From assembly GCA_964595645.1 (NCBI GenBank), contig CAZQQT010000001.1:32001-96000 (forward strand): a stretch of 64,000 nucleotides of DNA. The letters run 5' to 3'. Under the pieces are notes generated by a model. The model had not been told where the DNA came from, did not search any database, and worked only from the letters and a program-made list of their open reading frames with translations. Positions 1 to 64,000 of this stretch are shown in pieces. Position 1 is the first letter of the stretch, and each line of letters begins with the position of its first letter. The stretch comes from an uncultured Thermococci archaeon. Its GTDB lineage: Archaea; Methanobacteriota_B; Thermococci; Methanofastidiosales; B48-G16. The position numbers and the translations under genes are program-made.

Positions 1-74
1 AAGAGTATTCCTATCCACCAAAAGCAATGATCGAGGATGCCATTAAGAGATGTTCATGATAAGGTATAAGTATC

Positions 75-650
75 GTGAAGAGAAGAGAGAGTATGCTTAC
101 GCAGGAAGAGGGTGAAGAGTTAGTAACACTCGCGAGAAAAAATATTGAACACTATCTACAAACAGGAAATAAAATTGATCTGGACGATGTCAAAGAAAAG
201 TATCAGGAGAAAAGAGGCGTATTTGTCACTCTAAAAAAGGATAACGAGTTGCGAGGATGTATCGGCTACTCACGACCTATCATGCCCCTTATTGATGCAC
301 TTCGCGATGCATCTATCAGTGCGGCCACCCGCGATCCTCGGTTTCCATCGGTGAGTAAGCAGGAGATGAAGGAAATCACTGTGGAGGTCACTGTCCTCAC
401 ACCGCCGGAACAGATACAGGCGGAACCGCAGAAATATCCTGAGATAATCGAGATAGGGAGGGACGGATTGATTGTGGAGAAAGGCGGCCGTTCTGGCCTG
501 TTACTTCCACAGGTCCCTGAGGAGTGGGGATGGGACGAAGAGGAGTTCCTCTCACAAACCTGTCGAAAGGCGGGTCTCCCTATGGATGTGTGGACCGATA
601 AGGACACAAAGATCTACAAGTTTCAGGGACAGATATTCAAAGAAGAGTGA
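75..650 (+). CDS. AMMECR1-domain protein (TIGR00296/AmmeMemoRadiSam protein A family)
   Basis: Motifs GVFVTL, LRGCIG, DPRF, GRDGLI, GLLLPQV, KAGL. Confidence 0.93.
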   Translation: MKRRESMLTQEEGEELVTLARKNIEHYLQTGNKIDLDDVKEKYQEKRGVFVTLKKDNELRGCIGYSRPIMPLIDALRDASISAATRDPRFPSVSKQEMKEITVEVTVLTPPEQIQAEPQKYPEIIEIGRDGLIVEKGGRSGLLLPQVPEEWGWDEEEFLSQTCRKAGLPMDVWTDKDTKIYKFQGQIFKEE

Positions 651-652
651 GG

Positions 653-1132
653 TCACATCTTTACCCGTGTTACCTCGATATAGGTGATATCGTTCTCCAT
701 ATCCACAAATGCCAATACCATCTTTTTATTCACGGTATGGGCCATCCTCACCGTTCTCACAAACTCATGGCTCTCTACACGTTCTTTTTCATCCACTGCG
801 TGAATAAGATACTCCGCGTGATCTTCTACACTTCCCCTATACGCCCTGAAATGTGCACCATACTTGAACCCTGCCTTCACAATGAGTCCCCGTTCACGGA
901 GATCTTTGTACACGAGAAATTTTATATCGAAGGATCGTTCTTCTCTGGCAGCGGCGAGGATATCTTTCTTGTCTTCTAACTCCAGCGTCCCTCGATCCAC
1001 GAGATACGCCGCTTCAATAAGATCGAGATAGAGCTTTCCATTCTCTACAGTACCGTAGGATTTGTTTGTCAGCTTGCTGATAGCTCGTGTGTTTTCCACT
1101 ACTACCCTAGTATCCAGTAATTTCCCGATCAC
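653..1132 (-). CDS. endA: tRNA-intron (splicing) endonuclease, short alpha4-type subunit
   Basis: LDLIEAAYL, VYKDLRERG, GFKYGAHFRAY, HAEY, KKMV (Tyr/His/Lys catalytic pattern). Start moved to GTG at 1132 because the ORF-track extension overlaps the tRNA. Confidence 0.93.
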   Translation of the reverse strand: MIGKLLDTRVVVENTRAISKLTNKSYGTVENGKLYLDLIEAAYLVDRGTLELEDKKDILAAAREERSFDIKFLVYKDLRERGLIVKAGFKYGAHFRAYRGSVEDHAEYLIHAVDEKERVESHEFVRTVRMAHTVNKKMVLAFVDMENDITYIEVTRVKM

Positions 1133-1157
1133 AGTGATTCCCTCAAAAAATGAAAAG

Positions 1158-1320
1158 TGGGGACGGCGGGATTTGAACCCGAATCCATGGGTTTCTCCGC
1201 TCCAGAAACTCGTCATCCGATATGTCAGCAAACCCGTGGTCAGCCTCACAGAGGAGACTCGGTATTTTTCTATACTCTATCTCTGGAGCCCATGATGATC
1301 CCTGGTTACACCACGTCCCC
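1158..1320 (-). tRNA. tRNA-Trp(CCA) with 90-nt intron at 37/38 (intron 1193-1282)
   Basis: Acceptor GGGGACG/CGTCCCC-A, anticodon stem ATGGG/CCCAT, anticodon CCA at 1286-1284, T-loop GGTTCAAATCC, bulge-helix-bulge with helix CUCC:GGAG. Confidence 0.96.
1193..1282 (-). ncRNA. tRNA-Trp intron-encoded box C/D-type guide RNA
   Basis: Contains GGGTTTG-CTGA (guide plus D/D' box, N+5 target C39), C-like ATGACGA, and TCTGGAGC complementary to the anticodon loop. Matches the known euryarchaeal Trp-intron guide arrangement. Confidence 0.8.
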
Positions 1321-1349
1321 GTGGTCGTATGTACTTTTCCTTTTATCGT

Positions 1350-1366
1350 TCATATAAAAGGTTTAC
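1350..1366 (-). promoter_or_regulatory. BRE/TATA promoter of tRNA-Trp (and probably endA)
   Basis: Minus strand AAACCTTTTATATG about 30 nt upstream of the mature tRNA 5' end. Confidence 0.6.
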
Positions 1367-1371
1367 TCTCT

Positions 1372-2457
1372 TTATATAGGGATATCCCCCTTTTTAAATA
1401 CAAGGACTGTAGCCCCAAGAACTACTACTGCCAGGACACACAGTGCGGCGAACTCACCGAGATTGAGAACATTATCGTACAGCGCCGCATTGTAATCCCA
1501 GTACTCTACAATACTGAGATCAGCGAGTATTGAGAACTTCTCGGAGAGGTTCCCGATCACGGAGAGCATGTACTCAACGAAGACAAAGGCAAAGGTGCCC
1601 CCCATTGCTGTCCGTGCATTTCTAAAATAGACCGCGGCGAGCATTCCCACTGCAATGATCACCATGAACAGAGGGAGAGAGCCGATAAAGGCCAGGATCG
1701 TTGGACCGCTGGCGAGCGTATCGGAGATATTCAGCGAGTCCACCGATCCGACAACCGCACCTGCGGCAAGAAGAAGAAGGACAGCAGTGTACCCGCTGAG
1801 AGCGAGGAACTTCTCGATGAGATACTCTTCTCTAGAAAGGGGCGTGGAGAATATCAGGTCCATTCGTTTCTTCTCGAAATCCCCGGAAATGGTATTCACC
1901 GCGATATATGCCAGGAAGAGACCAATCAGTAGAACCCACCAGCTGAAGATTTCCATTGAGATGAATCCCTCTATTTCATAGATAGATACTGCTTTTCCCT
2001 TAGTCATTCCTTTATAAAAGGGACTTTCCAGCAGTTCGTCAAAGGGATTTGTTTTCTTCTCCGTGGATACCATGGCGACGAGTATCGGCTCCGTCGGGTC
2101 ATCGGTAACGGCAAGCACCGCGTAGTGCCTGTTTCCCTCGAAATCCTTTGGAAAGGATGTCTCGGTTCCTGCACCAGTGTAGATCACCGTCCCGCCGATC
2201 ATAGAGACGCTCTCACTTTCCATGACAATATACTGAGTCGTTCCCTCTACCGGTTCCCACGAGAGCGTTATCGTTCCACCCATCTCCTCGGGAACGGTAA
2301 TCTCGATATTCTCGGAGCCTTCCAGTTCTTCAGCTGTCTCCGCAAAGGTGGGAAATATTTTGGGCATGGCACCTACGAATAGGAGAACGACGAGAAGAAA
2401 GATGAGGAGACCCTTCCATCCGCTGACAAACTCCATGAGAAATGTTCTCCCCCTCAT
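1372..2457 (-). CDS. ABC-2 type transporter permease with inserted extracellular FnIII-like domain
   Basis: Multiple TM segments, motif ISGDFEKKRMDLIFSTPLSR, overlaps ABC ATPase by 4 nt. Confidence 0.85.
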   Translation of the reverse strand: MRGRTFLMEFVSGWKGLLIFLLVVLLFVGAMPKIFPTFAETAEELEGSENIEITVPEEMGGTITLSWEPVEGTTQYIVMESESVSMIGGTVIYTGAGTETSFPKDFEGNRHYAVLAVTDDPTEPILVAMVSTEKKTNPFDELLESPFYKGMTKGKAVSIYEIEGFISMEIFSWWVLLIGLFLAYIAVNTISGDFEKKRMDLIFSTPLSREEYLIEKFLALSGYTAVLLLLAAGAVVGSVDSLNISDTLASGPTILAFIGSLPLFMVIIAVGMLAAVYFRNARTAMGGTFAFVFVEYMLSVIGNLSEKFSILADLSIVEYWDYNAALYDNVLNLGEFAALCVLAVVVLGATVLVFKKGDIPI

Positions 2458-3353
2458 TGGTCATCACCCCCCGTATAGTACTTCAGAAAGAGCTGTTCGA
2501 GAGGAAATGTTCTGAGCGTCATATTGACAATCTTGTGGGTGGATATCTTCTTTATCATCTCATCTAGATTCTCGGTAACGATACAGGAGAGCGTCATCCC
2601 ATCCATCGTGATATGGTTCACCCCTTTCAGCTCGAACTCGTGAGGATCCACCTCATTCCTGAACTCAACGGTGAGGCTCTTCCCCAGCTTCTCTTGAAGG
2701 GCAGCGATCTCTTCAATTACCTGGAGTTGTCCCTCCTTGATGATCGCCACACGATCGCAGACCTCCTCTACTTCGGCGAGGATATGCGATGACATGAAGA
2801 TCGTTTTTCCCCGTTCCTTCTCCTCCCGAAGTATCCGGTAGACCTCCTGCTGCATCAGAGGATCGAGACCTGCGGTAGGCTCATCGAGAATAATGATGTC
2901 CTGATCCGCCATGAATGCCTGGACAATACCCACCTTCTGGCGGTTTCCCTTCGAGAGATCGCCCGTCTTTTTCGTGAGATCGAGTTCCAGCCGTTCGGCA
3001 AGTTCCTTCATCCTCTCATCCGATTTCACACCGCTCAGTGAGAGCAAATAACGCAAAACGGTCCTCGTCTTCAGACCGGAAAAGAGCCCAAAATCACCGG
3101 GTAAGTACCCAACTCTCCTCCGTATTCTCGTTGAGTCTTCATGTGAGTCCATGCCAAATATTGTGATCTCTCCCTCCGTTTTTGAGAGGAGACCGAGACA
3201 CGTTCTGATCGTTGTCGTCTTCCCCGCACCGTTGGGGCCGAGGTATCCCATGATCTCTCCTTTGTACACGTCGAGATCCAGATCCTGAATCCCCACCTGC
3301 TTCCCATACATCTTGGTGAGTGATCGTATTTTCATTACTCGTTCTCTTTCCAT
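2454..3353 (-). CDS. ABC-2 transporter ATP-binding protein
   Basis: Walker A GPNGAGKTT, signature LSKGNRQ, Walker B IILDEPT, SSH switch. Confidence 0.96.
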   Translation of the reverse strand: MERERVMKIRSLTKMYGKQVGIQDLDLDVYKGEIMGYLGPNGAGKTTTIRTCLGLLSKTEGEITIFGMDSHEDSTRIRRRVGYLPGDFGLFSGLKTRTVLRYLLSLSGVKSDERMKELAERLELDLTKKTGDLSKGNRQKVGIVQAFMADQDIIILDEPTAGLDPLMQQEVYRILREEKERGKTIFMSSHILAEVEEVCDRVAIIKEGQLQVIEEIAALQEKLGKSLTVEFRNEVDPHEFELKGVNHITMDGMTLSCIVTENLDEMIKKISTHKIVNMTLRTFPLEQLFLKYYTGGDDQ

Positions 3354-4030
3354 GATATCTCTCCAGTCTTTTCTTGATATTTAGATAGTGTTTCTTCAAA
3401 ATTCTCTATTCCCTCTGCATAAAGAGATTTAATACTCCCTTTCTCTGCACCGAGAACACGTTCCATGAGATCGATGGCTGCGACATACTGCTTCTTCAGC
3501 TTTTCTATATCCCTTAGTGGATTTTTTGGGATTTCAATAGTAGTATTACTCGAAAAGATGAACTTCGCTGCCATTTCTGGGTATTCAGTATCGAACACTC
3601 CTTCCTCTACTCCTTGTTTTATAATTTTCGTGAATAGAGGGAGAATCTTTTCCTGCGTCTTCTTCCTGAGCTTATGGTAGAGCAGTATATTTTTCTCTCC
3701 CCGAAAGACCCAGATCATGTACTCTCTTCCCCCTTCGATATGATTGGAGAGACGTATTAAGCGAGCGAATTTCTCTCTAGCTGTGAGATGAGAGTCCTCC
3801 ACGAATTTTTTTGCTTCCTTTTCATATGTCACGAGCATTCTGTTGACGATTTCTTCAATGATATCTTTTTTGGATTCGAAGTAGTAGTAGAACAGTCCTT
3901 TAGCTACACCAATATTTTCTACGATATCCATTACAGAAGTATTTTCATACCCTTTTTCCATAAAGAGTTTCTCTGCCGTATCCACTATTTCCTTTTTCCG
4001 TTCTTTGGGGCGTTTTACTGTTCTCGACAT
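3335..4030 (-). CDS. TetR/AcrR family transcriptional regulator
   Basis: HTH LFMEKGYENTSVMDIVENIGVAKGLFYYYFESK. Start at ATG 4030 after an AGGTGA RBS. Confidence 0.93.
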   Translation of the reverse strand: MSRTVKRPKERKKEIVDTAEKLFMEKGYENTSVMDIVENIGVAKGLFYYYFESKKDIIEEIVNRMLVTYEKEAKKFVEDSHLTAREKFARLIRLSNHIEGGREYMIWVFRGEKNILLYHKLRKKTQEKILPLFTKIIKQGVEEGVFDTEYPEMAAKFIFSSNTTIEIPKNPLRDIEKLKKQYVAAIDLMERVLGAEKGSIKSLYAEGIENFEETLSKYQEKTGEISWKENE

Positions 4031-4038
4031 CCGGTCAC

Positions 4039-4059
4039 CTACTGACTGACAGTCAATAG
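4039..4059. promoter_or_regulatory. Probable TetR operator palindrome
   Basis: CTAcTGACTG-A-CAGTCAaTAG between the TATA box (about 4074-4082) and the tetR RBS. Confidence 0.7.
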
Positions 4060-4219
4060 TATGATCGGATCCTTTATAAAAGTTTTGCAAAGCTTAATGA
4101 TATCGACATTCAACCATTATCTATGTATAAACTATACTTATTTTTTCGAAAATTAACATTTAGTGTTCGAACAAACAAAGAGATTGTATCCTCACGAGTA
4201 AAAAGGAGAAATAAAAATA

Positions 4220-4759
4220 TTATTGTTTCTTTGAAAATCCGTGGGTGCCGATGATGTCGCCAATTGAGTGGTACTCGCCATTCACGTAGCAGACGAGATC
4301 AGCCTTGTTATAGTCCACCTTTCCATTCTCGACAAGTGCTTCATCGACATTCACAGCAACTATCCTCCCAATCACAAGATCGTGGGTGCCAAGAGAAACC
4401 ATTTTTTCGAGTGTGCATTCGATATTCACCGGACACTCCTCTATTAGGGGCGCTGATAGTTTTTTTGCCTTTTCTTTGGTGAGTCCCGTTTCAGCAAACT
4501 TGTTCACATCCCGTCCGGAGATTGTACCACAGTAGTCAACCTCTTCCAGTATCTCCTTCGTGGGAATGTTCACTACGAACTCGCCGGATTTTTTAATGAG
4601 TTCGTGAGAATGGCGTGTTGGTCGTATCGCCGCCGAAACCATAGGTGGATCGTGGCATGCAGTACCTATCCACGCAATGGTAATAATGTTGTCCTCTGCT
4701 GTTATCAGCACCACAGGTATTGGGTAGAGTGCCGTCGATGGATTCCTTTCTAGTTTCAT
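4220..4759 (-). CDS. Flavin reductase family protein (flavoredoxin-like)
   Basis: LYPIPVVLIT, GEFVVNIP, CGTISGRDVNKF, APLIEECP, GTHDLVIG. Confidence 0.92.
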   Translation of the reverse strand: MKLERNPSTALYPIPVVLITAEDNIITIAWIGTACHDPPMVSAAIRPTRHSHELIKKSGEFVVNIPTKEILEEVDYCGTISGRDVNKFAETGLTKEKAKKLSAPLIEECPVNIECTLEKMVSLGTHDLVIGRIVAVNVDEALVENGKVDYNKADLVCYVNGEYHSIGDIIGTHGFSKKQ

Positions 4760-4781
4760 ACTGCATATTCCTGTTCAACCT

Positions 4782-4991
4782 TTATAAAGATTTTTCATTC
4801 TCTCCATAAAGAAATATATCCTCAATTTTTACGTCGAAGAATCGTGCCATTTTAAATGCAAGCGGAAGGGAAGGGTCGTATTTCTCACGTTCTATCGAGT
4901 GTATCGTCTGTCGTGTCACGCCGAGCTGATCGGCAAGTTCTTTTTGTGTGAGATCGTGCATCGCTCTATAGACTTTGAGTTTGTTCTTCAT
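4782..4991 (-). CDS. Xre/Cro-C1 HTH transcriptional regulator
   Basis: MKNKLKVYR..LTQKELADQLGVTRQTIHSIEREKYDPSL. Confidence 0.93.
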   Translation of the reverse strand: MKNKLKVYRAMHDLTQKELADQLGVTRQTIHSIEREKYDPSLPLAFKMARFFDVKIEDIFLYGENEKSL

Positions 4992-4992
4992 C

Positions 4993-5379
4993 TCATGCAC
5001 CATACTGACGGCTATAATACCAGTAAAAGATCATATACACTACAAACAACCCCGTTGCAAAATACGCCAGCATAAATCCAATCTGTTCTCTTTCTATGTA
5101 TCCACTTCTACTCAGTCCAATTGTGAGAAGTCCCAGTGCCGCTGTGGAGATACCGACGAGCTGTACCGTCCGTTGTGATGCCTGTTCACTTATTCTGTAG
5201 TTTCTTTCGTCTTCTACGACTTCATTAACTCTCATTTTGCATAGATAAAGGAGTAATATTCCTCCTAACACTGCTATCAATGGGGCTACTAGATTTCCTC
5301 GTGCAATAGAGAACCCAACTACAGCTCCAACTGTCAATCCGATTCCTATCACGTATTTTCTATATTTTTTTCTCTCCAT
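4993..5379 (-). CDS. DUF2178-like membrane protein
   Basis: 4 TM segments, VVEDER motif, typical pairing with an Xre HTH gene. Confidence 0.8.
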   Translation of the reverse strand: MERKKYRKYVIGIGLTVGAVVGFSIARGNLVAPLIAVLGGILLLYLCKMRVNEVVEDERNYRISEQASQRTVQLVGISTAALGLLTIGLSRSGYIEREQIGFMLAYFATGLFVVYMIFYWYYSRQYGA

Positions 5380-5392
5380 CTACCTCACCTCA

Positions 5393-5578
5393 TCATTCCT
5401 CCTCCCTAGTCTTCAGGAGGATAAATCCAACGAACACTCCCACGCCTCCAGTCGTTAAAAGTATCGTAGAAAGAAAAGTTGAAGGATACAGCTTTTTCAC
5501 TGTCCCTCCCGCAAGAAGAAGCGGAATACAAATCACCCATATCCAAAACGTTGCTTTTCTCCATTTGTTCCTGAACAT
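5393..5578 (-). CDS. Small two-TM membrane protein
   Basis: 61 aa, two hydrophobic helices, AGGTGAG RBS, first gene of operon. Confidence 0.65.
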   Translation of the reverse strand: MFRNKWRKATFWIWVICIPLLLAGGTVKKLYPSTFLSTILLTTGGVGVFVGFILLKTREEE

Positions 5579-5610
5579 CTATCTCACCTGTAAAATCTAG
5601 TTTCCTTAAT

Positions 5611-5626
5611 GTAAAGTGTACTTTAC
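5611..5626. promoter_or_regulatory. Probable Xre operator palindrome
   Basis: GTAAAGT-GT-ACTTTAC just downstream of the TATA (about 5634-5641, minus strand). Degenerate second copy at 5590-5605. Confidence 0.7.
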
Positions 5627-5677
5627 TTAATGCTTTATAAACTTTACGGTCAGAAGCATCTCACGAGAATAAGATTA

Positions 5678-6457
5678 TTATTTTTTCTTACATTTCAAGA
5701 CATAGTGGCGGGGGTATGTGAGATATCCGTCCTCCCCCACCTTCCAAGAGATTCGATCAACTTCATCACGCAACGCTTCTTTCAATTCCTTACTCCACTC
5801 GAGTTCCTCGATATCCTCACTCATTATTCTCTCCCACTCATCCATTGTCTCCCCATACTTCTCGATTTTTCTTTCGGAAAATACTCTCTCATCGTATACA
5901 TTAAACCCAAGAAGTTCAACTGTCGTTTTCACCTCTTCAAGCAACGGTTCCGTGGACCACGTCTCTCCCTTCAGTCTATACACCGCCTTGGCGAAGTTCC
6001 ACCGTCTCCACTGCCCCTCATTTTCCGGCGTTCTCTTCACCGGTGTCTCCGAGGTAATAATGAGCTGACCTCTCTGTTTTAACACCCTCTTAAATTCTTT
6101 CAGCGCTGACAGGAGTTTTAATGGCCGTGGATTAAGGAAAATTATCGTATCATGACAGTTGATGATATTGATGGATTCGTTCTCAAGAAAATCTAGGTTG
6201 AAGATATCCGCCTTTTGTAGCTCAACATATTGTGCATACGCTCCGAGATTCTTCCGTACCTCCTCCTTCCACTCTTCTTCGTTTTCGCCGGGAATATCAA
6301 AGGTGTCCACGGAAATTATTTCCGATGTGCCTCCCCCCTCATGGACCCTCTCTGCCCAGATAGAGAGACTTTTCCCCGCTCCTGTCGCAGCGTCAAGAAT
6401 ATGTTTGTGCTGTAAATCCAGATCACTCAAAATGAACTCATGAATTTTATCCATCAC
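5678..6457 (-). CDS. Class I SAM-dependent methyltransferase
   Basis: ILDAATGAG motif I, RVLKQRGQLII. Confidence 0.85.
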   Translation of the reverse strand: MMDKIHEFILSDLDLQHKHILDAATGAGKSLSIWAERVHEGGGTSEIISVDTFDIPGENEEEWKEEVRKNLGAYAQYVELQKADIFNLDFLENESINIINCHDTIIFLNPRPLKLLSALKEFKRVLKQRGQLIITSETPVKRTPENEGQWRRWNFAKAVYRLKGETWSTEPLLEEVKTTVELLGFNVYDERVFSERKIEKYGETMDEWERIMSEDIEELEWSKELKEALRDEVDRISWKVGEDGYLTYPRHYVLKCKKK

Positions 6458-6464
6458 ATCACCT

Positions 6465-7160
6465 TTATTGAAGTAGTTTCGTTAGTTGGTAGAGTGATTG
6501 GATCTCAAAATCCGGCTCTATGTCTCCTTTTTTCGGTGCGTTGCGTGCGTTGAACCAACATGCCCTCATTCCTGCTTTTTTTGCACCGTACACATCGGCA
6601 TGATACGAATCACCAATGTACAGTGATTCTTCAGATCCCGCATCGAAGGATTCCAGCGCCTTCCAGAAAATGTGCGGATCCGGCTTTCTGATACCGAGTT
6701 CCTCTGAAAGTACAATCCTCTGAAAGGTCTTCGTGAGTCCCAAAGCGTTCAATTTCCGATACTGTACTTCCTTGGAACCGTTGGAGATAACTCCCATAGA
6801 GTATCGTGGACGAAGGGACGTCACTACCGAGGTGGCATGTTCGATAGGCGTATTCAACGTGGGATACACTCGATAAAACATCTCAGTCATCTCTTCGGCA
6901 AACGCATCATCGAGCTCAAGAGCTCGAAGAATTCTCCGCTGTCTCTCAAGGCGGATGACATCCAGAGGTTTCCCTTCGTGGAACTCTTTCAGTGCTATCT
7001 TATCAGCCTCAAGAAACGCACTAATAAGCCCTTCTTCACTGATATCGCAAAAAATATTTGTATATCTCTTTGCAATTTGTTTGAGCGCCTCTTTGTGAGC
7101 TCTATCCATATCGAAAAGAGTGTTATCGATATCAAAGAATACAACTTTTATTGATGACAT
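6465..7160 (-). CDS. HAD-superfamily hydrolase (YjjG-like nucleotidase)
   Basis: FFDIDNTL, ISNG, KPDP, IGDSYHADV. Confidence 0.92.
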   Translation of the reverse strand: MSSIKVVFFDIDNTLFDMDRAHKEALKQIAKRYTNIFCDISEEGLISAFLEADKIALKEFHEGKPLDVIRLERQRRILRALELDDAFAEEMTEMFYRVYPTLNTPIEHATSVVTSLRPRYSMGVISNGSKEVQYRKLNALGLTKTFQRIVLSEELGIRKPDPHIFWKALESFDAGSEESLYIGDSYHADVYGAKKAGMRACWFNARNAPKKGDIEPDFEIQSLYQLTKLLQ

Positions 7161-7294
7161 GGTGATTCTCCGTCATGAGTCTTAATAAGGATTATGGGAA
7201 TATTGAGGAGTTTCATCCTGGCATATTATCTTCCGAATATAAAATTTCATAACGATATTATCTATCTCGTTAACTCGGAGCATTAATTCGTTTC

Positions 7295-8110
7295 TTACTC
7301 TCCATTCAGAATGGCAATCGCTGCACCGATAGCAGTAGCATACTCACCTTTCTCGGGAATGATAAACTTTCTGCCGAAAAGAGGTTCGATGGATTTTAAT
7401 GATTCCTGCACTTCCTTCAACGCCATGACCTTTCCGGTGAGAATGATATTATCCAGTTCACATGCTCGCGCAGCGAATATTGCAAGTACACCGAGACTCT
7501 GGGACACCATGTTAATGAGCCCCTTGGCGATATCCTCTTTTTCCACGGTATCATCGATCTTTCCAAAGTTCGAGGCAGTTGCCTCGCTCGGTATTACTCC
7601 AACGTCTCCTCCTGCGATATCACCCACAGTGAGATCCACCTTTCCCAGATTCCCCTTCTTCGCGAGGGCGTTCAGCGTGGAGATATCGTTGATGTTGAGG
7701 AGCATTCGAGCGAGACCTTGGAGAGTGCCACCCCCAATACCACTCCCACCGAAATGTTTGATCTCATCTTTGACACAGACGACGGCTGTCCCTGTGCCCA
7801 TACTCACCACTACACCCTGTCGCTTATTGGCGAGGGTGATTCCGCCCTTTCCAATTGCTGTGATCTCGTCGATCTTTTTTACGGGGATGCCCAGTAGATT
7901 CTCATCGAGAAATCGGGCTCCTCCGCCCGTAGCGGCAAGTATACGTACATCGTTGAGTGTTTTATTGAGAGAAGTAACTACCTTCCCAAGGGCACCCGCT
8001 GCAGCGGCTAGCGGGTCATTGGCAGTCACGCTCACGATCTTCATGAGGGTGCGGTCCTTTATCGCTACCGCGTCCGTTGTTGTACCCCCTATATCGATTC
8101 CTACAATCAT
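7295..8110 (-). CDS. coaW: Type II pantothenate kinase (CoaW/fumble family)
   Basis: GIDIGGT, TGGGA, DEITA, SMGTGT, GGSGIGGGT, VDLTVGDI, ASNFGK. Confidence 0.88.
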   Translation of the reverse strand: MIVGIDIGGTTTDAVAIKDRTLMKIVSVTANDPLAAAAGALGKVVTSLNKTLNDVRILAATGGGARFLDENLLGIPVKKIDEITAIGKGGITLANKRQGVVVSMGTGTAVVCVKDEIKHFGGSGIGGGTLQGLARMLLNINDISTLNALAKKGNLGKVDLTVGDIAGGDVGVIPSEATASNFGKIDDTVEKEDIAKGLINMVSQSLGVLAIFAARACELDNIILTGKVMALKEVQESLKSIEPLFGRKFIIPEKGEYATAIGAAIAILNGE

Positions 8111-8122
8111 TCCTTTCGCCTC

Positions 8123-9754
8123 CTATAACATCAGTGGGATCATTTTTATTATTGCCAAGAGTGCACCCACGACTCCTTCCCCTCCGATCAGCCCTGCGGC
8201 TACAAGTCTTTCCGTTTCATCTTCTTCTTTCTTTCTATTGAGGTAGTGGATTACACCACCGATAAAGAATGCAATAGAGAGATATAGAGGAATGAATATT
8301 CCGACGCCGAAAACCATACCTGGACGTCCTAGGAGGGTAATGCTTGTCCCAAGGGCTACACCTATAAGAAAGATTTTCAGATCGATTATACCGAGCATAT
8401 ACGAGACGCTTCGGGCTTGAAGTGCGTACAACTCCTGACTTCCAAGTTCAAAGGCATTGAGAACAGCGAGCAGACTGAACCCAACCACCGCGGATCCGAT
8501 GACAACTCCAAGCAACTGTGCCTTTGCCTGCTCTTTTGGGGATGTACCTAGTATATGTCCCGCCTTCAGATCGAAAAGCAGATCACCTGCTACACCGACG
8601 GAAACAGCGGCGATAGCAGCGATAAATACACTCTCGAGCGTACCCAGAGACACAGCGATTTTCACGAAAAGAACGATGAGTACAGCAAAGACCTCCATGG
8701 GGTCGATACTCACCTCACCAGTCATCCTCCCTGCAAGGGCGGTCATCACCCATATACCAAGAATTGCAAGTACAGATGCACCAACACCCAGATCTAAAAT
8801 CACACTCATAACAAACACGGAGACCACAGCAAACACAGGTATCCACCGTGGCGTTACCTCCTCTTTCGACACACGAGTGGAGACCATTGCCTTAAAGGTC
8901 TGTATACTCGAGGGGATGACTTTCAAGAGGAATATTGTGATACCACCACCAATCACGGCGCCAACACCCAGTGGCAGTATATACTCGGTCATCTGTGCCA
9001 TTGGTACGTTGTAAAGGTAGTGGATGAGAGGCTGGAAGATATAATACGAGAAAAGACATCCCAGAAACCATATGGAGACGATTTTGTATCCTATGAGATA
9101 TCCAGCCCCAATAGCCATGGGCATGAAAGGAACTTGAACTTTAAATGCTCCTGAGCTGAACTCTTTAAATACGGGAATGATTCCTTTAAAGGCGATATCA
9201 AGCCTTCCAAGGGTTAATGATACACCGTCTCGTAAAGTCGTGAATAGGGCAGAGAGCCCGAAAGCACCCAGAAGAATCTGTATTTTTCGTCCCCCTTCTT
9301 TTTCTCCTGCTCTGATCGTATCTGCAGTTGCTTCTCCTATTACGAAGGGAAGTTTCTCTTCGAGTATCATGCTTTTTCGTAGATAGGCAGAAAAAAGAAC
9401 ACCCATGATGCCACCGAGAAGTGCCAACAGGAACACCTCGAAGAGGAACCTCTCAGGACTGGCGGTGAACGTTGCAAAGAGATCTGCATCGAGGAAGTAT
9501 ATGGCAGGAATGGTAAAACATATCCCCGCTGCAAGAATACCACCAGTGGACGCAGCTGTCTGCGCAATATTTATTTCATGCGCATCCACATCCTTTTCCA
9601 ATCGCAGGAGTTTGTAGATCCCTATTGCCATCAGTGCAGTGAGAATTGAGGCCCACATAAATGCGTTCATCCGGAGTGTAATGTACACTCCTGACATCGT
9701 CATTAGTACAGCGAGGATACTACCGAGGATATACGATCGTAATTTTATTGTCAT
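8123..9754 (-). CDS. OPT (oligopeptide transporter)/YSL family transporter
   Basis: EINIAQTAASTG, FTIPA, E.LPF..GEATA, DLKAGHILG.SP..Q, GLIGGEG, many TM segments. Confidence 0.9.
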   Translation of the reverse strand: MTIKLRSYILGSILAVLMTMSGVYITLRMNAFMWASILTALMAIGIYKLLRLEKDVDAHEINIAQTAASTGGILAAGICFTIPAIYFLDADLFATFTASPERFLFEVFLLALLGGIMGVLFSAYLRKSMILEEKLPFVIGEATADTIRAGEKEGGRKIQILLGAFGLSALFTTLRDGVSLTLGRLDIAFKGIIPVFKEFSSGAFKVQVPFMPMAIGAGYLIGYKIVSIWFLGCLFSYYIFQPLIHYLYNVPMAQMTEYILPLGVGAVIGGGITIFLLKVIPSSIQTFKAMVSTRVSKEEVTPRWIPVFAVVSVFVMSVILDLGVGASVLAILGIWVMTALAGRMTGEVSIDPMEVFAVLIVLFVKIAVSLGTLESVFIAAIAAVSVGVAGDLLFDLKAGHILGTSPKEQAKAQLLGVVIGSAVVGFSLLAVLNAFELGSQELYALQARSVSYMLGIIDLKIFLIGVALGTSITLLGRPGMVFGVGIFIPLYLSIAFFIGGVIHYLNRKKEEDETERLVAAGLIGGEGVVGALLAIIKMIPLML

Positions 9755-9836
9755 ACCTGCTCCTTTGAGAAACTGTATATAAAGTTTTTCTATAAAGTAT
9801 ATAGAATAGAGAAAAAAAATATAGTATCTATATAGA

Positions 9837-10256
9837 TCAATCGAAGGTTTTGTTCATTTCTTTCCGTTTGATGTACTTGTCTAGTGTGTCTGCATCCAGT
9901 GTATTGAACGAGAGCTTTTCGAGTACCTTCTCAGTGATCAGCTGTTTTTTGACCTCTTTTTCAACCTTGTTTCCCTCAAGTTTTCTTGGTACCGAGTATT
10001 TTAACTGCTTAAATACCTCCGCAACCTTCTCCCCTGACATTCTTCCTTCGGGGACGATATCTGCAACGATACTGTCTATTTCTTCCATATCGAAATCTTT
10101 TTCAAAGTACTCAAACAGTTTCCTATCAACTGTATCTCGAACAGAAAGTAAAAGCCTCGCGATGTCAACATCGTTCGTCTTTTCCGTGATCTCCATCTTT
10201 TTTGCCACAATCCATTTCTCATGTTTCCCAACAAAATTTATTTTATCGTCCATCAT
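9837..10256 (-). CDS. DUF2666-like archaeal protein
   Basis: INFVGKHEKWIVAKKM..DVDIARLL. Start set at Met after a GGTGA RBS. Confidence 0.7.
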   Translation of the reverse strand: MMDDKINFVGKHEKWIVAKKMEITEKTNDVDIARLLLSVRDTVDRKLFEYFEKDFDMEEIDSIVADIVPEGRMSGEKVAEVFKQLKYSVPRKLEGNKVEKEVKKQLITEKVLEKLSFNTLDADTLDKYIKRKEMNKTFD

Positions 10257-10491
10257 ATCACCTGAGATCGATAACCGTATATTTTCTTTCCAGTTGTTCC
10301 TTCCAATGTGGTAATAGTATAAAAAATTCACTGTTCTTTCTCTTCACTATTCGTTCTTTCCAACATCAAGATCTGTTACAATTGATTACGTGTATGTATA
10401 GCAAAATGTACTTCGTTACTAGGAGGTCTTTTCCTATAAAATAGGAATGGTTTTTTAAATTATTTATGCAATGCACAATACCTACTTTTAT

Positions 10492-11433
10492 TTATCCATG
10501 CTCTACGTTCTTTCCTTTCTCCCAGATATACGCGGTGATCCCCTTTTTCTCTTCAAACCCAATTTTTCTGTAAAGAGAGACAGCAGGAACGTTATTCTTG
10601 CTGACACCCAACCTTACTTTATTGACATTGTTATCAATTGCATCTTCCAGCGTTTTGACAAGAAGTGCTTTGCCCAGTCCTTTGCCCCGATGATCCTTCG
10701 ATACAATAGTTTCGGGGATGAATCCTTCTTCTTTTACAAGAGTAAAAAGAACTGTGCCACAGATATTCGAGTTAAAAAAGGATATTTTACTTATCTCTTT
10801 ATCAAACCGGCCTGACGCACCATTTATCAATGCAGTTATCATTTTTTTTGTTCCTGCGATGGTCTTCAATTCAGGATACACGATCTGATCGATAGTTCCT
10901 TTGTACCCCTCATAAATTAAGTGGCTCACCTCACCCAAGTACACATCATCCCAGCTTTCTATTTCATATCCTTTAGTAATTCTCGATGAAGGAAGTTCTA
11001 CAGGCAACTCTACTACCATCGTCACTCTCTCTATTGTTTCAAACCCCAACTCTCTGAAAATTTTCCTGACTTGCTCCTTATTCGTTAAAATTGGAGCTTC
11101 ACAATTTATCCGTACAACATTTAATTCTTTTAATCTATTTATACAATGATTTATTAGTTCAGAATAGATTTTTTTATCCTCTTCCCCCGGTATAGCATAT
11201 AAAAAATTTATTCGCCCGTTTTCATCGGATTGTGTGTACACTACTAGTCCCAACGGCTGTTCATCTATTACCGCTGTAAATCCTTTCACTTTATCTGATT
11301 TTATTGCTTTCTTGAGCGATGTTGTCATATCTGCTAGGCCTGTCCCAAATACTTTCTCCCCCCGTCTATCAAAATCACAGACAATATCTACAGCATCGGT
11401 TGTTGATTCATCCACGTTTAATATTTTTATCAT
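10492..11433 (-). CDS. Tandem GNAT N-acetyltransferase
   Basis: C-terminal HRGKGLGKALL and N.PAVSLYRKIGF, with a degenerate N-terminal GNAT. Confidence 0.88.
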   Translation of the reverse strand: MIKILNVDESTTDAVDIVCDFDRRGEKVFGTGLADMTTSLKKAIKSDKVKGFTAVIDEQPLGLVVYTQSDENGRINFLYAIPGEEDKKIYSELINHCINRLKELNVVRINCEAPILTNKEQVRKIFRELGFETIERVTMVVELPVELPSSRITKGYEIESWDDVYLGEVSHLIYEGYKGTIDQIVYPELKTIAGTKKMITALINGASGRFDKEISKISFFNSNICGTVLFTLVKEEGFIPETIVSKDHRGKGLGKALLVKTLEDAIDNNVNKVRLGVSKNNVPAVSLYRKIGFEEKKGITAYIWEKGKNVEHG

Positions 11434-11484
11434 AACCTTTCTTATACTTCATTAGGAACATATCTTTTAAATATTTAACTCTTA

Positions 11485-12096
11485 CTATATTTTCCGTCGT
11501 ACCCAGTCTTCATAAAACTCTTTTATAGAGTCAAATAGTAAATCAGCATGTTTTAATGTTTTTTTCGTTCCCGATCCACTTAAAAGCCCGACGGTCATAC
11601 ATCCCAATGTTCTCCCCGCCTCTATCTCAAAGTGATGATCTCCCACCACCACACACTCTTTTGGTCCTGTTCCCATTCTCTCCAGTGCCGCTTCGATATG
11701 CATTTTGTCCGGTTTTACCCTCTCCACATCATCTCGTGAGATTATTACGTCGATATACGTTTCTATATCTGTTTTTTTTACTGATTTCATACATGATTCT
11801 CTGTTGTTTCTTGTGATTATGCCAATTTTTATGTTTCTTTCTTTTAAATACTGCAAACATTCTATACTGCCATCGATAAGTTCTGAATTCTCGGCAGCCT
11901 TTCTCTCTTCTTCTTGGACATACTCAAAGGCGCGAACTTTCAGTACTGAGTCCTGAATTTTTGAGATGGATTCAAGAAGCGATCCTTCTGTCTTTCCGAT
12001 GAGATCTGTGAGATCAGACTGCATCTTGCCAAAATCGAGCTTCATCCGCACCAACGTTCCATCGAGATCGAAAAGGAAGACGTTATACATCTTCAA
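11485..12096 (-). CDS. HAD hydrolase (phosphoglycolate phosphatase-like)
   Basis: FDLDGTL, ITRN, KPD, VGDHHFE. Confidence 0.9.
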   Translation of the reverse strand: MKMYNVFLFDLDGTLVRMKLDFGKMQSDLTDLIGKTEGSLLESISKIQDSVLKVRAFEYVQEEERKAAENSELIDGSIECLQYLKERNIKIGIITRNNRESCMKSVKKTDIETYIDVIISRDDVERVKPDKMHIEAALERMGTGPKECVVVGDHHFEIEAGRTLGCMTVGLLSGSGTKKTLKHADLLFDSIKEFYEDWVRRKI

Positions 12097-12611
12097 TTCC
12101 GCTCCTCAAAAAATTTTCTACAGATATTTCTAAATGTCTTTATATCTCTATCATTGATAATCATCCTGTCTGCTAGGGCAATTGCATTTCCAAGTCCAAA
12201 ATCGAGTTCTCTGAGATCTCTTTCATGGAATTTCTCATACGTCTTGGGATCGTCCTCCCGTCCCCGCTGTACCAGCCGTGCAAACCGTTCCTGAGGAGAT
12301 GCATGAATCGCTACGAGGTAACAGTCATAGTACTTAGAAAACTCTTCCACCTCTTTATAGGCGCGTATTCCATCAATCACGGTCTTTTCGGGTCTTACTA
12401 TTCTACTGACTGCCAGCTTCGCAAGTGCAGCTTTTCCCCTTTCTTTCCTCAATATTTTGGCTATTTCTCCGGCCTTTTCGAGACTGTGTCCTCTCTTTTG
12501 CGTTTCCTCCCGCACAATATCCCCCAGCACAATCACACTATATCCTGCCTTCCTGCCCATTTCTGTGAACACCCCCTTTCCACTTCCGGGCATGCCGACA
12601 ACGCATATCAT
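12093..12611 (-). CDS. P-loop kinase, UPF0200/dephospho-CoA kinase-like family
   Basis: VGMPGSGKG, GDIVREE, IDGIR, RGREDD, RDLRELDFG. Confidence 0.85.
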   Translation of the reverse strand: MICVVGMPGSGKGVFTEMGRKAGYSVIVLGDIVREETQKRGHSLEKAGEIAKILRKERGKAALAKLAVSRIVRPEKTVIDGIRAYKEVEEFSKYYDCYLVAIHASPQERFARLVQRGREDDPKTYEKFHERDLRELDFGLGNAIALADRMIINDRDIKTFRNICRKFFEERN

Positions 12612-12635
12612 ATTATGTATAGAAAAAAAGAATTT

Positions 12636-13064
12636 TTAAACCTTTTTCATCATGAGAATCCCATCATCACTGTTCTTGTAGTAGTCTGGAAGCTCCTTTA
12701 CTGTGGAGAATCCCAATTTTTTGTAGAGATTTTGGGCACCCACATTGTGTTTCCTGACCTCCAATTTTGCTCTTTCTGCTCCCTCCCTCTTGAATATCTC
12801 GAGGAGTCTCTTCACAAGATGTGTTCCTATCCGCCTTCCTCTGAACTCTTCCTCTACAGCGAGTGAGATGATATGTCCTTCAGACCCATCCAAAATCCCG
12901 ATGATATACCCGATCACATCGTCCTCACAGGCAACGAGAAAGGTCTCTTCGTGAGAACTGTACAAATAGTTGATAAGAAGTGGATCATAAGGGGAGTTGA
13001 ATGTGGAGGCCTCTATCTCCGAGATCCTTTTCAGATCCGCCGGTTGTGCTTTCCTGATTCTCAT
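12636..13064 (-). CDS. rimI: RimI/Ard1-like N-terminal acetyltransferase
   Basis: GHIISLAV, RGRRIG, LEVRKHNVGAQNLYKKLGF, YY..SDDG. Confidence 0.88.
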   Translation of the reverse strand: MRIRKAQPADLKRISEIEASTFNSPYDPLLINYLYSSHEETFLVACEDDVIGYIIGILDGSEGHIISLAVEEEFRGRRIGTHLVKRLLEIFKREGAERAKLEVRKHNVGAQNLYKKLGFSTVKELPDYYKNSDDGILMMKKV

Positions 13065-13133
13065 AGGATCTACGCTCCTTAAAAAAGCCTTACGAACTCC
13101 ATCATGCAAGTAGAAATAAAATAAAAAATAAAG

Positions 13134-13910
13134 TTATTCTTCTTTTTCAGTCGATCCGCCCTTTGTAAGCCAGTTGAGGAATTCCATCGGGAACGGCAGT
13201 ATTACAGTCGATGCATTCTCAGCAGATACCTCTGATATCGTCTGCAACAGTCGCAGCTGTAGTGTCATTGGTTCTGTAGCCATTTTTCTCGCTGCCTCTG
13301 TAAGTTTCTCTGCAGCCTGAAGTTCTCCTTGAGCGTTGATCACTTTTGCCCGTCGCTCTCGTTCTGCCTCAGCCTGGGCAGCCATGGATCGTTTCATTGC
13401 AGACGGCAACTCCACGTCCTTTATCTCCACAGCGGAGACCTTGATCCCCCATGGATCGGTGGCGTCGTCTATCACCGTCTGGAGTTTCTTGTTCAGTTTA
13501 TCCCGTTCACTTAACAGCTCATCGAGATGTGCTTCTCCTATGGTACTTCTCAGCGTGGTCTGGGAGATTTGTGAGGTTGCAGACACGTAGTTTTCTACCT
13601 GCACGATTGCATTTGCAGCGTCCATTACCCGCAGATACACCACAGCATTCACTCGCACGGGGACGTTGTCCTTGGTCATTACCTCTTGAGCGGGGACATC
13701 GAGGACCTTGGTTCGTAGACTTACCTTGTACATTCGATCGATGATCGGAATGATGAAGAATATTCCAGGTCCCTTTGCGCCCTTCAATCGTCCAAGCCTG
13801 AGAATGACACCTCTCTCAAACTCCTTGACAATTTTTATCGCAGAGCTTAGTATCATCAAAATAATGACAACGATAAGTATTCCTGCCAGCTGTACGAAAT
13901 TTAACTCCAC
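13134..13910 (-). CDS. Slipin/stomatin (SPFH domain) protein
   Basis: ERGVILRLG, GPGIFFIIP, TKDNV, QTTLR, WGIKV, QAEAERERRA. Confidence 0.96.
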   Translation of the reverse strand: MELNFVQLAGILIVVIILMILSSAIKIVKEFERGVILRLGRLKGAKGPGIFFIIPIIDRMYKVSLRTKVLDVPAQEVMTKDNVPVRVNAVVYLRVMDAANAIVQVENYVSATSQISQTTLRSTIGEAHLDELLSERDKLNKKLQTVIDDATDPWGIKVSAVEIKDVELPSAMKRSMAAQAEAERERRAKVINAQGELQAAEKLTEAARKMATEPMTLQLRLLQTISEVSAENASTVILPFPMEFLNWLTKGGSTEKEE

Positions 13911-13984
13911 GTTTTCTCACCTCCTTCCATATTTATTTTTTTCATACTCATACTATCTTTTCTTCTATCTTATTAAAACTTTCC

Positions 13985-14926
13985 TTATTCATTCAATGAG
14001 TACAACGGGATTTCTTCTCTTTTTAAAAATGCCGTCATGCAGTGAATGCTCCCATACCCTTTCATGATTTCACTTACGTCGACAGGGATTGTCTCAACGC
14101 CTCTTTCTTCCAGAAGCTTTTTTGTTTGAGGATTTCCAGTGGGCATCACAATCTTCCCGGGCTCAAGTGCTACAACATTCAGTGCAAACGTATAAAACTC
14201 TTCTAAGGGGACATCAATTATATGAAAATCTCTTTTTAGAAGCTCTTCATATACAATATTGGGCGTGAGAAGTCTGACAGCAAGTGCAGTGTGTAGATCG
14301 ACAAAAGAAAGAAAACCATCCAAATGAGCTTGTGCACGGGGAATATTCACTTTGATAATATTGTTCACCCCCATGGCTCTCAGTTCCCTCTCTACCTGCG
14401 CTGCACCGGCTGAGTTACACCGGTATCCTTCCCCGAGGATTACTGTCTCTTTATCAAGCCAGAGCCCGCATGCTCCCTCAAATATTCCCTCTCCACTGAT
14501 GGTCTTGAGTATTGGTACTCCCAGTTGCAGTAACTGGAGTGCGGCATACCGTTCCTCTCCAGCCCTACAGGAAAGGGCCGGCCTGGCAACAATTGCTCCT
14601 TCAGGGGTCATAAACACGAGATCCCTGACATATATACCGTTCGGTCTATTCTTCGGCATTTCTTCAATATAGTGTACCTTTACTCCGTGCCCCTTGTATA
14701 TTGTGGTGAGCGTGTCATGTTGTTCTCTGACCGTCGCAGGATCCCATAGTTCCTTCATTCTCCATTTTTGAGGGTCACCGAGATTCTCTATCTCCTCCCC
14801 CGGTCTTCTCATGAGTACCGCTTTTAATGTACCTATCTCTGAAGATACTCCCCAATCGCCCCATATTTTGGGTATTTCTTCTTTAAAATTAGCTTTTCTA
14901 AGCTTTATATTTATATCTTCCTTCAT
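13985..14926 (-). CDS. Amidinotransferase/dimethylargininase (pentein) family enzyme
   Basis: SEIGTLKAVLMRRP, YVRD, RAGEE, FEG, HLD, GSIHCMT catalytic Cys. Confidence 0.9.
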   Translation of the reverse strand: MKEDINIKLRKANFKEEIPKIWGDWGVSSEIGTLKAVLMRRPGEEIENLGDPQKWRMKELWDPATVREQHDTLTTIYKGHGVKVHYIEEMPKNRPNGIYVRDLVFMTPEGAIVARPALSCRAGEERYAALQLLQLGVPILKTISGEGIFEGACGLWLDKETVILGEGYRCNSAGAAQVERELRAMGVNNIIKVNIPRAQAHLDGFLSFVDLHTALAVRLLTPNIVYEELLKRDFHIIDVPLEEFYTFALNVVALEPGKIVMPTGNPQTKKLLEERGVETIPVDVSEIMKGYGSIHCMTAFLKREEIPLYSLNE

Positions 14927-16227
14927 ATTTTTCTTACCTTCAGTTTAAGTCCGTGCATTTCTATTACTTCGACTTTCTCACCTTTCTTTATCTTCTCGTC
15001 ACTGTAAACATTCCATATTTCACCGCGACCACGTATCTGACCCTCAGGGTCAATGTCAGTTAGAGCGGTGCCTTTCACTCCTAGCATTTGTTCTTCCCCC
15101 GTGGTAGGTTTTGTTCTTCTGAGTTGTAGTGCCTTTGAAATTCCAAAAATAAAGAAGAGCGCCACTGAGACTGTCACAATGATAACGAGATATCTGAATT
15201 CGGTAAAAAACTCTCTTCTAATCACCCATTCCGTCTCCTGTGAAGCAGAAAATAAGAGCATCGAACCGAAAAAGAAGGACACAACACCGGCGGTAGTGAA
15301 TAATCCAAAGGTGGGCGTGAGAAGTTCTACCACGAAGAAGAGTATTCCCAGTCCGATTAGAAGAAATCCTCCGAGATTAAATCCTACATAGCCCTGCGCA
15401 ATGATGCCAAGACCGAGACAGATGGCGCCGACCGTTTCCGGCACATGCCATCCAGGTGTAGTAAATCCAAAGAACAATCCTAAAATTCCTATGGTAACCA
15501 AAAAATATGCGAGGTTAGGGTTGGTGATCGTGATGATAAATTTATCCTTAAATGATTTTTCAATGATCTCTACTTCCGCACCATCAACATCGAGTCTATC
15601 CTCTCTCCCTTTCAACTTCATTCCGTCGGCCTTTTCCAGGAGCTCGTATTTGTCGTCAGCTTGGAGTTCTATTAATTCTTTTTCAAGTGCTTCTTGAGGA
15701 GTGAGGCTCAGATTCTCTGTGACGAACTTCTCTGCTTCATCTGGATTTCTCCCGTGTCCTTCTGCGAGTGACCGCATATAGCTCGTATAGAAGTTCACCG
15801 TTTTTTCAGGAGCTTCGAGAATCTTCCCTGTCTGCGGATCGTATCCGAGAATAGGTTCACATGCACCTATAGATGTGCTTGGAGCCATTGCTATGAGATT
15901 AGAGGCCATTGCAATGTATGTGCCTGCAGAGGCGGCAATTGCTCCCTTTGGACTTACAAAAACAATTATTGGTACATCAGAAGAGTCTATTTTCTTTATT
16001 ATATTCATCATCGCGTCCCCTCTTCCTCCGGGAGTATCTATCTCTATAATCAGTGCTGTTCCATCGGTATTAGCCTTATCTACAGCTTTTCTCACAACTT
16101 CTTCTGTTGCTGGACCTATTTCTCCTTCTACTTCTACCACGTAGACTTTCTTCGCCGAGGAGAGCGTCGGCATTAGAATTGCCGGCAAAAGAAGCCCGAG
16201 GAGCAGGATCAATACAATTTTTCTCAT
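14923..16227 (-). CDS. nfeD: NfeD long-form membrane-bound serine protease (stomatin operon partner)
   Basis: IDTPGG, AASAGTYI, GACEP ClpP-like domain, TM region, C-terminal OB fold (GEIW). Confidence 0.94.
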   Translation of the reverse strand: MRKIVLILLLGLLLPAILMPTLSSAKKVYVVEVEGEIGPATEEVVRKAVDKANTDGTALIIEIDTPGGRGDAMMNIIKKIDSSDVPIIVFVSPKGAIAASAGTYIAMASNLIAMAPSTSIGACEPILGYDPQTGKILEAPEKTVNFYTSYMRSLAEGHGRNPDEAEKFVTENLSLTPQEALEKELIELQADDKYELLEKADGMKLKGREDRLDVDGAEVEIIEKSFKDKFIITITNPNLAYFLVTIGILGLFFGFTTPGWHVPETVGAICLGLGIIAQGYVGFNLGGFLLIGLGILFFVVELLTPTFGLFTTAGVVSFFFGSMLLFSASQETEWVIRREFFTEFRYLVIIVTVSVALFFIFGISKALQLRRTKPTTGEEQMLGVKGTALTDIDPEGQIRGRGEIWNVYSDEKIKKGEKVEVIEMHGLKLKVRKI

Positions 16228-16247
16228 ACTCTTACCACATCCCCTGT

Positions 16248-17015
16248 CTATTTATAATTTTTCCTACTCTTTTCTTCAAAGAAATTCTTCGATACTACGA
16301 GGATTCTATCTGAAAAAGTAGTCAACCGTTCTAAATGTCCTACCCAATACACAATTAGTCCCGATCCAAAAATTCGAACGTAGGGACGGAGTTGCCCTCC
16401 AAAATCTTCCTTGAATTTAATCAGGTCGCCGAATCCTGCCTTGCTCTCTATCCATCGGACCTCAAGTCCATCGAGAGAAAGGGGATTCATAAGGAGAAAA
16501 TCCGGCGTTTTTCTAAAATTTTCCTTCCGTGCATCCCCCTCCGTGATGAATTTGATATCTCGCTCTACCAACCACTCTTCTATCTCTTTTTCAGACTTGA
16601 TTCCACTCTCTCTCTGGAGATCAATATACTTTGGAGAGTACACAATATCATGTTCCACCGCTTCCTGCACCTCCTTTTTTATTCGCTCATCTTTAATCGA
16701 ATCAGGATTTTTAAGATATTTTTTAAACTCTTTGTTTGAAAATTTATATTCAAAAATGAACGAAGCAGTCAACACAGGGGGGAAATTGTATTTTTTTGAG
16801 ATTGTCATAATACTTTTTCCATTTTTCCATTCTCTCTCTAATTTTCCACGTTTTCCCTTTATTTTATAGTACTTTTTCTTTGTTTTTCTTACTATCTTCT
16901 GGCAAAGGATTGACCAGAGTGCATCCTCTTCCATATCAAAATTCTTTGCTATTGGATCTATATCCTCTTTGCTGTTCAATCTCCTATATATTTTCTTGTA
17001 CAGTTCATAATTCAT
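16248..17015 (-). CDS. CDIN1/C15orf41 (TPD) family PD-(D/E)XK nuclease-like protein
   Basis: KTPDFLL..WIESKAGFG, QLRPY..FGSGLIVYW, N-terminal HTH-like helices. Confidence 0.85.
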   Translation of the reverse strand: MNYELYKKIYRRLNSKEDIDPIAKNFDMEEDALWSILCQKIVRKTKKKYYKIKGKRGKLEREWKNGKSIMTISKKYNFPPVLTASFIFEYKFSNKEFKKYLKNPDSIKDERIKKEVQEAVEHDIVYSPKYIDLQRESGIKSEKEIEEWLVERDIKFITEGDARKENFRKTPDFLLMNPLSLDGLEVRWIESKAGFGDLIKFKEDFGGQLRPYVRIFGSGLIVYWVGHLERLTTFSDRILVVSKNFFEEKSRKNYK

Positions 17016-17400
17016 CGTTCTCAACCTTGTTCAGATAGTAGTATATTGTTCTCCTCGGAATCTCGAGTCTCTCCGAAATTGTCGTGACAGGAACTCCGTC
17101 ACTATACAGATCGAGCATTGTCTGTATTTCTTCCTTCGTGTATTTTCGTGGCCTCCCAACCTTCACATCCCCTTTTTTTAGTGATACCCCTACCTCTTTT
17201 AATGCATCCCTTACCCGTGCGGAGGTGAGCTCGTAGAGACTTGGAGGACAGAGAATTGTCTTCACGTGGGGGTCATGTTCCAGTAACGCAACAACGACAT
17301 CGATTGAGGGACGTATTGAGAGATATACTACTTCATCATTTACACCCTCTTTGATTTCCTCAAGGACCTTCTCTTTATCTGTATGTTTTATTACCTTCAC
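17005..17400 (-). CDS. DUF1699-like protein with C-terminal HTH
   Basis: VYLSIRPS, CPPSLYELTS, GRPRKY followed by HTH (ISERLEIPRRTIYYYL). Confidence 0.75.
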   Translation of the reverse strand: MKVIKHTDKEKVLEEIKEGVNDEVVYLSIRPSIDVVVALLEHDPHVKTILCPPSLYELTSARVRDALKEVGVSLKKGDVKVGRPRKYTKEEIQTMLDLYSDGVPVTTISERLEIPRRTIYYYLNKVENDEL

Positions 17401-17404
17401 GTAC

Positions 17405-18505
17405 TCACCTCTGCAGATGCTCCAAAAACTTTTGTGTTTTCGGTTTTAATTCTCTTTCTCCAAGAACTCCGGATCGTTCGAACTCCTCTATTTTTCTTTT
17501 GAGTTCCTCTTCACTCAATTTAAAATACCCCAATGTTTTTTCTAGGTCTCCAGTAACTCTATAGTAGGCAATACCCCCTACAATAAGACTTTTTTCGTAT
17601 TTTCCCAGTTTTTGCAGCTCTTCTTCTAGTTTCTCTTTCAATTTAATTATTTTTTCATACTTACCAAGTTTTTCCTCCGGTGTCTTCTTCGCAAGTGTGG
17701 GGAATATTCCTGCATACCTTTCTCTCTCGTATTTTCCTTTTTTTAGGTAAAACATTGCAAGATCGAAGAGAAAAGCATCCACACCGAGGGGAGCATACGA
17801 GATCGAAAGAATTTTTCTCGTGTATCTATTTTTTATCAGTCCTCCTCTTTCACGGTGGAGTTTGAAGTTTTCTATTTCTCGTTTGTTTTTTATTTTATTT
17901 CTGTACTCCTCCAATGAGACGTGTCTCTTCTTCCTCCTTGACTTCCGCTTCATGTAGAGGCTAACCGAGCTTACTTTCCCTTTTTCTTTATCAGCAATTT
18001 TCGTGATTTTTCTATAATTTTTCCTCTGTTCCGGACTAAAATTACTTAATTTTACCATATAATCGCCGGAAAACGGGATATAGCCAAGTATTTCCAGTCT
18101 GTATACTCCTTCCTCGTTTTCGCAGAACGTGAGATCCCGGTGGAGATGATTCAATGCTTCTCTTCCTTTATACGTTTTGTCATTTTTTAACATTACAGCG
18201 TCCGAAAGATGCCCCAATGCGATTTTATGAGCGGAGATAGCATAAGAATTTCTTTCATAGGTCGATTTTTTAAGCTGTGCCTTTTTCCTGAAGGAGGAAG
18301 AAGCCCCTTTCAGGCCCTTCAGGGGATAGTACGGGTGTGGAAACCCATAGAATTTCATTTTCTCTCTGAAATCTTTTAACCCCAACAAATTCTCTGAAAG
18401 CTCGTCATATGTTTTTTTAAAGTATTCTTTATCGTGTAGTCTATCCAGATCGAATTTATACTCAAGAGAATCTAAAAATTTGTTCACATCGTAGGATAGA
18501 CTCAT
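17405..18505 (-). CDS. DUF530 family archaeal protein
   Basis: NKFLD, GFPHPY, AISAHKIALGHL, YRLEILGYIPFSGDY, YYLK-like FYLKK..ERERY. Confidence 0.75.
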   Translation of the reverse strand: MSLSYDVNKFLDSLEYKFDLDRLHDKEYFKKTYDELSENLLGLKDFREKMKFYGFPHPYYPLKGLKGASSSFRKKAQLKKSTYERNSYAISAHKIALGHLSDAVMLKNDKTYKGREALNHLHRDLTFCENEEGVYRLEILGYIPFSGDYMVKLSNFSPEQRKNYRKITKIADKEKGKVSSVSLYMKRKSRRKKRHVSLEEYRNKIKNKREIENFKLHRERGGLIKNRYTRKILSISYAPLGVDAFLFDLAMFYLKKGKYERERYAGIFPTLAKKTPEEKLGKYEKIIKLKEKLEEELQKLGKYEKSLIVGGIAYYRVTGDLEKTLGYFKLSEEELKRKIEEFERSGVLGERELKPKTQKFLEHLQR

Positions 18506-18506
18506 T

Positions 18507-19226
18507 TTATCCCTTTATCACCTGCACGATCTCCTTTAACTTCTCCAGATTTTTCTCTGCAATGGTGCCGGTGACCACGATATCTGCGATCTTCGATATT
18601 TCACCTGCTTTTTTCACATCTCTAATTCCGCCACCTACAATCACAGGGATGTCTACAGCCCCTTTCACGTACTGAATCATCTTTAATGGTACAGGCTCTG
18701 GTGCTCCCGAACCTGCTTCAAGGTACACAAACTTCATCCCCATATACTGTGCCGCCAGTGCGTAGCTCGCAGCAATCTTCGGTTTGTGCCGAGGGAGAAG
18801 ATCTGCTTCTCCGATAAACCCGGCAGTCTCTCCTGGTTCTACTATGAGATAACCCATGGGAAGTGGCTCGAGACCAGCACGTTTCACTTGAAAGGCTCCC
18901 AATGCCTGAGCCTTCGTGATGAAATAGGGATTTCTTGAGTTTAACAGCGACATGAAAAAGATTGCGTCTGCATACTTGCTTATTCCACCTATACCTCCCG
19001 GAAAGAGAATCGCAGGGAGTTCAATTGTCTCCTTGATAGTTTTTACAAGAGTATCGAGCTCAGCCCCCATGATCTGAGTTGAGCCGCCTATCATTATGGC
19101 GTCTGTGGGTACTTCTTTCAGTTTCCTCAGTGTATGTTTGTCCTTCACCATTGCTGAATCTGGGTCGATGAGAGTAAAATGCAGTGGATGTTCCTTCTTT
19201 TCCGTGAGATATTTTTCTACGTTCAT
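18507..19226 (-). CDS. Geranylgeranylglyceryl phosphate synthase
   Basis: HFTLIDPD, IMIGGS, LFPG, FMSLLNS, YLEAGSGA, VGGGIR. Confidence 0.96.
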   Translation of the reverse strand: MNVEKYLTEKKEHPLHFTLIDPDSAMVKDKHTLRKLKEVPTDAIMIGGSTQIMGAELDTLVKTIKETIELPAILFPGGIGGISKYADAIFFMSLLNSRNPYFITKAQALGAFQVKRAGLEPLPMGYLIVEPGETAGFIGEADLLPRHKPKIAASYALAAQYMGMKFVYLEAGSGAPEPVPLKMIQYVKGAVDIPVIVGGGIRDVKKAGEISKIADIVVTGTIAEKNLEKLKEIVQVIKG

Positions 19227-19280
19227 TTTCTACACCTAAAAATTTTTGCAATGGCCAGACATATAAATTTTTTGCAAAAT

Positions 19281-19937
19281 TCAGATCACATTATGTTCTA
19301 GTTTTCCCACATGCTCGATCGCCAGGGTCACATGATCTCCCCTATTCATCTTTCCCACACCTTCAGGTGTTCCCGTGGCGATCACGTCTCCAGGTTCGAG
19401 TGTCATGATCCGGGAGACATACTCGATGATTTCATCGATTGTAAATACCATATACCGCGTATTTGATTTCTGTCGTAGTTGATTGTTTCTCCATAGGTTG
19501 ATACTCAACCTGTGGGGGTCCGGTACCTCCTCCTTTTTCACAATATCGGAGATCGGTGCAAAAGTATCAAATCCCTTCGATACACTCCATGGGTGTCCTT
19601 TCTTTTTTGCTTTGTTCTGGAGATCTCGCGCAGTAATATCCAAAAAGGCAGCGTATCCAATGATGTGATCCCATGCTTCCTTCTTCGAGATATTTTTGCC
19701 ACCCTTGCCGATTACCACAGCCAGTTCCCCTTCGTAGTGTACTTCCTTGGATAGGTTGGGGATCACAATGTCTTCATAATTGTGTATTATAGCCGATGAG
19801 GGCTTTAAAAAGAGGATAGGCGTGCTTGGAAGTTCACTATTCATTTCTTCTGCGTGTTTTCTGTATGTACGTGCAAGACAGATTATTTTTGTCGGATATA
19901 CTTCTTCATCTGTATCCTTTATTCTTAGAGGTTTCAT
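19281..19937 (-). CDS. Fumarylacetoacetate hydrolase family protein
   Basis: KIICLARTYRKH, FLKP, HYEGEL, DITARD, KGFDTF, GDVIATGTPEGVG. Confidence 0.94.
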   Translation of the reverse strand: MKPLRIKDTDEEVYPTKIICLARTYRKHAEEMNSELPSTPILFLKPSSAIIHNYEDIVIPNLSKEVHYEGELAVVIGKGGKNISKKEAWDHIIGYAAFLDITARDLQNKAKKKGHPWSVSKGFDTFAPISDIVKKEEVPDPHRLSINLWRNNQLRQKSNTRYMVFTIDEIIEYVSRIMTLEPGDVIATGTPEGVGKMNRGDHVTLAIEHVGKLEHNVI

Positions 19938-19990
19938 GAGCGTGATGCTGTGAAAAGGTTTAAATAGCTTTTTCTGCATGATTTTTACTG

Positions 19991-22207
19991 ATGGAAGTAC
20001 AACTGAAAGTTGCAGGTGCACGGCAGGAAGATGTCGGGAGAGGGATTGTGAGGGTAGCCACGAAGTTCCAGAAAGAGATCGGTGTATCGCAGGGAGATAT
20101 CGTGGAAATTATTGGAAACAGAAAGACCGCTGCCATTGTGGTGGACGCGTACGCTGATGATGCCGGTCTTGATATCATACGTATGGATGGACTCATACGA
20201 AAAAATGCCAAGACCTCCATGGGGGAGTTCGTGACTATTAAAGAAGCTGACGCAAAATCAGCAAAAAAAGTTGCTCTCGCACCAGCACAGAAGGGCATGA
20301 GGATCATGATCTCCGGTAATGTTGTTTCCCGGAATTTGAAAGGGAGAGTTGTGAAAAAAGGGGACGTAATAAGCCTTGTATCTCAAAGAAAGGATCCCTT
20401 TGCAGAATCGATCTTCACCGATCTATTCGATGTGATCTCCGGTTCGCCCTTTGGTCTCGGCGAGATCCGATTTGTGGTAGTGAATACATCTCCCTCCGGT
20501 GTGGTGCAGATGACGAACGTTACCAAGGTAGAGGTGCTTCCCGAAGCCGTGGACATTGAGGAAACAGAGATGCCTACCATCACCTATGAGGACATTGGGG
20601 GATTGAAAAGGGAGATACAGAAGGTACGTGAGATGATCGAGCTCCCACTGAAACATCCGGAGCTTTTTGACCGACTCGGTATCGATTCTCCAAAAGGCGT
20701 ACTGCTCTATGGGCCACCAGGTACCGGAAAGACACTTATTGCCAAGGCGGTGGCGAGCGAGAGCAATGCTCATTTCATTTCTATCAACGGTCCTGAGGTC
20801 ATGTCAAAATTTTACGGACAGAGTGAAAAGAATCTACGGAAAATTTTCAAAGAAGCAGAAAAAAATGCTCCCTCTATTATATTCATCGATGAACTGGATG
20901 CGATAGCTCCTGAGAGGGGGGAGGTTTCGGGCGAAGTTGAGCGACGTGTTGTCGCGCAGCTCCTCGCGTTAATGGATGGATTGAAGGCACGGGGGAAAGT
21001 GATTGTTATTGCAGCTACAAACAGACCTGAGGGGCTCGAACCTGCTTTACGCCGACCTGGACGGTTTGATAGAGAGATTGAGATAGGTGTTCCTACCCGG
21101 GAAGGACGGAAGGAAATACTCCAGATCCACACACGGGGAATGCCGCTCGAGGGCGTGGACCTCATCTCCCTGGCAAATATTACCTATGGGTTTGTTGGGG
21201 CGGATCTCGAGGCTCTCTGCAAAGAAGCGGCCATGAATTCTTTGAGAGGCATCCTTCCAGATATAAATCTTGAAGAGGAAAGAATACCTCCAGATGTACT
21301 TAAAAACATAAAAGTAGTAAAAAAAGACTTTAAAGATGCACTAAAGATCGTTGAACCCTCTGCAATGCGAGAAGTCTTTGTACGAACACCCATGGTTAAA
21401 TGGAGTGATATTGGCGGATTGAGGGAGGCAAAGGAGAAACTGCGAGAAAGTGTGGAATGGCCACTGAAATATCCGGAACGGTTTAAACGACTGGGAATAC
21501 GGCCTCCTAAAGGTATATTTTTATACGGCCCTCCTGGCTGTGGAAAGACACTCCTGGCAAAGGCAGTGGCCAGTGAGAGTGATGCAAACTTTATCCCGGT
21601 GAAAGGACCCGAAGTGCTCTCCAAATGGGTGGGAGAAAGTGAAAAGGCCATACGAAAGATATTCAGAAAGGCTAGGCAGGTATCCCCGAGTATTATCTTC
21701 TTCGATGAGCTGGATTCTATTGCATCTCCCAGAGGAGAGGAGATAGGGAGTAAAGTTGGTGAACGTGTGGTGGATCAGCTCCTCACCGAGATGGATGGTC
21801 TGGAGGAGTTGAGCAGTGTTGTGGTTATCGGTGCTACAAATAGACCCGATATCATCGATCCCGGGCTGTTAAGACCCGGACGGTTCGACAGTAAAATACT
21901 GGTCCCTGCTCCCGATAACGAGGAAAAACGTGAGATACTGGATGTACACACACGGGAAATGCCGCTCGATGATGATATCGATCTCGATTATCTCGTGGGC
22001 CATACAACCAATTTTTCGGGTGCAGATATCGAGGCACTGGTGAGGGAAGCGGCAATGATAGCCCTGCGAGAGAATGAAGATGCTGAAATGGTGAGCATGC
22101 ACCATTTCAAAAAGGCACTCAAGGAGATACATCCTTCTGTTCCTCGGGAGGCGCTCCGGAGTTACGAACTTCCCACCGTGGAAAAGAAAAGTAATATCTA
22201 CGGATAG
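19991..22207 (+). CDS. cdc48: Cdc48/VCP AAA+ ATPase
   Basis: N domain plus two AAA modules ([22 protein letters not shown]), C-terminal HbYX motif IYG. Confidence 0.98.
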
Positions 22208-22263
22208 CCATGCCAAACTTTATAAATGCGTTCATGGGATGTAGTGATACTTGAGGCGATGCA

Positions 22264-22458
22264 ATGGGAAAAATACGACCGACGTTCATTAAAAGACCAG
22301 CGAAAGAAATATACGATCTATATTCAGACAATCTGACATCGGATTTTTATAAAAACAGAGAATATTTGAAGGATAAAGTGGATTTTCCAAACGATAGGAT
22401 AGAGAACAGGGTAGTTGGATACATTACCACCCTTGTAAAAAAGGGAAATGCAGGTTAA
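22264..22458 (+). CDS. rps17e: 30S ribosomal protein S17e
   Basis: MGKIRPTFIKR..DF..N..NRVVGYIT. Confidence 0.94.
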   Translation: MGKIRPTFIKRPAKEIYDLYSDNLTSDFYKNREYLKDKVDFPNDRIENRVVGYITTLVKKGNAG

Positions 22459-23471
22459 CGCTCTTCTAAGAATCCTGATTTTTTCAGTAATGTTGTGATA
22501 TCATCTTCTGAAGGGTGGGATATTTTGTATCGTTCCATGAGTGCATCCCGCTGTTTGTCCATTTCCTGTGCTTTGAGCTTGAGCAGTCGTCTGTAGTGTT
22601 TTTCTTCTTCGTCTTCTATCCCTTCCAACATCCCATGTATCATCTTGTCTCTTTTTTCGAGTTTGTAGAAAAGTAATCTATCGTATGCCTCCTCGTAGTA
22701 TCTATCCTTTATCTCGAACATTCCGCTGATGTACGATTTTAGGGCCTTTTTATAGTATATAAAAACATTATAAAATATTTTCTCTGAAAAAGAGCTAATT
22801 TTTTCTCTTTGCATAGATCTTTCTATCAGCGTCTTGTAGATGAGTACCTTTTCCCTGTTTTCCTGTAGCAATTTTTTCGAAGTTAATCGTTTCTTTCTTT
22901 TTTCTAGAAACTTTAGACCTTCCTCAAGATAGGTTTTATACTCCATTTTAAATACATTTGAGGTCTGTCTTCCCACCAGGTAATCCACTATCACAAATTT
23001 TAAGTCCCCATCCTTGATTATTTTGTTCACAAAATCGTAACAGACAGCTATCCATAGGTTGTACTCTTCACCTTCCCCGAAAAGGATCTCCTCCAGCGAG
23101 ATGTTCAGCGATCCGACTACGTACTTCTTACTGCTTTTGTAGAATCCTATAAAGTATTTGTCAGTAGTAAAGGCTACTGGTGTTCCTTCCATGAGTTTTT
23201 TCAGTATCTTTTCCTCTCTGTGTTCCAATTTTTTTAGATTTTTAAAATACACAAGATTTTCTTTGTTAAACTTGTCCTCCATCTGTGCTCTAAATACATT
23301 GCTGAAGTATTCGACTGTCTCCATGAGGTACTTGCTGAGATACTCCTCCCCCCACACATCCGTCCCTTTTTTGTAAAACCGGACTTCTGCATCCATGTCT
23401 TCCAGAAACTTTATGATCGTTCGTGTCATATTCGCGATTTGGTCTTCCTCTATAACCATCTCATTCAACAT
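22455..23471 (-). CDS. Hypothetical Lys/Glu-rich protein
   Basis: 338-aa ORF directly downstream of minD, no recognised motif. Confidence 0.7.
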   Translation of the reverse strand: MLNEMVIEEDQIANMTRTIIKFLEDMDAEVRFYKKGTDVWGEEYLSKYLMETVEYFSNVFRAQMEDKFNKENLVYFKNLKKLEHREEKILKKLMEGTPVAFTTDKYFIGFYKSSKKYVVGSLNISLEEILFGEGEEYNLWIAVCYDFVNKIIKDGDLKFVIVDYLVGRQTSNVFKMEYKTYLEEGLKFLEKRKKRLTSKKLLQENREKVLIYKTLIERSMQREKISSFSEKIFYNVFIYYKKALKSYISGMFEIKDRYYEEAYDRLLFYKLEKRDKMIHGMLEGIEDEEEKHYRRLLKLKAQEMDKQRDALMERYKISHPSEDDITTLLKKSGFLEER

Positions 23472-23475
23472 ATAT

Positions 23476-24231
23476 TCACCCTAAAATTTTCCGAAGTCTC
23501 TCGTATGGTGTAGTAGATTCTTCTATTCTCTTTCCAAGGAGCGTTTTCCCCAGTTTGCACATGGCCTTTGACGCGGCAGAGTTTGGAGTTCTTGTACAGA
23601 AGAGTTTCCCAAAGGCCACAGATCGCTGTACTTCAGGGTCCTCGGGGATCACACCTAAACATCTACTTTCCATCACCGTTTCTATTTCGTTAATCGAGAG
23701 TTCACTGACCTCGTATTTTACCCTGTTCACCACAAGACCAAGAAGTGTAGTATTTAGTAGATCACAGACCTTTTTTATTTTAAAGGCGTCTGTAATACTG
23801 GCTACCTCGGGGGTAATGATTAGAAGTGTAGATTCGGCACCAGCTAGTGCCGATATCGCGTCTGCTTCGAGTCCTGGAGACGTATCGATGAGGAGGTAAT
23901 CGATATTTTGTGTGAGTGTAGCAAACACCTCTTCTAACCTATCAGCTCTGGCCTTTCTCACCTGTGAGAGGGACATTCCAGCGGGTACGATCTTCACCCC
24001 ATACTTCTCATACACTGCATCCTCTATTGTGGCTTCTCCCGCGAGTACCTCACTCAATGTTACTTCAGGATACTCGAGATCTAATAAGAGAGATAAATTC
24101 GCCATTTTTAAATCTGCATCCAAAATAAGCACATTCTTACCGGCTTCAGAGAGTACGACACTCAAATTCGATGTGAGGACACTTTTTCCTGTGCCGCCTT
24201 TCCCCGATGTAATGGCAATTGAGTGACCCAT
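23476..24231 (-). CDS. minD: Archaeal MinD/ParA family ATPase
   Basis: SGKGGTGKS, DADL.MANL, IDTSPG, VVNR, IPEDPEV. Confidence 0.92.
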   Translation of the reverse strand: MGHSIAITSGKGGTGKSVLTSNLSVVLSEAGKNVLILDADLKMANLSLLLDLEYPEVTLSEVLAGEATIEDAVYEKYGVKIVPAGMSLSQVRKARADRLEEVFATLTQNIDYLLIDTSPGLEADAISALAGAESTLLIITPEVASITDAFKIKKVCDLLNTTLLGLVVNRVKYEVSELSINEIETVMESRCLGVIPEDPEVQRSVAFGKLFCTRTPNSAASKAMCKLGKTLLGKRIEESTTPYERLRKILG

Positions 24232-24311
24232 AAATACGTTCGCTTCCCATATATAAAAAAACTTTTCGTAAGATTTGAGGGTGACATCGTATAATAGAGA
24301 GAGATCGACTT

Positions 24312-24977
24312 TTATAACCGAAGATCATCGGCATGCTTTCCGACAACGATCTCTCTTCCTACACCCCCTTCAACGTACTTTTCTGGGTATCGGGAAAAAA
24401 TCTCGGAAGAGTATCGTGTACAGTGAGCAGGACAGATCATTTCTAGGGGTTCGAGTGCCTCAAACGCTCTAAATCTGTGCAATCCCCCAATAAGACCGTA
24501 CAATTCTCCAAATTCGGATGCTGCCGTGAGAATATCTCCCACACCAGAATGAGAACATCCAACGAAGACGACAACGCCTCTTTCTGTGTTCACCGCGAGC
24601 GACTGCTCGACATTTTTGAGTTCGCCTGTGGAGAAGATGCCTTCATGAAGTTTGAGTGGGGTATCTACGGTAACAATTTCTCGTGCATTTGCATCTGTAG
24701 AGAATGAAGAGGGGATATATACGGTAACGTCCCTATGGATGGTGAGGAAGTCCCTCAGCCCGCCTGTGTGGTCTCCATGAGCATGAGAAATGACGATATC
24801 GTCAATGGAAAAAGGGTCAAGACCGAGCTCTCTCATATTATTGAGGAGTATCATGCCGTTAGCGCCCGTATCAAAGAGAATATTTACTCCTTCTGTCTCT
24901 AATACACACGCAAACCCCCAGTCCGCTTTCAATCCTTCTTTATAGAGCTCGTTATCGTATACGATAGTGGCTTTCAT
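24312..24977 (-). CDS. MBL-fold metallohydrolase (COG1237-like)
   Basis: LFDTG, SHAHGDHTGG, GCSHSG, GGLH, PAHCT. Confidence 0.9.
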   Translation of the reverse strand: MKATIVYDNELYKEGLKADWGFACVLETEGVNILFDTGANGMILLNNMRELGLDPFSIDDIVISHAHGDHTGGLRDFLTIHRDVTVYIPSSFSTDANAREIVTVDTPLKLHEGIFSTGELKNVEQSLAVNTERGVVVFVGCSHSGVGDILTAASEFGELYGLIGGLHRFRAFEALEPLEMICPAHCTRYSSEIFSRYPEKYVEGGVGREIVVGKHADDLRL

Positions 24978-25026
24978 CTACTCTACTTCTTTTCACAATC
25001 TATATAAATTTTCCGGCAGAAAAGAA

Positions 25027-25491
25027 TCACCGTTTACTTCCTTCCGATCGTGTACTCCCCTTATACTTCCCCGTATATTCTTCTTCTGTAGCAGAAGAAA
25101 GAGCTACAAATGATATCTGTGCAAGTCGTTCTCCTTTCTCGATCTCTACAGGATGTTCACTTGCATTGAATACAGAAAGCGAGAGCACACCGATCCAGCC
25201 AGGATCAACCCATCCGAAACTCCCTATTAATCCTTCCCGACAGAACGAAGACCGGAGTTTAAGGTCTCCCATCAGGTTTTTCATTCCTACACGCTCAAGT
25301 GTGGACAGAATCGCATGTGTTTTTGGTGGAATTTCGAGTTTCTCCCCCCTCCACGTGTCCTCGTTGAGGATACACTCCCCGCTAAATCGCAGATCGTACC
25401 CTGCCGGCTGAAGACTTTCCTTATTAAAAGGATCAATTGTGATTTTCTTCTTTTTCAGGTGTGTAAGGATGTCTCTGTCCGAGAGTATCAT
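25027..25491 (-). CDS. dcd: dCTP deaminase/dUTPase family, short form
   Basis: MILSD, LQPAGYDL, RSS..REG, VDPGW.G, YTGKY. The similar-sized Pyrococcus protein is a dUTPase. Confidence 0.85.
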   Translation of the reverse strand: MILSDRDILTHLKKKKITIDPFNKESLQPAGYDLRFSGECILNEDTWRGEKLEIPPKTHAILSTLERVGMKNLMGDLKLRSSFCREGLIGSFGWVDPGWIGVLSLSVFNASEHPVEIEKGERLAQISFVALSSATEEEYTGKYKGSTRSEGSKR

Positions 25492-25722
25492 CTATAACCG
25501 TTCCATCGGTGTAAAATCACGCACGTTATTTTTTCGTACAACAACAGTCCCCAATTTTTTTGTCATTGTTTCGCTTACCATCTCAGCATTGCCAAGCGAG
25601 AGGTTAAGGTCTGTGTCATATCCGAGAAGTTCTCCCCGCAGACATCTCCCGTCCTTCAATGTGATCTCGACTTTCTTATTGAGGCTTTGGTGCACGATAT
25701 CCAGTGGTCTACTTACGTCCAT
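25492..25722 (-). CDS. Sm/Lsm family protein (divergent)
   Basis: RPLD, LKDGR..RG.L.GYD..LN, LGTVVVR.NN. Start uncertain. Confidence 0.85.
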   Translation of the reverse strand: MDVSRPLDIVHQSLNKKVEITLKDGRCLRGELLGYDTDLNLSLGNAEMVSETMTKKLGTVVVRKNNVRDFTPMERL

Positions 25723-25793
25723 GCAACGAGTTTGCATCTCCATATAAAAGTCTTTTGCAGACACCTTTTTATTTCCCTAAAAATAGTACCGGC

Positions 25794-26642
25794 ATGAAAA
25801 ATGATCTTCTACTCCTCCTCGTGAGTTTTTTCTGGGGAATCACATTTGTTACGGTAAAGGAGGCCATTCAGTTCATGCCGCCCTTCAGTTTTCTTTCTTG
25901 GAGGTTTTCTCTCGCTTTTCTACTCCTTTTCCTTGTATCAATAAAAAGGGTGAGAAGGATCGATATCGAGATAGGAAAGTACGGAATATTTATTGGACTC
26001 TTTCTGTTCATGGGATACGGATTTCAAACGGTGGGTCTTCAGTACACTACCCCGGCAAATGCAGGGTTCATCACGGGACTTTCGGTGGTGATTGTGCCTG
26101 TGCTCTCCGCAGTTATCCTGAAAACTACTCCTTCGAAAAACACTGTTTTCGGCGCGATACTGGCATGCATTGGGCTGGCGCTCTTATCTTTCCAGCGATT
26201 TGCGATGAGTTATGGGGATCTTCTGGTATTGGTTTCTGCCTTCTGTTTTGCTATGCATATCATTTTAGTTGGAAAATACTCTCCCCGAACGGATACGTTC
26301 CTGATTACCACTATTCAGATAGGAGCTGTGGCTCTTTTTTCTACTCTTTTTAGTTTTACAGAACCTTCCTTTGAGTTCAACCTTACGATTGTTGAAGCAT
26401 TGATAATCACTGCATTTTTTGCAACATTTTTGGCGTTTTTAATCCAGAATTCAGCACAGAAATATGTATCTCCAACGCATACGGGATTGATATTTGCCAT
26501 GGAGCCGGTATTCGCTGCCGTGTGTTCTTATCTCCTTATCGGTGAAGTTTTCACCCTGCGGAAGATTGTGGGCTGTGTATGCATCCTTCTGGGGATGGTA
26601 CTGGCCGAGCTGAGGAGTGGAAGGAAAAAGGGCAAACAGTAG
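25794..26642 (+). CDS. DMT/EamA family transporter
   Basis: FWGITF, QTVGLQYTT, YGDLLVL, MEPVFA, about 10 TM segments. Confidence 0.93.
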   Translation: MKNDLLLLLVSFFWGITFVTVKEAIQFMPPFSFLSWRFSLAFLLLFLVSIKRVRRIDIEIGKYGIFIGLFLFMGYGFQTVGLQYTTPANAGFITGLSVVIVPVLSAVILKTTPSKNTVFGAILACIGLALLSFQRFAMSYGDLLVLVSAFCFAMHIILVGKYSPRTDTFLITTIQIGAVALFSTLFSFTEPSFEFNLTIVEALIITAFFATFLAFLIQNSAQKYVSPTHTGLIFAMEPVFAAVCSYLLIGEVFTLRKIVGCVCILLGMVLAELRSGRKKGKQ

Positions 26643-26741
26643 GTATACCCATATTAATAGTTCCTTTTCGGCAGAAGTGTTTAATTATTCTTCTTCTGTC
26701 TATTAGAAAAATTTAAATATGATTACTAACTATAATAGTAT

Positions 26742-28253
26742 ATGATAAAAATAAAAGAGAAAATAATGGGTCTTGTTCTTTTACTGCTCATTTGTGTTTC
26801 AATGTGTTCAGAAGCTCCAGATACACAGACAGATCAATTAACGGTAACCAAATTTGTTTTCTGTACGAACGTTCTCCAAAACGGAGAGTATACTCTCCGT
26901 GCCAATGCTCAGTTCACAACAGAAGAAAGTATTCACCTTTATTTTGAAATTCAAAATATGAAAGTCGATGAAACGGATGGAAAGTATGCAGTCTCGCTGA
27001 AATGGGATTCTCTAAGGATATACAAGGCTGGAACACTCGTTGATGAAAAGCATAATGTGTTAAATTATAGTCAGCAGTTCGATACAGATGTTTCTTATGT
27101 GTGGATGTCGAGACCTCTCGACGTGACACAGCCCGGCACCTACGAAGTACACGTGAAGGTGATAGACACTTACACAGGAAATGAAGTCACGAAGAAAGGG
27201 ACATTTACTATTCTTACAGCAACGGGAGAGGTTCCATCGGATACACCGTCCTCTTCTTCAACTACACCATCGTCCTCTACCTCTGTCACAGAGCAGGATA
27301 TCGATGTGACGTACTACTACTTCCCCCAGATACCATCAGCTACATACCATCTTTTCGGCAATGTATACCAACACTATGTCGATGTTGAGTTGGTCAACAA
27401 CAGCAGTCAGGAGATACGAACGAAGATAGAGGCACAGATCATGAACTTCACCGATGCATCCTTCCAGACGGTGGATATCCCCGCAAATGAAAGCGGTGTA
27501 GTGAGTTTGACACCTCCCCTCATGCCGAATGTGTTGGATCTTCTCTCCGAACAGAAACGGACGAATTTCCACATCAAGGTCACGTACGTTGAAAACGGCG
27601 TAGAGAAGTTAGTGTTTGAGGATACGGTCTCGGTGACGATGCTCGCAAAACGAGATATGGTGCTCTGGATGGAAAACATCGATTTCAGGGAGAACATTGC
27701 TGCGTGGGTCACACCAAATGATTCATCCATCGATGGCTTCTTTTCCACTGCGAAGAAGTACATGCCCGGTGGATCCTTCTCGGGGTACCAAGAGGATGAA
27801 GAAGGTGTGTTCAATCAGTTGGAGAAGATCTACTATACTTTGAAGACGGAGTACAAGATCTCCTACGTGAGTACACCGAACTTCAGAACGTATAATAATG
27901 GGGAGGATGTGATCCAGCGGATCCGGTTCCCCTCCGAGACACTGCAGAGCGGTATCGGGAACTGTATCGAGACAACAGTACTTTTTGCCTCCATCTTTGA
28001 GTCCTTGGAACTGCAAACAGCGATAATGTTCCGACCTGGCCACGCCTACGTGGCGGTGAAAACACATGAGTACTGGTACTTCATCGAGACAACAATGCTT
28101 GGACAGCAGGATGTTTCCTTTTACGATGCGTTACGAGTCGGTCTTGACACGTATAACAAAGATAAGCCCCACCTGGACAACAACGAGGAGGGGTATCTTA
28201 TTCTCCATATCAGTGACTGTCGAGCCGCAGGTATCTCACCTATCGAGGGTTAA
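26742..28253 (+). CDS. Secreted/lipid-anchored protein with Ig-like domains and transglutaminase-like Cys-His domain
   Basis: Signal peptide ending SMC, Ser/Thr linker, QRIRFPSETL..GNCIET..FAS, PGHAY, IETT. Confidence 0.75.
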   Translation: MIKIKEKIMGLVLLLLICVSMCSEAPDTQTDQLTVTKFVFCTNVLQNGEYTLRANAQFTTEESIHLYFEIQNMKVDETDGKYAVSLKWDSLRIYKAGTLVDEKHNVLNYSQQFDTDVSYVWMSRPLDVTQPGTYEVHVKVIDTYTGNEVTKKGTFTILTATGEVPSDTPSSSSTTPSSSTSVTEQDIDVTYYYFPQIPSATYHLFGNVYQHYVDVELVNNSSQEIRTKIEAQIMNFTDASFQTVDIPANESGVVSLTPPLMPNVLDLLSEQKRTNFHIKVTYVENGVEKLVFEDTVSVTMLAKRDMVLWMENIDFRENIAAWVTPNDSSIDGFFSTAKKYMPGGSFSGYQEDEEGVFNQLEKIYYTLKTEYKISYVSTPNFRTYNNGEDVIQRIRFPSETLQSGIGNCIETTVLFASIFESLELQTAIMFRPGHAYVAVKTHEYWYFIETTMLGQQDVSFYDALRVGLDTYNKDKPHLDNNEEGYLILHISDCRAAGISPIEG

Positions 28254-29533
28254 TCCCTCTTTTCTATTTTCTCAAATCCTGTGTACTTTCGCAGTGCCTT
28301 TGGTACAGTGACGCTACCATCTTCATTTTGGAACTGCTCGATGATTGCGAGCATTGTTCGGCTTGTGGCAAGCGCTGTATTGTTCAGTGTATGCACAGAC
28401 CCAGCCGGTGGTTTTCCCTCTTCCTCCCTGTACCGTATATTGAGTCTTCTTGCCTGGTAATCGGTACAGTTCGAGTTCGATCCAAGCTCTCTGAATGTCC
28501 CGTCGATCATCCACATCTCGATATCGTACTTTTTGGCAGCTATCGAGCCGATATCACCAGTACAGACATTCACTACTCTAAAATGAAGACCCAGTCCATC
28601 GTACAGTTCCTCCGCGTTCTTCTGCAATTCCTCGTGGAACTGCCACGAGTTATCGGGATGAGAGAATATAAATTGTTCAACTTTATTGAACTGGTGCATT
28701 CTGTAGAGTCCCTTGGTATATTTCCCATGGGTGCCCACCTCTCTTCTGAAACATGGGCTGAATCCAACAAGTTTAATGGGAAGATCCCTTTCATTGAGTA
28801 CTTCGTCCATAAACATCGCGGCCATGGGATGTTCACTGGTGGCAATCAGGTAAAGATCATCATTCTCTATTTTGTACATGACATTCTCAAAATCACTGAG
28901 GTCCGTTACCCCCTCATACGGCTCTCTCCGCATCATGAAGGGAGGCTCGATGAGGGTATACCCTTGTGCTGTGAGGAACTCAATTGCATATGACATAATT
29001 GCTCTATCAAGCTTTACAAGATCACCTTTGAGATAATAAAACCCATGGCCAGTTACTTTTGAACCCCGCTCATCGTCCATGAGGTCGAGATCTACAAGAA
29101 TATCCAAATGACTTTTGGGCTCAAAATCAAACTCTGGAGGGGTACCAACCTTTTTTATTTCAACGTTATCATGCTCGTCTTCGCCTACAGGTACGGATTC
29201 ATGGAGGATATTGGGCAATCGTATCAGATAGTAATCTCTTTTCTCTTTCTTCTCTCGCATTTTCTCTTCCAGCGTTTCTATTTTTTCTGGTATTTCAGCG
29301 GCTTTTTTTATTTTCCCTGATGCATCTTTACCTTTCTTTTTTAATTCACTTATTTTTAGTGCAATCTTGTTTCTTTCGTGTCTTAGCCTGTCTGTTTCTT
29401 TTTTAAGCTCTCTCCACTCCTTATCGAGTGCTCTTGTTTCATCTACCCATTTAAGTTTCTCAGCATCCTCTCTCTTCTTCAGATCTTCTCTCACCACATC
29501 GGGATTATCTCTGATCAGGTTAATATCGAGCAT
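28250..29533 (-). CDS. serS: Seryl-tRNA synthetase (type 1)
   Basis: Coiled-coil arm, LIATSEH, CFRRE, HQFNKVEQF, SNSNCTDYQARRL, HTLNNT. Confidence 0.98.
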   Translation of the reverse strand: MLDINLIRDNPDVVREDLKKREDAEKLKWVDETRALDKEWRELKKETDRLRHERNKIALKISELKKKGKDASGKIKKAAEIPEKIETLEEKMREKKEKRDYYLIRLPNILHESVPVGEDEHDNVEIKKVGTPPEFDFEPKSHLDILVDLDLMDDERGSKVTGHGFYYLKGDLVKLDRAIMSYAIEFLTAQGYTLIEPPFMMRREPYEGVTDLSDFENVMYKIENDDLYLIATSEHPMAAMFMDEVLNERDLPIKLVGFSPCFRREVGTHGKYTKGLYRMHQFNKVEQFIFSHPDNSWQFHEELQKNAEELYDGLGLHFRVVNVCTGDIGSIAAKKYDIEMWMIDGTFRELGSNSNCTDYQARRLNIRYREEEGKPPAGSVHTLNNTALATSRTMLAIIEQFQNEDGSVTVPKALRKYTGFEKIEKRD

Positions 29534-29573
29534 ACCCCTTCTTAACCAATACTATTTAAAATGGTTTCGCTGT

Positions 29574-30125
29574 ATGAGTAGTATGCTGGTGGATTTTCTC
29601 GTGGAGATAGGGAAATTAAAGCGTATCAAGCGATCCGGATGGATCATTAATGGAATCGATGGGGAGAGCGTAGCAGATCACTGTTTCAGAACTGCTGTGC
29701 TGAGCATGCTTCTCGGTGATCACCTCAAGGATATGTATGAAATCGATATGGAAAAGCTCCTGCGGATTGCAATACTGCACGATCTGGCGGAAAGTAAGGT
29801 AGGTGATATTCCGTATGAAGCACTCAAGTATATAGGGGAAGAAACCAAACAACGAGCAGAAAAGAACGCTTGCAGCGATTTGTTTTCTGGTATAGAACAT
29901 GGCGATGGGTACTACGATCTCTGGGAGGAGTTTGAAGAACGAAAGAGCATTGAGGCTCGAATCGTCAGGGCAGCGGACAAACTGGAGATGATGATTCAGT
30001 GCTACGAATATGAGCGACAGGGATACACGCTGGATCGATTCTGGGAGAATGAGTATAATTTCAAAGACTTCGAGTTTGACATTGTGAAGGAGATCTTTGA
30101 AGAGTTAAAGCGGAGACGAGATTAA
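29574..30125 (+). CDS. HD-domain hydrolase (YfbR/HDDC2-like 5'-deoxynucleotidase)
   Basis: LKRIKRSGW, ESVADH, HDLAE..GD, ADKLE. Confidence 0.92.
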   Translation: MSSMLVDFLVEIGKLKRIKRSGWIINGIDGESVADHCFRTAVLSMLLGDHLKDMYEIDMEKLLRIAILHDLAESKVGDIPYEALKYIGEETKQRAEKNACSDLFSGIEHGDGYYDLWEEFEERKSIEARIVRAADKLEMMIQCYEYERQGYTLDRFWENEYNFKDFEFDIVKEIFEELKRRRD

Positions 30126-32890
30126 TCCCAGTACTTCCGTGTCTTCACGTACTGTTTCTCCGCCTCCAAGATATTCTTTAAAAATTTGTCCTCATTTACG
30201 TGCATCCTCGCGAGAATTCTGGAGGCGGTCTGTGGCCCTACGCCTCTGGCTACCAGCGCCATGGCTGCCTTTTTCCCGTAGGCGAGCATGAGATCTGCCG
30301 TTCGCTTGGCGTGCATTACCAGCTCTTCCTCTTCTTCGGATATCTCCTGTTGTTTCAATCGCTTTTTAATTGCTTGCATCGTCTTTTTATCTTTTTTTCT
30401 GAGGATTGCGAGGAATCGTGCCTGGCAGTTTCTGCACCGGGGGTACTCATCCATATGCTTGATTGTTTTGGTCATGTACCACTCGCCACAGTGCACGCAG
30501 AAGAGCTTTACCCGCTTATTTTCCAACCGTTTTTTCAGGACCTTCAGTATCTCCTTCATCGGTTTCTTCGGTGTGACGATGCCCGATGCGCCCATTTTTG
30601 TGAGAATTGGGAAGGCGAAGGGTGAGGGCTCTTTGGAGTGCACCATCTCGATATCGTACTCTTCCACATTAATCTTTTCGACAATACGTTCAGTGGTGTC
30701 AATATCCAGTTTCTCGTTGAAAATCTCCCTGAAGGTCTCCTCAAAGAGCGGTGAGTCTTCAAAGGTGTAGAAAAGCTTTTTTATGTGGTAACCTTCGGCA
30801 TCCTTTGTGAGTGCACCGAATCTCTTTGCGATCTGGGCAAGTTTCCACTGGAACAGTGAGGAACGCTGCAGTGTAAGCTCAAGGATCGGCCTCACCTGCT
30901 CAGGTTTGAGATTTTTTAGGACCTCCTCGAGAATTCCGCCGTCTGCCCTCACGGGGAACTTGAAGCAGATTCTATAGGGATCTGCCCTCACCGCGACGCT
31001 TGAGCCGAACCGGGAGGAAAGAATCGAGGAGAGCACCATACTTAGCGTCTCGTTCACGATTGTACCAAAACACGCGTGGAGAATCACGTAGTTCTCATAT
31101 GTCTCTATCACGAGATGCTCATCCGTGGGAAGCGCACCTTTTCCTTGTTTTTCTATATATTCCTGTACTTTTTCTAATGATGTATCATCTGCTATGTAGG
31201 TGTGTAAATCTTCTCGAACAGCGATGGAGCGCCGCAATCTTCCGACTTCTTGGGCAATCTCGTAAGGTACAGGGATCAGCTCCCCTTCCCATCCAGGCAC
31301 GCCTCCAATATTTTCAGCCTCGCTGACAAGCACCTTCCCTTCATTAATCTCGAGAATCTCCCACGCTCTCCCCTTGACCGTGAACACCGTTCCGACCTCT
31401 GCTCTCGTCTCGATAAACTCTTCGTCCAGTACACCGATGCTCTTCCCCGATCCGATATCCTTGATAGTGTACTGTTTTGTATCAGGAATCATAGAGAGAT
31501 TGCTGAAATAGTACTGGAAGGCTGCCTTTTTCCTGCCGAAGATCTCTTCATCTCTCCACAAGATTCCAATGTACCTCATTATCTCGACGACATCCCCCAG
31601 TGTTTCTTTGGTAAGCGAGTGGTATGGATACGCCCGTGTGACTATCACATGTGCATCCTCTATTTCCATCTTGTAATTTTCGATTGCCAGACCGGTGATC
31701 TGGTGGGCGAGGACATCGAGGGCATTTTTCTGGACACGTGTATCCTCCAGTTCTCCTTCTAGTGTTCTTCTCACGATCACCATGGTCTCGAGGATGTCGT
31801 CCTCATCGTGAACAATGATCACCCCTTTGGATAGACCCTCCGCGGTGTGGCCACTTCGTCCCACTCGTTGGACGAGTCGGCACACCTGTCTCGGCGACAT
31901 GTACTGAATAACAAGATCCACCGATCCCACATCGATACCCAATTCCATGGACGAGGTGCAGACCAGCGATTTCAGCTCTTCATTTTTGAACTGTTCCTCC
32001 GTTTCAATCCGCATTTCCTTTGAGAGAGACGAGTGGTGGACATCTATATCGGTATCCATTAAATTGAATCGCGATGAGAGAATTTCAGCCCTATCCCGGG
32101 TGTTTACAAAGGTGAGGACACTCCTGTGCTGATCCACGAGTTCTCGGATCTTTCGCAATCGTGCAGCAGTTTCTGGTCCTATTTCGAGTTCGTCAGACCA
32201 CTGGTAATCGTCATCTACAGGAGTGGGACAAACAATGGAGAGATCCATGTCCTTTGTTTCTGCGGTGTTCACGATTTCCACAGACCTGTTCCCTGCTAGG
32301 AACTGTGCCACTTCCTTCGGCGATCCCACTGTCGCGGAAAGTCCTACTCTCAAAAACTCGCCTGCCCGTTCCACCAACCGCTCAAGACCGAGGGAGAGTT
32401 GAAATCCGCGTTTGTCTACGGCGAGTTCGTGTATCTCATCTACAATCACATACTTCACTTTTTTTAGATGTTTTCTCATCACCTTTCCCACCATGATTGC
32501 TTGGAGCGTCTCGGGGGTAGTGATAAGGATATCAGGAGGTGATAACGCCTGCTGCCGCCGCTGGTACTGTGTGGTATCTCCGTGGCGTACTTCAATCTGG
32601 AGATCGAGATGCTCACACCACCATCTGAGCCGCCGGAGAAGATCTCTGTTGAGCGCCCGCAACGGCGCAATGTAAACTGCTTTTATTCCTTCTTCCTCCA
32701 TTTCGCACACGTTTCCCAGAACAGGGAGAATCGCTGCCTCTGTTTTCCCTGATCCTGTTTTCGCAATAATAAGAGTATGGTTACCGTCAAGAATTTGTGG
32801 AATTCCCAGTTTCTGGGGTTCTGTGGGTGATTCCCATTCTCGCTCTTCGAGAAGTTCCTGAACCTTGGGGTGCAGACGCTCGTAGACCAT
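30122..32890 (-). CDS. lhr: Lhr-family SF2 helicase with C-terminal Zn finger
   Basis: TGSGKTEAA, RHGDT, TTPE, DEIH, SAT, HHSSLS, SMELGID, QRVGRSGH, CxxC..CxxC. Confidence 0.95.
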   Translation of the reverse strand: MVYERLHPKVQELLEEREWESPTEPQKLGIPQILDGNHTLIIAKTGSGKTEAAILPVLGNVCEMEEEGIKAVYIAPLRALNRDLLRRLRWWCEHLDLQIEVRHGDTTQYQRRQQALSPPDILITTPETLQAIMVGKVMRKHLKKVKYVIVDEIHELAVDKRGFQLSLGLERLVERAGEFLRVGLSATVGSPKEVAQFLAGNRSVEIVNTAETKDMDLSIVCPTPVDDDYQWSDELEIGPETAARLRKIRELVDQHRSVLTFVNTRDRAEILSSRFNLMDTDIDVHHSSLSKEMRIETEEQFKNEELKSLVCTSSMELGIDVGSVDLVIQYMSPRQVCRLVQRVGRSGHTAEGLSKGVIIVHDEDDILETMVIVRRTLEGELEDTRVQKNALDVLAHQITGLAIENYKMEIEDAHVIVTRAYPYHSLTKETLGDVVEIMRYIGILWRDEEIFGRKKAAFQYYFSNLSMIPDTKQYTIKDIGSGKSIGVLDEEFIETRAEVGTVFTVKGRAWEILEINEGKVLVSEAENIGGVPGWEGELIPVPYEIAQEVGRLRRSIAVREDLHTYIADDTSLEKVQEYIEKQGKGALPTDEHLVIETYENYVILHACFGTIVNETLSMVLSSILSSRFGSSVAVRADPYRICFKFPVRADGGILEEVLKNLKPEQVRPILELTLQRSSLFQWKLAQIAKRFGALTKDAEGYHIKKLFYTFEDSPLFEETFREIFNEKLDIDTTERIVEKINVEEYDIEMVHSKEPSPFAFPILTKMGASGIVTPKKPMKEILKVLKKRLENKRVKLFCVHCGEWYMTKTIKHMDEYPRCRNCQARFLAILRKKDKKTMQAIKKRLKQQEISEEEEELVMHAKRTADLMLAYGKKAAMALVARGVGPQTASRILARMHVNEDKFLKNILEAEKQYVKTRKYWD

Positions 32891-32965
32891 AACATTGTCC
32901 CTCTGAAGAGAAGAATAAAAGGATTTCTATGGGGAGATGTACACAATATAATAAGTAGATGATCA

Positions 32966-33727
32966 CTACAAAAACCCAACTCTGATAATTCCAAACACGT
33001 ACAGTATCGTGACAATAACCGGCTGGTGGAGCAGGTAGATCTGGAGCGATTTCTTTCCCAGAAAAGAGAGAAGCCGGATAAAACGATGGTGGGAGAGATC
33101 CGGGAGAGAGAATCGTCGTGTGTAGTGAGGATACAGCGTGTTGCCCACAGCTAACCCTATGAGTACGGCACCGAACCATGGAAGTAGAGGGAAGTAATCT
33201 ACGGTGACAAACTGTTGCGGCCGGAACCCTATCCACAATAACCAAGGCCCTTCGACAGTTACTGTTGTTAAATAAAATCCAACGCCTATTACAGCAAATG
33301 CCAACAGGAGATTGGTGAAGCGACGGTGGATCACAGGATACGCGAGGATAATTGAGGTACCGATGAGATGGAGCACACCGAATCGAATATAATGGTCTCC
33401 CAGGAATACCCATGTGACTGCAGTAATGATCAGCCCCCATGAGAAGATCTTCAATCCTCTTGTGAGATACTTCCTCCAGAACGATTTGCCAGGGGTACGT
33501 TGGGTCGCGCGGGAGTAGCTGAGTGTCAATGAGACACCTACCAGTGATATAAATACGGTAGCCGTTGTCACGGCGAAATAATCCCAGAAATCAGACTGTA
33601 GAAACGCATACCCGCCGTGAAAGAATTTCAGATCGGTGATTGTGTTGGAAACTACCATCATGCAGATACCAATTCCTCGGAGCATGTCTACTTCCCAGAA
33701 TCGCTGCGTCAGCTGTGTGCCCATCAT
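32966..33727 (-). CDS. DUF1624/heparan-alpha-glucosaminide N-acetyltransferase-like membrane protein
   Basis: RFWEVDMLRG, FGVLHLIG, DYFPLLPW, GKKSLQIYLLHQP. Confidence 0.88.
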   Translation of the reverse strand: MMGTQLTQRFWEVDMLRGIGICMMVVSNTITDLKFFHGGYAFLQSDFWDYFAVTTATVFISLVGVSLTLSYSRATQRTPGKSFWRKYLTRGLKIFSWGLIITAVTWVFLGDHYIRFGVLHLIGTSIILAYPVIHRRFTNLLLAFAVIGVGFYLTTVTVEGPWLLWIGFRPQQFVTVDYFPLLPWFGAVLIGLAVGNTLYPHYTRRFSLPDLSHHRFIRLLSFLGKKSLQIYLLHQPVIVTILYVFGIIRVGFL

Positions 33728-33797
33728 TCTCTTTTTTGAGTAGAACATATAAATCTCACGGCAAGAGGTATTTAAGGTTTGGAACCTCACGTGGAGT

Positions 33798-34616
33798 ATG
33801 GTGCGAATTGCATGTGTACAGGTGGGAGCGGAGAAAGATCGTGAGACGTCTCTTGCGAAGGTGGATCAGTTGCTCGAGAGTGCGTCGTCGCAAGGAGCAG
33901 CCATCGCATGTCTCCCCGAACTTACCGTGGATCAGTTCTTTCCTCAGTACTTCGGTGAGGAAAAGTTTTTCTCACTCGCAGAGCCGTTGGATGGTCCGCT
34001 TGTACGGCAGTTCCAGCAACTGGCGAAAAAATACCGTATCGCACTCATTCCCAATCTATACGAAAAGGGAGAGAAACCCGATACGTACTACGATACCTCA
34101 CCGGTGATCGATGCCAGTGGAACGCTTGTGGGATCGCAGCAGATGATGCATATCACCGAAGATCCGACGGAAGACGAAAAGTTCTACTACACTCCAGGGG
34201 ATCGGGGATACCATGTGTTTTCCGTGGCCGACGTTACAGTAGGTATTGCTATATGCTACGACCGCCATTTCCCCGAGCATATGCGGATTTTAACGCTTCG
34301 GGGTGCAGAGATCATTTTTGTCCCTACAGCCACTACCGCACTGCACAAAGAGGCGTGGGAAGTAGAAGCGAGGGCCAATGCTATTGTGAACGGTGTCTTC
34401 GTTGCACAGACAAACAAAGTGGGAAAAGAGGGAGATCTGGAGTTCTTTGGGAATAGTCTTGTGGTGGATCCGAAGGGTACAATAATTGCGAAGGCCTCGA
34501 GAAAGGAAGAACCATTAATCGTGGATATCGATCCAACACGTATTCCAGAGACGCGAGAGGAATGGCCGTTTCTTCGGGACAGACGGCCTGAAATCTACGG
34601 AGAGCTAACATGTTAA
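33798..34616 (+). CDS. Carbon-nitrogen hydrolase (nitrilase superfamily, amidase-like)
   Basis: LPEL, EKFYYTPG, ICYDRHFPE, FFGNS, RDRRPE. Confidence 0.92.
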   Translation: MVRIACVQVGAEKDRETSLAKVDQLLESASSQGAAIACLPELTVDQFFPQYFGEEKFFSLAEPLDGPLVRQFQQLAKKYRIALIPNLYEKGEKPDTYYDTSPVIDASGTLVGSQQMMHITEDPTEDEKFYYTPGDRGYHVFSVADVTVGIAICYDRHFPEHMRILTLRGAEIIFVPTATTALHKEAWEVEARANAIVNGVFVAQTNKVGKEGDLEFFGNSLVVDPKGTIIAKASRKEEPLIVDIDPTRIPETREEWPFLRDRRPEIYGELTC

Positions 34617-35152
34617 GGCTTCTTAAAGTTCAGCACGGTATCCTCAACAAGTGTACGGTTATGGAGTATCGTGGTCACGAGCTTCTTCTCAAAAAGGAAG
34701 TTCATCCGTTGCATTTCCTTATATACATCCTCGGTGTTCATATGTCGCGGATAGACAGAAATTAGCCCATCAGATTTAACTATTCGCTGTATCTTACATA
34801 ACAGTTCTTTTCTTTTGGAAGGAGTGAAATAGTGTGAGTGAAGTACATCATACAAAAGTACCACGTCGATGAACGTGTTATCTAATGGAATGTTGATCTC
34901 TCTTGTTGTATGGAGTATCTCAATATTTGAGAGATTCCGTGCATGGACCTTTCTTCTAACAGTAGATAGTCTATCTTCTCGTTTATCGAGCGCGTACACC
35001 TTTCCGTTTCTCCCAACAAGATGAGCAGCGGGAATGGTGTAGTAGCCACGTCCACACCCAAAATCGAGGACAGTATCACCATTACTGATACCAATATTTG
35101 TTAGAAAGTCCTCTGCATGTACTGTTAACCATTTTTCTACGTCATCTTCCAT
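34613..35152 (-). CDS. Class I SAM-dependent methyltransferase
   Basis: VLDFGCGRG, KVYALD, DVVLLYDVLH. Confidence 0.88.
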   Translation of the reverse strand: MEDDVEKWLTVHAEDFLTNIGISNGDTVLDFGCGRGYYTIPAAHLVGRNGKVYALDKREDRLSTVRRKVHARNLSNIEILHTTREINIPLDNTFIDVVLLYDVLHSHYFTPSKRKELLCKIQRIVKSDGLISVYPRHMNTEDVYKEMQRMNFLFEKKLVTTILHNRTLVEDTVLNFKKP

Positions 35153-35179
35153 TTTCTCAAGAACCGTCTATTTATTTAC

Positions 35180-35728
35180 TTAACGGGAGTACTTTCCCAT
35201 CAATGTAGCTTCAGCGAGAATGTGTCCGTCCATTGCATCGACGAGTCGTGCCTTCGTTGCTCCTTCTTGCAGATCGAGTGTCGTGTCGAGGGCGTAGAGC
35301 TTGAAGAAGTACCGGTGTGTACCCGATGGTGGACAGGGACCACCGTATTCGAGCTTCCCAAAATCATTTTTCCCACGAGAGTACGTGATTTTCTCGTCTT
35401 CTTCGAGTTTCGAAACCTCTGCGGGAATGTTCCATACTACCCAGTGGACCCAGGTTCCTGCAGGGGCATCGGGATCGTCTACTATCAACGCGAGGCTCTC
35501 GACGTCCTCGGGAATATTACTGAAGGTCAATGGTGGGGAGATGTCCGCACCGGCACACGTATACTTACTGGGAATCGTTCCCGCATGGACAAACGCACTG
35601 CTGGATATTTTCATGGATGATTCACCTCCTGATGGTGTAGTGGATTCCTTCTTCCCTGTGCATCCTGCGAAGAGTAAGAGACAGACAAGAACGAACCCTC
35701 CGATGCTGAATACATTCAGCTTTCTCAT
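35180..35728 (-). CDS. YbhB/YbcL (PEBP) family lipoprotein
   Basis: Lipobox AGC, DDPDAP, WVHW, GPCPP, HRYFF. Confidence 0.93.
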   Translation of the reverse strand: MRKLNVFSIGGFVLVCLLLFAGCTGKKESTTPSGGESSMKISSSAFVHAGTIPSKYTCAGADISPPLTFSNIPEDVESLALIVDDPDAPAGTWVHWVVWNIPAEVSKLEEDEKITYSRGKNDFGKLEYGGPCPPSGTHRYFFKLYALDTTLDLQEGATKARLVDAMDGHILAEATLMGKYSR

Positions 35729-35767
35729 TACTAATAATCCCTCTTATTCCTTAAATATGTTGCGGAT

Positions 35768-36709
35768 TTAGTCCTCTTCGAACATCGGCCCTTCGACATC
35801 GCCGTCCTGATTATAGCCTCTTTGTTCCCAGTACCCTCGGTAGCTAGGATCATCGCTCAGCTCGATTTTCGTGACCCACTTGATCCACTTGTATCCCCAC
35901 TTTTCCTCGGCGACGAGTTGGGAGGGAAATCCTTTTTCTGGGGTAAGGGTCACGTTGTTCATTTTGTATGCGAGGAGAATATCGTTATCAACAATGTAGT
36001 CCAACGGCAGTGAGGTTGAGTATCCATCGTACGCGTAGAATATTACGGTGTTCGCCTGTGGAGTGATTCCAGCCATGTCAAGGAGATCTTTTACCAGTAC
36101 GCCTTCCCAGAGGATGGTGATACTCCATCCCTCCACACAGTGGAGGGCCATTACTTTCCGGTACCGTTGAAACGCGAGAACATCCTCGTAGGTGAGCTCT
36201 TTCTCTGCATCCACGAGCCCAGTGAGTGTTAACCGGTATGTATCTTTCTCGATATTCTGGGGACCTTTTATCGACGTAGTTCTCACCGCAGAAAAGGGAG
36301 TGAGTTTCTCCCCCTCATACTCTGTGATCTCGACATCGTCCAGATCCTTCACCGGAGACTCATCAGGTGATTTTGACTCTTCAGGAACTTCCGTACATCC
36401 AGATACCATCGCGAGACTCACAATGAGGGCAATGAGTAGTGTATTTTTCATTTTTTCATGGAATATTGTGCATGTCATTGCTACTATCCACCGCCAGTGA
36501 AGGAGAAGGTGGATAAGTACTAGGATCCCCATGAAAAGACCGCTCCAGTCGTGTATCTCAGAGAGCGTGTACATCGGGAGTGATCGGATACCGAGCACAC
36601 GAAGTACCGCCGGATATTTCACGAGAAATTTAATAAATCCTGTACCAAAATTTGCGATGAACAGAAATAGGAGCCCTATGTCAATGAAATAATTTATTTT
36701 TCGATCCAT
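35768..36709 (-). CDS. Sulfite-oxidase-family molybdopterin oxidoreductase with N-terminal DUF4405-like membrane domain
   Basis: IHDW..IHLLLHW, LHCVEGWS, DGYSTSL, WGYKWIKW, GYWEQRGY. Confidence 0.88.
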   Translation of the reverse strand: MDRKINYFIDIGLLFLFIANFGTGFIKFLVKYPAVLRVLGIRSLPMYTLSEIHDWSGLFMGILVLIHLLLHWRWIVAMTCTIFHEKMKNTLLIALIVSLAMVSGCTEVPEESKSPDESPVKDLDDVEITEYEGEKLTPFSAVRTTSIKGPQNIEKDTYRLTLTGLVDAEKELTYEDVLAFQRYRKVMALHCVEGWSITILWEGVLVKDLLDMAGITPQANTVIFYAYDGYSTSLPLDYIVDNDILLAYKMNNVTLTPEKGFPSQLVAEEKWGYKWIKWVTKIELSDDPSYRGYWEQRGYNQDGDVEGPMFEED

Positions 36710-36781
36710 ATACAATTTTTGATAGAGAATGTTAAATACTTTTTGTGTGGATGTTTCTATCACAACGTTTTCAATCGATTC

Positions 36782-37093
36782 TCATCGTGGCTTCCACTGA
36801 TACTCTTTTAAATCGATGGTGCCATTCTCGTCGAATGTTACTCCCTCACGTTCCAGAAGTGCCTTCTGTAGTCCGTATCCACCGCCTCGAGGCAGCGATA
36901 TTTGTCCCTTCTTGTTTACCACCCGATGCCACGGGAGATCGTATTTTTTGGATGAGGAACTGAGTACCCACACTACCTGCCGTGCACCCCGTGGATTTCC
37001 TGCGGCAACAGCTATCTGACCATAGATCGCGACTTTTCCCGATGGAATTTGTTTGATAATCGCTCGTACGCGCTGTGTGAAGGATGCAGACAT
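36782..37093 (-). CDS. Alkyltransferase-like (ATL) protein
   Basis: IPSGKVAIYGQIA, ARQV, PWHRV (Trp in place of catalytic Cys). Confidence 0.9.
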   Translation of the reverse strand: MSASFTQRVRAIIKQIPSGKVAIYGQIAVAAGNPRGARQVVWVLSSSSKKYDLPWHRVVNKKGQISLPRGGGYGLQKALLEREGVTFDENGTIDLKEYQWKPR

Positions 37094-37134
37094 ACAGTAG
37101 TCTTTCTTCGCAGTGTATAAAATCTTTGCTGTGG

Positions 37135-37939
37135 TTATGTAACATCAACGTTGAGTCCCTTTTCTAGTTCCTCGTGGGTGGTACTGTCCGCCACTTCCCA
37201 AAACCATTCCTCAGCCTCGGCACGGTTGGCACGAACAGTTTCTGGAGTTGCGGCAAAGGCGAGTCTCTGTAGCCGTGTTACTACTTCAGCTGGTAGATCG
37301 TAGTGAATGTACCGGTAATAGAAGTTGTAGTGGAGCGGACAGTACTTCATTCTGAGGACCTCCACGAGGGGCTTGTAGGTGAAGTTCAGATAGAATAGGA
37401 GGGCCTCGATATCATTCTCCCGATGTAACTCTTTGAGTGTCAAGACCTGAAACAGCTGGAACGTCACTTTGAGCTCCTCCAATCTCGATTCAAGTTTTTG
37501 TAGAAAGGTTTCTCTGTTCACAGGATTATTTTTTACGATGTCCGCTTTGTCAAAATGAATCGTGGGCTCACCGTGGATCTCGTACTGAAGAAACTTATCC
37601 TCGCTGGATCGCTTCATGAACACAGTATCCAAGAAAAGGAAAGGGCTTGTCTCCCTTGAGGGTACAGAAAACTTGGGAGTGTCCGTGCCATGTAGGTTCT
37701 GGAAGTCTGTGCCATAGATCGATCTCCGAGAGGGTCAGCAGTGCTTTTTTCGTTGCACCGATGGTCTCTTCCACCCGTTCATCATCGCAGGCAATGTACA
37801 GATCAATATCCGACCACTCATCAATTCTGCCAAACCCCGCAGCACCCGCTTCCCACAAGGCATAGACATAATCCAACGGCTTGAGGCGCTCGATGAGTGT
37901 TGTTATAATAATTTCACGTCTAAGAGACTTTTTCTTCAT
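37135..37939 (-). pseudogene. Nucleotidyltransferase-domain protein, frameshifted
   Basis: GA..FGRIDEWSDIDL in the 5' piece. One extra G near 37653-37655 joins the pieces as ...LKETSPFLFLDTVFMK. Confidence 0.78.
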
Positions 37940-38064
37940 TTTTTTTCAATCTCCTTTTTTGTATTCTTCTATGTAACAGTATATAAATTCTTCATAGAAT
38001 ACTTACCTTCTACGGGACACGATACGAAAGAAAAATACTTATAAGAAAGAAGAGTTCCTCCTTC

Positions 38065-39396
38065 ATGCTGAGAAAACGGTTATGGAATCTGGCGTGGCCC
38101 GCCATCATGGCAAACGTGAGCACAACACTTGTCAGTTTGATCGATATGGTGATGGTGGGACAGCTGGGCTCCCTCACCGTGGCGAGTGTCGGACTAGGAG
38201 GACAGTTTTCATGGTTCATGATGCCGTTAATGTTTGCTATCTCCACGGGGACGATTGCAATCGTGGCCCGGTATATCGGTGCGGGAGATCCAGAGACAGC
38301 CGGAAGAGTCGCTGAACAGAGCATCTACCTCTCCTTCTTCATGAGCATTCCGGTGATACTAGTAGGTGTAGTGTTGGGAGATAACGCGCTGGCATTGATG
38401 GGTGCTGAACAGGAGGTGATAGAGCTTGGATATTCATACATACGGATTATCTTTGCCTTCTACTCCTTCCAATTTGTGGGCTTCACCGTTCTCGCTGCAC
38501 TTCGAGGAGCTGGAGACACGAAAACACCTATGAAACTCACGATACTCACTAATATCAGTAATGTGATTCTCAACTATCTTCTCATTTTTGGGATGTATGG
38601 ATTTCCTCGCTTGGAGGTTCAAGGAGCGGCATTGGCCACAGGAGCATCGTGGTTACTTACCTTTGTTGTGGGCTACGTACTCCTCACCCAGGGAAAGCTT
38701 GTGTTGCGTCTCAATATGCGATACACACTCGATAGAGCAATTTCCGTCCGAATTTTGAGGATCGGTATGCCCGCTACCATAGAACAGTTTGTGTTCAGTT
38801 TTTACAATTTCATCTACATCAGTATCATTACCAGGTTCGGTACCTTAGCGCTGGCTGCGCATCAGATCGGACTGCGCGTGGAGAGTATCGCCTATATGCC
38901 TGCCTTCGGATTCAATATTGCTACCGCATCGCTAGTGGGGCAGTATCTTGGATCGGAAGAAGAGGAAAATGCAGAAAAAACAGTGCACGAATCTCTTAAG
39001 ATGGTATCACTCTTCATGGGGGTGATGGGTGTGATTCTCGTCATCTTCCCGAGGTATCTCGTGATGCCTTTCCTCGACAGTGCAGACCCTTACTACGGAG
39101 ATGTCCTCCATCTCGCCTCCATCTACCTCATCATCGTCGGTATCTCAGAAGTTCCATTAGGATGGATTTTCTCGCTGAATGGTGCGCTACGAGGTGCAGG
39201 AGATACCCGATCCCCCTTATATGTGACTATTGTGAGTAAATTATTTTTTAGGCTTCTTCCCTCGTTTATTCTTGGATTCACCCTGGGCTATGGAGTAATG
39301 GGCGCGTGGGCTGCCATGACTATAGAAACGTTCACCACTGCAGCCATGCTCTACTGGATATTTAGACGAGGGAAATGGAAACATGTGAGCGTCTAG
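38065..39396 (+). CDS. MATE family efflux transporter
   Basis: LAWP, IDMVMVGQLG, LRGAGDTKTP, GAALAT, IGMP. Confidence 0.95.
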   Translation: MLRKRLWNLAWPAIMANVSTTLVSLIDMVMVGQLGSLTVASVGLGGQFSWFMMPLMFAISTGTIAIVARYIGAGDPETAGRVAEQSIYLSFFMSIPVILVGVVLGDNALALMGAEQEVIELGYSYIRIIFAFYSFQFVGFTVLAALRGAGDTKTPMKLTILTNISNVILNYLLIFGMYGFPRLEVQGAALATGASWLLTFVVGYVLLTQGKLVLRLNMRYTLDRAISVRILRIGMPATIEQFVFSFYNFIYISIITRFGTLALAAHQIGLRVESIAYMPAFGFNIATASLVGQYLGSEEEENAEKTVHESLKMVSLFMGVMGVILVIFPRYLVMPFLDSADPYYGDVLHLASIYLIIVGISEVPLGWIFSLNGALRGAGDTRSPLYVTIVSKLFFRLLPSFILGFTLGYGVMGAWAAMTIETFTTAAMLYWIFRRGKWKHVSV

Positions 39397-39448
39397 CGTG
39401 CCTCTCATGGAAGGTATATTTTAAATATCGCTTCGTGGAGTAGTATCT

Positions 39449-40144
39449 ATGCGAAAGGTCGTGCTCACGCTGAACACAGAGAAGATCTCTACTTTCTTCC
39501 CCCAGTTTATGCAGGAGATATTTGAGATGGTCGAGTATATCGAGGGGAAGGCACTCCTGAAACTTGACTTTGAGAAGGGAATCAAGATCGTGGTATGCGA
39601 TATAAAAATGAAGGAAGGGCACACACTGGATGATCTGTCTCTTCCCGAGTACTCAAATCTCACGCTCATGGAACAAAAGGGAGACACGTACACATGTTTG
39701 ATCAAAGCCAAGTTTAAAAGCCTCTATAACACAGATGCCGACTTTTCCAAGGAACAGCTCGCAAGATTTACGGAAGCGTTTAATGTTGGGGATATGATAT
39801 TTGATTTCCCAATGTACTTCTCAAAGGAAAAATTAGTATTTTCTATAATCGCGGACAACGAGGAGATAAAAAGGATGCTGGATATGGTGGAGCCACTGGA
39901 TATCATCGAGAGTGTCTCCTTCCACCCAGCTGTTATCTCCGAGTACAACGTGCTTTCCTCTCTCACTCCACGTCAACGCGAGGTGCTCCTCACTGCAAAA
40001 AAACGGGGATACTACGAGATTCCGAGAAAGATAAACGCTGCCGATATTTCGAAGGAATTTGGAATCAGCAAGGCAACAACACTTGAACATCTACGAAAGG
40101 CCGAAAATCGTATTATTTCGTCGCTTCTCGCAGGCGTCAAGTAG
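39449..40144 (+). CDS. HTH_10 (bacterio-opsin activator-like) transcriptional regulator
   Basis: LTPRQREVL..GYYEIPR..EHLRKAE. Confidence 0.88.
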   Translation: MRKVVLTLNTEKISTFFPQFMQEIFEMVEYIEGKALLKLDFEKGIKIVVCDIKMKEGHTLDDLSLPEYSNLTLMEQKGDTYTCLIKAKFKSLYNTDADFSKEQLARFTEAFNVGDMIFDFPMYFSKEKLVFSIIADNEEIKRMLDMVEPLDIIESVSFHPAVISEYNVLSSLTPRQREVLLTAKKRGYYEIPRKINAADISKEFGISKATTLEHLRKAENRIISSLLAGVK

Positions 40145-40251
40145 AGAATATCATTACGTTTTTCGATGAAACAATGATCGTCAAAAGTCTCTAATTTTTA
40201 TACATATACCTGTGTAAAAAGCTTTTTAAATCACGCAGTGTAAACACAAAC

Positions 40252-40374
40252 ATGGGAAAGATCGATGAGAATAGTTCCATACTCATCTCAAAAAATGGAG
40301 CGAAGTACTCTTCTACTGGAACAACTCTTGTCAACGGTTATGCGAATGGCATTGATTGTCAGGTGGTTGCGTGA
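40252..40374 (+). CDS. Putative 40-aa leader ORF upstream of the pur operon
   Basis: ATG about 22 nt after TTTTTAAA, and its stop overlaps the purS start (GTGA). Confidence 0.4.
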   Translation: MGKIDENSSILISKNGAKYSSTGTTLVNGYANGIDCQVVA

Positions 40375-40574
40375 CGAAAGTGTATGTGAAATATAAAGAA
40401 GGAATTATCGATCCCGAGGCTGAAAATACAAAGAAAGCATTAACAACGCTGGGCTACGATGTTGCCGATGTGAAGATCTGGAAAGTCTATGAGCTGACAA
40501 CGGATGATGATGTTGAAGAGATGGTTGAACGATTGCTGGCAAACCCTGTGATCCATGAGTATAGAATAGAGTGA
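40371..40574 (+). CDS. purS: FGAM synthase subunit PurS
   Basis: KEGIIDPE, LLANPVI. GTG start after AGGTGG. Confidence 0.93.
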   Translation: MTKVYVKYKEGIIDPEAENTKKALTTLGYDVADVKIWKVYELTTDDDVEEMVERLLANPVIHEYRIE

Positions 40575-40578
40575 GCCC

Positions 40579-42846
40579 ATGGTTGAAGAAATATCCCTTG
40601 ATGCGGACGACGAGGTCCTCAAGGAGCTCAGTCAAAAACTCGGTATAGGATTGAATTTGGAAGAAATGCATTGGGTACGGGACTATTTCGATTCTGAAGG
40701 GAGAAATCCTCGCGATATTGAGCTTCAGGCTGTTGGACAGGCGTGGAGTGAACACTGCTCGTATAAGTCATCAAAACCCATACTACGGAAGTTTATTTTC
40801 GGTATAGAAGCAGAACAAAATCTAAAGGTTATTGAGGAGGATGCAGGTGTTGTGGAGTTTGATGATGACTACGCGTACGTTGTTGCACTCGAAAGTCACA
40901 ATCATCCCTCAGCAATAGAACCCTACGGGGGAGCGGCCACGGGAATCGGAGGGATTCTTCGGGACGTTGTCTGTATGGGCGCGCAACCGGTAGCCCTGGT
41001 TGATCCGTTGTTTTTTGGCAGCCTCAATTTTGAGTACAAAAATCTTCCCCAAGGAGTGAAACATCCACAGTTTATTCGTGATGGTGTCATCGCTGGAATC
41101 CGTGACTACGGAAATAGAGTTGGCATTCCCACCGTTGCAGGAATGATATATCACGATAACTCGTATCTCACAAACTGTCTTGTGAACGTTGGCTGTGTGG
41201 GTATTGTTGAGAAGGATCACATCACGAGCAGCCGAATCTCCAAAGATACGGGAGAAACAGGGGACGTGTTTCTCTTACTGGGAGGCCGAACAGGACGAGA
41301 TGGTATCCATGGCGTCACCTTCGCCTCCACAGAACTCAAAGAAGAATCGGAAAAGGAAGATAGGAGCGCCGTTCAGGTAGGAAATCCGATTATCAAGGAG
41401 CCATTGATACACGTCTGCCTTGAGGCTGTGGAGAGGAACCTGATTAAAGCGATGAAAGACCTCGGCGGAGGTGGATTGAGCTGCTGTGTTGACGAGATGG
41501 CATATCCACACTTTGGCGCTGAAGTCACCTTGGACAAAGTGTTCCTGAAAGAGGAAGATATGGAGCCATGGGAGATATGGATTTCAGAGTCGCAAGAACG
41601 AATGATGATGCTCGTGGACAACGAGAATGTCAATGAGATCATTGATATCTGCGAGCTCTGGGATATTGAGTACGGTATCATCGGTGAGCTCACGGAAGAT
41701 AAACGGATAAAGGTTACCTACCATGGAGAACAGATTCTCGACATGGACATTGGGTTTCTCGTGGAGCCGCCGGAATATGATAGACCATACACGATACGAG
41801 AAATAGAGGAACAGGAAGAGGAAACAGAGGAGCCGCAGTATGAAGAAACGATCCTTGAACTTCTGAGCTCCCAAAATATACGGCGGAAGGACCTTGCGAT
41901 ACAGCAGTACGATCACGAGGTGAGGGCGTGTACAGTGACCAAACCGCTCCAAGGAAAAATTGAATCGCCTACCCATTCCGATTCCGTCGTTATGAAACCT
42001 CTCCCTACTAGATGGCAAGGAATAGCTCTGGCCACGGACAGTCATCCCTCCCTCATGAAGAAAAGCCCTTACTGGGGAGCACGGTACATTGTGGACGAAG
42101 TCTGTAGGAACATTATCGCATCGGGAGCCCGACCCCACTCCTTCGCGGACTGCCTAAACTTCGGCAACCCGGAGAAAGAGGAGCGGATGGGCGAGTTCTA
42201 CGAGGCCTGCCGAGGTCTCGGTGAGTATGCAAAGGCACTGGGCATTCCCTTTGTGTCCGGCAACGTGTCCTTCTACAATGAGAGTGAGTACTACAGTGTG
42301 ACGCCCACCCCTGTCGTTCTTGGTATAGGTATCATCGATGACATCAGAAAGAGTATCACTACAGATTTCAAGAGTAATGGCGATCTGATCATCCTCATCG
42401 GGGATCTGAAAAAAGAGATGGCAGGTTCCGCCTACTACAACCTTCAGGGGTATGAGTTTGGGCATATGCCCAAATGTGATCCAGAGAAGCTCAAGAAGAA
42501 AATGAATGCGCTACTGGAAGCAAAAAATTTCATTGAGGCATGCCACGACGTGAGTTCGGGGGGTCTGGCTGTGACTGTGTGCGAGATGATGGTGGGGGGA
42601 GATATCGGCGCATCTCTCGATCTGAGCGGGATCTCTATGAGAACAGATTATTCACTGTTCTCCGAGCCATCATGTTTTGTCTGTGAGATACAGAAAAAGC
42701 ATTTTAATGAGTTTGTAAAAATAATGGAGAACCACAACGTCAGTTACCACGAAATAGGCAAGGTGTCTGGAGAAGCACTGGAAATTGTAGACAAAGACAA
42801 AAAAATAATGCTTCCGCTTTCCAAAATAAAGGAGGCGTTTTTATGA
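40579..42846 (+). CDS. purL: FGAM synthase subunit PurL
   Basis: WSEHCSYKSS, ESHNHPS, GRDGIHG, DLGGGG, SESQERM, GNVSFYN. Confidence 0.98.
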   Translation: MVEEISLDADDEVLKELSQKLGIGLNLEEMHWVRDYFDSEGRNPRDIELQAVGQAWSEHCSYKSSKPILRKFIFGIEAEQNLKVIEEDAGVVEFDDDYAYVVALESHNHPSAIEPYGGAATGIGGILRDVVCMGAQPVALVDPLFFGSLNFEYKNLPQGVKHPQFIRDGVIAGIRDYGNRVGIPTVAGMIYHDNSYLTNCLVNVGCVGIVEKDHITSSRISKDTGETGDVFLLLGGRTGRDGIHGVTFASTELKEESEKEDRSAVQVGNPIIKEPLIHVCLEAVERNLIKAMKDLGGGGLSCCVDEMAYPHFGAEVTLDKVFLKEEDMEPWEIWISESQERMMMLVDNENVNEIIDICELWDIEYGIIGELTEDKRIKVTYHGEQILDMDIGFLVEPPEYDRPYTIREIEEQEEETEEPQYEETILELLSSQNIRRKDLAIQQYDHEVRACTVTKPLQGKIESPTHSDSVVMKPLPTRWQGIALATDSHPSLMKKSPYWGARYIVDEVCRNIIASGARPHSFADCLNFGNPEKEERMGEFYEACRGLGEYAKALGIPFVSGNVSFYNESEYYSVTPTPVVLGIGIIDDIRKSITTDFKSNGDLIILIGDLKKEMAGSAYYNLQGYEFGHMPKCDPEKLKKKMNALLEAKNFIEACHDVSSGGLAVTVCEMMVGGDIGASLDLSGISMRTDYSLFSEPSCFVCEIQKKHFNEFVKIMENHNVSYHEIGKVSGEALEIVDKDKKIMLPLSKIKEAFL

Positions 42847-43619
42847 TTGCAATTCTTCGAATGGAAGGCACCAATAACGAACAAGAGATATACAACTCCT
42901 TTGCAGCGTTAGACTGTTCTGTGGAGATGGTTCACCTGAAGCAGTTCACTGGGGAAGCAAGAAAAGAGTTGTGTCGAAATATTTTTGACTATGAAGGGAT
43001 CATGATTCCCGGTGGATTTTCTGTGGGCGACTACGTGAGGGCAGGTGCGATCTTCGGTGCCAGACTCAAGAAGATCCAGGAAGATCTTGAGGAGTTTGTG
43101 AAGGATGGGAGGATCATTGGGGGCATCTGCAACGGATTCCAGGTACTCACTGAAGTGGGACTGTTGCCCGGAAACGATGATATCATTGTCCCCAAACCAC
43201 AGATTTCACTGGCAGTGAACGATTCCGGCCGATTTGAGTGTAGACATATTTTTTTAAAGCATGAAAATCCATGTCATTTCACAGAAAAGTACAAGAAAAA
43301 TGAGATCCTACAGGTTCCAATTGCCCATGCGGAGGGAAAGTTTATCACATCTCAGCGAATCCTCGACGCACTCAACGAGAACAACCAAATAATATTCAAG
43401 TATGTCAATAGATCCGGAGAGTACACAGGGTATCCCTCGAATCCCAATGGTTCAATGGAGAATATTGCAGGGATATCCAACCCGGAAGGTAATGTATTTG
43501 GGATGATGCCGCATCCCGAACGAATATTCTACCCCTATCTCCACCAGGAGAAAAAGACAGCTGGAGATGGGAGACGATTTTTTGAGAGTATTGTAGCATA
43601 TATAAGGAGGAGAGGATAA
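42843..43619 (+). CDS. purQ: FGAM synthase glutaminase subunit PurQ
   Basis: PGGFS.GD, GICNGFQ, AHAEG, GMMPHPER. Confidence 0.97.
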   Translation: MIAILRMEGTNNEQEIYNSFAALDCSVEMVHLKQFTGEARKELCRNIFDYEGIMIPGGFSVGDYVRAGAIFGARLKKIQEDLEEFVKDGRIIGGICNGFQVLTEVGLLPGNDDIIVPKPQISLAVNDSGRFECRHIFLKHENPCHFTEKYKKNEILQVPIAHAEGKFITSQRILDALNENNQIIFKYVNRSGEYTGYPSNPNGSMENIAGISNPEGNVFGMMPHPERIFYPYLHQEKKTAGDGRRFFESIVAYIRRRG

Positions 43620-44980
43620 TGTGTGGTATTATAGGAATTAAAGACAAAGATGTGTCGTATTCCATATGTAGGGGCTTAAACGTGATTCAACATCGTGGAC
43701 AGTCCTCATGTGGAATAATAACGGAGTATAATGGAAAATACTATATGAAAAAGGACGAAGGACTTGTCAATAATGTTTTCGATCAGCAAAGTCTCGTTGA
43801 TCTTCTCGGTGATGTCGGTCTAGGGCATGTGAGGTATCCTACAGTGGGTACCGATCCGAAAAAGAATGCCCAGCCCTTTTTCACACTCGATCCACGAATT
43901 GCAATGGTCCACAACGGGAATGTGTCCAACTACTACCAGTTAAAAGAGGAGCTTCTACAAAACGGACGAAAGATTGAGACTGGATGTGATGTGGAGGTGA
44001 TACTCCACTGTCTGGCCGAGGAACTCAAAGAAACGAAGGATATTGAGGACGCGGTCTATAATGTAATGGAGCGGGTAGAGGGATCCTACTCATGTTTGGC
44101 ACTGGTCGGTGATACACTTGTTGCATTCCGCGATCCCTACGCGATACGTCCCTTCGTATATGGAGAGAACGGTTCCTCGTACACCTTTGCCTCAGAGTCT
44201 TCTGCATTAGATCTCATGGGGTACACACTGAAACGCGATCTGAAGCCGGGTGAGCTCGTCATTGCGGACGATGGCGTTGAGAGTACTGTGGTAAACAATA
44301 AGGGACGGAGACACTGCATGTTTGAGTATGTATATTTTTCACGCCCTGATTCTGTCATAGAGGGAAAAACAGTCTATAACGTTCGGTTGAAACTCGGAGA
44401 AAACATTGATTTCGATAAAGATGCTGACATTGTCATTCCCGTTCCTGACACGGCACGACCTGCCGCCCTTGGTTTTTCGAAAAAGCATGGCATCGAGTAT
44501 AAGGAGGGACTGTTAAAGAATAGGTACACGGGAAGAACATTCATCATGCCAACACAGAAAAAGAGAGAGAAGGCAGTAAAACGAAATTTAAACTGTATAA
44601 AAAGTGTTATCAAAGATAAAAAAGTTGTTGTCTTCGATGATTCGATTGTACGGGGGACGACGTCAACACGAATTGTGACATTACTGCGGAGTGTAGGAGC
44701 CGAGGAGGTACATTTTGTTTCCTCATGTCCCAAGATTCTCTATCCCTGTTTCTACGGTATTGATTTCCCCTCGAAGGAGGAACTCATCGCGAGAAGAGAT
44801 TACAAAGAGGTGATCGGTGCAGATTCGGTTACCTACCCGAGTATTGACGGACTAAAAAAGGCGATAGGAACAAAAAATCTCTGTATGGCATGTCTCGATG
44901 GCGATTACATAATAGAACCGAGAGAAACATTTGCCACGAAGCGGCGAGAAGAGCGGGAGGAAATGGAGGTGGTACAGTGA
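43619..44980 (+). CDS. purF: Amidophosphoribosyltransferase
   Basis: MCGIIG, QHRGQ, GHVRY, HNGN, FDDSIVRGTT, Fe-S Cys motifs. Confidence 0.98.
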   Translation: MCGIIGIKDKDVSYSICRGLNVIQHRGQSSCGIITEYNGKYYMKKDEGLVNNVFDQQSLVDLLGDVGLGHVRYPTVGTDPKKNAQPFFTLDPRIAMVHNGNVSNYYQLKEELLQNGRKIETGCDVEVILHCLAEELKETKDIEDAVYNVMERVEGSYSCLALVGDTLVAFRDPYAIRPFVYGENGSSYTFASESSALDLMGYTLKRDLKPGELVIADDGVESTVVNNKGRRHCMFEYVYFSRPDSVIEGKTVYNVRLKLGENIDFDKDADIVIPVPDTARPAALGFSKKHGIEYKEGLLKNRYTGRTFIMPTQKKREKAVKRNLNCIKSVIKDKKVVVFDDSIVRGTTSTRIVTLLRSVGAEEVHFVSSCPKILYPCFYGIDFPSKEELIARRDYKEVIGADSVTYPSIDGLKKAIGTKNLCMACLDGDYIIEPRETFATKRREEREEMEVVQ

Positions 44981-46254
44981 AAGTTCTCCTTATCGGGCAC
45001 GGCGCCCGGGAGCACTGCATTGCAGAAGCGCTGGACTGCGAGCTCTACAGCTTTATGAAGAACAGGAATCCCGGTATCATGGAGCTTTCCGAAGAGGCTG
45101 TAATCTCGGAGCTCAACCTTGAAAAACTCGGAAAGTTTGCCAAACGGGTAAATCCAGACTTTGCGGTAATAGGGCCAGAAGGACCACTGGAGAAGGGGGT
45201 GGTTGATCATTTACGATCCCTCGATATCGCATGTTTCGGGCCTCCAAAGCAACTCGCACGCATAGAAACGAGCAAAGCGTTCACTAGGGAACTGATGGAG
45301 AAATATAACATACCTGGTACTCCCGAGTTCAGAGTATTCGAGAGCATGGACGGTATGAAAGCGTACATGAAGGACCTCGACGATTTTGTGGTAAAACCGG
45401 ATGGACTCACCGGTGGAAAGGGCGTGAAGGTGCTTGGAGAACATCTCGACGGCATCGAGGACTCGTTGGCCTACGCAGAGAAAGTGCTGACTAACCACGA
45501 CTCTGTGATTGTAGAAGAACGGCTGGATGGAGAGGAGTTCTCACTTCAGTGTATCGCCGATGGAAAGCATCTCGCCACCACTGTCCCAGCACAGGACCAT
45601 AAGAGAGCATACGAAGGCGACGAAGGACCCAATACAGGTGGAATGGGATCATATTCTATGGAGGATCATCTTCTTCCATTTTTAGAGAAAAAAGACATTG
45701 AAAAAGCAAGAGAAATAACGACCAAGGTAATGGACGCGTTGTATAAAGAAACAGGAGAGTACTACATTGGGATTCTATACGGCGGATTTATTCTCACGAA
45801 AGACGGTGTGAAACTTCTGGAATACAACGCTCGACTGGGTGATCCCGAAGCCATGAACGTCCTCCCCATACTGAAGAATGATTTTGCAGAGGTGTGTGAG
45901 TCTGCGATTCATCAAAAATTAACAGGAATGGAGTTTGAGAAGAAGGCTACCGTCTGTAAGTACGTTGTTCCTAAGGGTTACCCCACAAACCCAATACCGG
46001 GTAAACTCGAAATTCCTGAGAGGGATGCTCGGCTGTACTACGCCTCAGTGGATCTTCGAGAGGACGGCCTCCACATGACAACTTCACGGGCCGCTGCCTT
46101 CGTCGGTATCGCTGACACAATCACAGAGGCTGAAACCATCGCGCAAGACGCCGTGGAGAAGGTAAAGGGGAACATACGGTACAGGAGTGATATCGGTACC
46201 CAGGAACTGCTACAGCGGCGGATAGATCATATGAAGGGGGTAAGGGGAAAATAA
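44977..46254 (+). CDS. purD: Phosphoribosylamine-glycine ligase
   Basis: GHGAREH, GPEGPL, GKGV, QDHKR, GPNTGGMG, EYNARLGDPE. GTG start overlaps the purF stop. Confidence 0.98.
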   Translation: MKVLLIGHGAREHCIAEALDCELYSFMKNRNPGIMELSEEAVISELNLEKLGKFAKRVNPDFAVIGPEGPLEKGVVDHLRSLDIACFGPPKQLARIETSKAFTRELMEKYNIPGTPEFRVFESMDGMKAYMKDLDDFVVKPDGLTGGKGVKVLGEHLDGIEDSLAYAEKVLTNHDSVIVEERLDGEEFSLQCIADGKHLATTVPAQDHKRAYEGDEGPNTGGMGSYSMEDHLLPFLEKKDIEKAREITTKVMDALYKETGEYYIGILYGGFILTKDGVKLLEYNARLGDPEAMNVLPILKNDFAEVCESAIHQKLTGMEFEKKATVCKYVVPKGYPTNPIPGKLEIPERDARLYYASVDLREDGLHMTTSRAAAFVGIADTITEAETIAQDAVEKVKGNIRYRSDIGTQELLQRRIDHMKGVRGK

Positions 46255-46270
46255 ACATCGCTAGTGCTTT

Positions 46271-46948
46271 CTATAACTTTTTAAAGTCTTTACTCTTTAT
46301 AAAATTCCTCACTTTTTCTGATGCATTGGTGTGTAGTGGCTTGCCGTGGCCACTCAATAGGATATCAAACTCGAACTCTGCGATTTTCTCGATAGAGCGT
46401 TTTGCCTCTGTCATATTAATGGTAGGAGGACTGGGTGGCCCTCGAAGCGTTCCTCCGCTGACGCGAAGCGTGTCACCTACAAACATCATTCCCCGTTTCT
46501 CATCGTAGAGTGCAATACTGCCTGGCGTGTGTCCCGGTGTCTCTATCACACTGAATTCCCCAATTTTTCCGTTTTTTATTCTTTTATCGGGATATACAGA
46601 TCCAAATCGTAATAAAAACGAAATAATTCTGGAGAACACACTGAATCCTCGGGAAGAGGGAAGTGGTTCTTCTCCGGCGAGCGCTGCAGCATCCTTCTCG
46701 TGAATGAGTACCTCTGCACCGGTGCGCTCTTTGAGTTCTTGTACACCCCCAACATGATCCAAATGAGCATGGGTGAGTACAATCATTGAAAGTTCGGAGG
46801 GAGTCATTTCACACGAGTTTATATAGTGAAGGATCTTTTTCGCGTTCCTTGGAAGTCCTGTATCTACAAGTAGTGGATTTTCATCCATCACAAGGTAGAC
46901 ATTACCATTCACCCCGTCAACCCAGTGCACACTCTCTATAATTTCCAT
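46271..46948 (-). CDS. MBL-fold metallohydrolase (glyoxalase II-like)
   Basis: THAHLDHVG, TPGHTPG, GD, SGHG. Confidence 0.92.
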   Translation of the reverse strand: MEIIESVHWVDGVNGNVYLVMDENPLLVDTGLPRNAKKILHYINSCEMTPSELSMIVLTHAHLDHVGGVQELKERTGAEVLIHEKDAAALAGEEPLPSSRGFSVFSRIISFLLRFGSVYPDKRIKNGKIGEFSVIETPGHTPGSIALYDEKRGMMFVGDTLRVSGGTLRGPPSPPTINMTEAKRSIEKIAEFEFDILLSGHGKPLHTNASEKVRNFIKSKDFKKL

Positions 46949-46981
46949 GTCTATACTCTCTGTTCTGCTCCTTATTAACTC

Positions 46982-48478
46982 TCACTCATCGTCAGGATCG
47001 GGATCGTCGAGTGGTACCCCCGCACCGGTCGGCTCCCCAGTGATTATCTTCTCTCGCCACCATCCCTGAGCGTAAAGAACCACCGCAATCCCTGCGCCCA
47101 CGACGTTGCTCAATGCCATGCCAACGAAAATACCCCTCGCGTACATTCCAACGATAAAGGCGAAGAGATACGCCAATGGGAGCCTCAGTCCCCACAATCG
47201 GATCAGACTCAGAACCATCTGCTGTGCGGTATGTCCCGATCCGCTGAAAATTGACGATATGCCCCTGAATATTCCAAAAAACGGCATAGCGAAGGCAAAG
47301 ATCATGAGAAACTCTGCACCCATCTTGATGACTTCTGTTCTGCCCGGAATGAATATACCGATGAGGACGTTCCGGAGTAAAAATACGGCCACAGCAAATA
47401 CTGCGGTGAGTGCAAGTATTGACAGTAATCCCTTTTTCGTGACTTCATCGGCCCGTTCCTTCATATCGGCACCGAGACTCTGGCCAACCATGGTGCTCAT
47501 GGCCATGGCCAGCCCCCCAATCACGAGGAAGCTGATGGTGAGGATCCTGTTTCCAATACCATATCCTGCCGATGCTATTTCTTGGTTCGGCACTCTGTTA
47601 ATCAGTCCCCAGAGAATGATGAATCCAACAGCAGTGCCGATTCTCCCGGCTGAGGCAGGAACACCCACCGAAATAAACTTTTTGATCCGCGACAGATCTG
47701 GTGTGAGGTACGAGAGATCCAGTTCGATTCCCAGTTTCCCTGAAAAAAGAGTATACATGCCCCAGAGAGCCCCTATTCCTCGGGTGGAGATAGTGGCAAT
47801 GGCTGCACCTTGCACCCCCATTTTTGGCACAGGGCCAACTCCAAAGATCAATATCGGATCGATCACAAGGTTGAGGAGTACCGAGACAGTGGTGATCTTC
47901 ATGGGGGTAATGGTGTCCCCCCATCCTCTCAATACAAATCTGAAGGCAAAAAAGAGAAACATGAAGGGAAGACCCAGACATATAACTTGCATATACTGCG
48001 TTCCGTACTGCGTGAGGTGTGCAGCCTCTTCACCTGTCCCTGTGAGGATATCGAGGAAATATGGGATGAGAAAATACCCAGCAATCCCAATGAGAAGGGA
48101 GAAGAGTATTGCAAGAATGTAGAGCTGCCCCGCATCCCGAGATGCCTCGTCAAACTGTTTTGACCCAGTATGTTGCGAGACTAGTGCCAAGGCGGCAACA
48201 CCGAATCCCATCCCTGCAGACATCATCAGAAACACGAAGGACCATGACATGCTTACAGCACCCACTGAGTAGGTGGCTTCAGGTTGGGGGAGATGTCCGA
48301 GCCAAAAAGTATCGACAAGGTTATACAGTGTTCGAAGGAAGGTGGCAATCATTAACGGCCATCCCAGTTTAAATAGAGTGGGGATTACGTCTCCCTCGAG
48401 GATCTCTTCCTTCTCGGGACGACCCATTTTTTCTTTTAATGATACATGTATAGCTTTGAGATTCGCGGTAAGGGTCAT
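46982..48478 (-). CDS. MATE family efflux transporter
   Basis: LGWP, LYNLVDTFWLG, GWGDTITP, GAAIAT, GSGHT. Confidence 0.94.
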   Translation of the reverse strand: MTLTANLKAIHVSLKEKMGRPEKEEILEGDVIPTLFKLGWPLMIATFLRTLYNLVDTFWLGHLPQPEATYSVGAVSMSWSFVFLMMSAGMGFGVAALALVSQHTGSKQFDEASRDAGQLYILAILFSLLIGIAGYFLIPYFLDILTGTGEEAAHLTQYGTQYMQVICLGLPFMFLFFAFRFVLRGWGDTITPMKITTVSVLLNLVIDPILIFGVGPVPKMGVQGAAIATISTRGIGALWGMYTLFSGKLGIELDLSYLTPDLSRIKKFISVGVPASAGRIGTAVGFIILWGLINRVPNQEIASAGYGIGNRILTISFLVIGGLAMAMSTMVGQSLGADMKERADEVTKKGLLSILALTAVFAVAVFLLRNVLIGIFIPGRTEVIKMGAEFLMIFAFAMPFFGIFRGISSIFSGSGHTAQQMVLSLIRLWGLRLPLAYLFAFIVGMYARGIFVGMALSNVVGAGIAVVLYAQGWWREKIITGEPTGAGVPLDDPDPDDE

Positions 48479-48619
48479 TGCTCCACCTGGGTCTCTTTCG
48501 TTGGTACCACCATGCAGTGGTATCGGGCATTTATAAAGGTTCGGTGGCACCAGATAAGAAAAGGTTTGAACGTTATAAAAAGATTTATATACCGTATTTC
48601 AAAGAAGGGAAAGAGAAAA

Positions 48620-49816
48620 ATGGGAGAGAAAGAGGAAAACATTTCGTACCCATATGAATTTGACGAAGAAAAAAGAAGAAAAGCACGAGTATACTCCACT
48701 CAAAAGCTCTACACAGGACTAATTCAGAGGACGGTTATCCCCCTCGTTATTCTCCTCGTGTTTCATTTTGCATCTATCTCAAAGAAATTAGAAACTTTCG
48801 TGTTCAGCGTCATATCGGGGAGCATGATAGACTACTACTGGATCGGTGCAGCAATATTCATCCTCCTCTTACTTTCCATCCTGTTTCTTGTCGGATTGCC
48901 GATCGCTTACTATTCAGGATATCTCCTCGAACATCGGTATGATCTAAGCAACCAAACATTTGGTGAGTGGGGAAAGGATCAGATAAAATCCCTTGTACTA
49001 TCGCTCGCACTCGCTACGCCGCTGATACTCAGTGTCTTCTACCTGGGCGATACCCATCCAACGATGTGGTGGTTGTATACCGGTGTAGGATTTTTTATTA
49101 TCACAGGAGTGTTTATGAACATTTATCATATCGTGATACTCCCTCTCTTCTTCACTACTGATGAGCTGGAGGACGAGGATTTACGTCAGCGTCTTCTCAC
49201 CATCGCCGAAGAAAGCAACGTCCCGACGGTAGAAAAAATAATAGAGATCAAGGCGAGCGAAAAAACTGAGGGAGCAAACGCGATGTTCGGGGGCATGGGG
49301 AGAACAAAAAGGATCTTTCTTTACGATACTCTCCTCGAAAAATTCCACAAAAAAGAAATAGAAGGCGTTGTCGCTCACGAAATGGGCCATTACGTGAACA
49401 AAGATATACTGCGCTTCATTGTGCTCGAAGGCATAGAAATTTTCCCTATACTTTATATTACAAGAGTACTGTTTACCCGTTGGGGCAGTTTTGACAGTAT
49501 CGCATATCTCCCCCTTTTCATGATGATTCTCTTTGGCCTGTACAGCGTGGCCAGTCCTCTCTCCTTGGCGTACAGTAGACATAGAGAGCGAATGGCGGAT
49601 GTATTTGCACTCAATGTTGTCGGTGAGTCGAAACCGATGATCTCTGTGTTCAAGCGTCTCTCAGATATTGATTTAATTGAGACGGATCCACCTCGCATTG
49701 TTGAGATACTCTTCTACTCTCATCCCTCGCCGAAGAAAAGAATCGCCATGGCAGAGCAATATTTCACTGATTCAGAGCAATCACAGCCATCCGAACCTCA
49801 TATCCTACGAAAATGA
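48620..49816 (+). CDS. M48 (Ste24/HtpX) family zinc metalloprotease
   Basis: ANAMFGG, LYDTLL, AHEMGH, ERMAD, SHP. Confidence 0.94.
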   Translation: MGEKEENISYPYEFDEEKRRKARVYSTQKLYTGLIQRTVIPLVILLVFHFASISKKLETFVFSVISGSMIDYYWIGAAIFILLLLSILFLVGLPIAYYSGYLLEHRYDLSNQTFGEWGKDQIKSLVLSLALATPLILSVFYLGDTHPTMWWLYTGVGFFIITGVFMNIYHIVILPLFFTTDELEDEDLRQRLLTIAEESNVPTVEKIIEIKASEKTEGANAMFGGMGRTKRIFLYDTLLEKFHKKEIEGVVAHEMGHYVNKDILRFIVLEGIEIFPILYITRVLFTRWGSFDSIAYLPLFMMILFGLYSVASPLSLAYSRHRERMADVFALNVVGESKPMISVFKRLSDIDLIETDPPRIVEILFYSHPSPKKRIAMAEQYFTDSEQSQPSEPHILRK

Positions 49817-49861
49817 GACACAGTATGAAAAAAAGCTGTGAACATGATGTTCAAAATTTCT

Positions 49862-50335
49862 TTATTTCTCTTGAAGATCCAACCAGTAGAGTACTACTGT
49901 TTCAGCATCTGAGAAGAGAGGCCCTATGTCAGTAATCAACGTAAATCCATGTTTTTCATAGAGGGCTCTCGCAGCTCTATTTTCTTTGGCTACAAAAAGG
50001 AATATCTTTCTAGGAGTAATATCAAATTTTTTAAAACGTTTCTTGACCGATTGAATAGTATGTGTCACCAGTGCAGATCCGATTCCCTTTCCTCTGTAGG
50101 CTTCTGCAACATGAACTTCCTCAATCTCCACGACTCCTGCCTTCGGATCCTCCTTCATATGCTACTGCAACACACCGACGATAGTACCTTGGTGTTTCGC
50201 GATAAGAGTAACATTATGGGAGGTATAGCACATTACCCGCTGTTCAATAAGTTTGTTTATTTCATAATGTTTAAAATAGTCAAATAGTTGATTTCTATCT
50301 TTTTCCGTTGCTGTCGTTACCGTTATGTTCCTCAT
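49862..50335 (-). pseudogene. GNAT acetyltransferase interrupted by in-frame TAG (50162-50164)
   Basis: ...IVGVLQ-TAG-HMKEDPK...YRGKGIG...LYEKHGF all in one frame. Confidence 0.8.
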
Positions 50336-50438
50336 AATCCCAACAACCATCACTATGATTAAATACTTTTTGAAAATACGCACTGACTTCATACATAGAA
50401 ATATTTAAATAGAGACTCCGTTCTAAAGAATAGAAAAG

Positions 50439-50792
50439 GTGTTTTTAATGGCAGAAAAAAAGATAATAGCGTTTTGTGGATTGCTCTGTAATGAATGTCC
50501 TGCTTTCATCGCGAAAAGAACAGACGACGATGAATTGCGGGAAAAAACTGCAGAGCGATGGTCGACAGAAGAATTTCCTCTTGAACCAGAGGATATTAAC
50601 TGTGATGGATGTGTGCACGGAGAAGAAATACTCACATTCTGTACCGTGTGCGGAGTACGGAGATGTGGAGTGGAACGGGGCGTTGAGAACTGTGCGTACT
50701 GTGTAGAGTATCCATGTAAAAAACTTGAGAACCCGTGGAGTCACAATCCTGAAGCAAAAGAACGGTTGGATGCAATACGGAAAGGATGCTGA
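50439..50792 (+). CDS. DUF3795 Cys-rich protein
   Basis: CGLLCNECP, CDGC, CxxC..C, NCAYC..YPC. Confidence 0.9.
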   Translation: MFLMAEKKIIAFCGLLCNECPAFIAKRTDDDELREKTAERWSTEEFPLEPEDINCDGCVHGEEILTFCTVCGVRRCGVERGVENCAYCVEYPCKKLENPWSHNPEAKERLDAIRKGC

Positions 50793-50899
50793 TACTACGA
50801 GAACGCTAGAAAAAAAATGATAAAACTAGACGATTTGAAGAGAGGAAACAATGAGTGATAAAAGAAAAAGATATACGGATAAGGACGCGTCTATGTAAT

Positions 50900-52006
50900 A
50901 TGTATCGTCAGATCAGTGGGCTCTTCCTGCTATTCGTACTTCTCGGACTGATGGCTGGATGTCAGGAGAAGGCTCTCGTAAAAGAGGAGCCGGTGAGTAT
51001 GGTCTGTCGGCTTATGGGCGAGAGTAAAACGACAAACGCCGCCGGAACAGTCTGGGAGGGCGACCTCGGGGTCATGTTCACGCACCAACAGCAAATATAC
51101 TTCCTTGCAGGTGATACGATGGGTTCAGGGATATTTGCGCCCAATGCCATTGCGTATACGAACGATCACCGACCAGGAGCCTGTCTTGAGCTTCAGTGGA
51201 AAACAGATTCCAAGGGGAATCCACAGGCATTTTTTCCTCGGATTGATCCTGATTCCACCGTTCCAGCAGGAGCTATAAGCATCAATAACGTCATATACGT
51301 CTTTATGATGGACGTGACACACTGGGGTGATAGTGAATCACCGGAAACACATGCACGCCCCCTTTTGATAAAATCAACGGATAATGGTACAACTTTTTCG
51401 TTGGTCTGGACAGGTGAAGTGAACGGAAAATTTGTGAATATCGCACCGGTGATTTCTTCCCACCCTCACGATCCGACACGTCCCATGCTCTATCTTCTGG
51501 CCTCTGGAACGTACAGGAAATCTCCCATCTATCTCGCGATGACCGATCTCGGTACAGTCGAGGACAAAAGGAGCTACCGGTATTTCGCTGGATATAAAAA
51601 CGGGACCTCGGTATGGGTCGGAGATCAGGCAGCGGCTACTCCTGTGGCGGACGACGTCCGCGTGGGAGAACTTTCAGTAGCATGGAACGAGTATCTCGAT
51701 CAGTGGCTTCTCTCGTATTTTGATTATACACCTACAGGAAAGGGAACTATGTATTTCAGAAAGGCGCCAACACTGTGGGGTTCGTGGTCGGAGCCTGTGG
51801 AGGTATTCAGTGGAACTGCCCAGTACGGATGGTATAAAAAAGAGAAAACAAGTAAAGGCGTTGTAGACTGGGGAGGGCCGTACGGTGGATATCTCTTGCA
51901 GGAACCCACTGATCATAATGGAAAAATCGTCTATTTTACCCTCTCATTGTGGACCCCTTATACTATCTTTTTAATGAAAGCAGATCTTAAGGAGATTTTT
52001 GAATGA
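50900..52006 (+). CDS. DUF4185-domain lipoprotein (beta-propeller, GH183-like)
   Basis: Lipobox AGC, DLG, AGDT, VGELSVAWNEYLDQWLLSY, PYGGY, LSLWTPY. Confidence 0.8.
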   Translation: MYRQISGLFLLFVLLGLMAGCQEKALVKEEPVSMVCRLMGESKTTNAAGTVWEGDLGVMFTHQQQIYFLAGDTMGSGIFAPNAIAYTNDHRPGACLELQWKTDSKGNPQAFFPRIDPDSTVPAGAISINNVIYVFMMDVTHWGDSESPETHARPLLIKSTDNGTTFSLVWTGEVNGKFVNIAPVISSHPHDPTRPMLYLLASGTYRKSPIYLAMTDLGTVEDKRSYRYFAGYKNGTSVWVGDQAAATPVADDVRVGELSVAWNEYLDQWLLSYFDYTPTGKGTMYFRKAPTLWGSWSEPVEVFSGTAQYGWYKKEKTSKGVVDWGGPYGGYLLQEPTDHNGKIVYFTLSLWTPYTIFLMKADLKEIFE

Positions 52007-52088
52007 ACAACAATCCTATCGAAAAGAGTAGTAATGATAAGCAAAGTATACGCAACATCTATTGAAAGAAAAAAGAAAAAAAAAGTCG

Positions 52089-52481
52089 TTATTCGATCAT
52101 TTTTTGTTTGAGCATATCCCACTTCTCATCGAGTATTGCCGACGTTATCTCGCCATTTTCGATAGTGATATGCGCTTCATGGGGTGTGAGTACCTGTGTC
52201 ACCATCTTACCGCTTCTATCGCCATAACCACCGTGCCGTGAGGTAAAGGTGAAGACGAAAGTGTAGCAGTGCTCGCATTCAGCAATATCCGGGTAGAGTG
52301 TTTCTTCATGTTGAAGATCCATCCCATCGTACGCATAAGTTGGCGAGGTTTCCACAAACTCTCGTGCGATTTCTCTACTTTTCTCTTCTGTCATTGCGTT
52401 TTCTTCACCAATACATCCAATGATCCCTGCCGTAGTCAGGGAAAGTAACAATCCCAGTGTATACCAATTCTTCTTTTCCAT
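52089..52481 (-). CDS. Hypothetical lipoprotein
   Basis: Lipobox IGC, SPTY..DG, F.SRHGGYGDR..QVLTPH. Confidence 0.75.
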   Translation of the reverse strand: MEKKNWYTLGLLLSLTTAGIIGCIGEENAMTEEKSREIAREFVETSPTYAYDGMDLQHEETLYPDIAECEHCYTFVFTFTSRHGGYGDRSGKMVTQVLTPHEAHITIENGEITSAILDEKWDMLKQKMIE

Positions 52482-52613
52482 GTTTTATCACCTCTTTTAA
52501 TTTGTTCTCACACGGGTTTAGAGGATTTGGTATAAAAACGTTTGTATTAGCTTCAATTCCTATTGAAGTTATCATATATGGCGGAAAATCACCTGCAGAA
52601 AAAGAAAAAAACT

Positions 52614-53084
52614 CTATCCTTCTGAAGGATAGAGATGAACTCCGTAGTAAAATACATCCTGTTCTGTGTAGGCGTTTCCTTTCTCTATCCGAGCGGTAAA
52701 ATCAACTTCCCATTTCTCGTCTCTCGGGTTCTTTCCCCATCCTTTTACTATTACTTCGAAATTCAGGTCCTTTACTTCACCGGATTTCAGATTTTCTATT
52801 TCAAATCGTTCTTTCTCCATTTCTATTTCTTCTGGCAGCTTAAAATCCTTTAAAATCACTTTTTCCAATGTTTTATCTGTTTTATTTTTTATATAGAGCG
52901 TGTAATCTACAGTAACGTCTCCTGTTTTTTTATCCTGAGATTTTATTTTAAGCTCTGCATTCACATTTAGCGCATTTTCCGGTTTTGGTGGGGGTGATTC
53001 CTCACATCCGGTGAGGAATGTTGCAATTGCTACTAGGGAAAGCACTATGGCAATTGTTTTTTTGTGCGACATGATTTTGTTCAT
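52614..53084 (-). CDS. Hypothetical lipoprotein (Ig-like beta sandwich)
   Basis: Lipobox TGC, beta-strand pattern, AT-rich. Confidence 0.7.
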   Translation of the reverse strand: MNKIMSHKKTIAIVLSLVAIATFLTGCEESPPPKPENALNVNAELKIKSQDKKTGDVTVDYTLYIKNKTDKTLEKVILKDFKLPEEIEMEKERFEIENLKSGEVKDLNFEVIVKGWGKNPRDEKWEVDFTARIEKGNAYTEQDVFYYGVHLYPSEG

Positions 53085-53222
53085 GACCTCTTCCTTTTAT
53101 AAAACTTTTGCAGGATTTTATACGGTTACAATAGTATGTGCTATAGTATATGTTGTAATAAAGTGGCCCTATATATCCAAACTAGAAGAAGCTACATCGG
53201 AAATATTTTGGCATTCGCTCTT

Positions 53223-53777
53223 TTAGAGGCCAACGGACTCTGTCAAGTACATGAGTAGAAGAAAGAGCAGTGAGAGAAGGAGCATGACAATCCACGGATT
53301 GAGATGAAGCAGCTCTGGAATAGTTACTGGCCCCATCTCATTTTCGTGAATGAATGTCTCCCGTATTCTTGGGTAGACCGAAGCAAAAACGCCTGCACCA
53401 ATCATGATACCCACCACACCGATCATTGCATGAAGAGAGCCTGTCCCCATGGCACCAGCGGCTGTGCCGGGACAGTACCCAAGTAGCGCAAAGCCAGCAC
53501 CGAAGATGAGACCTCCACTAAGAATCGCCCTCACTCTGCACGGTTTGGGATGGAGCTCAGCATAGTCGAGTGTCACGAGGACATACAGCCCTATCATCCC
53601 TGTGATTACCGCAGTAGCGATTATTTTAAATACTCTAAAATCTTTCAGGAGAAGCTGATTAAGAATGAGGGAATACTCAGTTACACCACCCTTATCGAGA
53701 AGAAATCCAAATACAATGCCGATCCCGAAGCCAATGATGAGTTGCACTCTTTTCTTTTTGTGCAACGCTTCAAGCAT
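53223..53777 (-). CDS. YeeE/YedE sulfur-compound transporter, subunit B
   Basis: GIVFGFLL, GGLIFGAGFALLGYCPGT. Confidence 0.9.
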   Translation of the reverse strand: MLEALHKKKRVQLIIGFGIGIVFGFLLDKGGVTEYSLILNQLLLKDFRVFKIIATAVITGMIGLYVLVTLDYAELHPKPCRVRAILSGGLIFGAGFALLGYCPGTAAGAMGTGSLHAMIGVVGIMIGAGVFASVYPRIRETFIHENEMGPVTIPELLHLNPWIVMLLLSLLFLLLMYLTESVGL

Positions 53778-54293
53778 CTATCCACCTCCAAAAAGGAGGA
53801 ATGCGGTGAAGATTCCCCCGATGAAGAACATGATGAGTGCTAACCAGCTTCCTACGGCGAGCTGCAATGTCCCGCTAATACCGTGTCCACTCGTACAGCC
53901 ACCGGCCATCCGCGCGCCGAATCCAATGAGAATTCCGCCGATAAGCGCGGCGAAAAATCGCAAGATAATACTTCCACCAAATGTGTTGTTCCATAGCGTG
54001 GGGATCAGTTCAATTCTGAAACTTCCGGAAATGAGTGAGGAGAGAAATGCTCCAACCACAACACCGAGGACGAGCATCCACTCCCAGTCGATGGTTGGAA
54101 GAAACTCTTTGTAGTAGAGCCGTTCCTTTACTTTTTCACCACGTAGTGCCGTCTCAGTCATTCCTGCTGTTCGGGCGTATGCAGTGGAACATCCTATCGC
54201 CTTGTCAGACAATAGGAAGCTCAACCACACTAGCACACCGATCCCCATACCGACGACATAGGGTGACCACAGTTCCTCGAAAAGAGGATTCAT
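53778..54293 (-). CDS. YeeE/YedE sulfur-compound transporter, subunit A
   Basis: WSPY, IGCS, GFGARMAGGCTSGHG. Confidence 0.92.
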   Translation of the reverse strand: MNPLFEELWSPYVVGMGIGVLVWLSFLLSDKAIGCSTAYARTAGMTETALRGEKVKERLYYKEFLPTIDWEWMLVLGVVVGAFLSSLISGSFRIELIPTLWNNTFGGSIILRFFAALIGGILIGFGARMAGGCTSGHGISGTLQLAVGSWLALIMFFIGGIFTAFLLFGGG

Positions 54294-54333
54294 TGGATAG
54301 CCCGCCTGGACATCTCAGGTTTTGGTCAAAAAG

Positions 54334-54927
54334 TTAATGGAGTATTTCTGCAAATACTTCATGCGGCGTGATGCAGATATGTGGCATTATTTCTTTAAAC
54401 CCTTCTATTATCTCGGGGAGTTCGTGAAATTTTTCATGCGATTCTCTGTCTTTCCAGTAGGTTAACATCACGTACTCAGTAGGTTTAATTTTAATTTCTT
54501 CATACTCACCAGGAATCATTTCTCCACCGAATGATATATTTGTTGTTCTCACTACCTTTGTGCCGATAAATCCCTTCTTATCCATGGTTATTGTGCAGAG
54601 ATCCTCTACTTTTTCTTCAAATTCCTCTTCATGGCCCGGTTTGACTGAGAGATAGTTAACTGCTACGATAATGGGCTTACCAACGTATTCATAGTCGTCC
54701 AGTGTGGATGGTGGTATCTCCGAAGCATTTATGTCGTTTTCCGTGAGATACTTTACCGCCATTTTCGATCGCTTGGCTCGTGGACCACAGTAGACTTTCA
54801 CATCTTTATCCTTCAGAAAATCCAGATAGAACTCAAGATCCCATACTGGAATGTTCAATGCACCTTTTATATGGTTTCTATAGTATTCTTCTCTTGTTTT
54901 TACATCTAGAATCAAATCTTTTCCCAT
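54334..54927 (-). CDS. Rhodanese domain fused to a dimeric alpha+beta barrel (ABM/SOR-like) domain
   Basis: DVKT..EY..HIKGALNIP, YC47GPRAKRS, then VAVN..V.PG.EEEFE, C111, GFIG, YW...H164EKFH168, P.E190. Confidence 0.85.
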   Translation of the reverse strand: MGKDLILDVKTREEYYRNHIKGALNIPVWDLEFYLDFLKDKDVKVYCGPRAKRSKMAVKYLTENDINASEIPPSTLDDYEYVGKPIIVAVNYLSVKPGHEEEFEEKVEDLCTITMDKKGFIGTKVVRTTNISFGGEMIPGEYEEIKIKPTEYVMLTYWKDRESHEKFHELPEIIEGFKEIMPHICITPHEVFAEILH

Positions 54928-55073
54928 ATTTATCCTCTCCTTTCCGTTGAATTTCTATAGAAGGATTTATTACTAGCTATATAAAATTATCGTTCGAATT
55001 TCGGATCAATAAAAGGAAATATGTTCGAACTAAGTACTACACTCATAAAAAAGGATAGAAAAAAGAAAAAGAT

Positions 55074-55394
55074 TTATGTATGCTCGAGTCCCTCAAGCAT
55101 ACCTTTCATATTCTCAATGTACTCCTTGAATGCCTTTCTCCCCGTGTCAGTGAGAGAGAGCATTGTGTGAGGTTTTTTATCGACGAACTCTTTCGTGATC
55201 TTGACATATCCCGCATCTTCGAGTTTACTGAGGTGTGAGGAGAGGTTCCCTGAAGTCAGTTCCGTCTGTCGTTTGAGAAAGAGGAAGTCCGCGCTTTCCA
55301 CGACGTAGAGATGTGCCATGATGTTCAGTCTGGCAGGTTCATGAATTGTCTTATCGATCTCTCCAATGGACTGAAGATCATCTTCGTGTGTCAT
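55074..55394 (-). CDS. Winged-helix (ArsR/MarR-like HTH_34) transcriptional regulator
   Basis: IHEPARLNIM, LTSGNLSSHLSKLEDAGYV, TDTGRKAF. Confidence 0.92.
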   Translation of the reverse strand: MTHEDDLQSIGEIDKTIHEPARLNIMAHLYVVESADFLFLKRQTELTSGNLSSHLSKLEDAGYVKITKEFVDKKPHTMLSLTDTGRKAFKEYIENMKGMLEGLEHT

Positions 55395-55974
55395 TGAATA
55401 CCTCCTTCGTTTTCAGACTAGGATATTTTCGAAGGAATCGAATAAACAGTCCCATTCCGATAGCCATCATTATAGTTCCCGGTATAGCATATGCTATGGC
55501 AGGAAGGGGTTGATCGAGGAGTTCTCCTGCCCCAAACGTTGCAGCTATCAATATTCCATATATATAAAGGCGTTTAAACTCCATATAGTATGCCACCATA
55601 CTGAAAATAAATGTTATCAGTATGAACATAAGCACACTCCTCACCAAGACCGAGAAATCGGGAAATAAGACCATCAGCACCGTACTTGTGACGAACACTG
55701 ATATGACGAGCCCTAGTATTAGCTCTGTCCGCTTTTTTTGTCGTTCGGGTCCAAACTTTACCCGCCCTAAGCGCGGAGTAGTAATCAGTTTTTTCCCTGC
55801 AACCATCCCTCCAACTGCCACGAATATGAGGAGCGTGGTATAGGGATTACCGGTGTATGTTCGAATTGCTCCTACCAGCATCATCATGCCAAAAAACATA
55901 TCCCACATACCGTCTTGGAAGTAAGAAGTCCACGCTTTTTTCTCGATTTCTTGTAGGTCAATACTCTGCGTCAT
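55378..55974 (-). CDS. Hypothetical multi-pass membrane protein
   Basis: YFQDGMWD, ITTPRLGRVKF, FLRKYP, about 6 TM segments, overlaps the HTH gene. Confidence 0.8.
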   Translation of the reverse strand: MTQSIDLQEIEKKAWTSYFQDGMWDMFFGMMMLVGAIRTYTGNPYTTLLIFVAVGGMVAGKKLITTPRLGRVKFGPERQKKRTELILGLVISVFVTSTVLMVLFPDFSVLVRSVLMFILITFIFSMVAYYMEFKRLYIYGILIAATFGAGELLDQPLPAIAYAIPGTIMMAIGMGLFIRFLRKYPSLKTKEVFNDTRR

Positions 55975-56070
55975 AAGTATCACTCACCTTCTTTTCTAGT
56001 TCTTTTATATTCATAGTTTCTGTCATTTTTTGTCACCTTTACATAACATATATCTTCGCCCTTTAAAATG

Positions 56071-56100
56071 TTTGTATCACAAAGTAGTTTACTGAATAAA
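56071..56100. promoter_or_regulatory. Possible operator pair for the HTH_34 operon
   Basis: TTTG-N5-CAAA (56071-56083) and TTTA-N5-TAAA (56088-56100) upstream of the operon. Confidence 0.45.
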
Positions 56101-56247
56101 AAGAATAATACCTTTTGATGTATATAACTAATTTAGTATTATACAAGCGAAAAGTTTATATACAAGAATTTACTTGTACAACGTAGAGAAGCCCTTAGAG
56201 TTACCACCTGAAAGGGCAGAGATACCCCGATAAAAAATTAAAGGATT

Positions 56248-56715
56248 ATGAATTTCAGAAAAGCACGGGCAGATGAAGCTCAACGGATACACGAGATACT
56301 GTTGGAAGCATTCGCGCCCTATAGGTATCAGTATACCCCAGAAGCGTACTATGCGACAGTTCTTTCTCCACAGAAGATTACAACACGGATACACAGTCCA
56401 GATATGCAAGTGTTCGTCGTTGTGGATGTGAATAAGATTGTCGGAACTCTCTCCGTACGAAAAGAAGGAAAGCAATTGCATTTCCAGAGTATGACAGTAG
56501 ACCCTAGCTATCAGAGAAGAGGGGTTGGCCGATATATTCTCGAAGAAATTGAGCAGTATGCAAAAGGAACAAACTGCAGAACACTTTTATTAGAGACCTA
56601 TGCCCCCCTCAAAAAGGCTATATATCTGTACGAAAAATTTGGGTTCCAACGGACAGGGAAGGAGAGGACGTATCACGACATCGTTATCTTTGAAATGACA
56701 AAGAACATTTTTTAA
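56248..56715 (+). CDS. GNAT N-acetyltransferase
   Basis: VDPSYQRRGVG, AIYLYEKFGF. Confidence 0.9.
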   Translation: MNFRKARADEAQRIHEILLEAFAPYRYQYTPEAYYATVLSPQKITTRIHSPDMQVFVVVDVNKIVGTLSVRKEGKQLHFQSMTVDPSYQRRGVGRYILEEIEQYAKGTNCRTLLLETYAPLKKAIYLYEKFGFQRTGKERTYHDIVIFEMTKNIF

Positions 56716-56752
56716 TAGAATAATTTTTATAAAAGAAAGAGCATTTCATCAT

Positions 56753-57337
56753 ATGAAAAAAACTGATATTACTATTGAATTGTTAACCCCAAAAAATATT
56801 GAAGACAGGCTCTATCTCTGTTGGGGACATCGTGAAGACTGGAAAACGTTAGAGATTGTACAAGAATCTAGAAAATGGCTGAAAAATGTTAGTGCTCATT
56901 CTGCACTGATCACGTACATCGCCTACAAGGAAAAAACTCCTGTAGGAATGATAGAGGTAGTCTCCGTGACATCATTAAAAAAATTTGGGCTATGTTCATG
57001 CCGGTGGGAGGAGGGCAGCAACTATCCTTCGAAGAATGAAATTGAAAGGCTCACAGCAACATACCCGCGGGACATATTTCTCTCCTGTCTTTGGGTAAAA
57101 GAAGGGTATCAACGTCAGGGCGTTGGAAGTAGTCTCCTCGGTCATTTTCTCACCAGTGAACTCATCAAAAAAGCTGAAGGGGTACTTGTGTACGTCCACA
57201 AGCCGGAAGCCACGTGGGATGCACATTTTCATTGGCCCGTTGGACCTAGGGATCTTTATTTAAAGAGAGGATTCGTTTCTCTCCAAGAAATCAATAGTGG
57301 CTATCTACTTCGAAAACAGATCGTAAAAGATAAATAG
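56753..57337 (+). CDS. GNAT N-acetyltransferase (YoaP-like)
   Basis: SCLWV..YQRQGVG, LYLKRGF. Confidence 0.85.
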   Translation: MKKTDITIELLTPKNIEDRLYLCWGHREDWKTLEIVQESRKWLKNVSAHSALITYIAYKEKTPVGMIEVVSVTSLKKFGLCSCRWEEGSNYPSKNEIERLTATYPRDIFLSCLWVKEGYQRQGVGSSLLGHFLTSELIKKAEGVLVYVHKPEATWDAHFHWPVGPRDLYLKRGFVSLQEINSGYLLRKQIVKDK

Positions 57338-57357
57338 CCAGACATGAGATTATCCTC

Positions 57358-57849
57358 ATGGCTATAGACATTCTCGTCGTATATGATTCTAAAACAGGAA
57401 ATACCGAAAAGATGGCTTTCGCTGTGGCCGATGGTGTGAAGGAGGTAGAAGGTGTCACTGCAATCGTGAAAAGGGCAGAAGAGACGACGCTAGATGACTT
57501 ATTGGCGGCCAATGGGATAATCGTTGGGTCACCAACATACTACGGACAGATGTCGTCAAAAGTAAAAGCATTGTTTGATAAATCGGTGAAAATTCACGAG
57601 AAACTCGCCGGAAAGGTGGGCGGGGCGTTTACCAGTGCGGGTGGCACTGCTACCGGCGCAGAAACAACACTTCTATCTATTGTGGAGGCAATGCTGATCC
57701 ACGGGATGATCGTGCAGGGGAGATCTGACACCATGCATTACGGTGCTGCCGCTGTGAGTACTCCCAATAAGAAGGAACAAACCTTGTGTAGAGAGCTTGG
57801 GAAACGAACTGCAGAGCTTACAATAAAACTCGCAGATGGTAGAAAATGA
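57358..57849 (+). CDS. Flavodoxin-like NAD(P)H-dependent oxidoreductase (WrbA-like)
   Basis: YDSKTGNTEKMA, GSPTYYG, GKVGGAF. Confidence 0.92.
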   Translation: MAIDILVVYDSKTGNTEKMAFAVADGVKEVEGVTAIVKRAEETTLDDLLAANGIIVGSPTYYGQMSSKVKALFDKSVKIHEKLAGKVGGAFTSAGGTATGAETTLLSIVEAMLIHGMIVQGRSDTMHYGAAAVSTPNKKEQTLCRELGKRTAELTIKLADGRK

Positions 57850-58226
57850 AGAAAACATACATTCTTGGAATTCTTATAGGTGAAGCTCCTACTAAAGAAA
57901 AGGCACAATCTATTGTTCTTAACAGCACTTGTCCCTACTGCGCGTGTTATACGTACTCCGATCGGACGGTTGTAGGTGTGTTTACCATGCCACCGGATCA
58001 CAAATGGTGGCTGGAGTGGGTAAAAAGAGAACCAAAAAAGACGATAGGACTTAGTAGTGCCGATGTGTTCTTCACGGAAGGGATAGAGGCATCGAGTCAG
58101 TGGTCGCGTGGAGAGGTAACACCCACAGACGAAGAGGCTCCGTGCGGCGCCAGATGTAATTCATGTCCAATGTATCGGGACCCATGTGAGGGCTGTCCCG
58201 CCACGAGCTATTATAGGGAGAAGTAG
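57846..58226 (+). CDS. Cys-rich hypothetical protein
   Basis: CPYC and PCGARCNSCP..CEGCP. ATGA overlap with the flavodoxin-like gene. Confidence 0.75.
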   Translation: MKKTYILGILIGEAPTKEKAQSIVLNSTCPYCACYTYSDRTVVGVFTMPPDHKWWLEWVKREPKKTIGLSSADVFFTEGIEASSQWSRGEVTPTDEEAPCGARCNSCPMYRDPCEGCPATSYYREK

Positions 58227-58248
58227 ATTTTGTTAATTTTTTAAGTTA

Positions 58249-60408
58249 TTACGCCAACGCACTTTCCTCTGTAGAGTCACGGCAGTAGAGACAGGCAGCA
58301 TTAACTTTTTCTATTCGTTGTTTCATGTCCATGAGAGAGAGTGAAAAGGGGAGATTGAACACATTCAGGTCGGCTTGAGGGGCCTCCTCCAAGAATTCCT
58401 CGAAATCTTCATCGACAACTAGCACTCTGTTGACGGGGATTCGGGCCATTTTCCCCAGTCGCTCCAGCTTCTCTCGGCCCGATGCGATTTCCTCCTCGCT
58501 GTCGACAACGGTAATAATGTTGAGCACACCTCCCCAGTTGATATGTAGTTTGTAGGCAATGAGAATTGCCAGATCACAGTTGGGAAGTTTCATTTCTGGC
58601 CCCCACGTGAGACAGTCATGCGGGATCCATAGGTTAATGGTATGCCGTCGGCCCAGCCCCGCTTCAGGATGGCCACCAAACAATGCAATTCCCGTTGTCA
58701 TTTCTCTTGCCTTGTCCAGCAATATGCTCATTTCATCGTTCATAGGGTCGCTCCGTGGCATCCGTAAGAATGTCACATTTGGGCTAATAGTGAGCGTTTT
58801 AATGTCTGCATTCCTATCGTAGCGTCTCGAGAAAATTTTTCCCCTTTCACTACCGTGTAATCGCTGTAAATACCATCCTCCCGAAGTTCTCGAGCGATGG
58901 ATTCTAAATGTGTCGGCATATTTTCTTCGTTGGTGGTATTGATACCGAGTATCGTGACGGAACCACGAGGAAACGCAATATCGCGGATGAGTTCCAGCAC
59001 ACCGCGTACTTTGGTGGATTTCTCAGTCGGAATTAGTAGATGAGGGCGCCACGCGCGCTCTTGGGAACGTGGAAGATGTTCTGATTTTTTTGCAGCCCAT
59101 TCAGCCAGTGCAACGAATAGACTACTCCGCACGTCTCCATAGGGTGTTTTCCTTTTCAGTGTCCGGTTCATCAGTATATAGTAAAAGACAACGACTACGA
59201 AAATAGCACTTAGGCTAAAGGTAGGGTTGATGATAAACATGGCGAACAAGCAACCTACTGTACCCACAAGAGGTACAATACGCGGTACTTTTAAAAGTGG
59301 GCGAAAACTCACGAGTTCTAGGCTCTGTTCAATGAGAATCACGAGATTCAGCATGGTGTAAGTTATCAGGAAGAACATGGTGATCAGGGGTGCGATAGTG
59401 TTTAACTCCCGCAGTAGCAGTGCTCCGATTGCGATGAGACCAGTGACGAGGACGGCATGTTTCGGTTCCCCTGTTTCGGAACGTCCGGACAGCCAGGAAC
59501 TTCCAGGTAGTACATTGTGTTCACCCATGGCTTGGAGAATTCGTGAGGCGCCCACCAGCGAGTTGAGCGCCGAGGAAAATGTGGCCGCCAATAGCCCGGC
59601 CAGTACCACCTCAGGGAGCCAGGCAATATCGATGAGGATCGTCAGGTTATCGATCAACGTTGACCGAGGAGCGGAGCCTGCCAGCCAGTAGGCGAGCCCT
59701 AGGTACACAATAACGCTGACACCAATCGCTGCTATGGTACCTCGGGGGATGCTCTTTTTTGGATGATGAAGTTCCCCTGACATGTTTGCACCGGCCATGA
59801 TTCCAGTAGCGGCTGGAAAAAACACTGCGAATACTGTCCAAAATGGATGTTTCATCCGTTGTTGGTACTGTGAGTGCAGGCGTTGAGGGCGGTCCTCCTG
59901 CAATCACCGATGCCAGTGATGCTATTACCACTGCCAAAATCACATACTGCAGTCGGAAGGATATTGCTGTACTGAGGAACACTAGCCCAAATAGAAAGCC
60001 GAATGCAACAAAATCAATCAATAAGGAGGAGAGATCAGGAAGTAGTATCCTGAGACCAGCTCTGAATCCAAAAATATACATGGCTGTTGATAGTGACAGT
60101 GAAAGGTAGAGGGGCACACCGATACTTCCTCCTACCTCTAGTCCAAGGGATCGGGAGATAATGGAGTAGGCACCACCGGATCCGATTTTCATATTGGTGA
60201 CAATTGAAGACATAGAGAGGGCGGTCAGACTTGTAATGAAAAAGGCCAGGAGAATAATAGCCCACGCGCCAACGACTCCCACCTTGCCCACTACCCACCC
60301 TAGACGCAGAAACATGATAACGCCTAAGATTGTGAGAACTGTGGGTACAAAGACACCTTGGAAGGTCCCGAACTTGGTTATTTCCTTCGTTTCTTGTTCC
60401 TCAGGCAT
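58249..60408 (-). pseudogene. APC/SLC12 (cation-chloride cotransporter-like) permease, split by two frameshifts
   Basis: FGTFQGVFVP..ILGVIMFLR, FFPAATGIMAGANMSG, WRPHLL. Frame breaks near 59845 and 58787. Confidence 0.82.
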
Positions 60409-60441
60409 CTCCTTATCCCTCTATTTCTTCTTGGTTTCCAT

Positions 60442-61290
60442 CTACTCTTCTGCCATCAGGATTTCTTCTGGAGGGTATTTCTTTTTTACCTCCCGTTCAT
60501 AGTAGTAGTTCCCAAGATAAGAAGCTAAAATTGACGTGAGAGGGAACAGATAGATACATGAGCCAAGGAAAAGCCCCATATTTCGTGCAATTCTCGTCCT
60601 ACGATAGAGCCCTCCAAGTGACTGTTTTGTGAGGTGAAGCGCGATATTCCAGCTGCATCCCAGAAGTTGGGTCAACGGGGTCAACTTTCCTTCTACAGAA
60701 GTTGCCTTGTTCTTCACGGCAGTATAAAATTCTTCTTTTGTTTTCCCCTCGAACATCGTATAGCAGTTTCCTATCATCCGTTCCGTGTGCGCATCACTTC
60801 CTGCCAGTGCAGCCTTTTTCAGTATTTTGTTTGTTTCGTGAGCCTTCCTATTCAAAATTCCATCTCTGTGGAGAGCGTTGAGTGTTTCTATCCCATCAAA
60901 GTCCAGTGTCATTATTTTTTTGCCCAGACTGGGACAGATAATACTGTATGGGTGGGGTGCGATGGCAAGACCGCCCTGTTCGTGGATTCTCTCCACAGTC
61001 TCTTCACCAGAGAGATCTCGGGGAATTTCTTCATTGAGGAAGAGTCCCAGTACCTCCCCATCGGATGTAGTGATTTCCTCCCCAACGATTACCTTCGAAG
61101 GAGCATACTTTTTTGTCAGAAAGGCACCCTCTAAGGTATTGTGATCTGTAATCGCAATGAGATCCATTCCGTTTTTCTCGGCATATTTTATCACTTTCCG
61201 AGGTTCCGCAATAGAATCCGGAATAAAGGAAATATGATTCGTTCCACCGGAATATTTGGTGTGGATGTGACTATCTACTTTGGATCTCAT
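60442..61290 (-). CDS. PHP-domain phosphoesterase
   Basis: DSHIHT, ITDHN, GEEI, APHP, GSDAH. Confidence 0.92.
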   Translation of the reverse strand: MRSKVDSHIHTKYSGGTNHISFIPDSIAEPRKVIKYAEKNGMDLIAITDHNTLEGAFLTKKYAPSKVIVGEEITTSDGEVLGLFLNEEIPRDLSGEETVERIHEQGGLAIAPHPYSIICPSLGKKIMTLDFDGIETLNALHRDGILNRKAHETNKILKKAALAGSDAHTERMIGNCYTMFEGKTKEEFYTAVKNKATSVEGKLTPLTQLLGCSWNIALHLTKQSLGGLYRRTRIARNMGLFLGSCIYLFPLTSILASYLGNYYYEREVKKKYPPEEILMAEE

Positions 61291-61429
61291 ACTTCTTTAA
61301 GAGAGCGCTACTATATAAAACTATCTATAATATTTTCATCCAAAAATTTCTTTAGATGCAATAAGAAGCATATTTTCCAGAGAATAACGAATAGAAAGCC
61401 TTATAAAATACAAACACACAATACATCGT

Positions 61430-61903
61430 ATGCAAATCACAACAGCGACACCTTCTCAGTTCTCTGGGATTGTGGAGTTGTGGAAGGAGTTTATGGACTA
61501 CCATAAAGAGATCGATCCCCTTTTTACCCGAAGTGAGAAGGGACACATCAGTTTTATAGACCATGTAGAAGAACTGCTTGAGAAAGATACTGCACATGTG
61601 CTCGTGGCGTTGGACAGGGAAAAGGTAGTAGGATATGCCATTGCTGAGATAACTATACGTCCTCCCGTGTTCCAAGAGAGAACCTATGGGGTTATTTCAG
61701 ACATAGCGGTGACATCGTCATATCGGCGGCAGGGTATTGGGAGCAAAATGGTTGGAAAGATACGGGAGTGGTTCCATTCACGAGATGTCACGAGGATAGA
61801 ACTCCGTGCTGTTTCAGAAAACGACGTAAGCTGTGCCTTTTGGGGAAAACAGGGATTTAGAGAGTATATGCGCGTGATGTACATAAATACAGAGGACGAA
61901 TAA
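61430..61903 (+). CDS. GNAT N-acetyltransferase
   Basis: DIAV..YRRQGIG, N...FWGKQGF. Confidence 0.9.
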   Translation: MQITTATPSQFSGIVELWKEFMDYHKEIDPLFTRSEKGHISFIDHVEELLEKDTAHVLVALDREKVVGYAIAEITIRPPVFQERTYGVISDIAVTSSYRRQGIGSKMVGKIREWFHSRDVTRIELRAVSENDVSCAFWGKQGFREYMRVMYINTEDE

Positions 61904-61946
61904 CTTTTTAAAATATGCCCTCACACTCTTTGAGAGGCATGATTAT

Positions 61947-62528
61947 ATGCATAACGAAATACCAGAGGAGAAGATATTCTTTACCGAAATGCAGACAGTG
62001 ACAATCCAGGATCTTGATGTCGCCGGATACATTCTCGATATCGGAGGGGGCGGAGAAGGGATTATCGGGGGGTTAAAAGGTAGCGAAGTTATTGCCATTG
62101 ATCTGAGCCGGAGAGAACTTGAAGAGGCACCGGCCGGACCGTTAAAGATCGTAATGGATGCGAGGGATCTCCAGTTTCTGGACGAGACATTTCATGTTGC
62201 CACGTCGTTTTTCACGTTGTTGTATATTGAACCTGCGGATCGCAAAAAGGTCTTTCAGGAGATTCACCGTGTGCTGAAACCAAATGGAAGATTCTTGCTG
62301 TGGGACACAGTGATTCCGTCGCAGGGTGTAGAGGAGAAAGAGTTTTTTGCCGTGCGGCTGAAGGTAACACTGCCGAGAGAAGAAATCCAGACAGGGTACG
62401 GTGTACCGTGGAAGGATCGGGAACAGGATGTGCAGTACTATATCGATCTCGCTGAAAAAACGGGATTCGAAGTGATGGATCGTGAAGAACACGATCAAGT
62501 ATACTTTTTAGAGTTAAAGAAGAAATAG
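61947..62528 (+). CDS. Class I SAM-dependent methyltransferase
   Basis: ILDIGGGGEG, MDARDL, RVLKPNG. Confidence 0.9.
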   Translation: MHNEIPEEKIFFTEMQTVTIQDLDVAGYILDIGGGGEGIIGGLKGSEVIAIDLSRRELEEAPAGPLKIVMDARDLQFLDETFHVATSFFTLLYIEPADRKKVFQEIHRVLKPNGRFLLWDTVIPSQGVEEKEFFAVRLKVTLPREEIQTGYGVPWKDREQDVQYYIDLAEKTGFEVMDREEHDQVYFLELKKK

Positions 62529-62550
62529 GGTATTTTTCTCTGTTTATTTA

Positions 62551-62937
62551 TTATTTCTCCATTTCTTTCAGCCTTTTCAGCGCCTCAGTGTATCCTTCGT
62601 CCTGTTGTGCCCATTCCTCGAGGTCTTTACAGGGGAACTCTTCACACTCACAGCAGAATGTATGCCCTCTTTTATCCACACAGCACTGAAGTATCCAGCA
62701 GTCGGGCGACCAGTGAATCGTACGGTTGTCACGACAGCCTTTACAGTACATCCCCTGTTCGAGTACTTCATCTACTCCCTCATCTTCTTGAAGCCAGCCT
62801 TCTTTTTTAAACCAGGCGACAACACACTGCGCAGCGTCAGGGTCCTCAGGGACTTTGCGTATGTCGCAGGACCCACAGTTCAGCCCGCAAACAGCAATAT
62901 ACGTGTCTTTTCTTTCAGTCTTTTCCGTGAGAATCAC
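62551..62937 (-). CDS. DUF3795 Cys-rich protein
   Basis: CGLNCGSC, CKGC, HWSPDC..CC, FCCEC..FPC. Confidence 0.88.
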   Translation of the reverse strand: MILTEKTERKDTYIAVCGLNCGSCDIRKVPEDPDAAQCVVAWFKKEGWLQEDEGVDEVLEQGMYCKGCRDNRTIHWSPDCWILQCCVDKRGHTFCCECEEFPCKDLEEWAQQDEGYTEALKRLKEMEK

Positions 62938-62992
62938 CCTGTTGTATACTTTTGGAAAGGACTATTTATTTTTTTCTACACGGGGGAAATGA

Positions 62993-63721
62993 TCATTTTT
63001 CACATATTTTTACTGTATTCTTTACCGCTCCATCCATCACATTAATGTCCCTGAGCACAGCATGCTCCTCCTTGATTTCAATGACGTTAAATGACGGGTA
63101 CGATCGCCCCTTCAACCGTCGTGAGGTGGCGGTCCCCGCTGTAATGAAATATGTATCTTCTAGTTTCCATATCCATGGGACATGTTTGTGCCCGGAAAGA
63201 ACGATATGCACCCCCAGATCAATACAGAGCTGTAGAACGTCTCCTGAATCTACAGGAATATTTCTCTCCCTCCCTGTACCTGGAATTGGGATGAGGTGGT
63301 GGTGCATCGCGAGTATTCTTGTCTTGTTTTCCGCGGTCAGACGTTCTTGTATATAGGGGTAGTTCTCCCGCCCTATGTGGCCATCATCGATATCCGGATC
63401 CGCGGAGTCGATCCCTATAACTACTACCTTCTCGTTCTCATAATATGGAAACCGCGTGCCGTACAGTTCCTCAAAGATGGTGTACCCCTTGTTCCGTGCA
63501 TCGTGGTTTCCGGGTACAATTATTTTGTGTGCCGTGTGGAACTTTTCGATATAGGAGGGTACCATCTCGTACTCAAATGGATAGCCATCATCGGTAAGGT
63601 CTCCCGTGATCACGAGTATCTCTGGATTAATAGAATTCACGTGCTCAACAACATGTTCTCCCCACTCAGTCACAAAATGTGGACCTGTCAGATGGAGATC
63701 TGAGATATGAACGATTTTCAT
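62993..63721 (-). CDS. Calcineurin-like metallophosphoesterase
   Basis: SDLH, GDLTD, PGNHD, HHH, SGHKH. Confidence 0.93.
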   Translation of the reverse strand: MKIVHISDLHLTGPHFVTEWGEHVVEHVNSINPEILVITGDLTDDGYPFEYEMVPSYIEKFHTAHKIIVPGNHDARNKGYTIFEELYGTRFPYYENEKVVVIGIDSADPDIDDGHIGRENYPYIQERLTAENKTRILAMHHHLIPIPGTGRERNIPVDSGDVLQLCIDLGVHIVLSGHKHVPWIWKLEDTYFITAGTATSRRLKGRSYPSFNVIEIKEEHAVLRDINVMDGAVKNTVKICEK

Positions 63722-63929
63722 ATTTACTCTCCTCTTCTCTGTAATGCACTTCTCACTCTTTTGTGCGTGAGTATTTTTATTATTTTCCTTCTTTTAGTAT
63801 CTACTTTTTTCTAGTGACACATAAGATACATGCTTCTATTTTTAAAAAGAACAACATGTATTGTATAACGAAAGACTTATAGAATAATAAGTTTTAAATA
63901 ATACAAATAAAAAAGAGAGAGTGAATTAT

Positions 63930-64000
63930 ATGAATCCACTTATCGTCTACTACTCGCGAACAGGAAACACAAAAAATGTTGCCGAGATGATTGCACATCT
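63930..64000 (+). CDS. Flavodoxin-family protein, partial (runs off window)
   Basis: MNPLIVYYSRTGNTKNVAEMIA, an FMN-binding loop. Confidence 0.8.
   Translation, partial: MNPLIVYYSRTGNTKNVAEMIAH

Follow-up and report, generated by a model that had tools for sequence, protein, structure and literature searches.

The locus described here raises the question of what an archaeon does with a type II pantothenate kinase (PanK)-like gene placed directly behind a gene for an OPT-family transporter, and of what that transporter carries. Both genes lie in a window of 64,000 nucleotides, the whole stretch of DNA that was analysed, from a Methanofastidiosales genome. The features of interest are all on the minus strand.

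7295..8110, minus strand: type II pantothenate-kinase-like ASKHA kinase gene, 271 aa (ORF and Fumble profile)
8111..8123, minus strand: OPT-kinase spacer, 12 nt (8111-8122), with a Shine-Dalgarno-like GGAGG (read from the sequence)
8123..9754, minus strand: OPT/YSL-family secondary transporter gene, 543 aa (ORF and PF03169)
9776..9791, minus strand: BRE/TATA-like element, a purine run and then TTTATATA, 21 nt before the OPT ATG (by eye)
9837..10331, minus strand: DUF2666 gene, the neighbour upstream of OPT (PF10869, E 1e-24)

We propose that the pair is likely to be a two-gene CoA salvage module which imports pantetheine and phosphorylates it, a reading for which there are no biochemical or expression data. 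The original prediction, made from sequence alone, was that the OPT gene ends 12 nt before a same-strand kinase, and this held: by the ORF coordinates, the stop codon of OPT and the start codon (ATG) of the kinase are separated by exactly 12 nt (8111-8122). The GGAGG in this spacer overlaps the OPT stop codon and ends 8 nt before the kinase ATG, suggesting that the two genes may share one transcript, a function that is inferred. Upstream, a T8 run at 9812-9819 comes after the DUF2666 gene and precedes the BRE/TATA-like element at 9776..9791, which was seen by eye only and is a possible promoter of the pair. A scan for sigma-70 promoters and terminators gave signals at chance level, such a scan being unsuited to archaea. 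DUF2666 is found upstream of OPT in most loci of families f1 and f3 of the order and was not seen beside the pair in the inspected loci outside it; its placement is likely to be synteny within the order rather than membership of the module. The HAD gene downstream (6465-7160) was considered as a ThnH-like phosphopantetheine phosphatase belonging to the module and was rejected, as it is YjjG-like instead, and it directly follows the kinase only in the same genus. The OPT and kinase genes are each single-copy in the genome, and this OPT is its sole OPT.

The host genome is 99.96% complete in 14 contigs, and PanB, PanC, PanD, PoK, PPS, CoaB, CoaC, type III PanK and PanT are all absent from it in silico. 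PPS, PanB and DFP/CoaB gave no match; unfiltered six-frame profile searches of the genome with the CoaBC, CoaB, PoK and PPS of relatives recovered known paralogues only, and single-protein queries (monofunctional CoaB, CoaX, PanT, PanB/C/D) matched nothing. The sole flavoprotein is UbiX, and the two GHMP kinases are a mevalonate kinase and an aspartate/homoserine kinase fusion. A PPAT gene above the profile cut-off (contig C13) and a GTP-dependent dephospho-CoA kinase (DPCK) gene (contig C1) are present. Since the genome also contains five CoA-binding-domain genes, CoA is used by the host, and without CoaB and CoaC established pathway logic requires that the cell obtain 4'-phosphopantetheine by some other means. 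Type I and type II PanKs convert pantetheine to 4'-phosphopantetheine and type III enzymes cannot (PMC12406275, PMC8721197). Judged by gene content, pantothenate is likely a dead end in this genome and pantetheine the entry point that fits. The presence of kinase, PPAT and DPCK in the absence of CoaB and CoaC is the gene set of a CoaBC-bypass pantetheine salvage, and the gene set of the archaeal PoK/PPS pathway (PoK, PPS, CoaBC) is not met.

Several claims of the original prediction can be judged at this point. CoA-precursor salvage is supported by the pathway gaps and by the gene neighbourhoods described below, with transport and kinase activity remaining inferred. Auxotrophy or scavenging is likewise supported, as an inference from gene content, in a host without PoK, PPS, CoaB, CoaC and PanB/C/D. 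A genome search for PoK/PPS/panB/panE/coaBC had been named as a check, and in it PoK, PPS, PanB, CoaB and CoaC were not found. The suggested cargo, which was pantothenate, pantetheine or a disulfide form, is narrowed, pantothenate being ruled out for this genome by gene content.

The family of the kinase is shown. It matches the Fumble Pfam profile at 90 bits against a cut-off of 28.5 (E 2e-25) and scores 216.7 bits with the PRK13317 type II PanK profile, just below the cut-off of 234, which a Bacillota partner kinase passes at 253.5 bits. All 14 PDB sequence matches are type II PanKs, as are all of the top 50 Foldseek fold matches (TM about 0.77). The closest relatives, 79-81% identical, come from MAGs labelled Thermococci/Methanobacteriota, followed by Theionarchaea and Methanofastidiosia. 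In 148 homologues gathered with a profile built from this kinase clade, the Mg/ATP loop Asp (D6) is kept in 147 and E82, which aligns to S. aureus E70, in 148/148. The E70 residue of the S. aureus type II PanK has a catalytic role. The E138A mutant of PANK3 is inactive (PMC6199309). T178, the counterpart of S. aureus T172, is kept, the DxGGxT loop is present and the positions equivalent to V250/I253/A269 of the PANK3 dimethyl pocket match; PANK3 Y254/Y258 and S. aureus Y240 are not conserved.

At the position where the substrate-binding Arg (S. aureus R113, human PANK3 R207) is expected, the kinase has His119, which is invariant (148/148 homologues). In PANK3, R207 hydrogen-bonds pantothenate (PMC6199309). 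Since an invariant His replaces the pantothenate-binding Arg, the enzyme is a variant rather than a canonical type II PanK, and the claim that it has all the type II motifs held only in part: D6, E82 and T178 are kept, the substrate-binding Arg is not. Loss of a fixed positive charge might suit a neutral amide such as pantetheine, which is no more than an inferred possibility. Kinases of Binatia carry the same His with no OPT nearby, and His119 therefore marks the kinase clade rather than the operon. It is likely that the kinase phosphorylates pantetheine; its substrate and activity are inferred, in the absence of enzyme data.

The transporter matches PF03169 over residues 5-536 at 175.8 bits against a cut-off of 25.8 (E 2e-51) and falls below the TIGR00728/TIGR00733 cut-offs. 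The only significant PDB fold match of its AlphaFold model (pLDDT 82) is barley YS1 (E 4e-14, TM 0.74). The tree contains 162 rows of its clade, which is separated from the outgroup with an SH-aLRT of 100 and lies well apart from other prokaryotic OPTs. A Collinsella aerofaciens OPT nests inside the clade, and it is very likely that the archaeal protein belongs to subcluster 4E, apart from the prokaryotic OPTs of 620-690 aa. This placement rests on a C. aerofaciens OPT from a strain other than that of Cae1, and the Cce1 sequence is not in the tree. The C. aerofaciens OPT gene stands divergent from a type III PanK gene. Membership of the eukaryotic peptide-transporter clusters 1-3 is unlikely, since 4E was placed in the all-prokaryote cluster 4 (PMC3061005). 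Relatives of the clade number at least 580. At the time of the 2011 survey of the family no prokaryotic OPT had been characterised (PMC3061005), and no later substrate was found in the literature searched, from which subscription journals were largely excluded. We consider pantetheine or a pantetheine disulfide the likely cargo; transport is inferred without uptake data, and thiol and disulfide cannot be told apart from the sequence.

In a survey of 34 genomes of the order, the kinase was found in 14, the OPT in 14 and both in 13, and the two genes were adjacent in 12 (12/14 kinase-bearing genomes). CoaB and PPS occur in 0/6 genomes of the host's family and 0/3 of genus g8 (Theionarchaea). The Methanofastidiosum-type family f2 shows OPT and kinase in 0/17, with CoaB and PPS in 16/17. 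Six genomes of family f3 have the pair and retain PPS and CoaB, and one further genome (G030) has the pair and CoaBC without PPS; in these a pantothenate kinase would possibly also make sense. In g8 the kinase follows PPAT, the order being PPAT-OPT-PanK in G033 and PPAT-PanK in G031 and G032. In one member of the host's own family (L003), the position between DUF2666 and a kinase of 81% identity is filled by an OPT that is only 32-35% identical to that of the host. A tree test rejected monophyly for the OPTs of this family (p-AU 2e-8), with the reservation that this was a quick tree and the group was chosen after a first tree had been seen. Since monophyly is rejected and the site is unchanged in L003, the OPT was exchanged in place while its linkage to the kinase held.

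Outside the order, 48/80 related OPT loci have the kinase downstream, and several of the remainder stop at a contig edge. The pair occurs in Aenigmarchaeota, Hadarchaeota, WOR-3, Clostridium and other Bacillota, so that OPTs of only about 30% identity are still linked to the kinase in two domains of life. Adjacency in 12/14 kinase-bearing genomes of the order and in 48/80 loci from several phyla argues that the pairing is not due to chance. The gene-neighbourhood survey of OPT and type II PanK named as a check thus showed a recurrent pairing that is not unique to this genome, and the description of the pair as an archaeal operon was too narrow, the module being common in Bacillota and other bacteria. 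At one locus (L267), OPT, PanK and a CoaD-CoaE fusion stand in a row, which by gene content would be the whole route from pantetheine to CoA. Calditrichota/KSB1 members of the OPT clade have no CoA-gene neighbour. CoaB was not found in 27/31 outside genomes with an adjacent pair, for which completeness was not given and many of which are reduced DPANN. DPANN genomes are without many pathways anyway, weakening an argument from CoaB absence.

Among 81 Bacillota relatives the kinase is present in 28, all of which also have this OPT (28/28), adjacent in 26. CoaB is missing from 10/28 genomes with the kinase versus 8/53 (Fisher p 0.049 without correction); the contrast is weak and its genomes are not independent, most of the loss being that of one clade. 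In one genome (G104) the pair lies about 3 kb from panBCD-coaB-coaC-coaX, and in another (G086) it is accompanied elsewhere by coaB-coaX and by what we take to be a PanT-like gene, named by recognition without an NCBIfam match. Since pantothenate is already handled in these two genomes, the best reading is that the pair supplies a function of which CoaX is incapable. The weak DFP matches in both were considered as decaying CoaB, a reading that was rejected: the CoaB genes are split, and both genomes count as having CoaB.

Further evidence comes from loci at which this OPT clade has a different partner. A further 80 OPT loci, from a second scan, showed the kinase in 18 and an S58-family gene directly downstream in 30, and never both. 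The OPT-linked S58 proteins resemble ThnT (E 4e-50 to 5e-53), keep the NTT cleavage motif and are outscored as matches only by nylon hydrolases (the best PDB matches) and one unassigned enzyme. ThnT hydrolyses pantetheine, its reported substrate being the carbapenem-bound form (PMC13725253, PMC6097109). If the OPT imports pantetheine, hosts of the S58 gene would be expected to have CoaX and CoaB, not type II PanK. As tested in the 30 S58-locus genomes, CoaB was present in 29/30, type III PanK (CoaX) in 29/30 and type II PanK in 1/30. Six sister genomes with the OPT but without an S58 neighbour all have a type II PanK elsewhere (6/6). On the tree, kinase pairing is spread over deep branches of the OPT clade and S58 pairing is a single nested group, and the latter therefore counts as one event. 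The host's own S58 gene (contig C2) was not counted as a pantetheinase; a ThnT-like query gave no match, and the gene was read as DmpA-type.

Two arrangements lack the type II kinase altogether. Seven spirochaetes have this OPT, no CoaB and only a type III PanK, and in 6/6 of those read the PAN-motif Arg of CoaX, which four S58 controls retain as GxDR, is replaced by Leu, Ile or Lys. The same substitution has been proposed, untested, to admit pantetheine in mycoplasmas (PMC8721197). Five CoaB-less archaea with the OPT and without type II PanK have a PoK homologue, in one case adjoining the OPT, and no PPS. The altered spirochaete CoaX and the orphan PoK are possible pantetheine kinases, for which there are no activity data. 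As inferred from gene content, each partner arrangement fits a pantetheine cargo.

In the mechanism that we propose, the OPT, an ion-coupled symporter by family precedent, would import pantetheine either as the thiol or as a disulfide that is reduced inside. The type II PanK-like enzyme would then use ATP to convert pantetheine to 4'-phosphopantetheine, its family being shown and its substrate inferred. The archaeal PPAT and GTP-dependent DPCK, whose genes are shown, would complete CoA. Such a module would bypass PoK, PPS, CoaB and CoaC, none of which was found in silico, and since all are missing, the host should be an obligate pantetheine auxotroph. For relatives that keep de novo synthesis the pair would be an optional salvage route, and in other lineages the OPT clade would feed other pantetheine-using enzymes.

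The rival that survives best accepts that the kinase salvages pantetheine and takes the OPT for a general importer of peptides or thiol disulfides, with pantetheine one cargo among several or none. In its favour, other prokaryotic OPT subclusters adjoin peptidases (PMC3061005), the S58 family is by name one of peptidases, pantetheine enters through yeast Opt1 and through B. subtilis TcyJKLMN only via a glutathione or cysteine moiety (PMC12406275, PMC11487621), and the host has a single OPT. We nevertheless consider it unlikely, since the kinase linkage extends across two domains at about 30% OPT identity and survived the in-place exchange of the OPT, and since the switch of partner tracks the PanK type of the host.

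A second rival holds that the OPT imports pantothenate and that the kinase is an ordinary PanK replacing PoK/PPS, with CoaB and CoaC either unassembled or replaced by unrecognised proteins. Type II PanKs are established to accept pantothenate, G030 has the pair with CoaBC and no PPS, and the assembly is in 14 contigs. Against this, CoaB is absent from 6/6 genomes of the family, from 3/3 of genus g8 and from the unfiltered profile searches; pantothenate is served by CoaX and a PanT-like gene in bacteria that have the pair; an amidohydrolase partner would be senseless for a pantothenate cargo; and the pantothenate-binding Arg is replaced. This rival is very unlikely. Even less probable is a third rival, in which the OPT carries an intermediate from further along the pathway (4'-phosphopantetheine, dephospho-CoA or CoA) or the substrate of the His-type kinase is an unrelated one. 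In its favour, phosphopantetheine disulfides are also imported by Opt1 (PMC12406275), the OPT occurs in the absence of type II PanK in the spirochaetes and in five CoaB-less archaea, and Arg-to-His could signal another substrate. Against it, a phosphorylated cargo would make a tightly linked kinase needless, those archaea and spirochaetes keep a PoK homologue and an altered CoaX, respectively, as candidate pantetheine kinases, and the kinase adjoins PPAT or CoaD-CoaE.

Pantetheine salvage by the OPT-kinase pair therefore remains the preferred reading, and it can be extended. In a bolder form, which could as easily prove wrong as right, subcluster 4E would serve anaerobic bacteria and archaea as a dedicated importer of pantetheine/pantethine, with at least three downstream solutions. 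With the same balance of doubt, these would be a type II kinase of the His type that prefers pantetheine, a ThnT-like pantetheinase that supplies CoaX/CoaBC, and kinases of altered specificity. The last, on which the evidence is just as finely poised, would be the Arg-less type III PanK of spirochaetes and the orphan PoK of some archaea. If the bolder reading is true, several archaeal lineages would be obligate pantetheine auxotrophs living on the CoA breakdown products of their neighbours.

Prokaryotic pantetheine uptake is a largely open subject: in the two routes that we found, a transporter for glutathione or for cystine performs it as a side activity (PMC12406275, PMC11487621). The pair offers a specific, probable cargo for a widespread and never-tested OPT clade, and culturable carriers include Clostridium sp. 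19966, Clostridium aminobutyricum DSM 2634, Emergencia timonensis and Natronincola peptidivorans. On this reading the archaeal PoK/PPS rule would have an exception, and the predicted medium supplement for this archaeal family is pantetheine or pantethine, not pantothenate. No description of the module or of an archaeal type II PanK was found in a partial search of the literature, in which a prior description cannot be excluded, and searches on the PanP pantetheinase and on R113 of SaPanK gave nothing usable.

The closest known system is the yeast Opt1 route, in which pantetheine is imported as a glutathione mixed disulfide (Wedman et al. 2025, PMC12406275); the original prediction's statement that Opt1 can import CoA precursors in this form is correct. 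Both systems combine pantetheine import by an OPT-family protein with a type II PanK (Cab1 in yeast) and bypass PPCS/PPCDC. However, Opt1 is a eukaryotic peptide/glutathione transporter for which the pantetheine disulfide is a side activity, whereas the protein described here is a short prokaryotic OPT of the YS side (PMC3061005). Opt1 belongs to the eukaryotic branch of peptide transporters, which is distant from the clade described here, and so serves as an analogy only. Unlike the yeast system, this OPT is gene-linked to the kinase and the host lacks CoaB and CoaC; the main text of PMC12406275 does not mention archaea or OPT homologues. The B. subtilis CoaA/TcyJKLMN route is similar in salvaging at the level of pantetheine through a promiscuous PanK, and differs in that an ABC cystine transporter imports cysteinopantetheine, deregulation is needed, the PanK is of type I and there is no dedicated operon (PMC11487621).

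The kinase shares with S. aureus CoaW, human PANK3 and yeast Cab1 the fold, the DxGGxT loop, the catalytic Glu, T178 and the dimethyl-pocket positions; it differs from CoaW and PANK3 in having His for R113/R207 and in its archaeal host without CoaBC. The archaeal PoK/PPS route leads to 4'-phosphopantothenate; the two routes have the same end product and share archaeal PPAT and GTP-dependent DPCK, but its PoK, PPS and CoaBC are missing from the host and retained in the sister family f2. Subcluster 4E, comprising Cce1 of Clostridium cellulolyticum and Cae1 of Collinsella aerofaciens (Gomolplitinant and Saier 2011, PMC3061005), shares the short length of ~540-560 aa. That survey had two 4E members, noted a pantothenate kinase in the Cce1 cluster, guessed at a phospholipid substrate while declining a prediction, and drew no link of 4E to CoA salvage, CoaBC loss or archaea. 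Pantetheine salvage, OPT-mediated uptake in yeast and the PanK neighbour of 4E are already known.

The OPT-clade gene, a predicted pantetheine importer, is followed immediately 3' by a gene for a ThnT-like S58 amidohydrolase in 30 loci of other genomes, the hosts being Clostridia, Caldisericota and one spirochaete. These comprise the three below and 27 more:

L293:5655-6617, S58 amidohydrolase, directly downstream of OPT
L350:5642-6601, S58 amidohydrolase, directly downstream of OPT
L335:5571-6581, S58 amidohydrolase, directly downstream of OPT

It is possible that this OPT-linked enzyme is a pantetheinase.

At L267:1318-4918 the OPT gene comes first, type II PanK second and a CoaD-CoaE fusion of bacterial type third, and their stop and start codons overlap; the source is a 1.4 Mb MAG labelled Methanosarcinales, a label that is doubtful. 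In one Aenigmarchaeota genome OPT and the kinase flank a 2H-phosphoesterase gene that runs the other way (L153:6787-7317), and in its relatives the pair is split by other genes.

The pantetheine-salvage reading does not explain the pattern in Calditrichota/KSB1, where the genomes carrying OPT-clade members retain CoaB and the OPT loci have no CoA-related neighbour (10 loci: L189, L193, L195, L202, L204, L205, L210, L215, L223 and L224). Two of these OPT carriers encode a type II PanK elsewhere in the genome. In Binatia, no OPT was found near the His-type type II PanK at L008, L009, L010, L054 or L068; a conserved gene of ~400 aa lies upstream of the kinase at these loci.

Upstream of OPT in the window is a gene that is conserved in this position in two Methanofastidiosales families (f1 and f3):

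9837-10331, DUF2666 gene

Its homologues begin ~25 codons downstream of the listed GTG; the true start is likely to be near 10256. Elsewhere in the window (13134-16227), NfeD-like, amidinotransferase-like and SPFH/stomatin genes, named from sequence by eye, occur in that order; the middle gene looks inserted, because the NfeD and SPFH genes adjoin in a relative (L002) with none between. The host genome also encodes fused aspartate and homoserine kinases as a single 649-aa ORF (L082:1018-2967, contig C9 of G000).

Some OPT-bearing archaeal MAGs, labelled Njordarchaeota, Nitrososphaerota or Thermoproteota, have a PoK homologue without PPS, CoaB or type II PanK (L196:6702-7643; L381-L385), and this PoK may be a repurposed pantetheine kinase. 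In CoaB-less spirochaetes, the type III PanKs lack the Arg of the PAN motif (coaX loci L367-L373). We propose these as candidates for the first type III enzymes to accept pantetheine.

Follow-up and report, generated by a model that had tools for sequence, protein, structure and literature searches.

A rhodanese fused to a single sulfur oxygenase reductase-like domain beside a split yeeE pair in an anaerobic archaeon

The genes described here lie on the minus strand of a 64,000-nucleotide stretch of archaeal DNA (contig CAZQQT010000001.1; hereafter the window). The central gene (54334-54927, -) encodes P0001, a protein of 197 aa in which ORF translation and Pfam searches distinguish a rhodanese and a half-size relative of sulfur oxygenase reductase (SOR). 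Residues 1-81 (54685-54927, -; Pfam E 1e-6) form a short PspE-like rhodanese domain with Cys47 (codon 54787-54789, -) in a CX5R loop. Residues 82-197 (54337-54684, -) form a single ferredoxin-like domain related to SOR, as indicated by profile searches against the PDB and by structure alignment. Within this domain, Cys111 (54595-54597, -) aligns with SOR Cys31, the substrate sulfur site, and the three iron ligands of SOR also have counterparts: His164 (54436-54438, -) for His86, His168 (54424-54426, -) for His90, the two together forming an HExxH motif (54424-54438, -), and Glu190 of a PxE motif (54358-54360, -) for Glu114. Residues 128-149 (54481-54546, -) correspond to an insertion between strands 2 and 3 that is common to both SOR halves. 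The first-pass annotation had described a 197-aa fusion of rhodanese and SOR-like domains with C47, C111, H164, H168 and E190, all of whose codons were verified on the DNA. It had also noted spacings of 53/4/22 between the last four residues, compared with 55/4/24 in SOR, and these agree with the published SOR residues C31, H86, H90 and E114 (PMC7398979). Upstream of the fusion, a putative archaeal TATA-like box, TTTATATA (54985-54978, -), and a putative ribosome-binding-like site, AGGAGAGG (54941-54934, -), were read from the sequence. A scan with sigma-70 promoter models, which are bacterial and do not extend to archaea, gave nothing above chance.

The fusion is separated by 40 nt (54294-54333) from two YeeE/YedE halves, at the distance and with the IGCS, GCTSG and GYCPG motifs originally reported. 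Half A (53778-54293, -; 171 aa; PF04143 positions 172-309, E 3e-28) is PmpA-like, carries IGCS and GCTSGH, and covers the C-terminal half of the YeeE family, while half B (53223-53777, -; 184 aa; PF04143 positions 8-149, E 6e-19) is PmpB-like, carries GYCPG and covers the N-terminal half. Both are Sulf_transp proteins according to Pfam, their genes abut (53778/53777), and their cysteine motifs are conserved across linked loci, as in a split transporter of the PmpA/PmpB type. The arrangement resembles TsuA-TsuB and PmpA/PmpB in that a split YeeE with three conserved cysteines lies beside a sulfurtransferase. In those systems, however, the partner is TusA-like, whereas here it is a fusion of a rhodanese and a predicted iron enzyme, gene order and strand vary, and the halves of 171 and 184 aa are longer than those of PmpAB (about 130 aa). 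A winged-helix regulator (HTH_34) and a 201-aa membrane protein are encoded upstream on the same strand (55074-55983, -) and were absent at the 13 related loci checked. Further upstream, a cation-chloride cotransporter/amino-acid permease gene (58249-60408, -) has been split among three ORFs that overlap or abut (59647-60408, 58773-59903 and 58249-58776), representing either a frameshifted pseudogene or an assembly error.

Pfam placed Rhodanese at residues 4-57 of the fusion and gave its second domain an ABM score of 46.6 bits. The rhodanese fold, the DxR motif and the loop cysteine are all present, and the closest PDB match of this part is PspE (2jtq, Z 12.7), from which it differs by a one-residue loop insertion. 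At the DxR position, 41 of 71 members have Arg and 28 have Lys, as does P0001. The CX5R loop, which went unmentioned in the first-pass annotation, is thus one residue longer than that of PspE and departs from the six-residue CX4R loop of sulfurtransferases. A census of 299 members found CX5R in 87 and CX4R in 209, the basic CX5R loop being restricted to the yeeE-linked clade. This is the loop length of phosphatases and arsenate reductases, and it marks Cdc25 and the arsenate-reducing rhodaneses (PMC10135228).

The family comprises at least 245 proteins, the large-database homologue search having covered lengths up to 345 aa. Pipelines at present label such proteins rhodanese, ABM or HmoA, and these were the source names of the homologues found in Thermoplasmatota and Bathyarchaeota; Hadarchaeota are also among the carriers, whose habitats are sediments and vents. 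Among 170 non-redundant full-length members, C47, R53, T156, W158 and H168 are invariant, and C111 (169), H164 (169) and E190 (168) nearly so. The conservation of C111, H164, H168 and E190, proposed earlier as a check, is therefore at least 168/170 at each position. Degenerate members are few and include one with Cys111 replaced by Tyr (L008:5001-5585), and frameshifted or split copies also occur (L005:6001-6589, G495:C18 and G215:C48). A literature search, to which subscription journals were mostly inaccessible, found no paper on a family of rhodanese-half-SOR fusions. The fusion is thus not described so far in the literature searched, and it belongs neither to SOR nor to the persulfide dioxygenase-rhodaneses.

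The relationship of the second domain to SOR was assessed against that to ABM proteins. Searched against the PDB, the family profile retrieved SORs as its top 11 matches (E 4e-14 to 1e-11) and aligned with the SOR N-half over positions 7-115, with C31, H86, H90 and E114 in register. Among ABMs, the strongest match had E 3e-5 over 42 positions. In 401 Thermoplasmatota genomes, the same profile matched solely family members and proteins of 306-321 aa, five of which scored as SORs with the NCBIfam SOR model (520-600 bits), while ABM matches were present in 129 of these genomes. A profile of the SOR N-half gave the family a median of 16 bits, SOR C-halves 2 and ABMs 0.6, and a profile of the C-half gave the family 15 bits, N-halves 1 and ABMs 4. 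Judged by these profiles, the rhodanese-fused family is nearer to each SOR half than the halves are to each other. A profile built from ABMs likewise gave the family a high score (22 bits), and one SOR half scored no better (26-33 bits) than the best ABMs (27-29 bits), both of which argue against a specific link to SOR. All 59 members tested pass the ABM Pfam cut-off. The isolated domain scores 25.8 bits with the SOR Pfam model PF07682 (cut-off 25). A PF07682 search of the host genome gave no match and was uninformative, as its controls were silent too.

Residue-level and structural comparisons add to this picture. The loop between strands 2 and 3 spans 22 residues in the fusion, 23 in one SOR half and 44 in the other, but 4-5 in 17 control ABM proteins; the insertion of 18 residues is present in both SOR halves and missing from 17/17 controls, none of which has Cys or His in the Cys and two His columns. 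SOR N-halves have the identical residue at 14 of the 19 family-invariant positions, C-halves at 9-10 and ABMs at 3-9. The heme-ligand histidine of the 'AH' motif, which follows the start of the third helix in controls taken to be HmoA-like, aligns with Phe177, in a column that is Phe or Tyr across the family. AlphaFold2 models had a pLDDT of 92.6 for the whole fusion and 92.7 for the isolated domain. All 116 domain residues align with SOR 2cb2 at 2.0 A, a full coverage obtained with SOR only, and the TM-score normalised by the query is 0.79-0.84 for SOR versus 0.73 for the best ABM. Z (15.6 for ABMs vs 13.5 for SOR) and Foldseek E-value nevertheless put ABMs first, which counts against the SOR assignment, and structure ranking was therefore rejected as a sole discriminator, with ABMs leading in Z and E-value and SOR in coverage and TM-score. 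The check first proposed, whether the domain scores better with SOR than with generic ABM proteins, thus has a divided outcome: profile, insertion, TM-score and coverage favour SOR, whereas Z and Foldseek E-value do not. That the protein is a one-repeat SOR relative with the catalytic set, as first suggested, is borne out by the profile, the in-register alignment and the invariant positions, and we regard SOR homology with a retained metal site as highly probable.

By family rules, P0001 is no SOR, since the NCBIfam model NF047630 gives it 17.8-18.9 bits, far under the cut-off of 400. In common with SOR (EC 1.13.11.55; PF07682, NF047630; 2cb2, 6m35, 9rdn), it has the fold of one repeat, the strand 2-3 insertion and, as assigned by alignment of sequences only, counterparts of Cys31, His86, His90 and Glu114, together with N9, T34, T78, W80, E87 and P112. 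SOR, however, consists of two tandem ferredoxin-like repeats (about 308 aa) assembled into a 24-mer in aerobic sulfur oxidisers, whereas the fusion has one 116-aa repeat, is a predicted dimer, carries a rhodanese and occurs in anaerobes. A conserved counterpart of SOR C101/C104, R99, the chimney (125-152) or the pore methionines (Met296/Met297) was sought in the family alignment and none was found.

A homodimer prediction for two copies of the domain scored 0.58, compared with 0.03 for the best control, thereby passing a mark reached by 20/30 solved homodimers and 1/23 single chains; runs agreed in 92% of contacts, with pLDDT of at least 85. Dimers are well known among ABMs, so the high score may stem from resemblance to ABM dimers of solved structure. 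The modelled interface includes C111, H164, H168 and E190, and the insertion (residues 128-149) extends to the partner pocket, where its residues 131-132 contact E190 of the other subunit (109-51 and 109-50 in domain numbering). The insertion stretch resembles the SOR C-half (S132, P149, Y152) and the catalytic residues the N-half. This double likeness could mean a homodimer in which each subunit does both jobs, the insertions capping each other's pocket to give, in the model, a two-lobed barrel like the eight-stranded one of SOR, whose lobes are its two repeats.

The host genome (G000), 99.96% complete, encodes two NiFe hydrogenases and a cysteine synthase above cut-off. Heme-copper oxidase, bd oxidase and MCR were sought in it and none was found, although controls were detected; lacking terminal oxidases, the host is an anaerobic archaeon, as had been supposed. 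A neighbourhood survey of the family covered 120 loci, collapsed to 72 groups. The split yeeE pair adjoins the fusion in 20 groups, being divergent from it in 8, convergent in 5, downstream in 4 and upstream in 3, all within the window's clade (26 full-length rows, SH-aLRT 99), and none was found near other clades in the 72 groups. Since the pair lies on the opposite strand at 13 of these 20 loci, co-transcription is not conserved, and a conserved three-gene operon was rejected. The yeeE link put forward from the window is therefore real, as far as this one clade is concerned, but does not extend to the others or to a common strand. All 12 of the 401 genomes with this clade carry a yeeE orthologue, and 12 of the 13 with the orthologue carry the fusion, a count that overstates independence because the genomes are kin; fusion and yeeE also co-diverge (Mantel rho 0.41, p 0.0025, again among non-independent kin). 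Among 34 genomes of its order, the host alone has the fusion or a yeeE orthologue, and the nearest homologues of its fusion are from Thermoplasmatota (79%), which suggests, from sequence comparison, that fusion and yeeE pair may have been acquired together through transfer. In 8 groups, the fusion has a gene for a lipoamide/mycothione-type FAD disulfide reductase nearby.

In a separate clade (9 groups), the fusion gene lies within operons for rubrerythrin, peroxiredoxin, ferritin, superoxide reductase, flavodiiron protein and sometimes KatG, with varying gene order and gaps mostly below 20 nt. All of these loci belong to one clade and thus represent a single event. They point to defence against O2 or reactive sulfur rather than to simple import. 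One such carrier has a 1,437,090-bp chromosome with KatG and superoxide reductase; we take it to be Aciduliprofundum sp. MAR08-339, a cultured vent archaeon (cf. PMC8773360), in which case the physiology could be tested. The host of the window has a closely similar oxygen-defence operon (G000:C9:7989-13303; Lrp, superoxide reductase, ferritin-like protein, rubrerythrins, flavodiiron protein and peroxiredoxin), here without a fusion. At G000:C8:39153-43685, this genome pairs sulfurtransferase and oxidative-stress genes a second time: a pair of rubrerythrin-like genes runs convergently towards two genes for multi-rhodanese proteins of 471 and 295 aa. In the Bathyarchaeota-containing clade of L008, the fusion is often followed immediately by a small DUF202-like membrane gene, as at L164:4470-4874 and a further 29 loci, with a gap of mostly 2-47 nt.

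Both contexts, sulfur transport and O2 defence, would fit an O2-consuming persulfide oxygenase. We therefore favour, with somewhat more confidence than doubt, the reading of the fusion as a homodimeric non-heme-iron sulfane-sulfur (persulfide) oxygenase of the SOR type that has its own sulfur carrier. In this scheme, all the chemistry of which we infer, Cys47 would take up sulfane sulfur from thiosulfate, polysulfide or a small persulfide and pass it to Cys111, probably across subunits. Fe(II) held by His164, His168 and Glu190 would activate O2, and the sulfur would leave as sulfite or thiosulfate, with or without release of sulfide. The split YeeE of the window's clade might move substrate in or product out, and the neighbouring FAD disulfide reductase may recycle a small thiol. 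In anaerobes, the fusion probably serves to clear reactive sulfur when oxygen enters sulfidic habitats, and it would consume O2 in doing so. In SOR, the iron ligands H86, H90 and E114 and also C31 are each essential, whereas C101A and C104A retain about 10% activity (PMC7398979); the family keeps exactly the essential set, which counts for an SOR-type oxygenase. CstB, which joins a rhodanese to a non-heme iron O2 domain and converts persulfides to thiosulfate (PMC12934615), provides a precedent for this architecture. The persulfide dioxygenase-rhodaneses (S. aureus CstB; 3r2u, 3tp9, 5ve4) follow the same plan, with iron being predicted in the fusion, and their rhodanese domains are detectably similar to its own; their iron domain, however, is a metallo-beta-lactamase and that of the fusion an SOR/ABM-type ferredoxin-like fold, so that they are analogues and not homologues. 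Several findings argue against the oxygenase reading: the hosts are anaerobic and lack terminal oxidases whereas SOR needs O2, the C101/C104, R99, chimney and pore features of SOR have no counterpart, the CX5R loop of P0001 is as long as that of phosphatases and arsenate reductases, the O2-defence loci come down to a single event, and 43 of the 72 locus groups, many of them short contigs, have neither yeeE nor an O2-defence context.

Other explanations account for part of these observations. The fusion could be an anaerobic sulfur acceptor that serves assimilation or trafficking. Thiosulfate brought in by YeeE would be cleaved by the rhodanese, in the way that TsuB acts for TsuA, and the sulfur would then be kept in the SOR-like domain or given off as sulfide without O2. 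The close co-occurrence and co-divergence with yeeE, the requirement of TsuA for a sulfurtransferase partner (PMC11582611), a host with cysteine synthase and no oxidases, and a basic loop, seen in the yeeE clade alone, that could accommodate an oxyanion are all in keeping with this possibility. It nevertheless appears unlikely to us, as it leaves unexplained the invariant 2-His-1-Glu site and the clade in O2-defence operons, most family members have no yeeE, and the host has a separate tusA-dsrE pair (L221:1059-1722). A general oxidative-stress protein, handling O2, superoxide or peroxide or repairing thiols or Fe-S clusters, with inorganic sulfur not the substrate oxidised, would be at home in the superoxide reductase, rubrerythrin and peroxiredoxin operons of varying gene order and near the methionine sulfoxide reductase-like genes at three loci (L008, L073, L076); the invariant rhodanese cysteine, a sulfur enzyme as closest characterised relative, and the yeeE, tusA and dsrE neighbours, all indicative of sulfur, make this decidedly improbable.

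For the window's clade, the CX5R loop (87/299 members, yeeE clade only), being typical of Cdc25 and arsenate-reducing rhodaneses (PMC10135228), might instead reflect action on another oxyanion such as selenite or arsenate, YeeE then transporting selenium or a metalloid, and a YedE-like protein does carry selenium in Methanococcus (PMC11582611). We give this very little credence, considering that, among solved structures, the rhodanese domain comes closest to the thiosulfate sulfurtransferase PspE, that the SOR site is unchanged in the clade, and that no recurrent ars or sel genes were found among the neighbours. Least credible of all is an ordinary heme-degrading or cofactor-free oxygenase domain of the ABM/HmoA type with a convergent likeness to SOR. 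ABM proteins (PF03992; TT1380, IsdG/HmoA, SnoaB) have the fold, clan, Pfam cut-off and dimer type in common with the fusion, ABM exceeds SOR in Pfam score, ABM structures come first by Z, and the branch separating SOR-like domains from ABMs has a support of just 67/18. Against this stand the insertion, Cys and both His, which the control ABMs lack, 14 of 19 invariant residues in common with SOR, the SOR N-half profile (16 bits, ABMs 0.6), the full 116-residue alignment with SOR only, and Phe177 in the 'AH' histidine column.

If the persulfide oxygenase reading holds, sediment and vent archaea (Thermoplasmatota, Bathyarchaeia, Hadarchaeota) would gain a sulfur-oxidising or O2-scavenging activity. 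SOR is a 24-subunit shell of aerobic sulfur oxidisers in which the roles of Cys31 and of the shell are still debated (PMC7398979), and a 22-kDa relative with the four SOR-essential residues and a built-in sulfur donor would allow both questions to be tested on a small protein. The origin of the family was addressed with a tree of 41 domains, in which long branches meet. It grouped the family with the SOR N-half (support 82/86), and AU tests rejected neither an N+C clade, which is the pre-duplication topology (p-AU 0.23), nor family monophyly (p-AU 0.40). Of the earlier description as a pre-duplication-like SOR relative, the single-repeat relative therefore stands, while the pre-duplication part can be read either way. 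It is conceivable, though on balance doubtful, that the fusion represents the living single-repeat ancestor of SOR, a two-site homodimer fed by its rhodanese that scavenges O2 in anaerobic archaea at the expense of sulfane sulfur. It would then stand at the origin of SOR and would add a branch to the oxygen defences of anaerobes, alongside superoxide reductase, rubrerythrin and flavodiiron proteins.

Half-SORs also occur on their own. P0110 (126 aa) has the same four residues and is encoded directly upstream of tusA and dsrE (L025:1197-2266); a search for its close relatives returned P0110 alone, and plasmids gave no match. Bacterial clusters of 122-125 aa in the Atlas had SOR matches on 38-54% of their members. 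At L025, the gene order recalls an rhd-tusA-dsrE2 cluster in which the half-SOR takes the place of the rhodanese.
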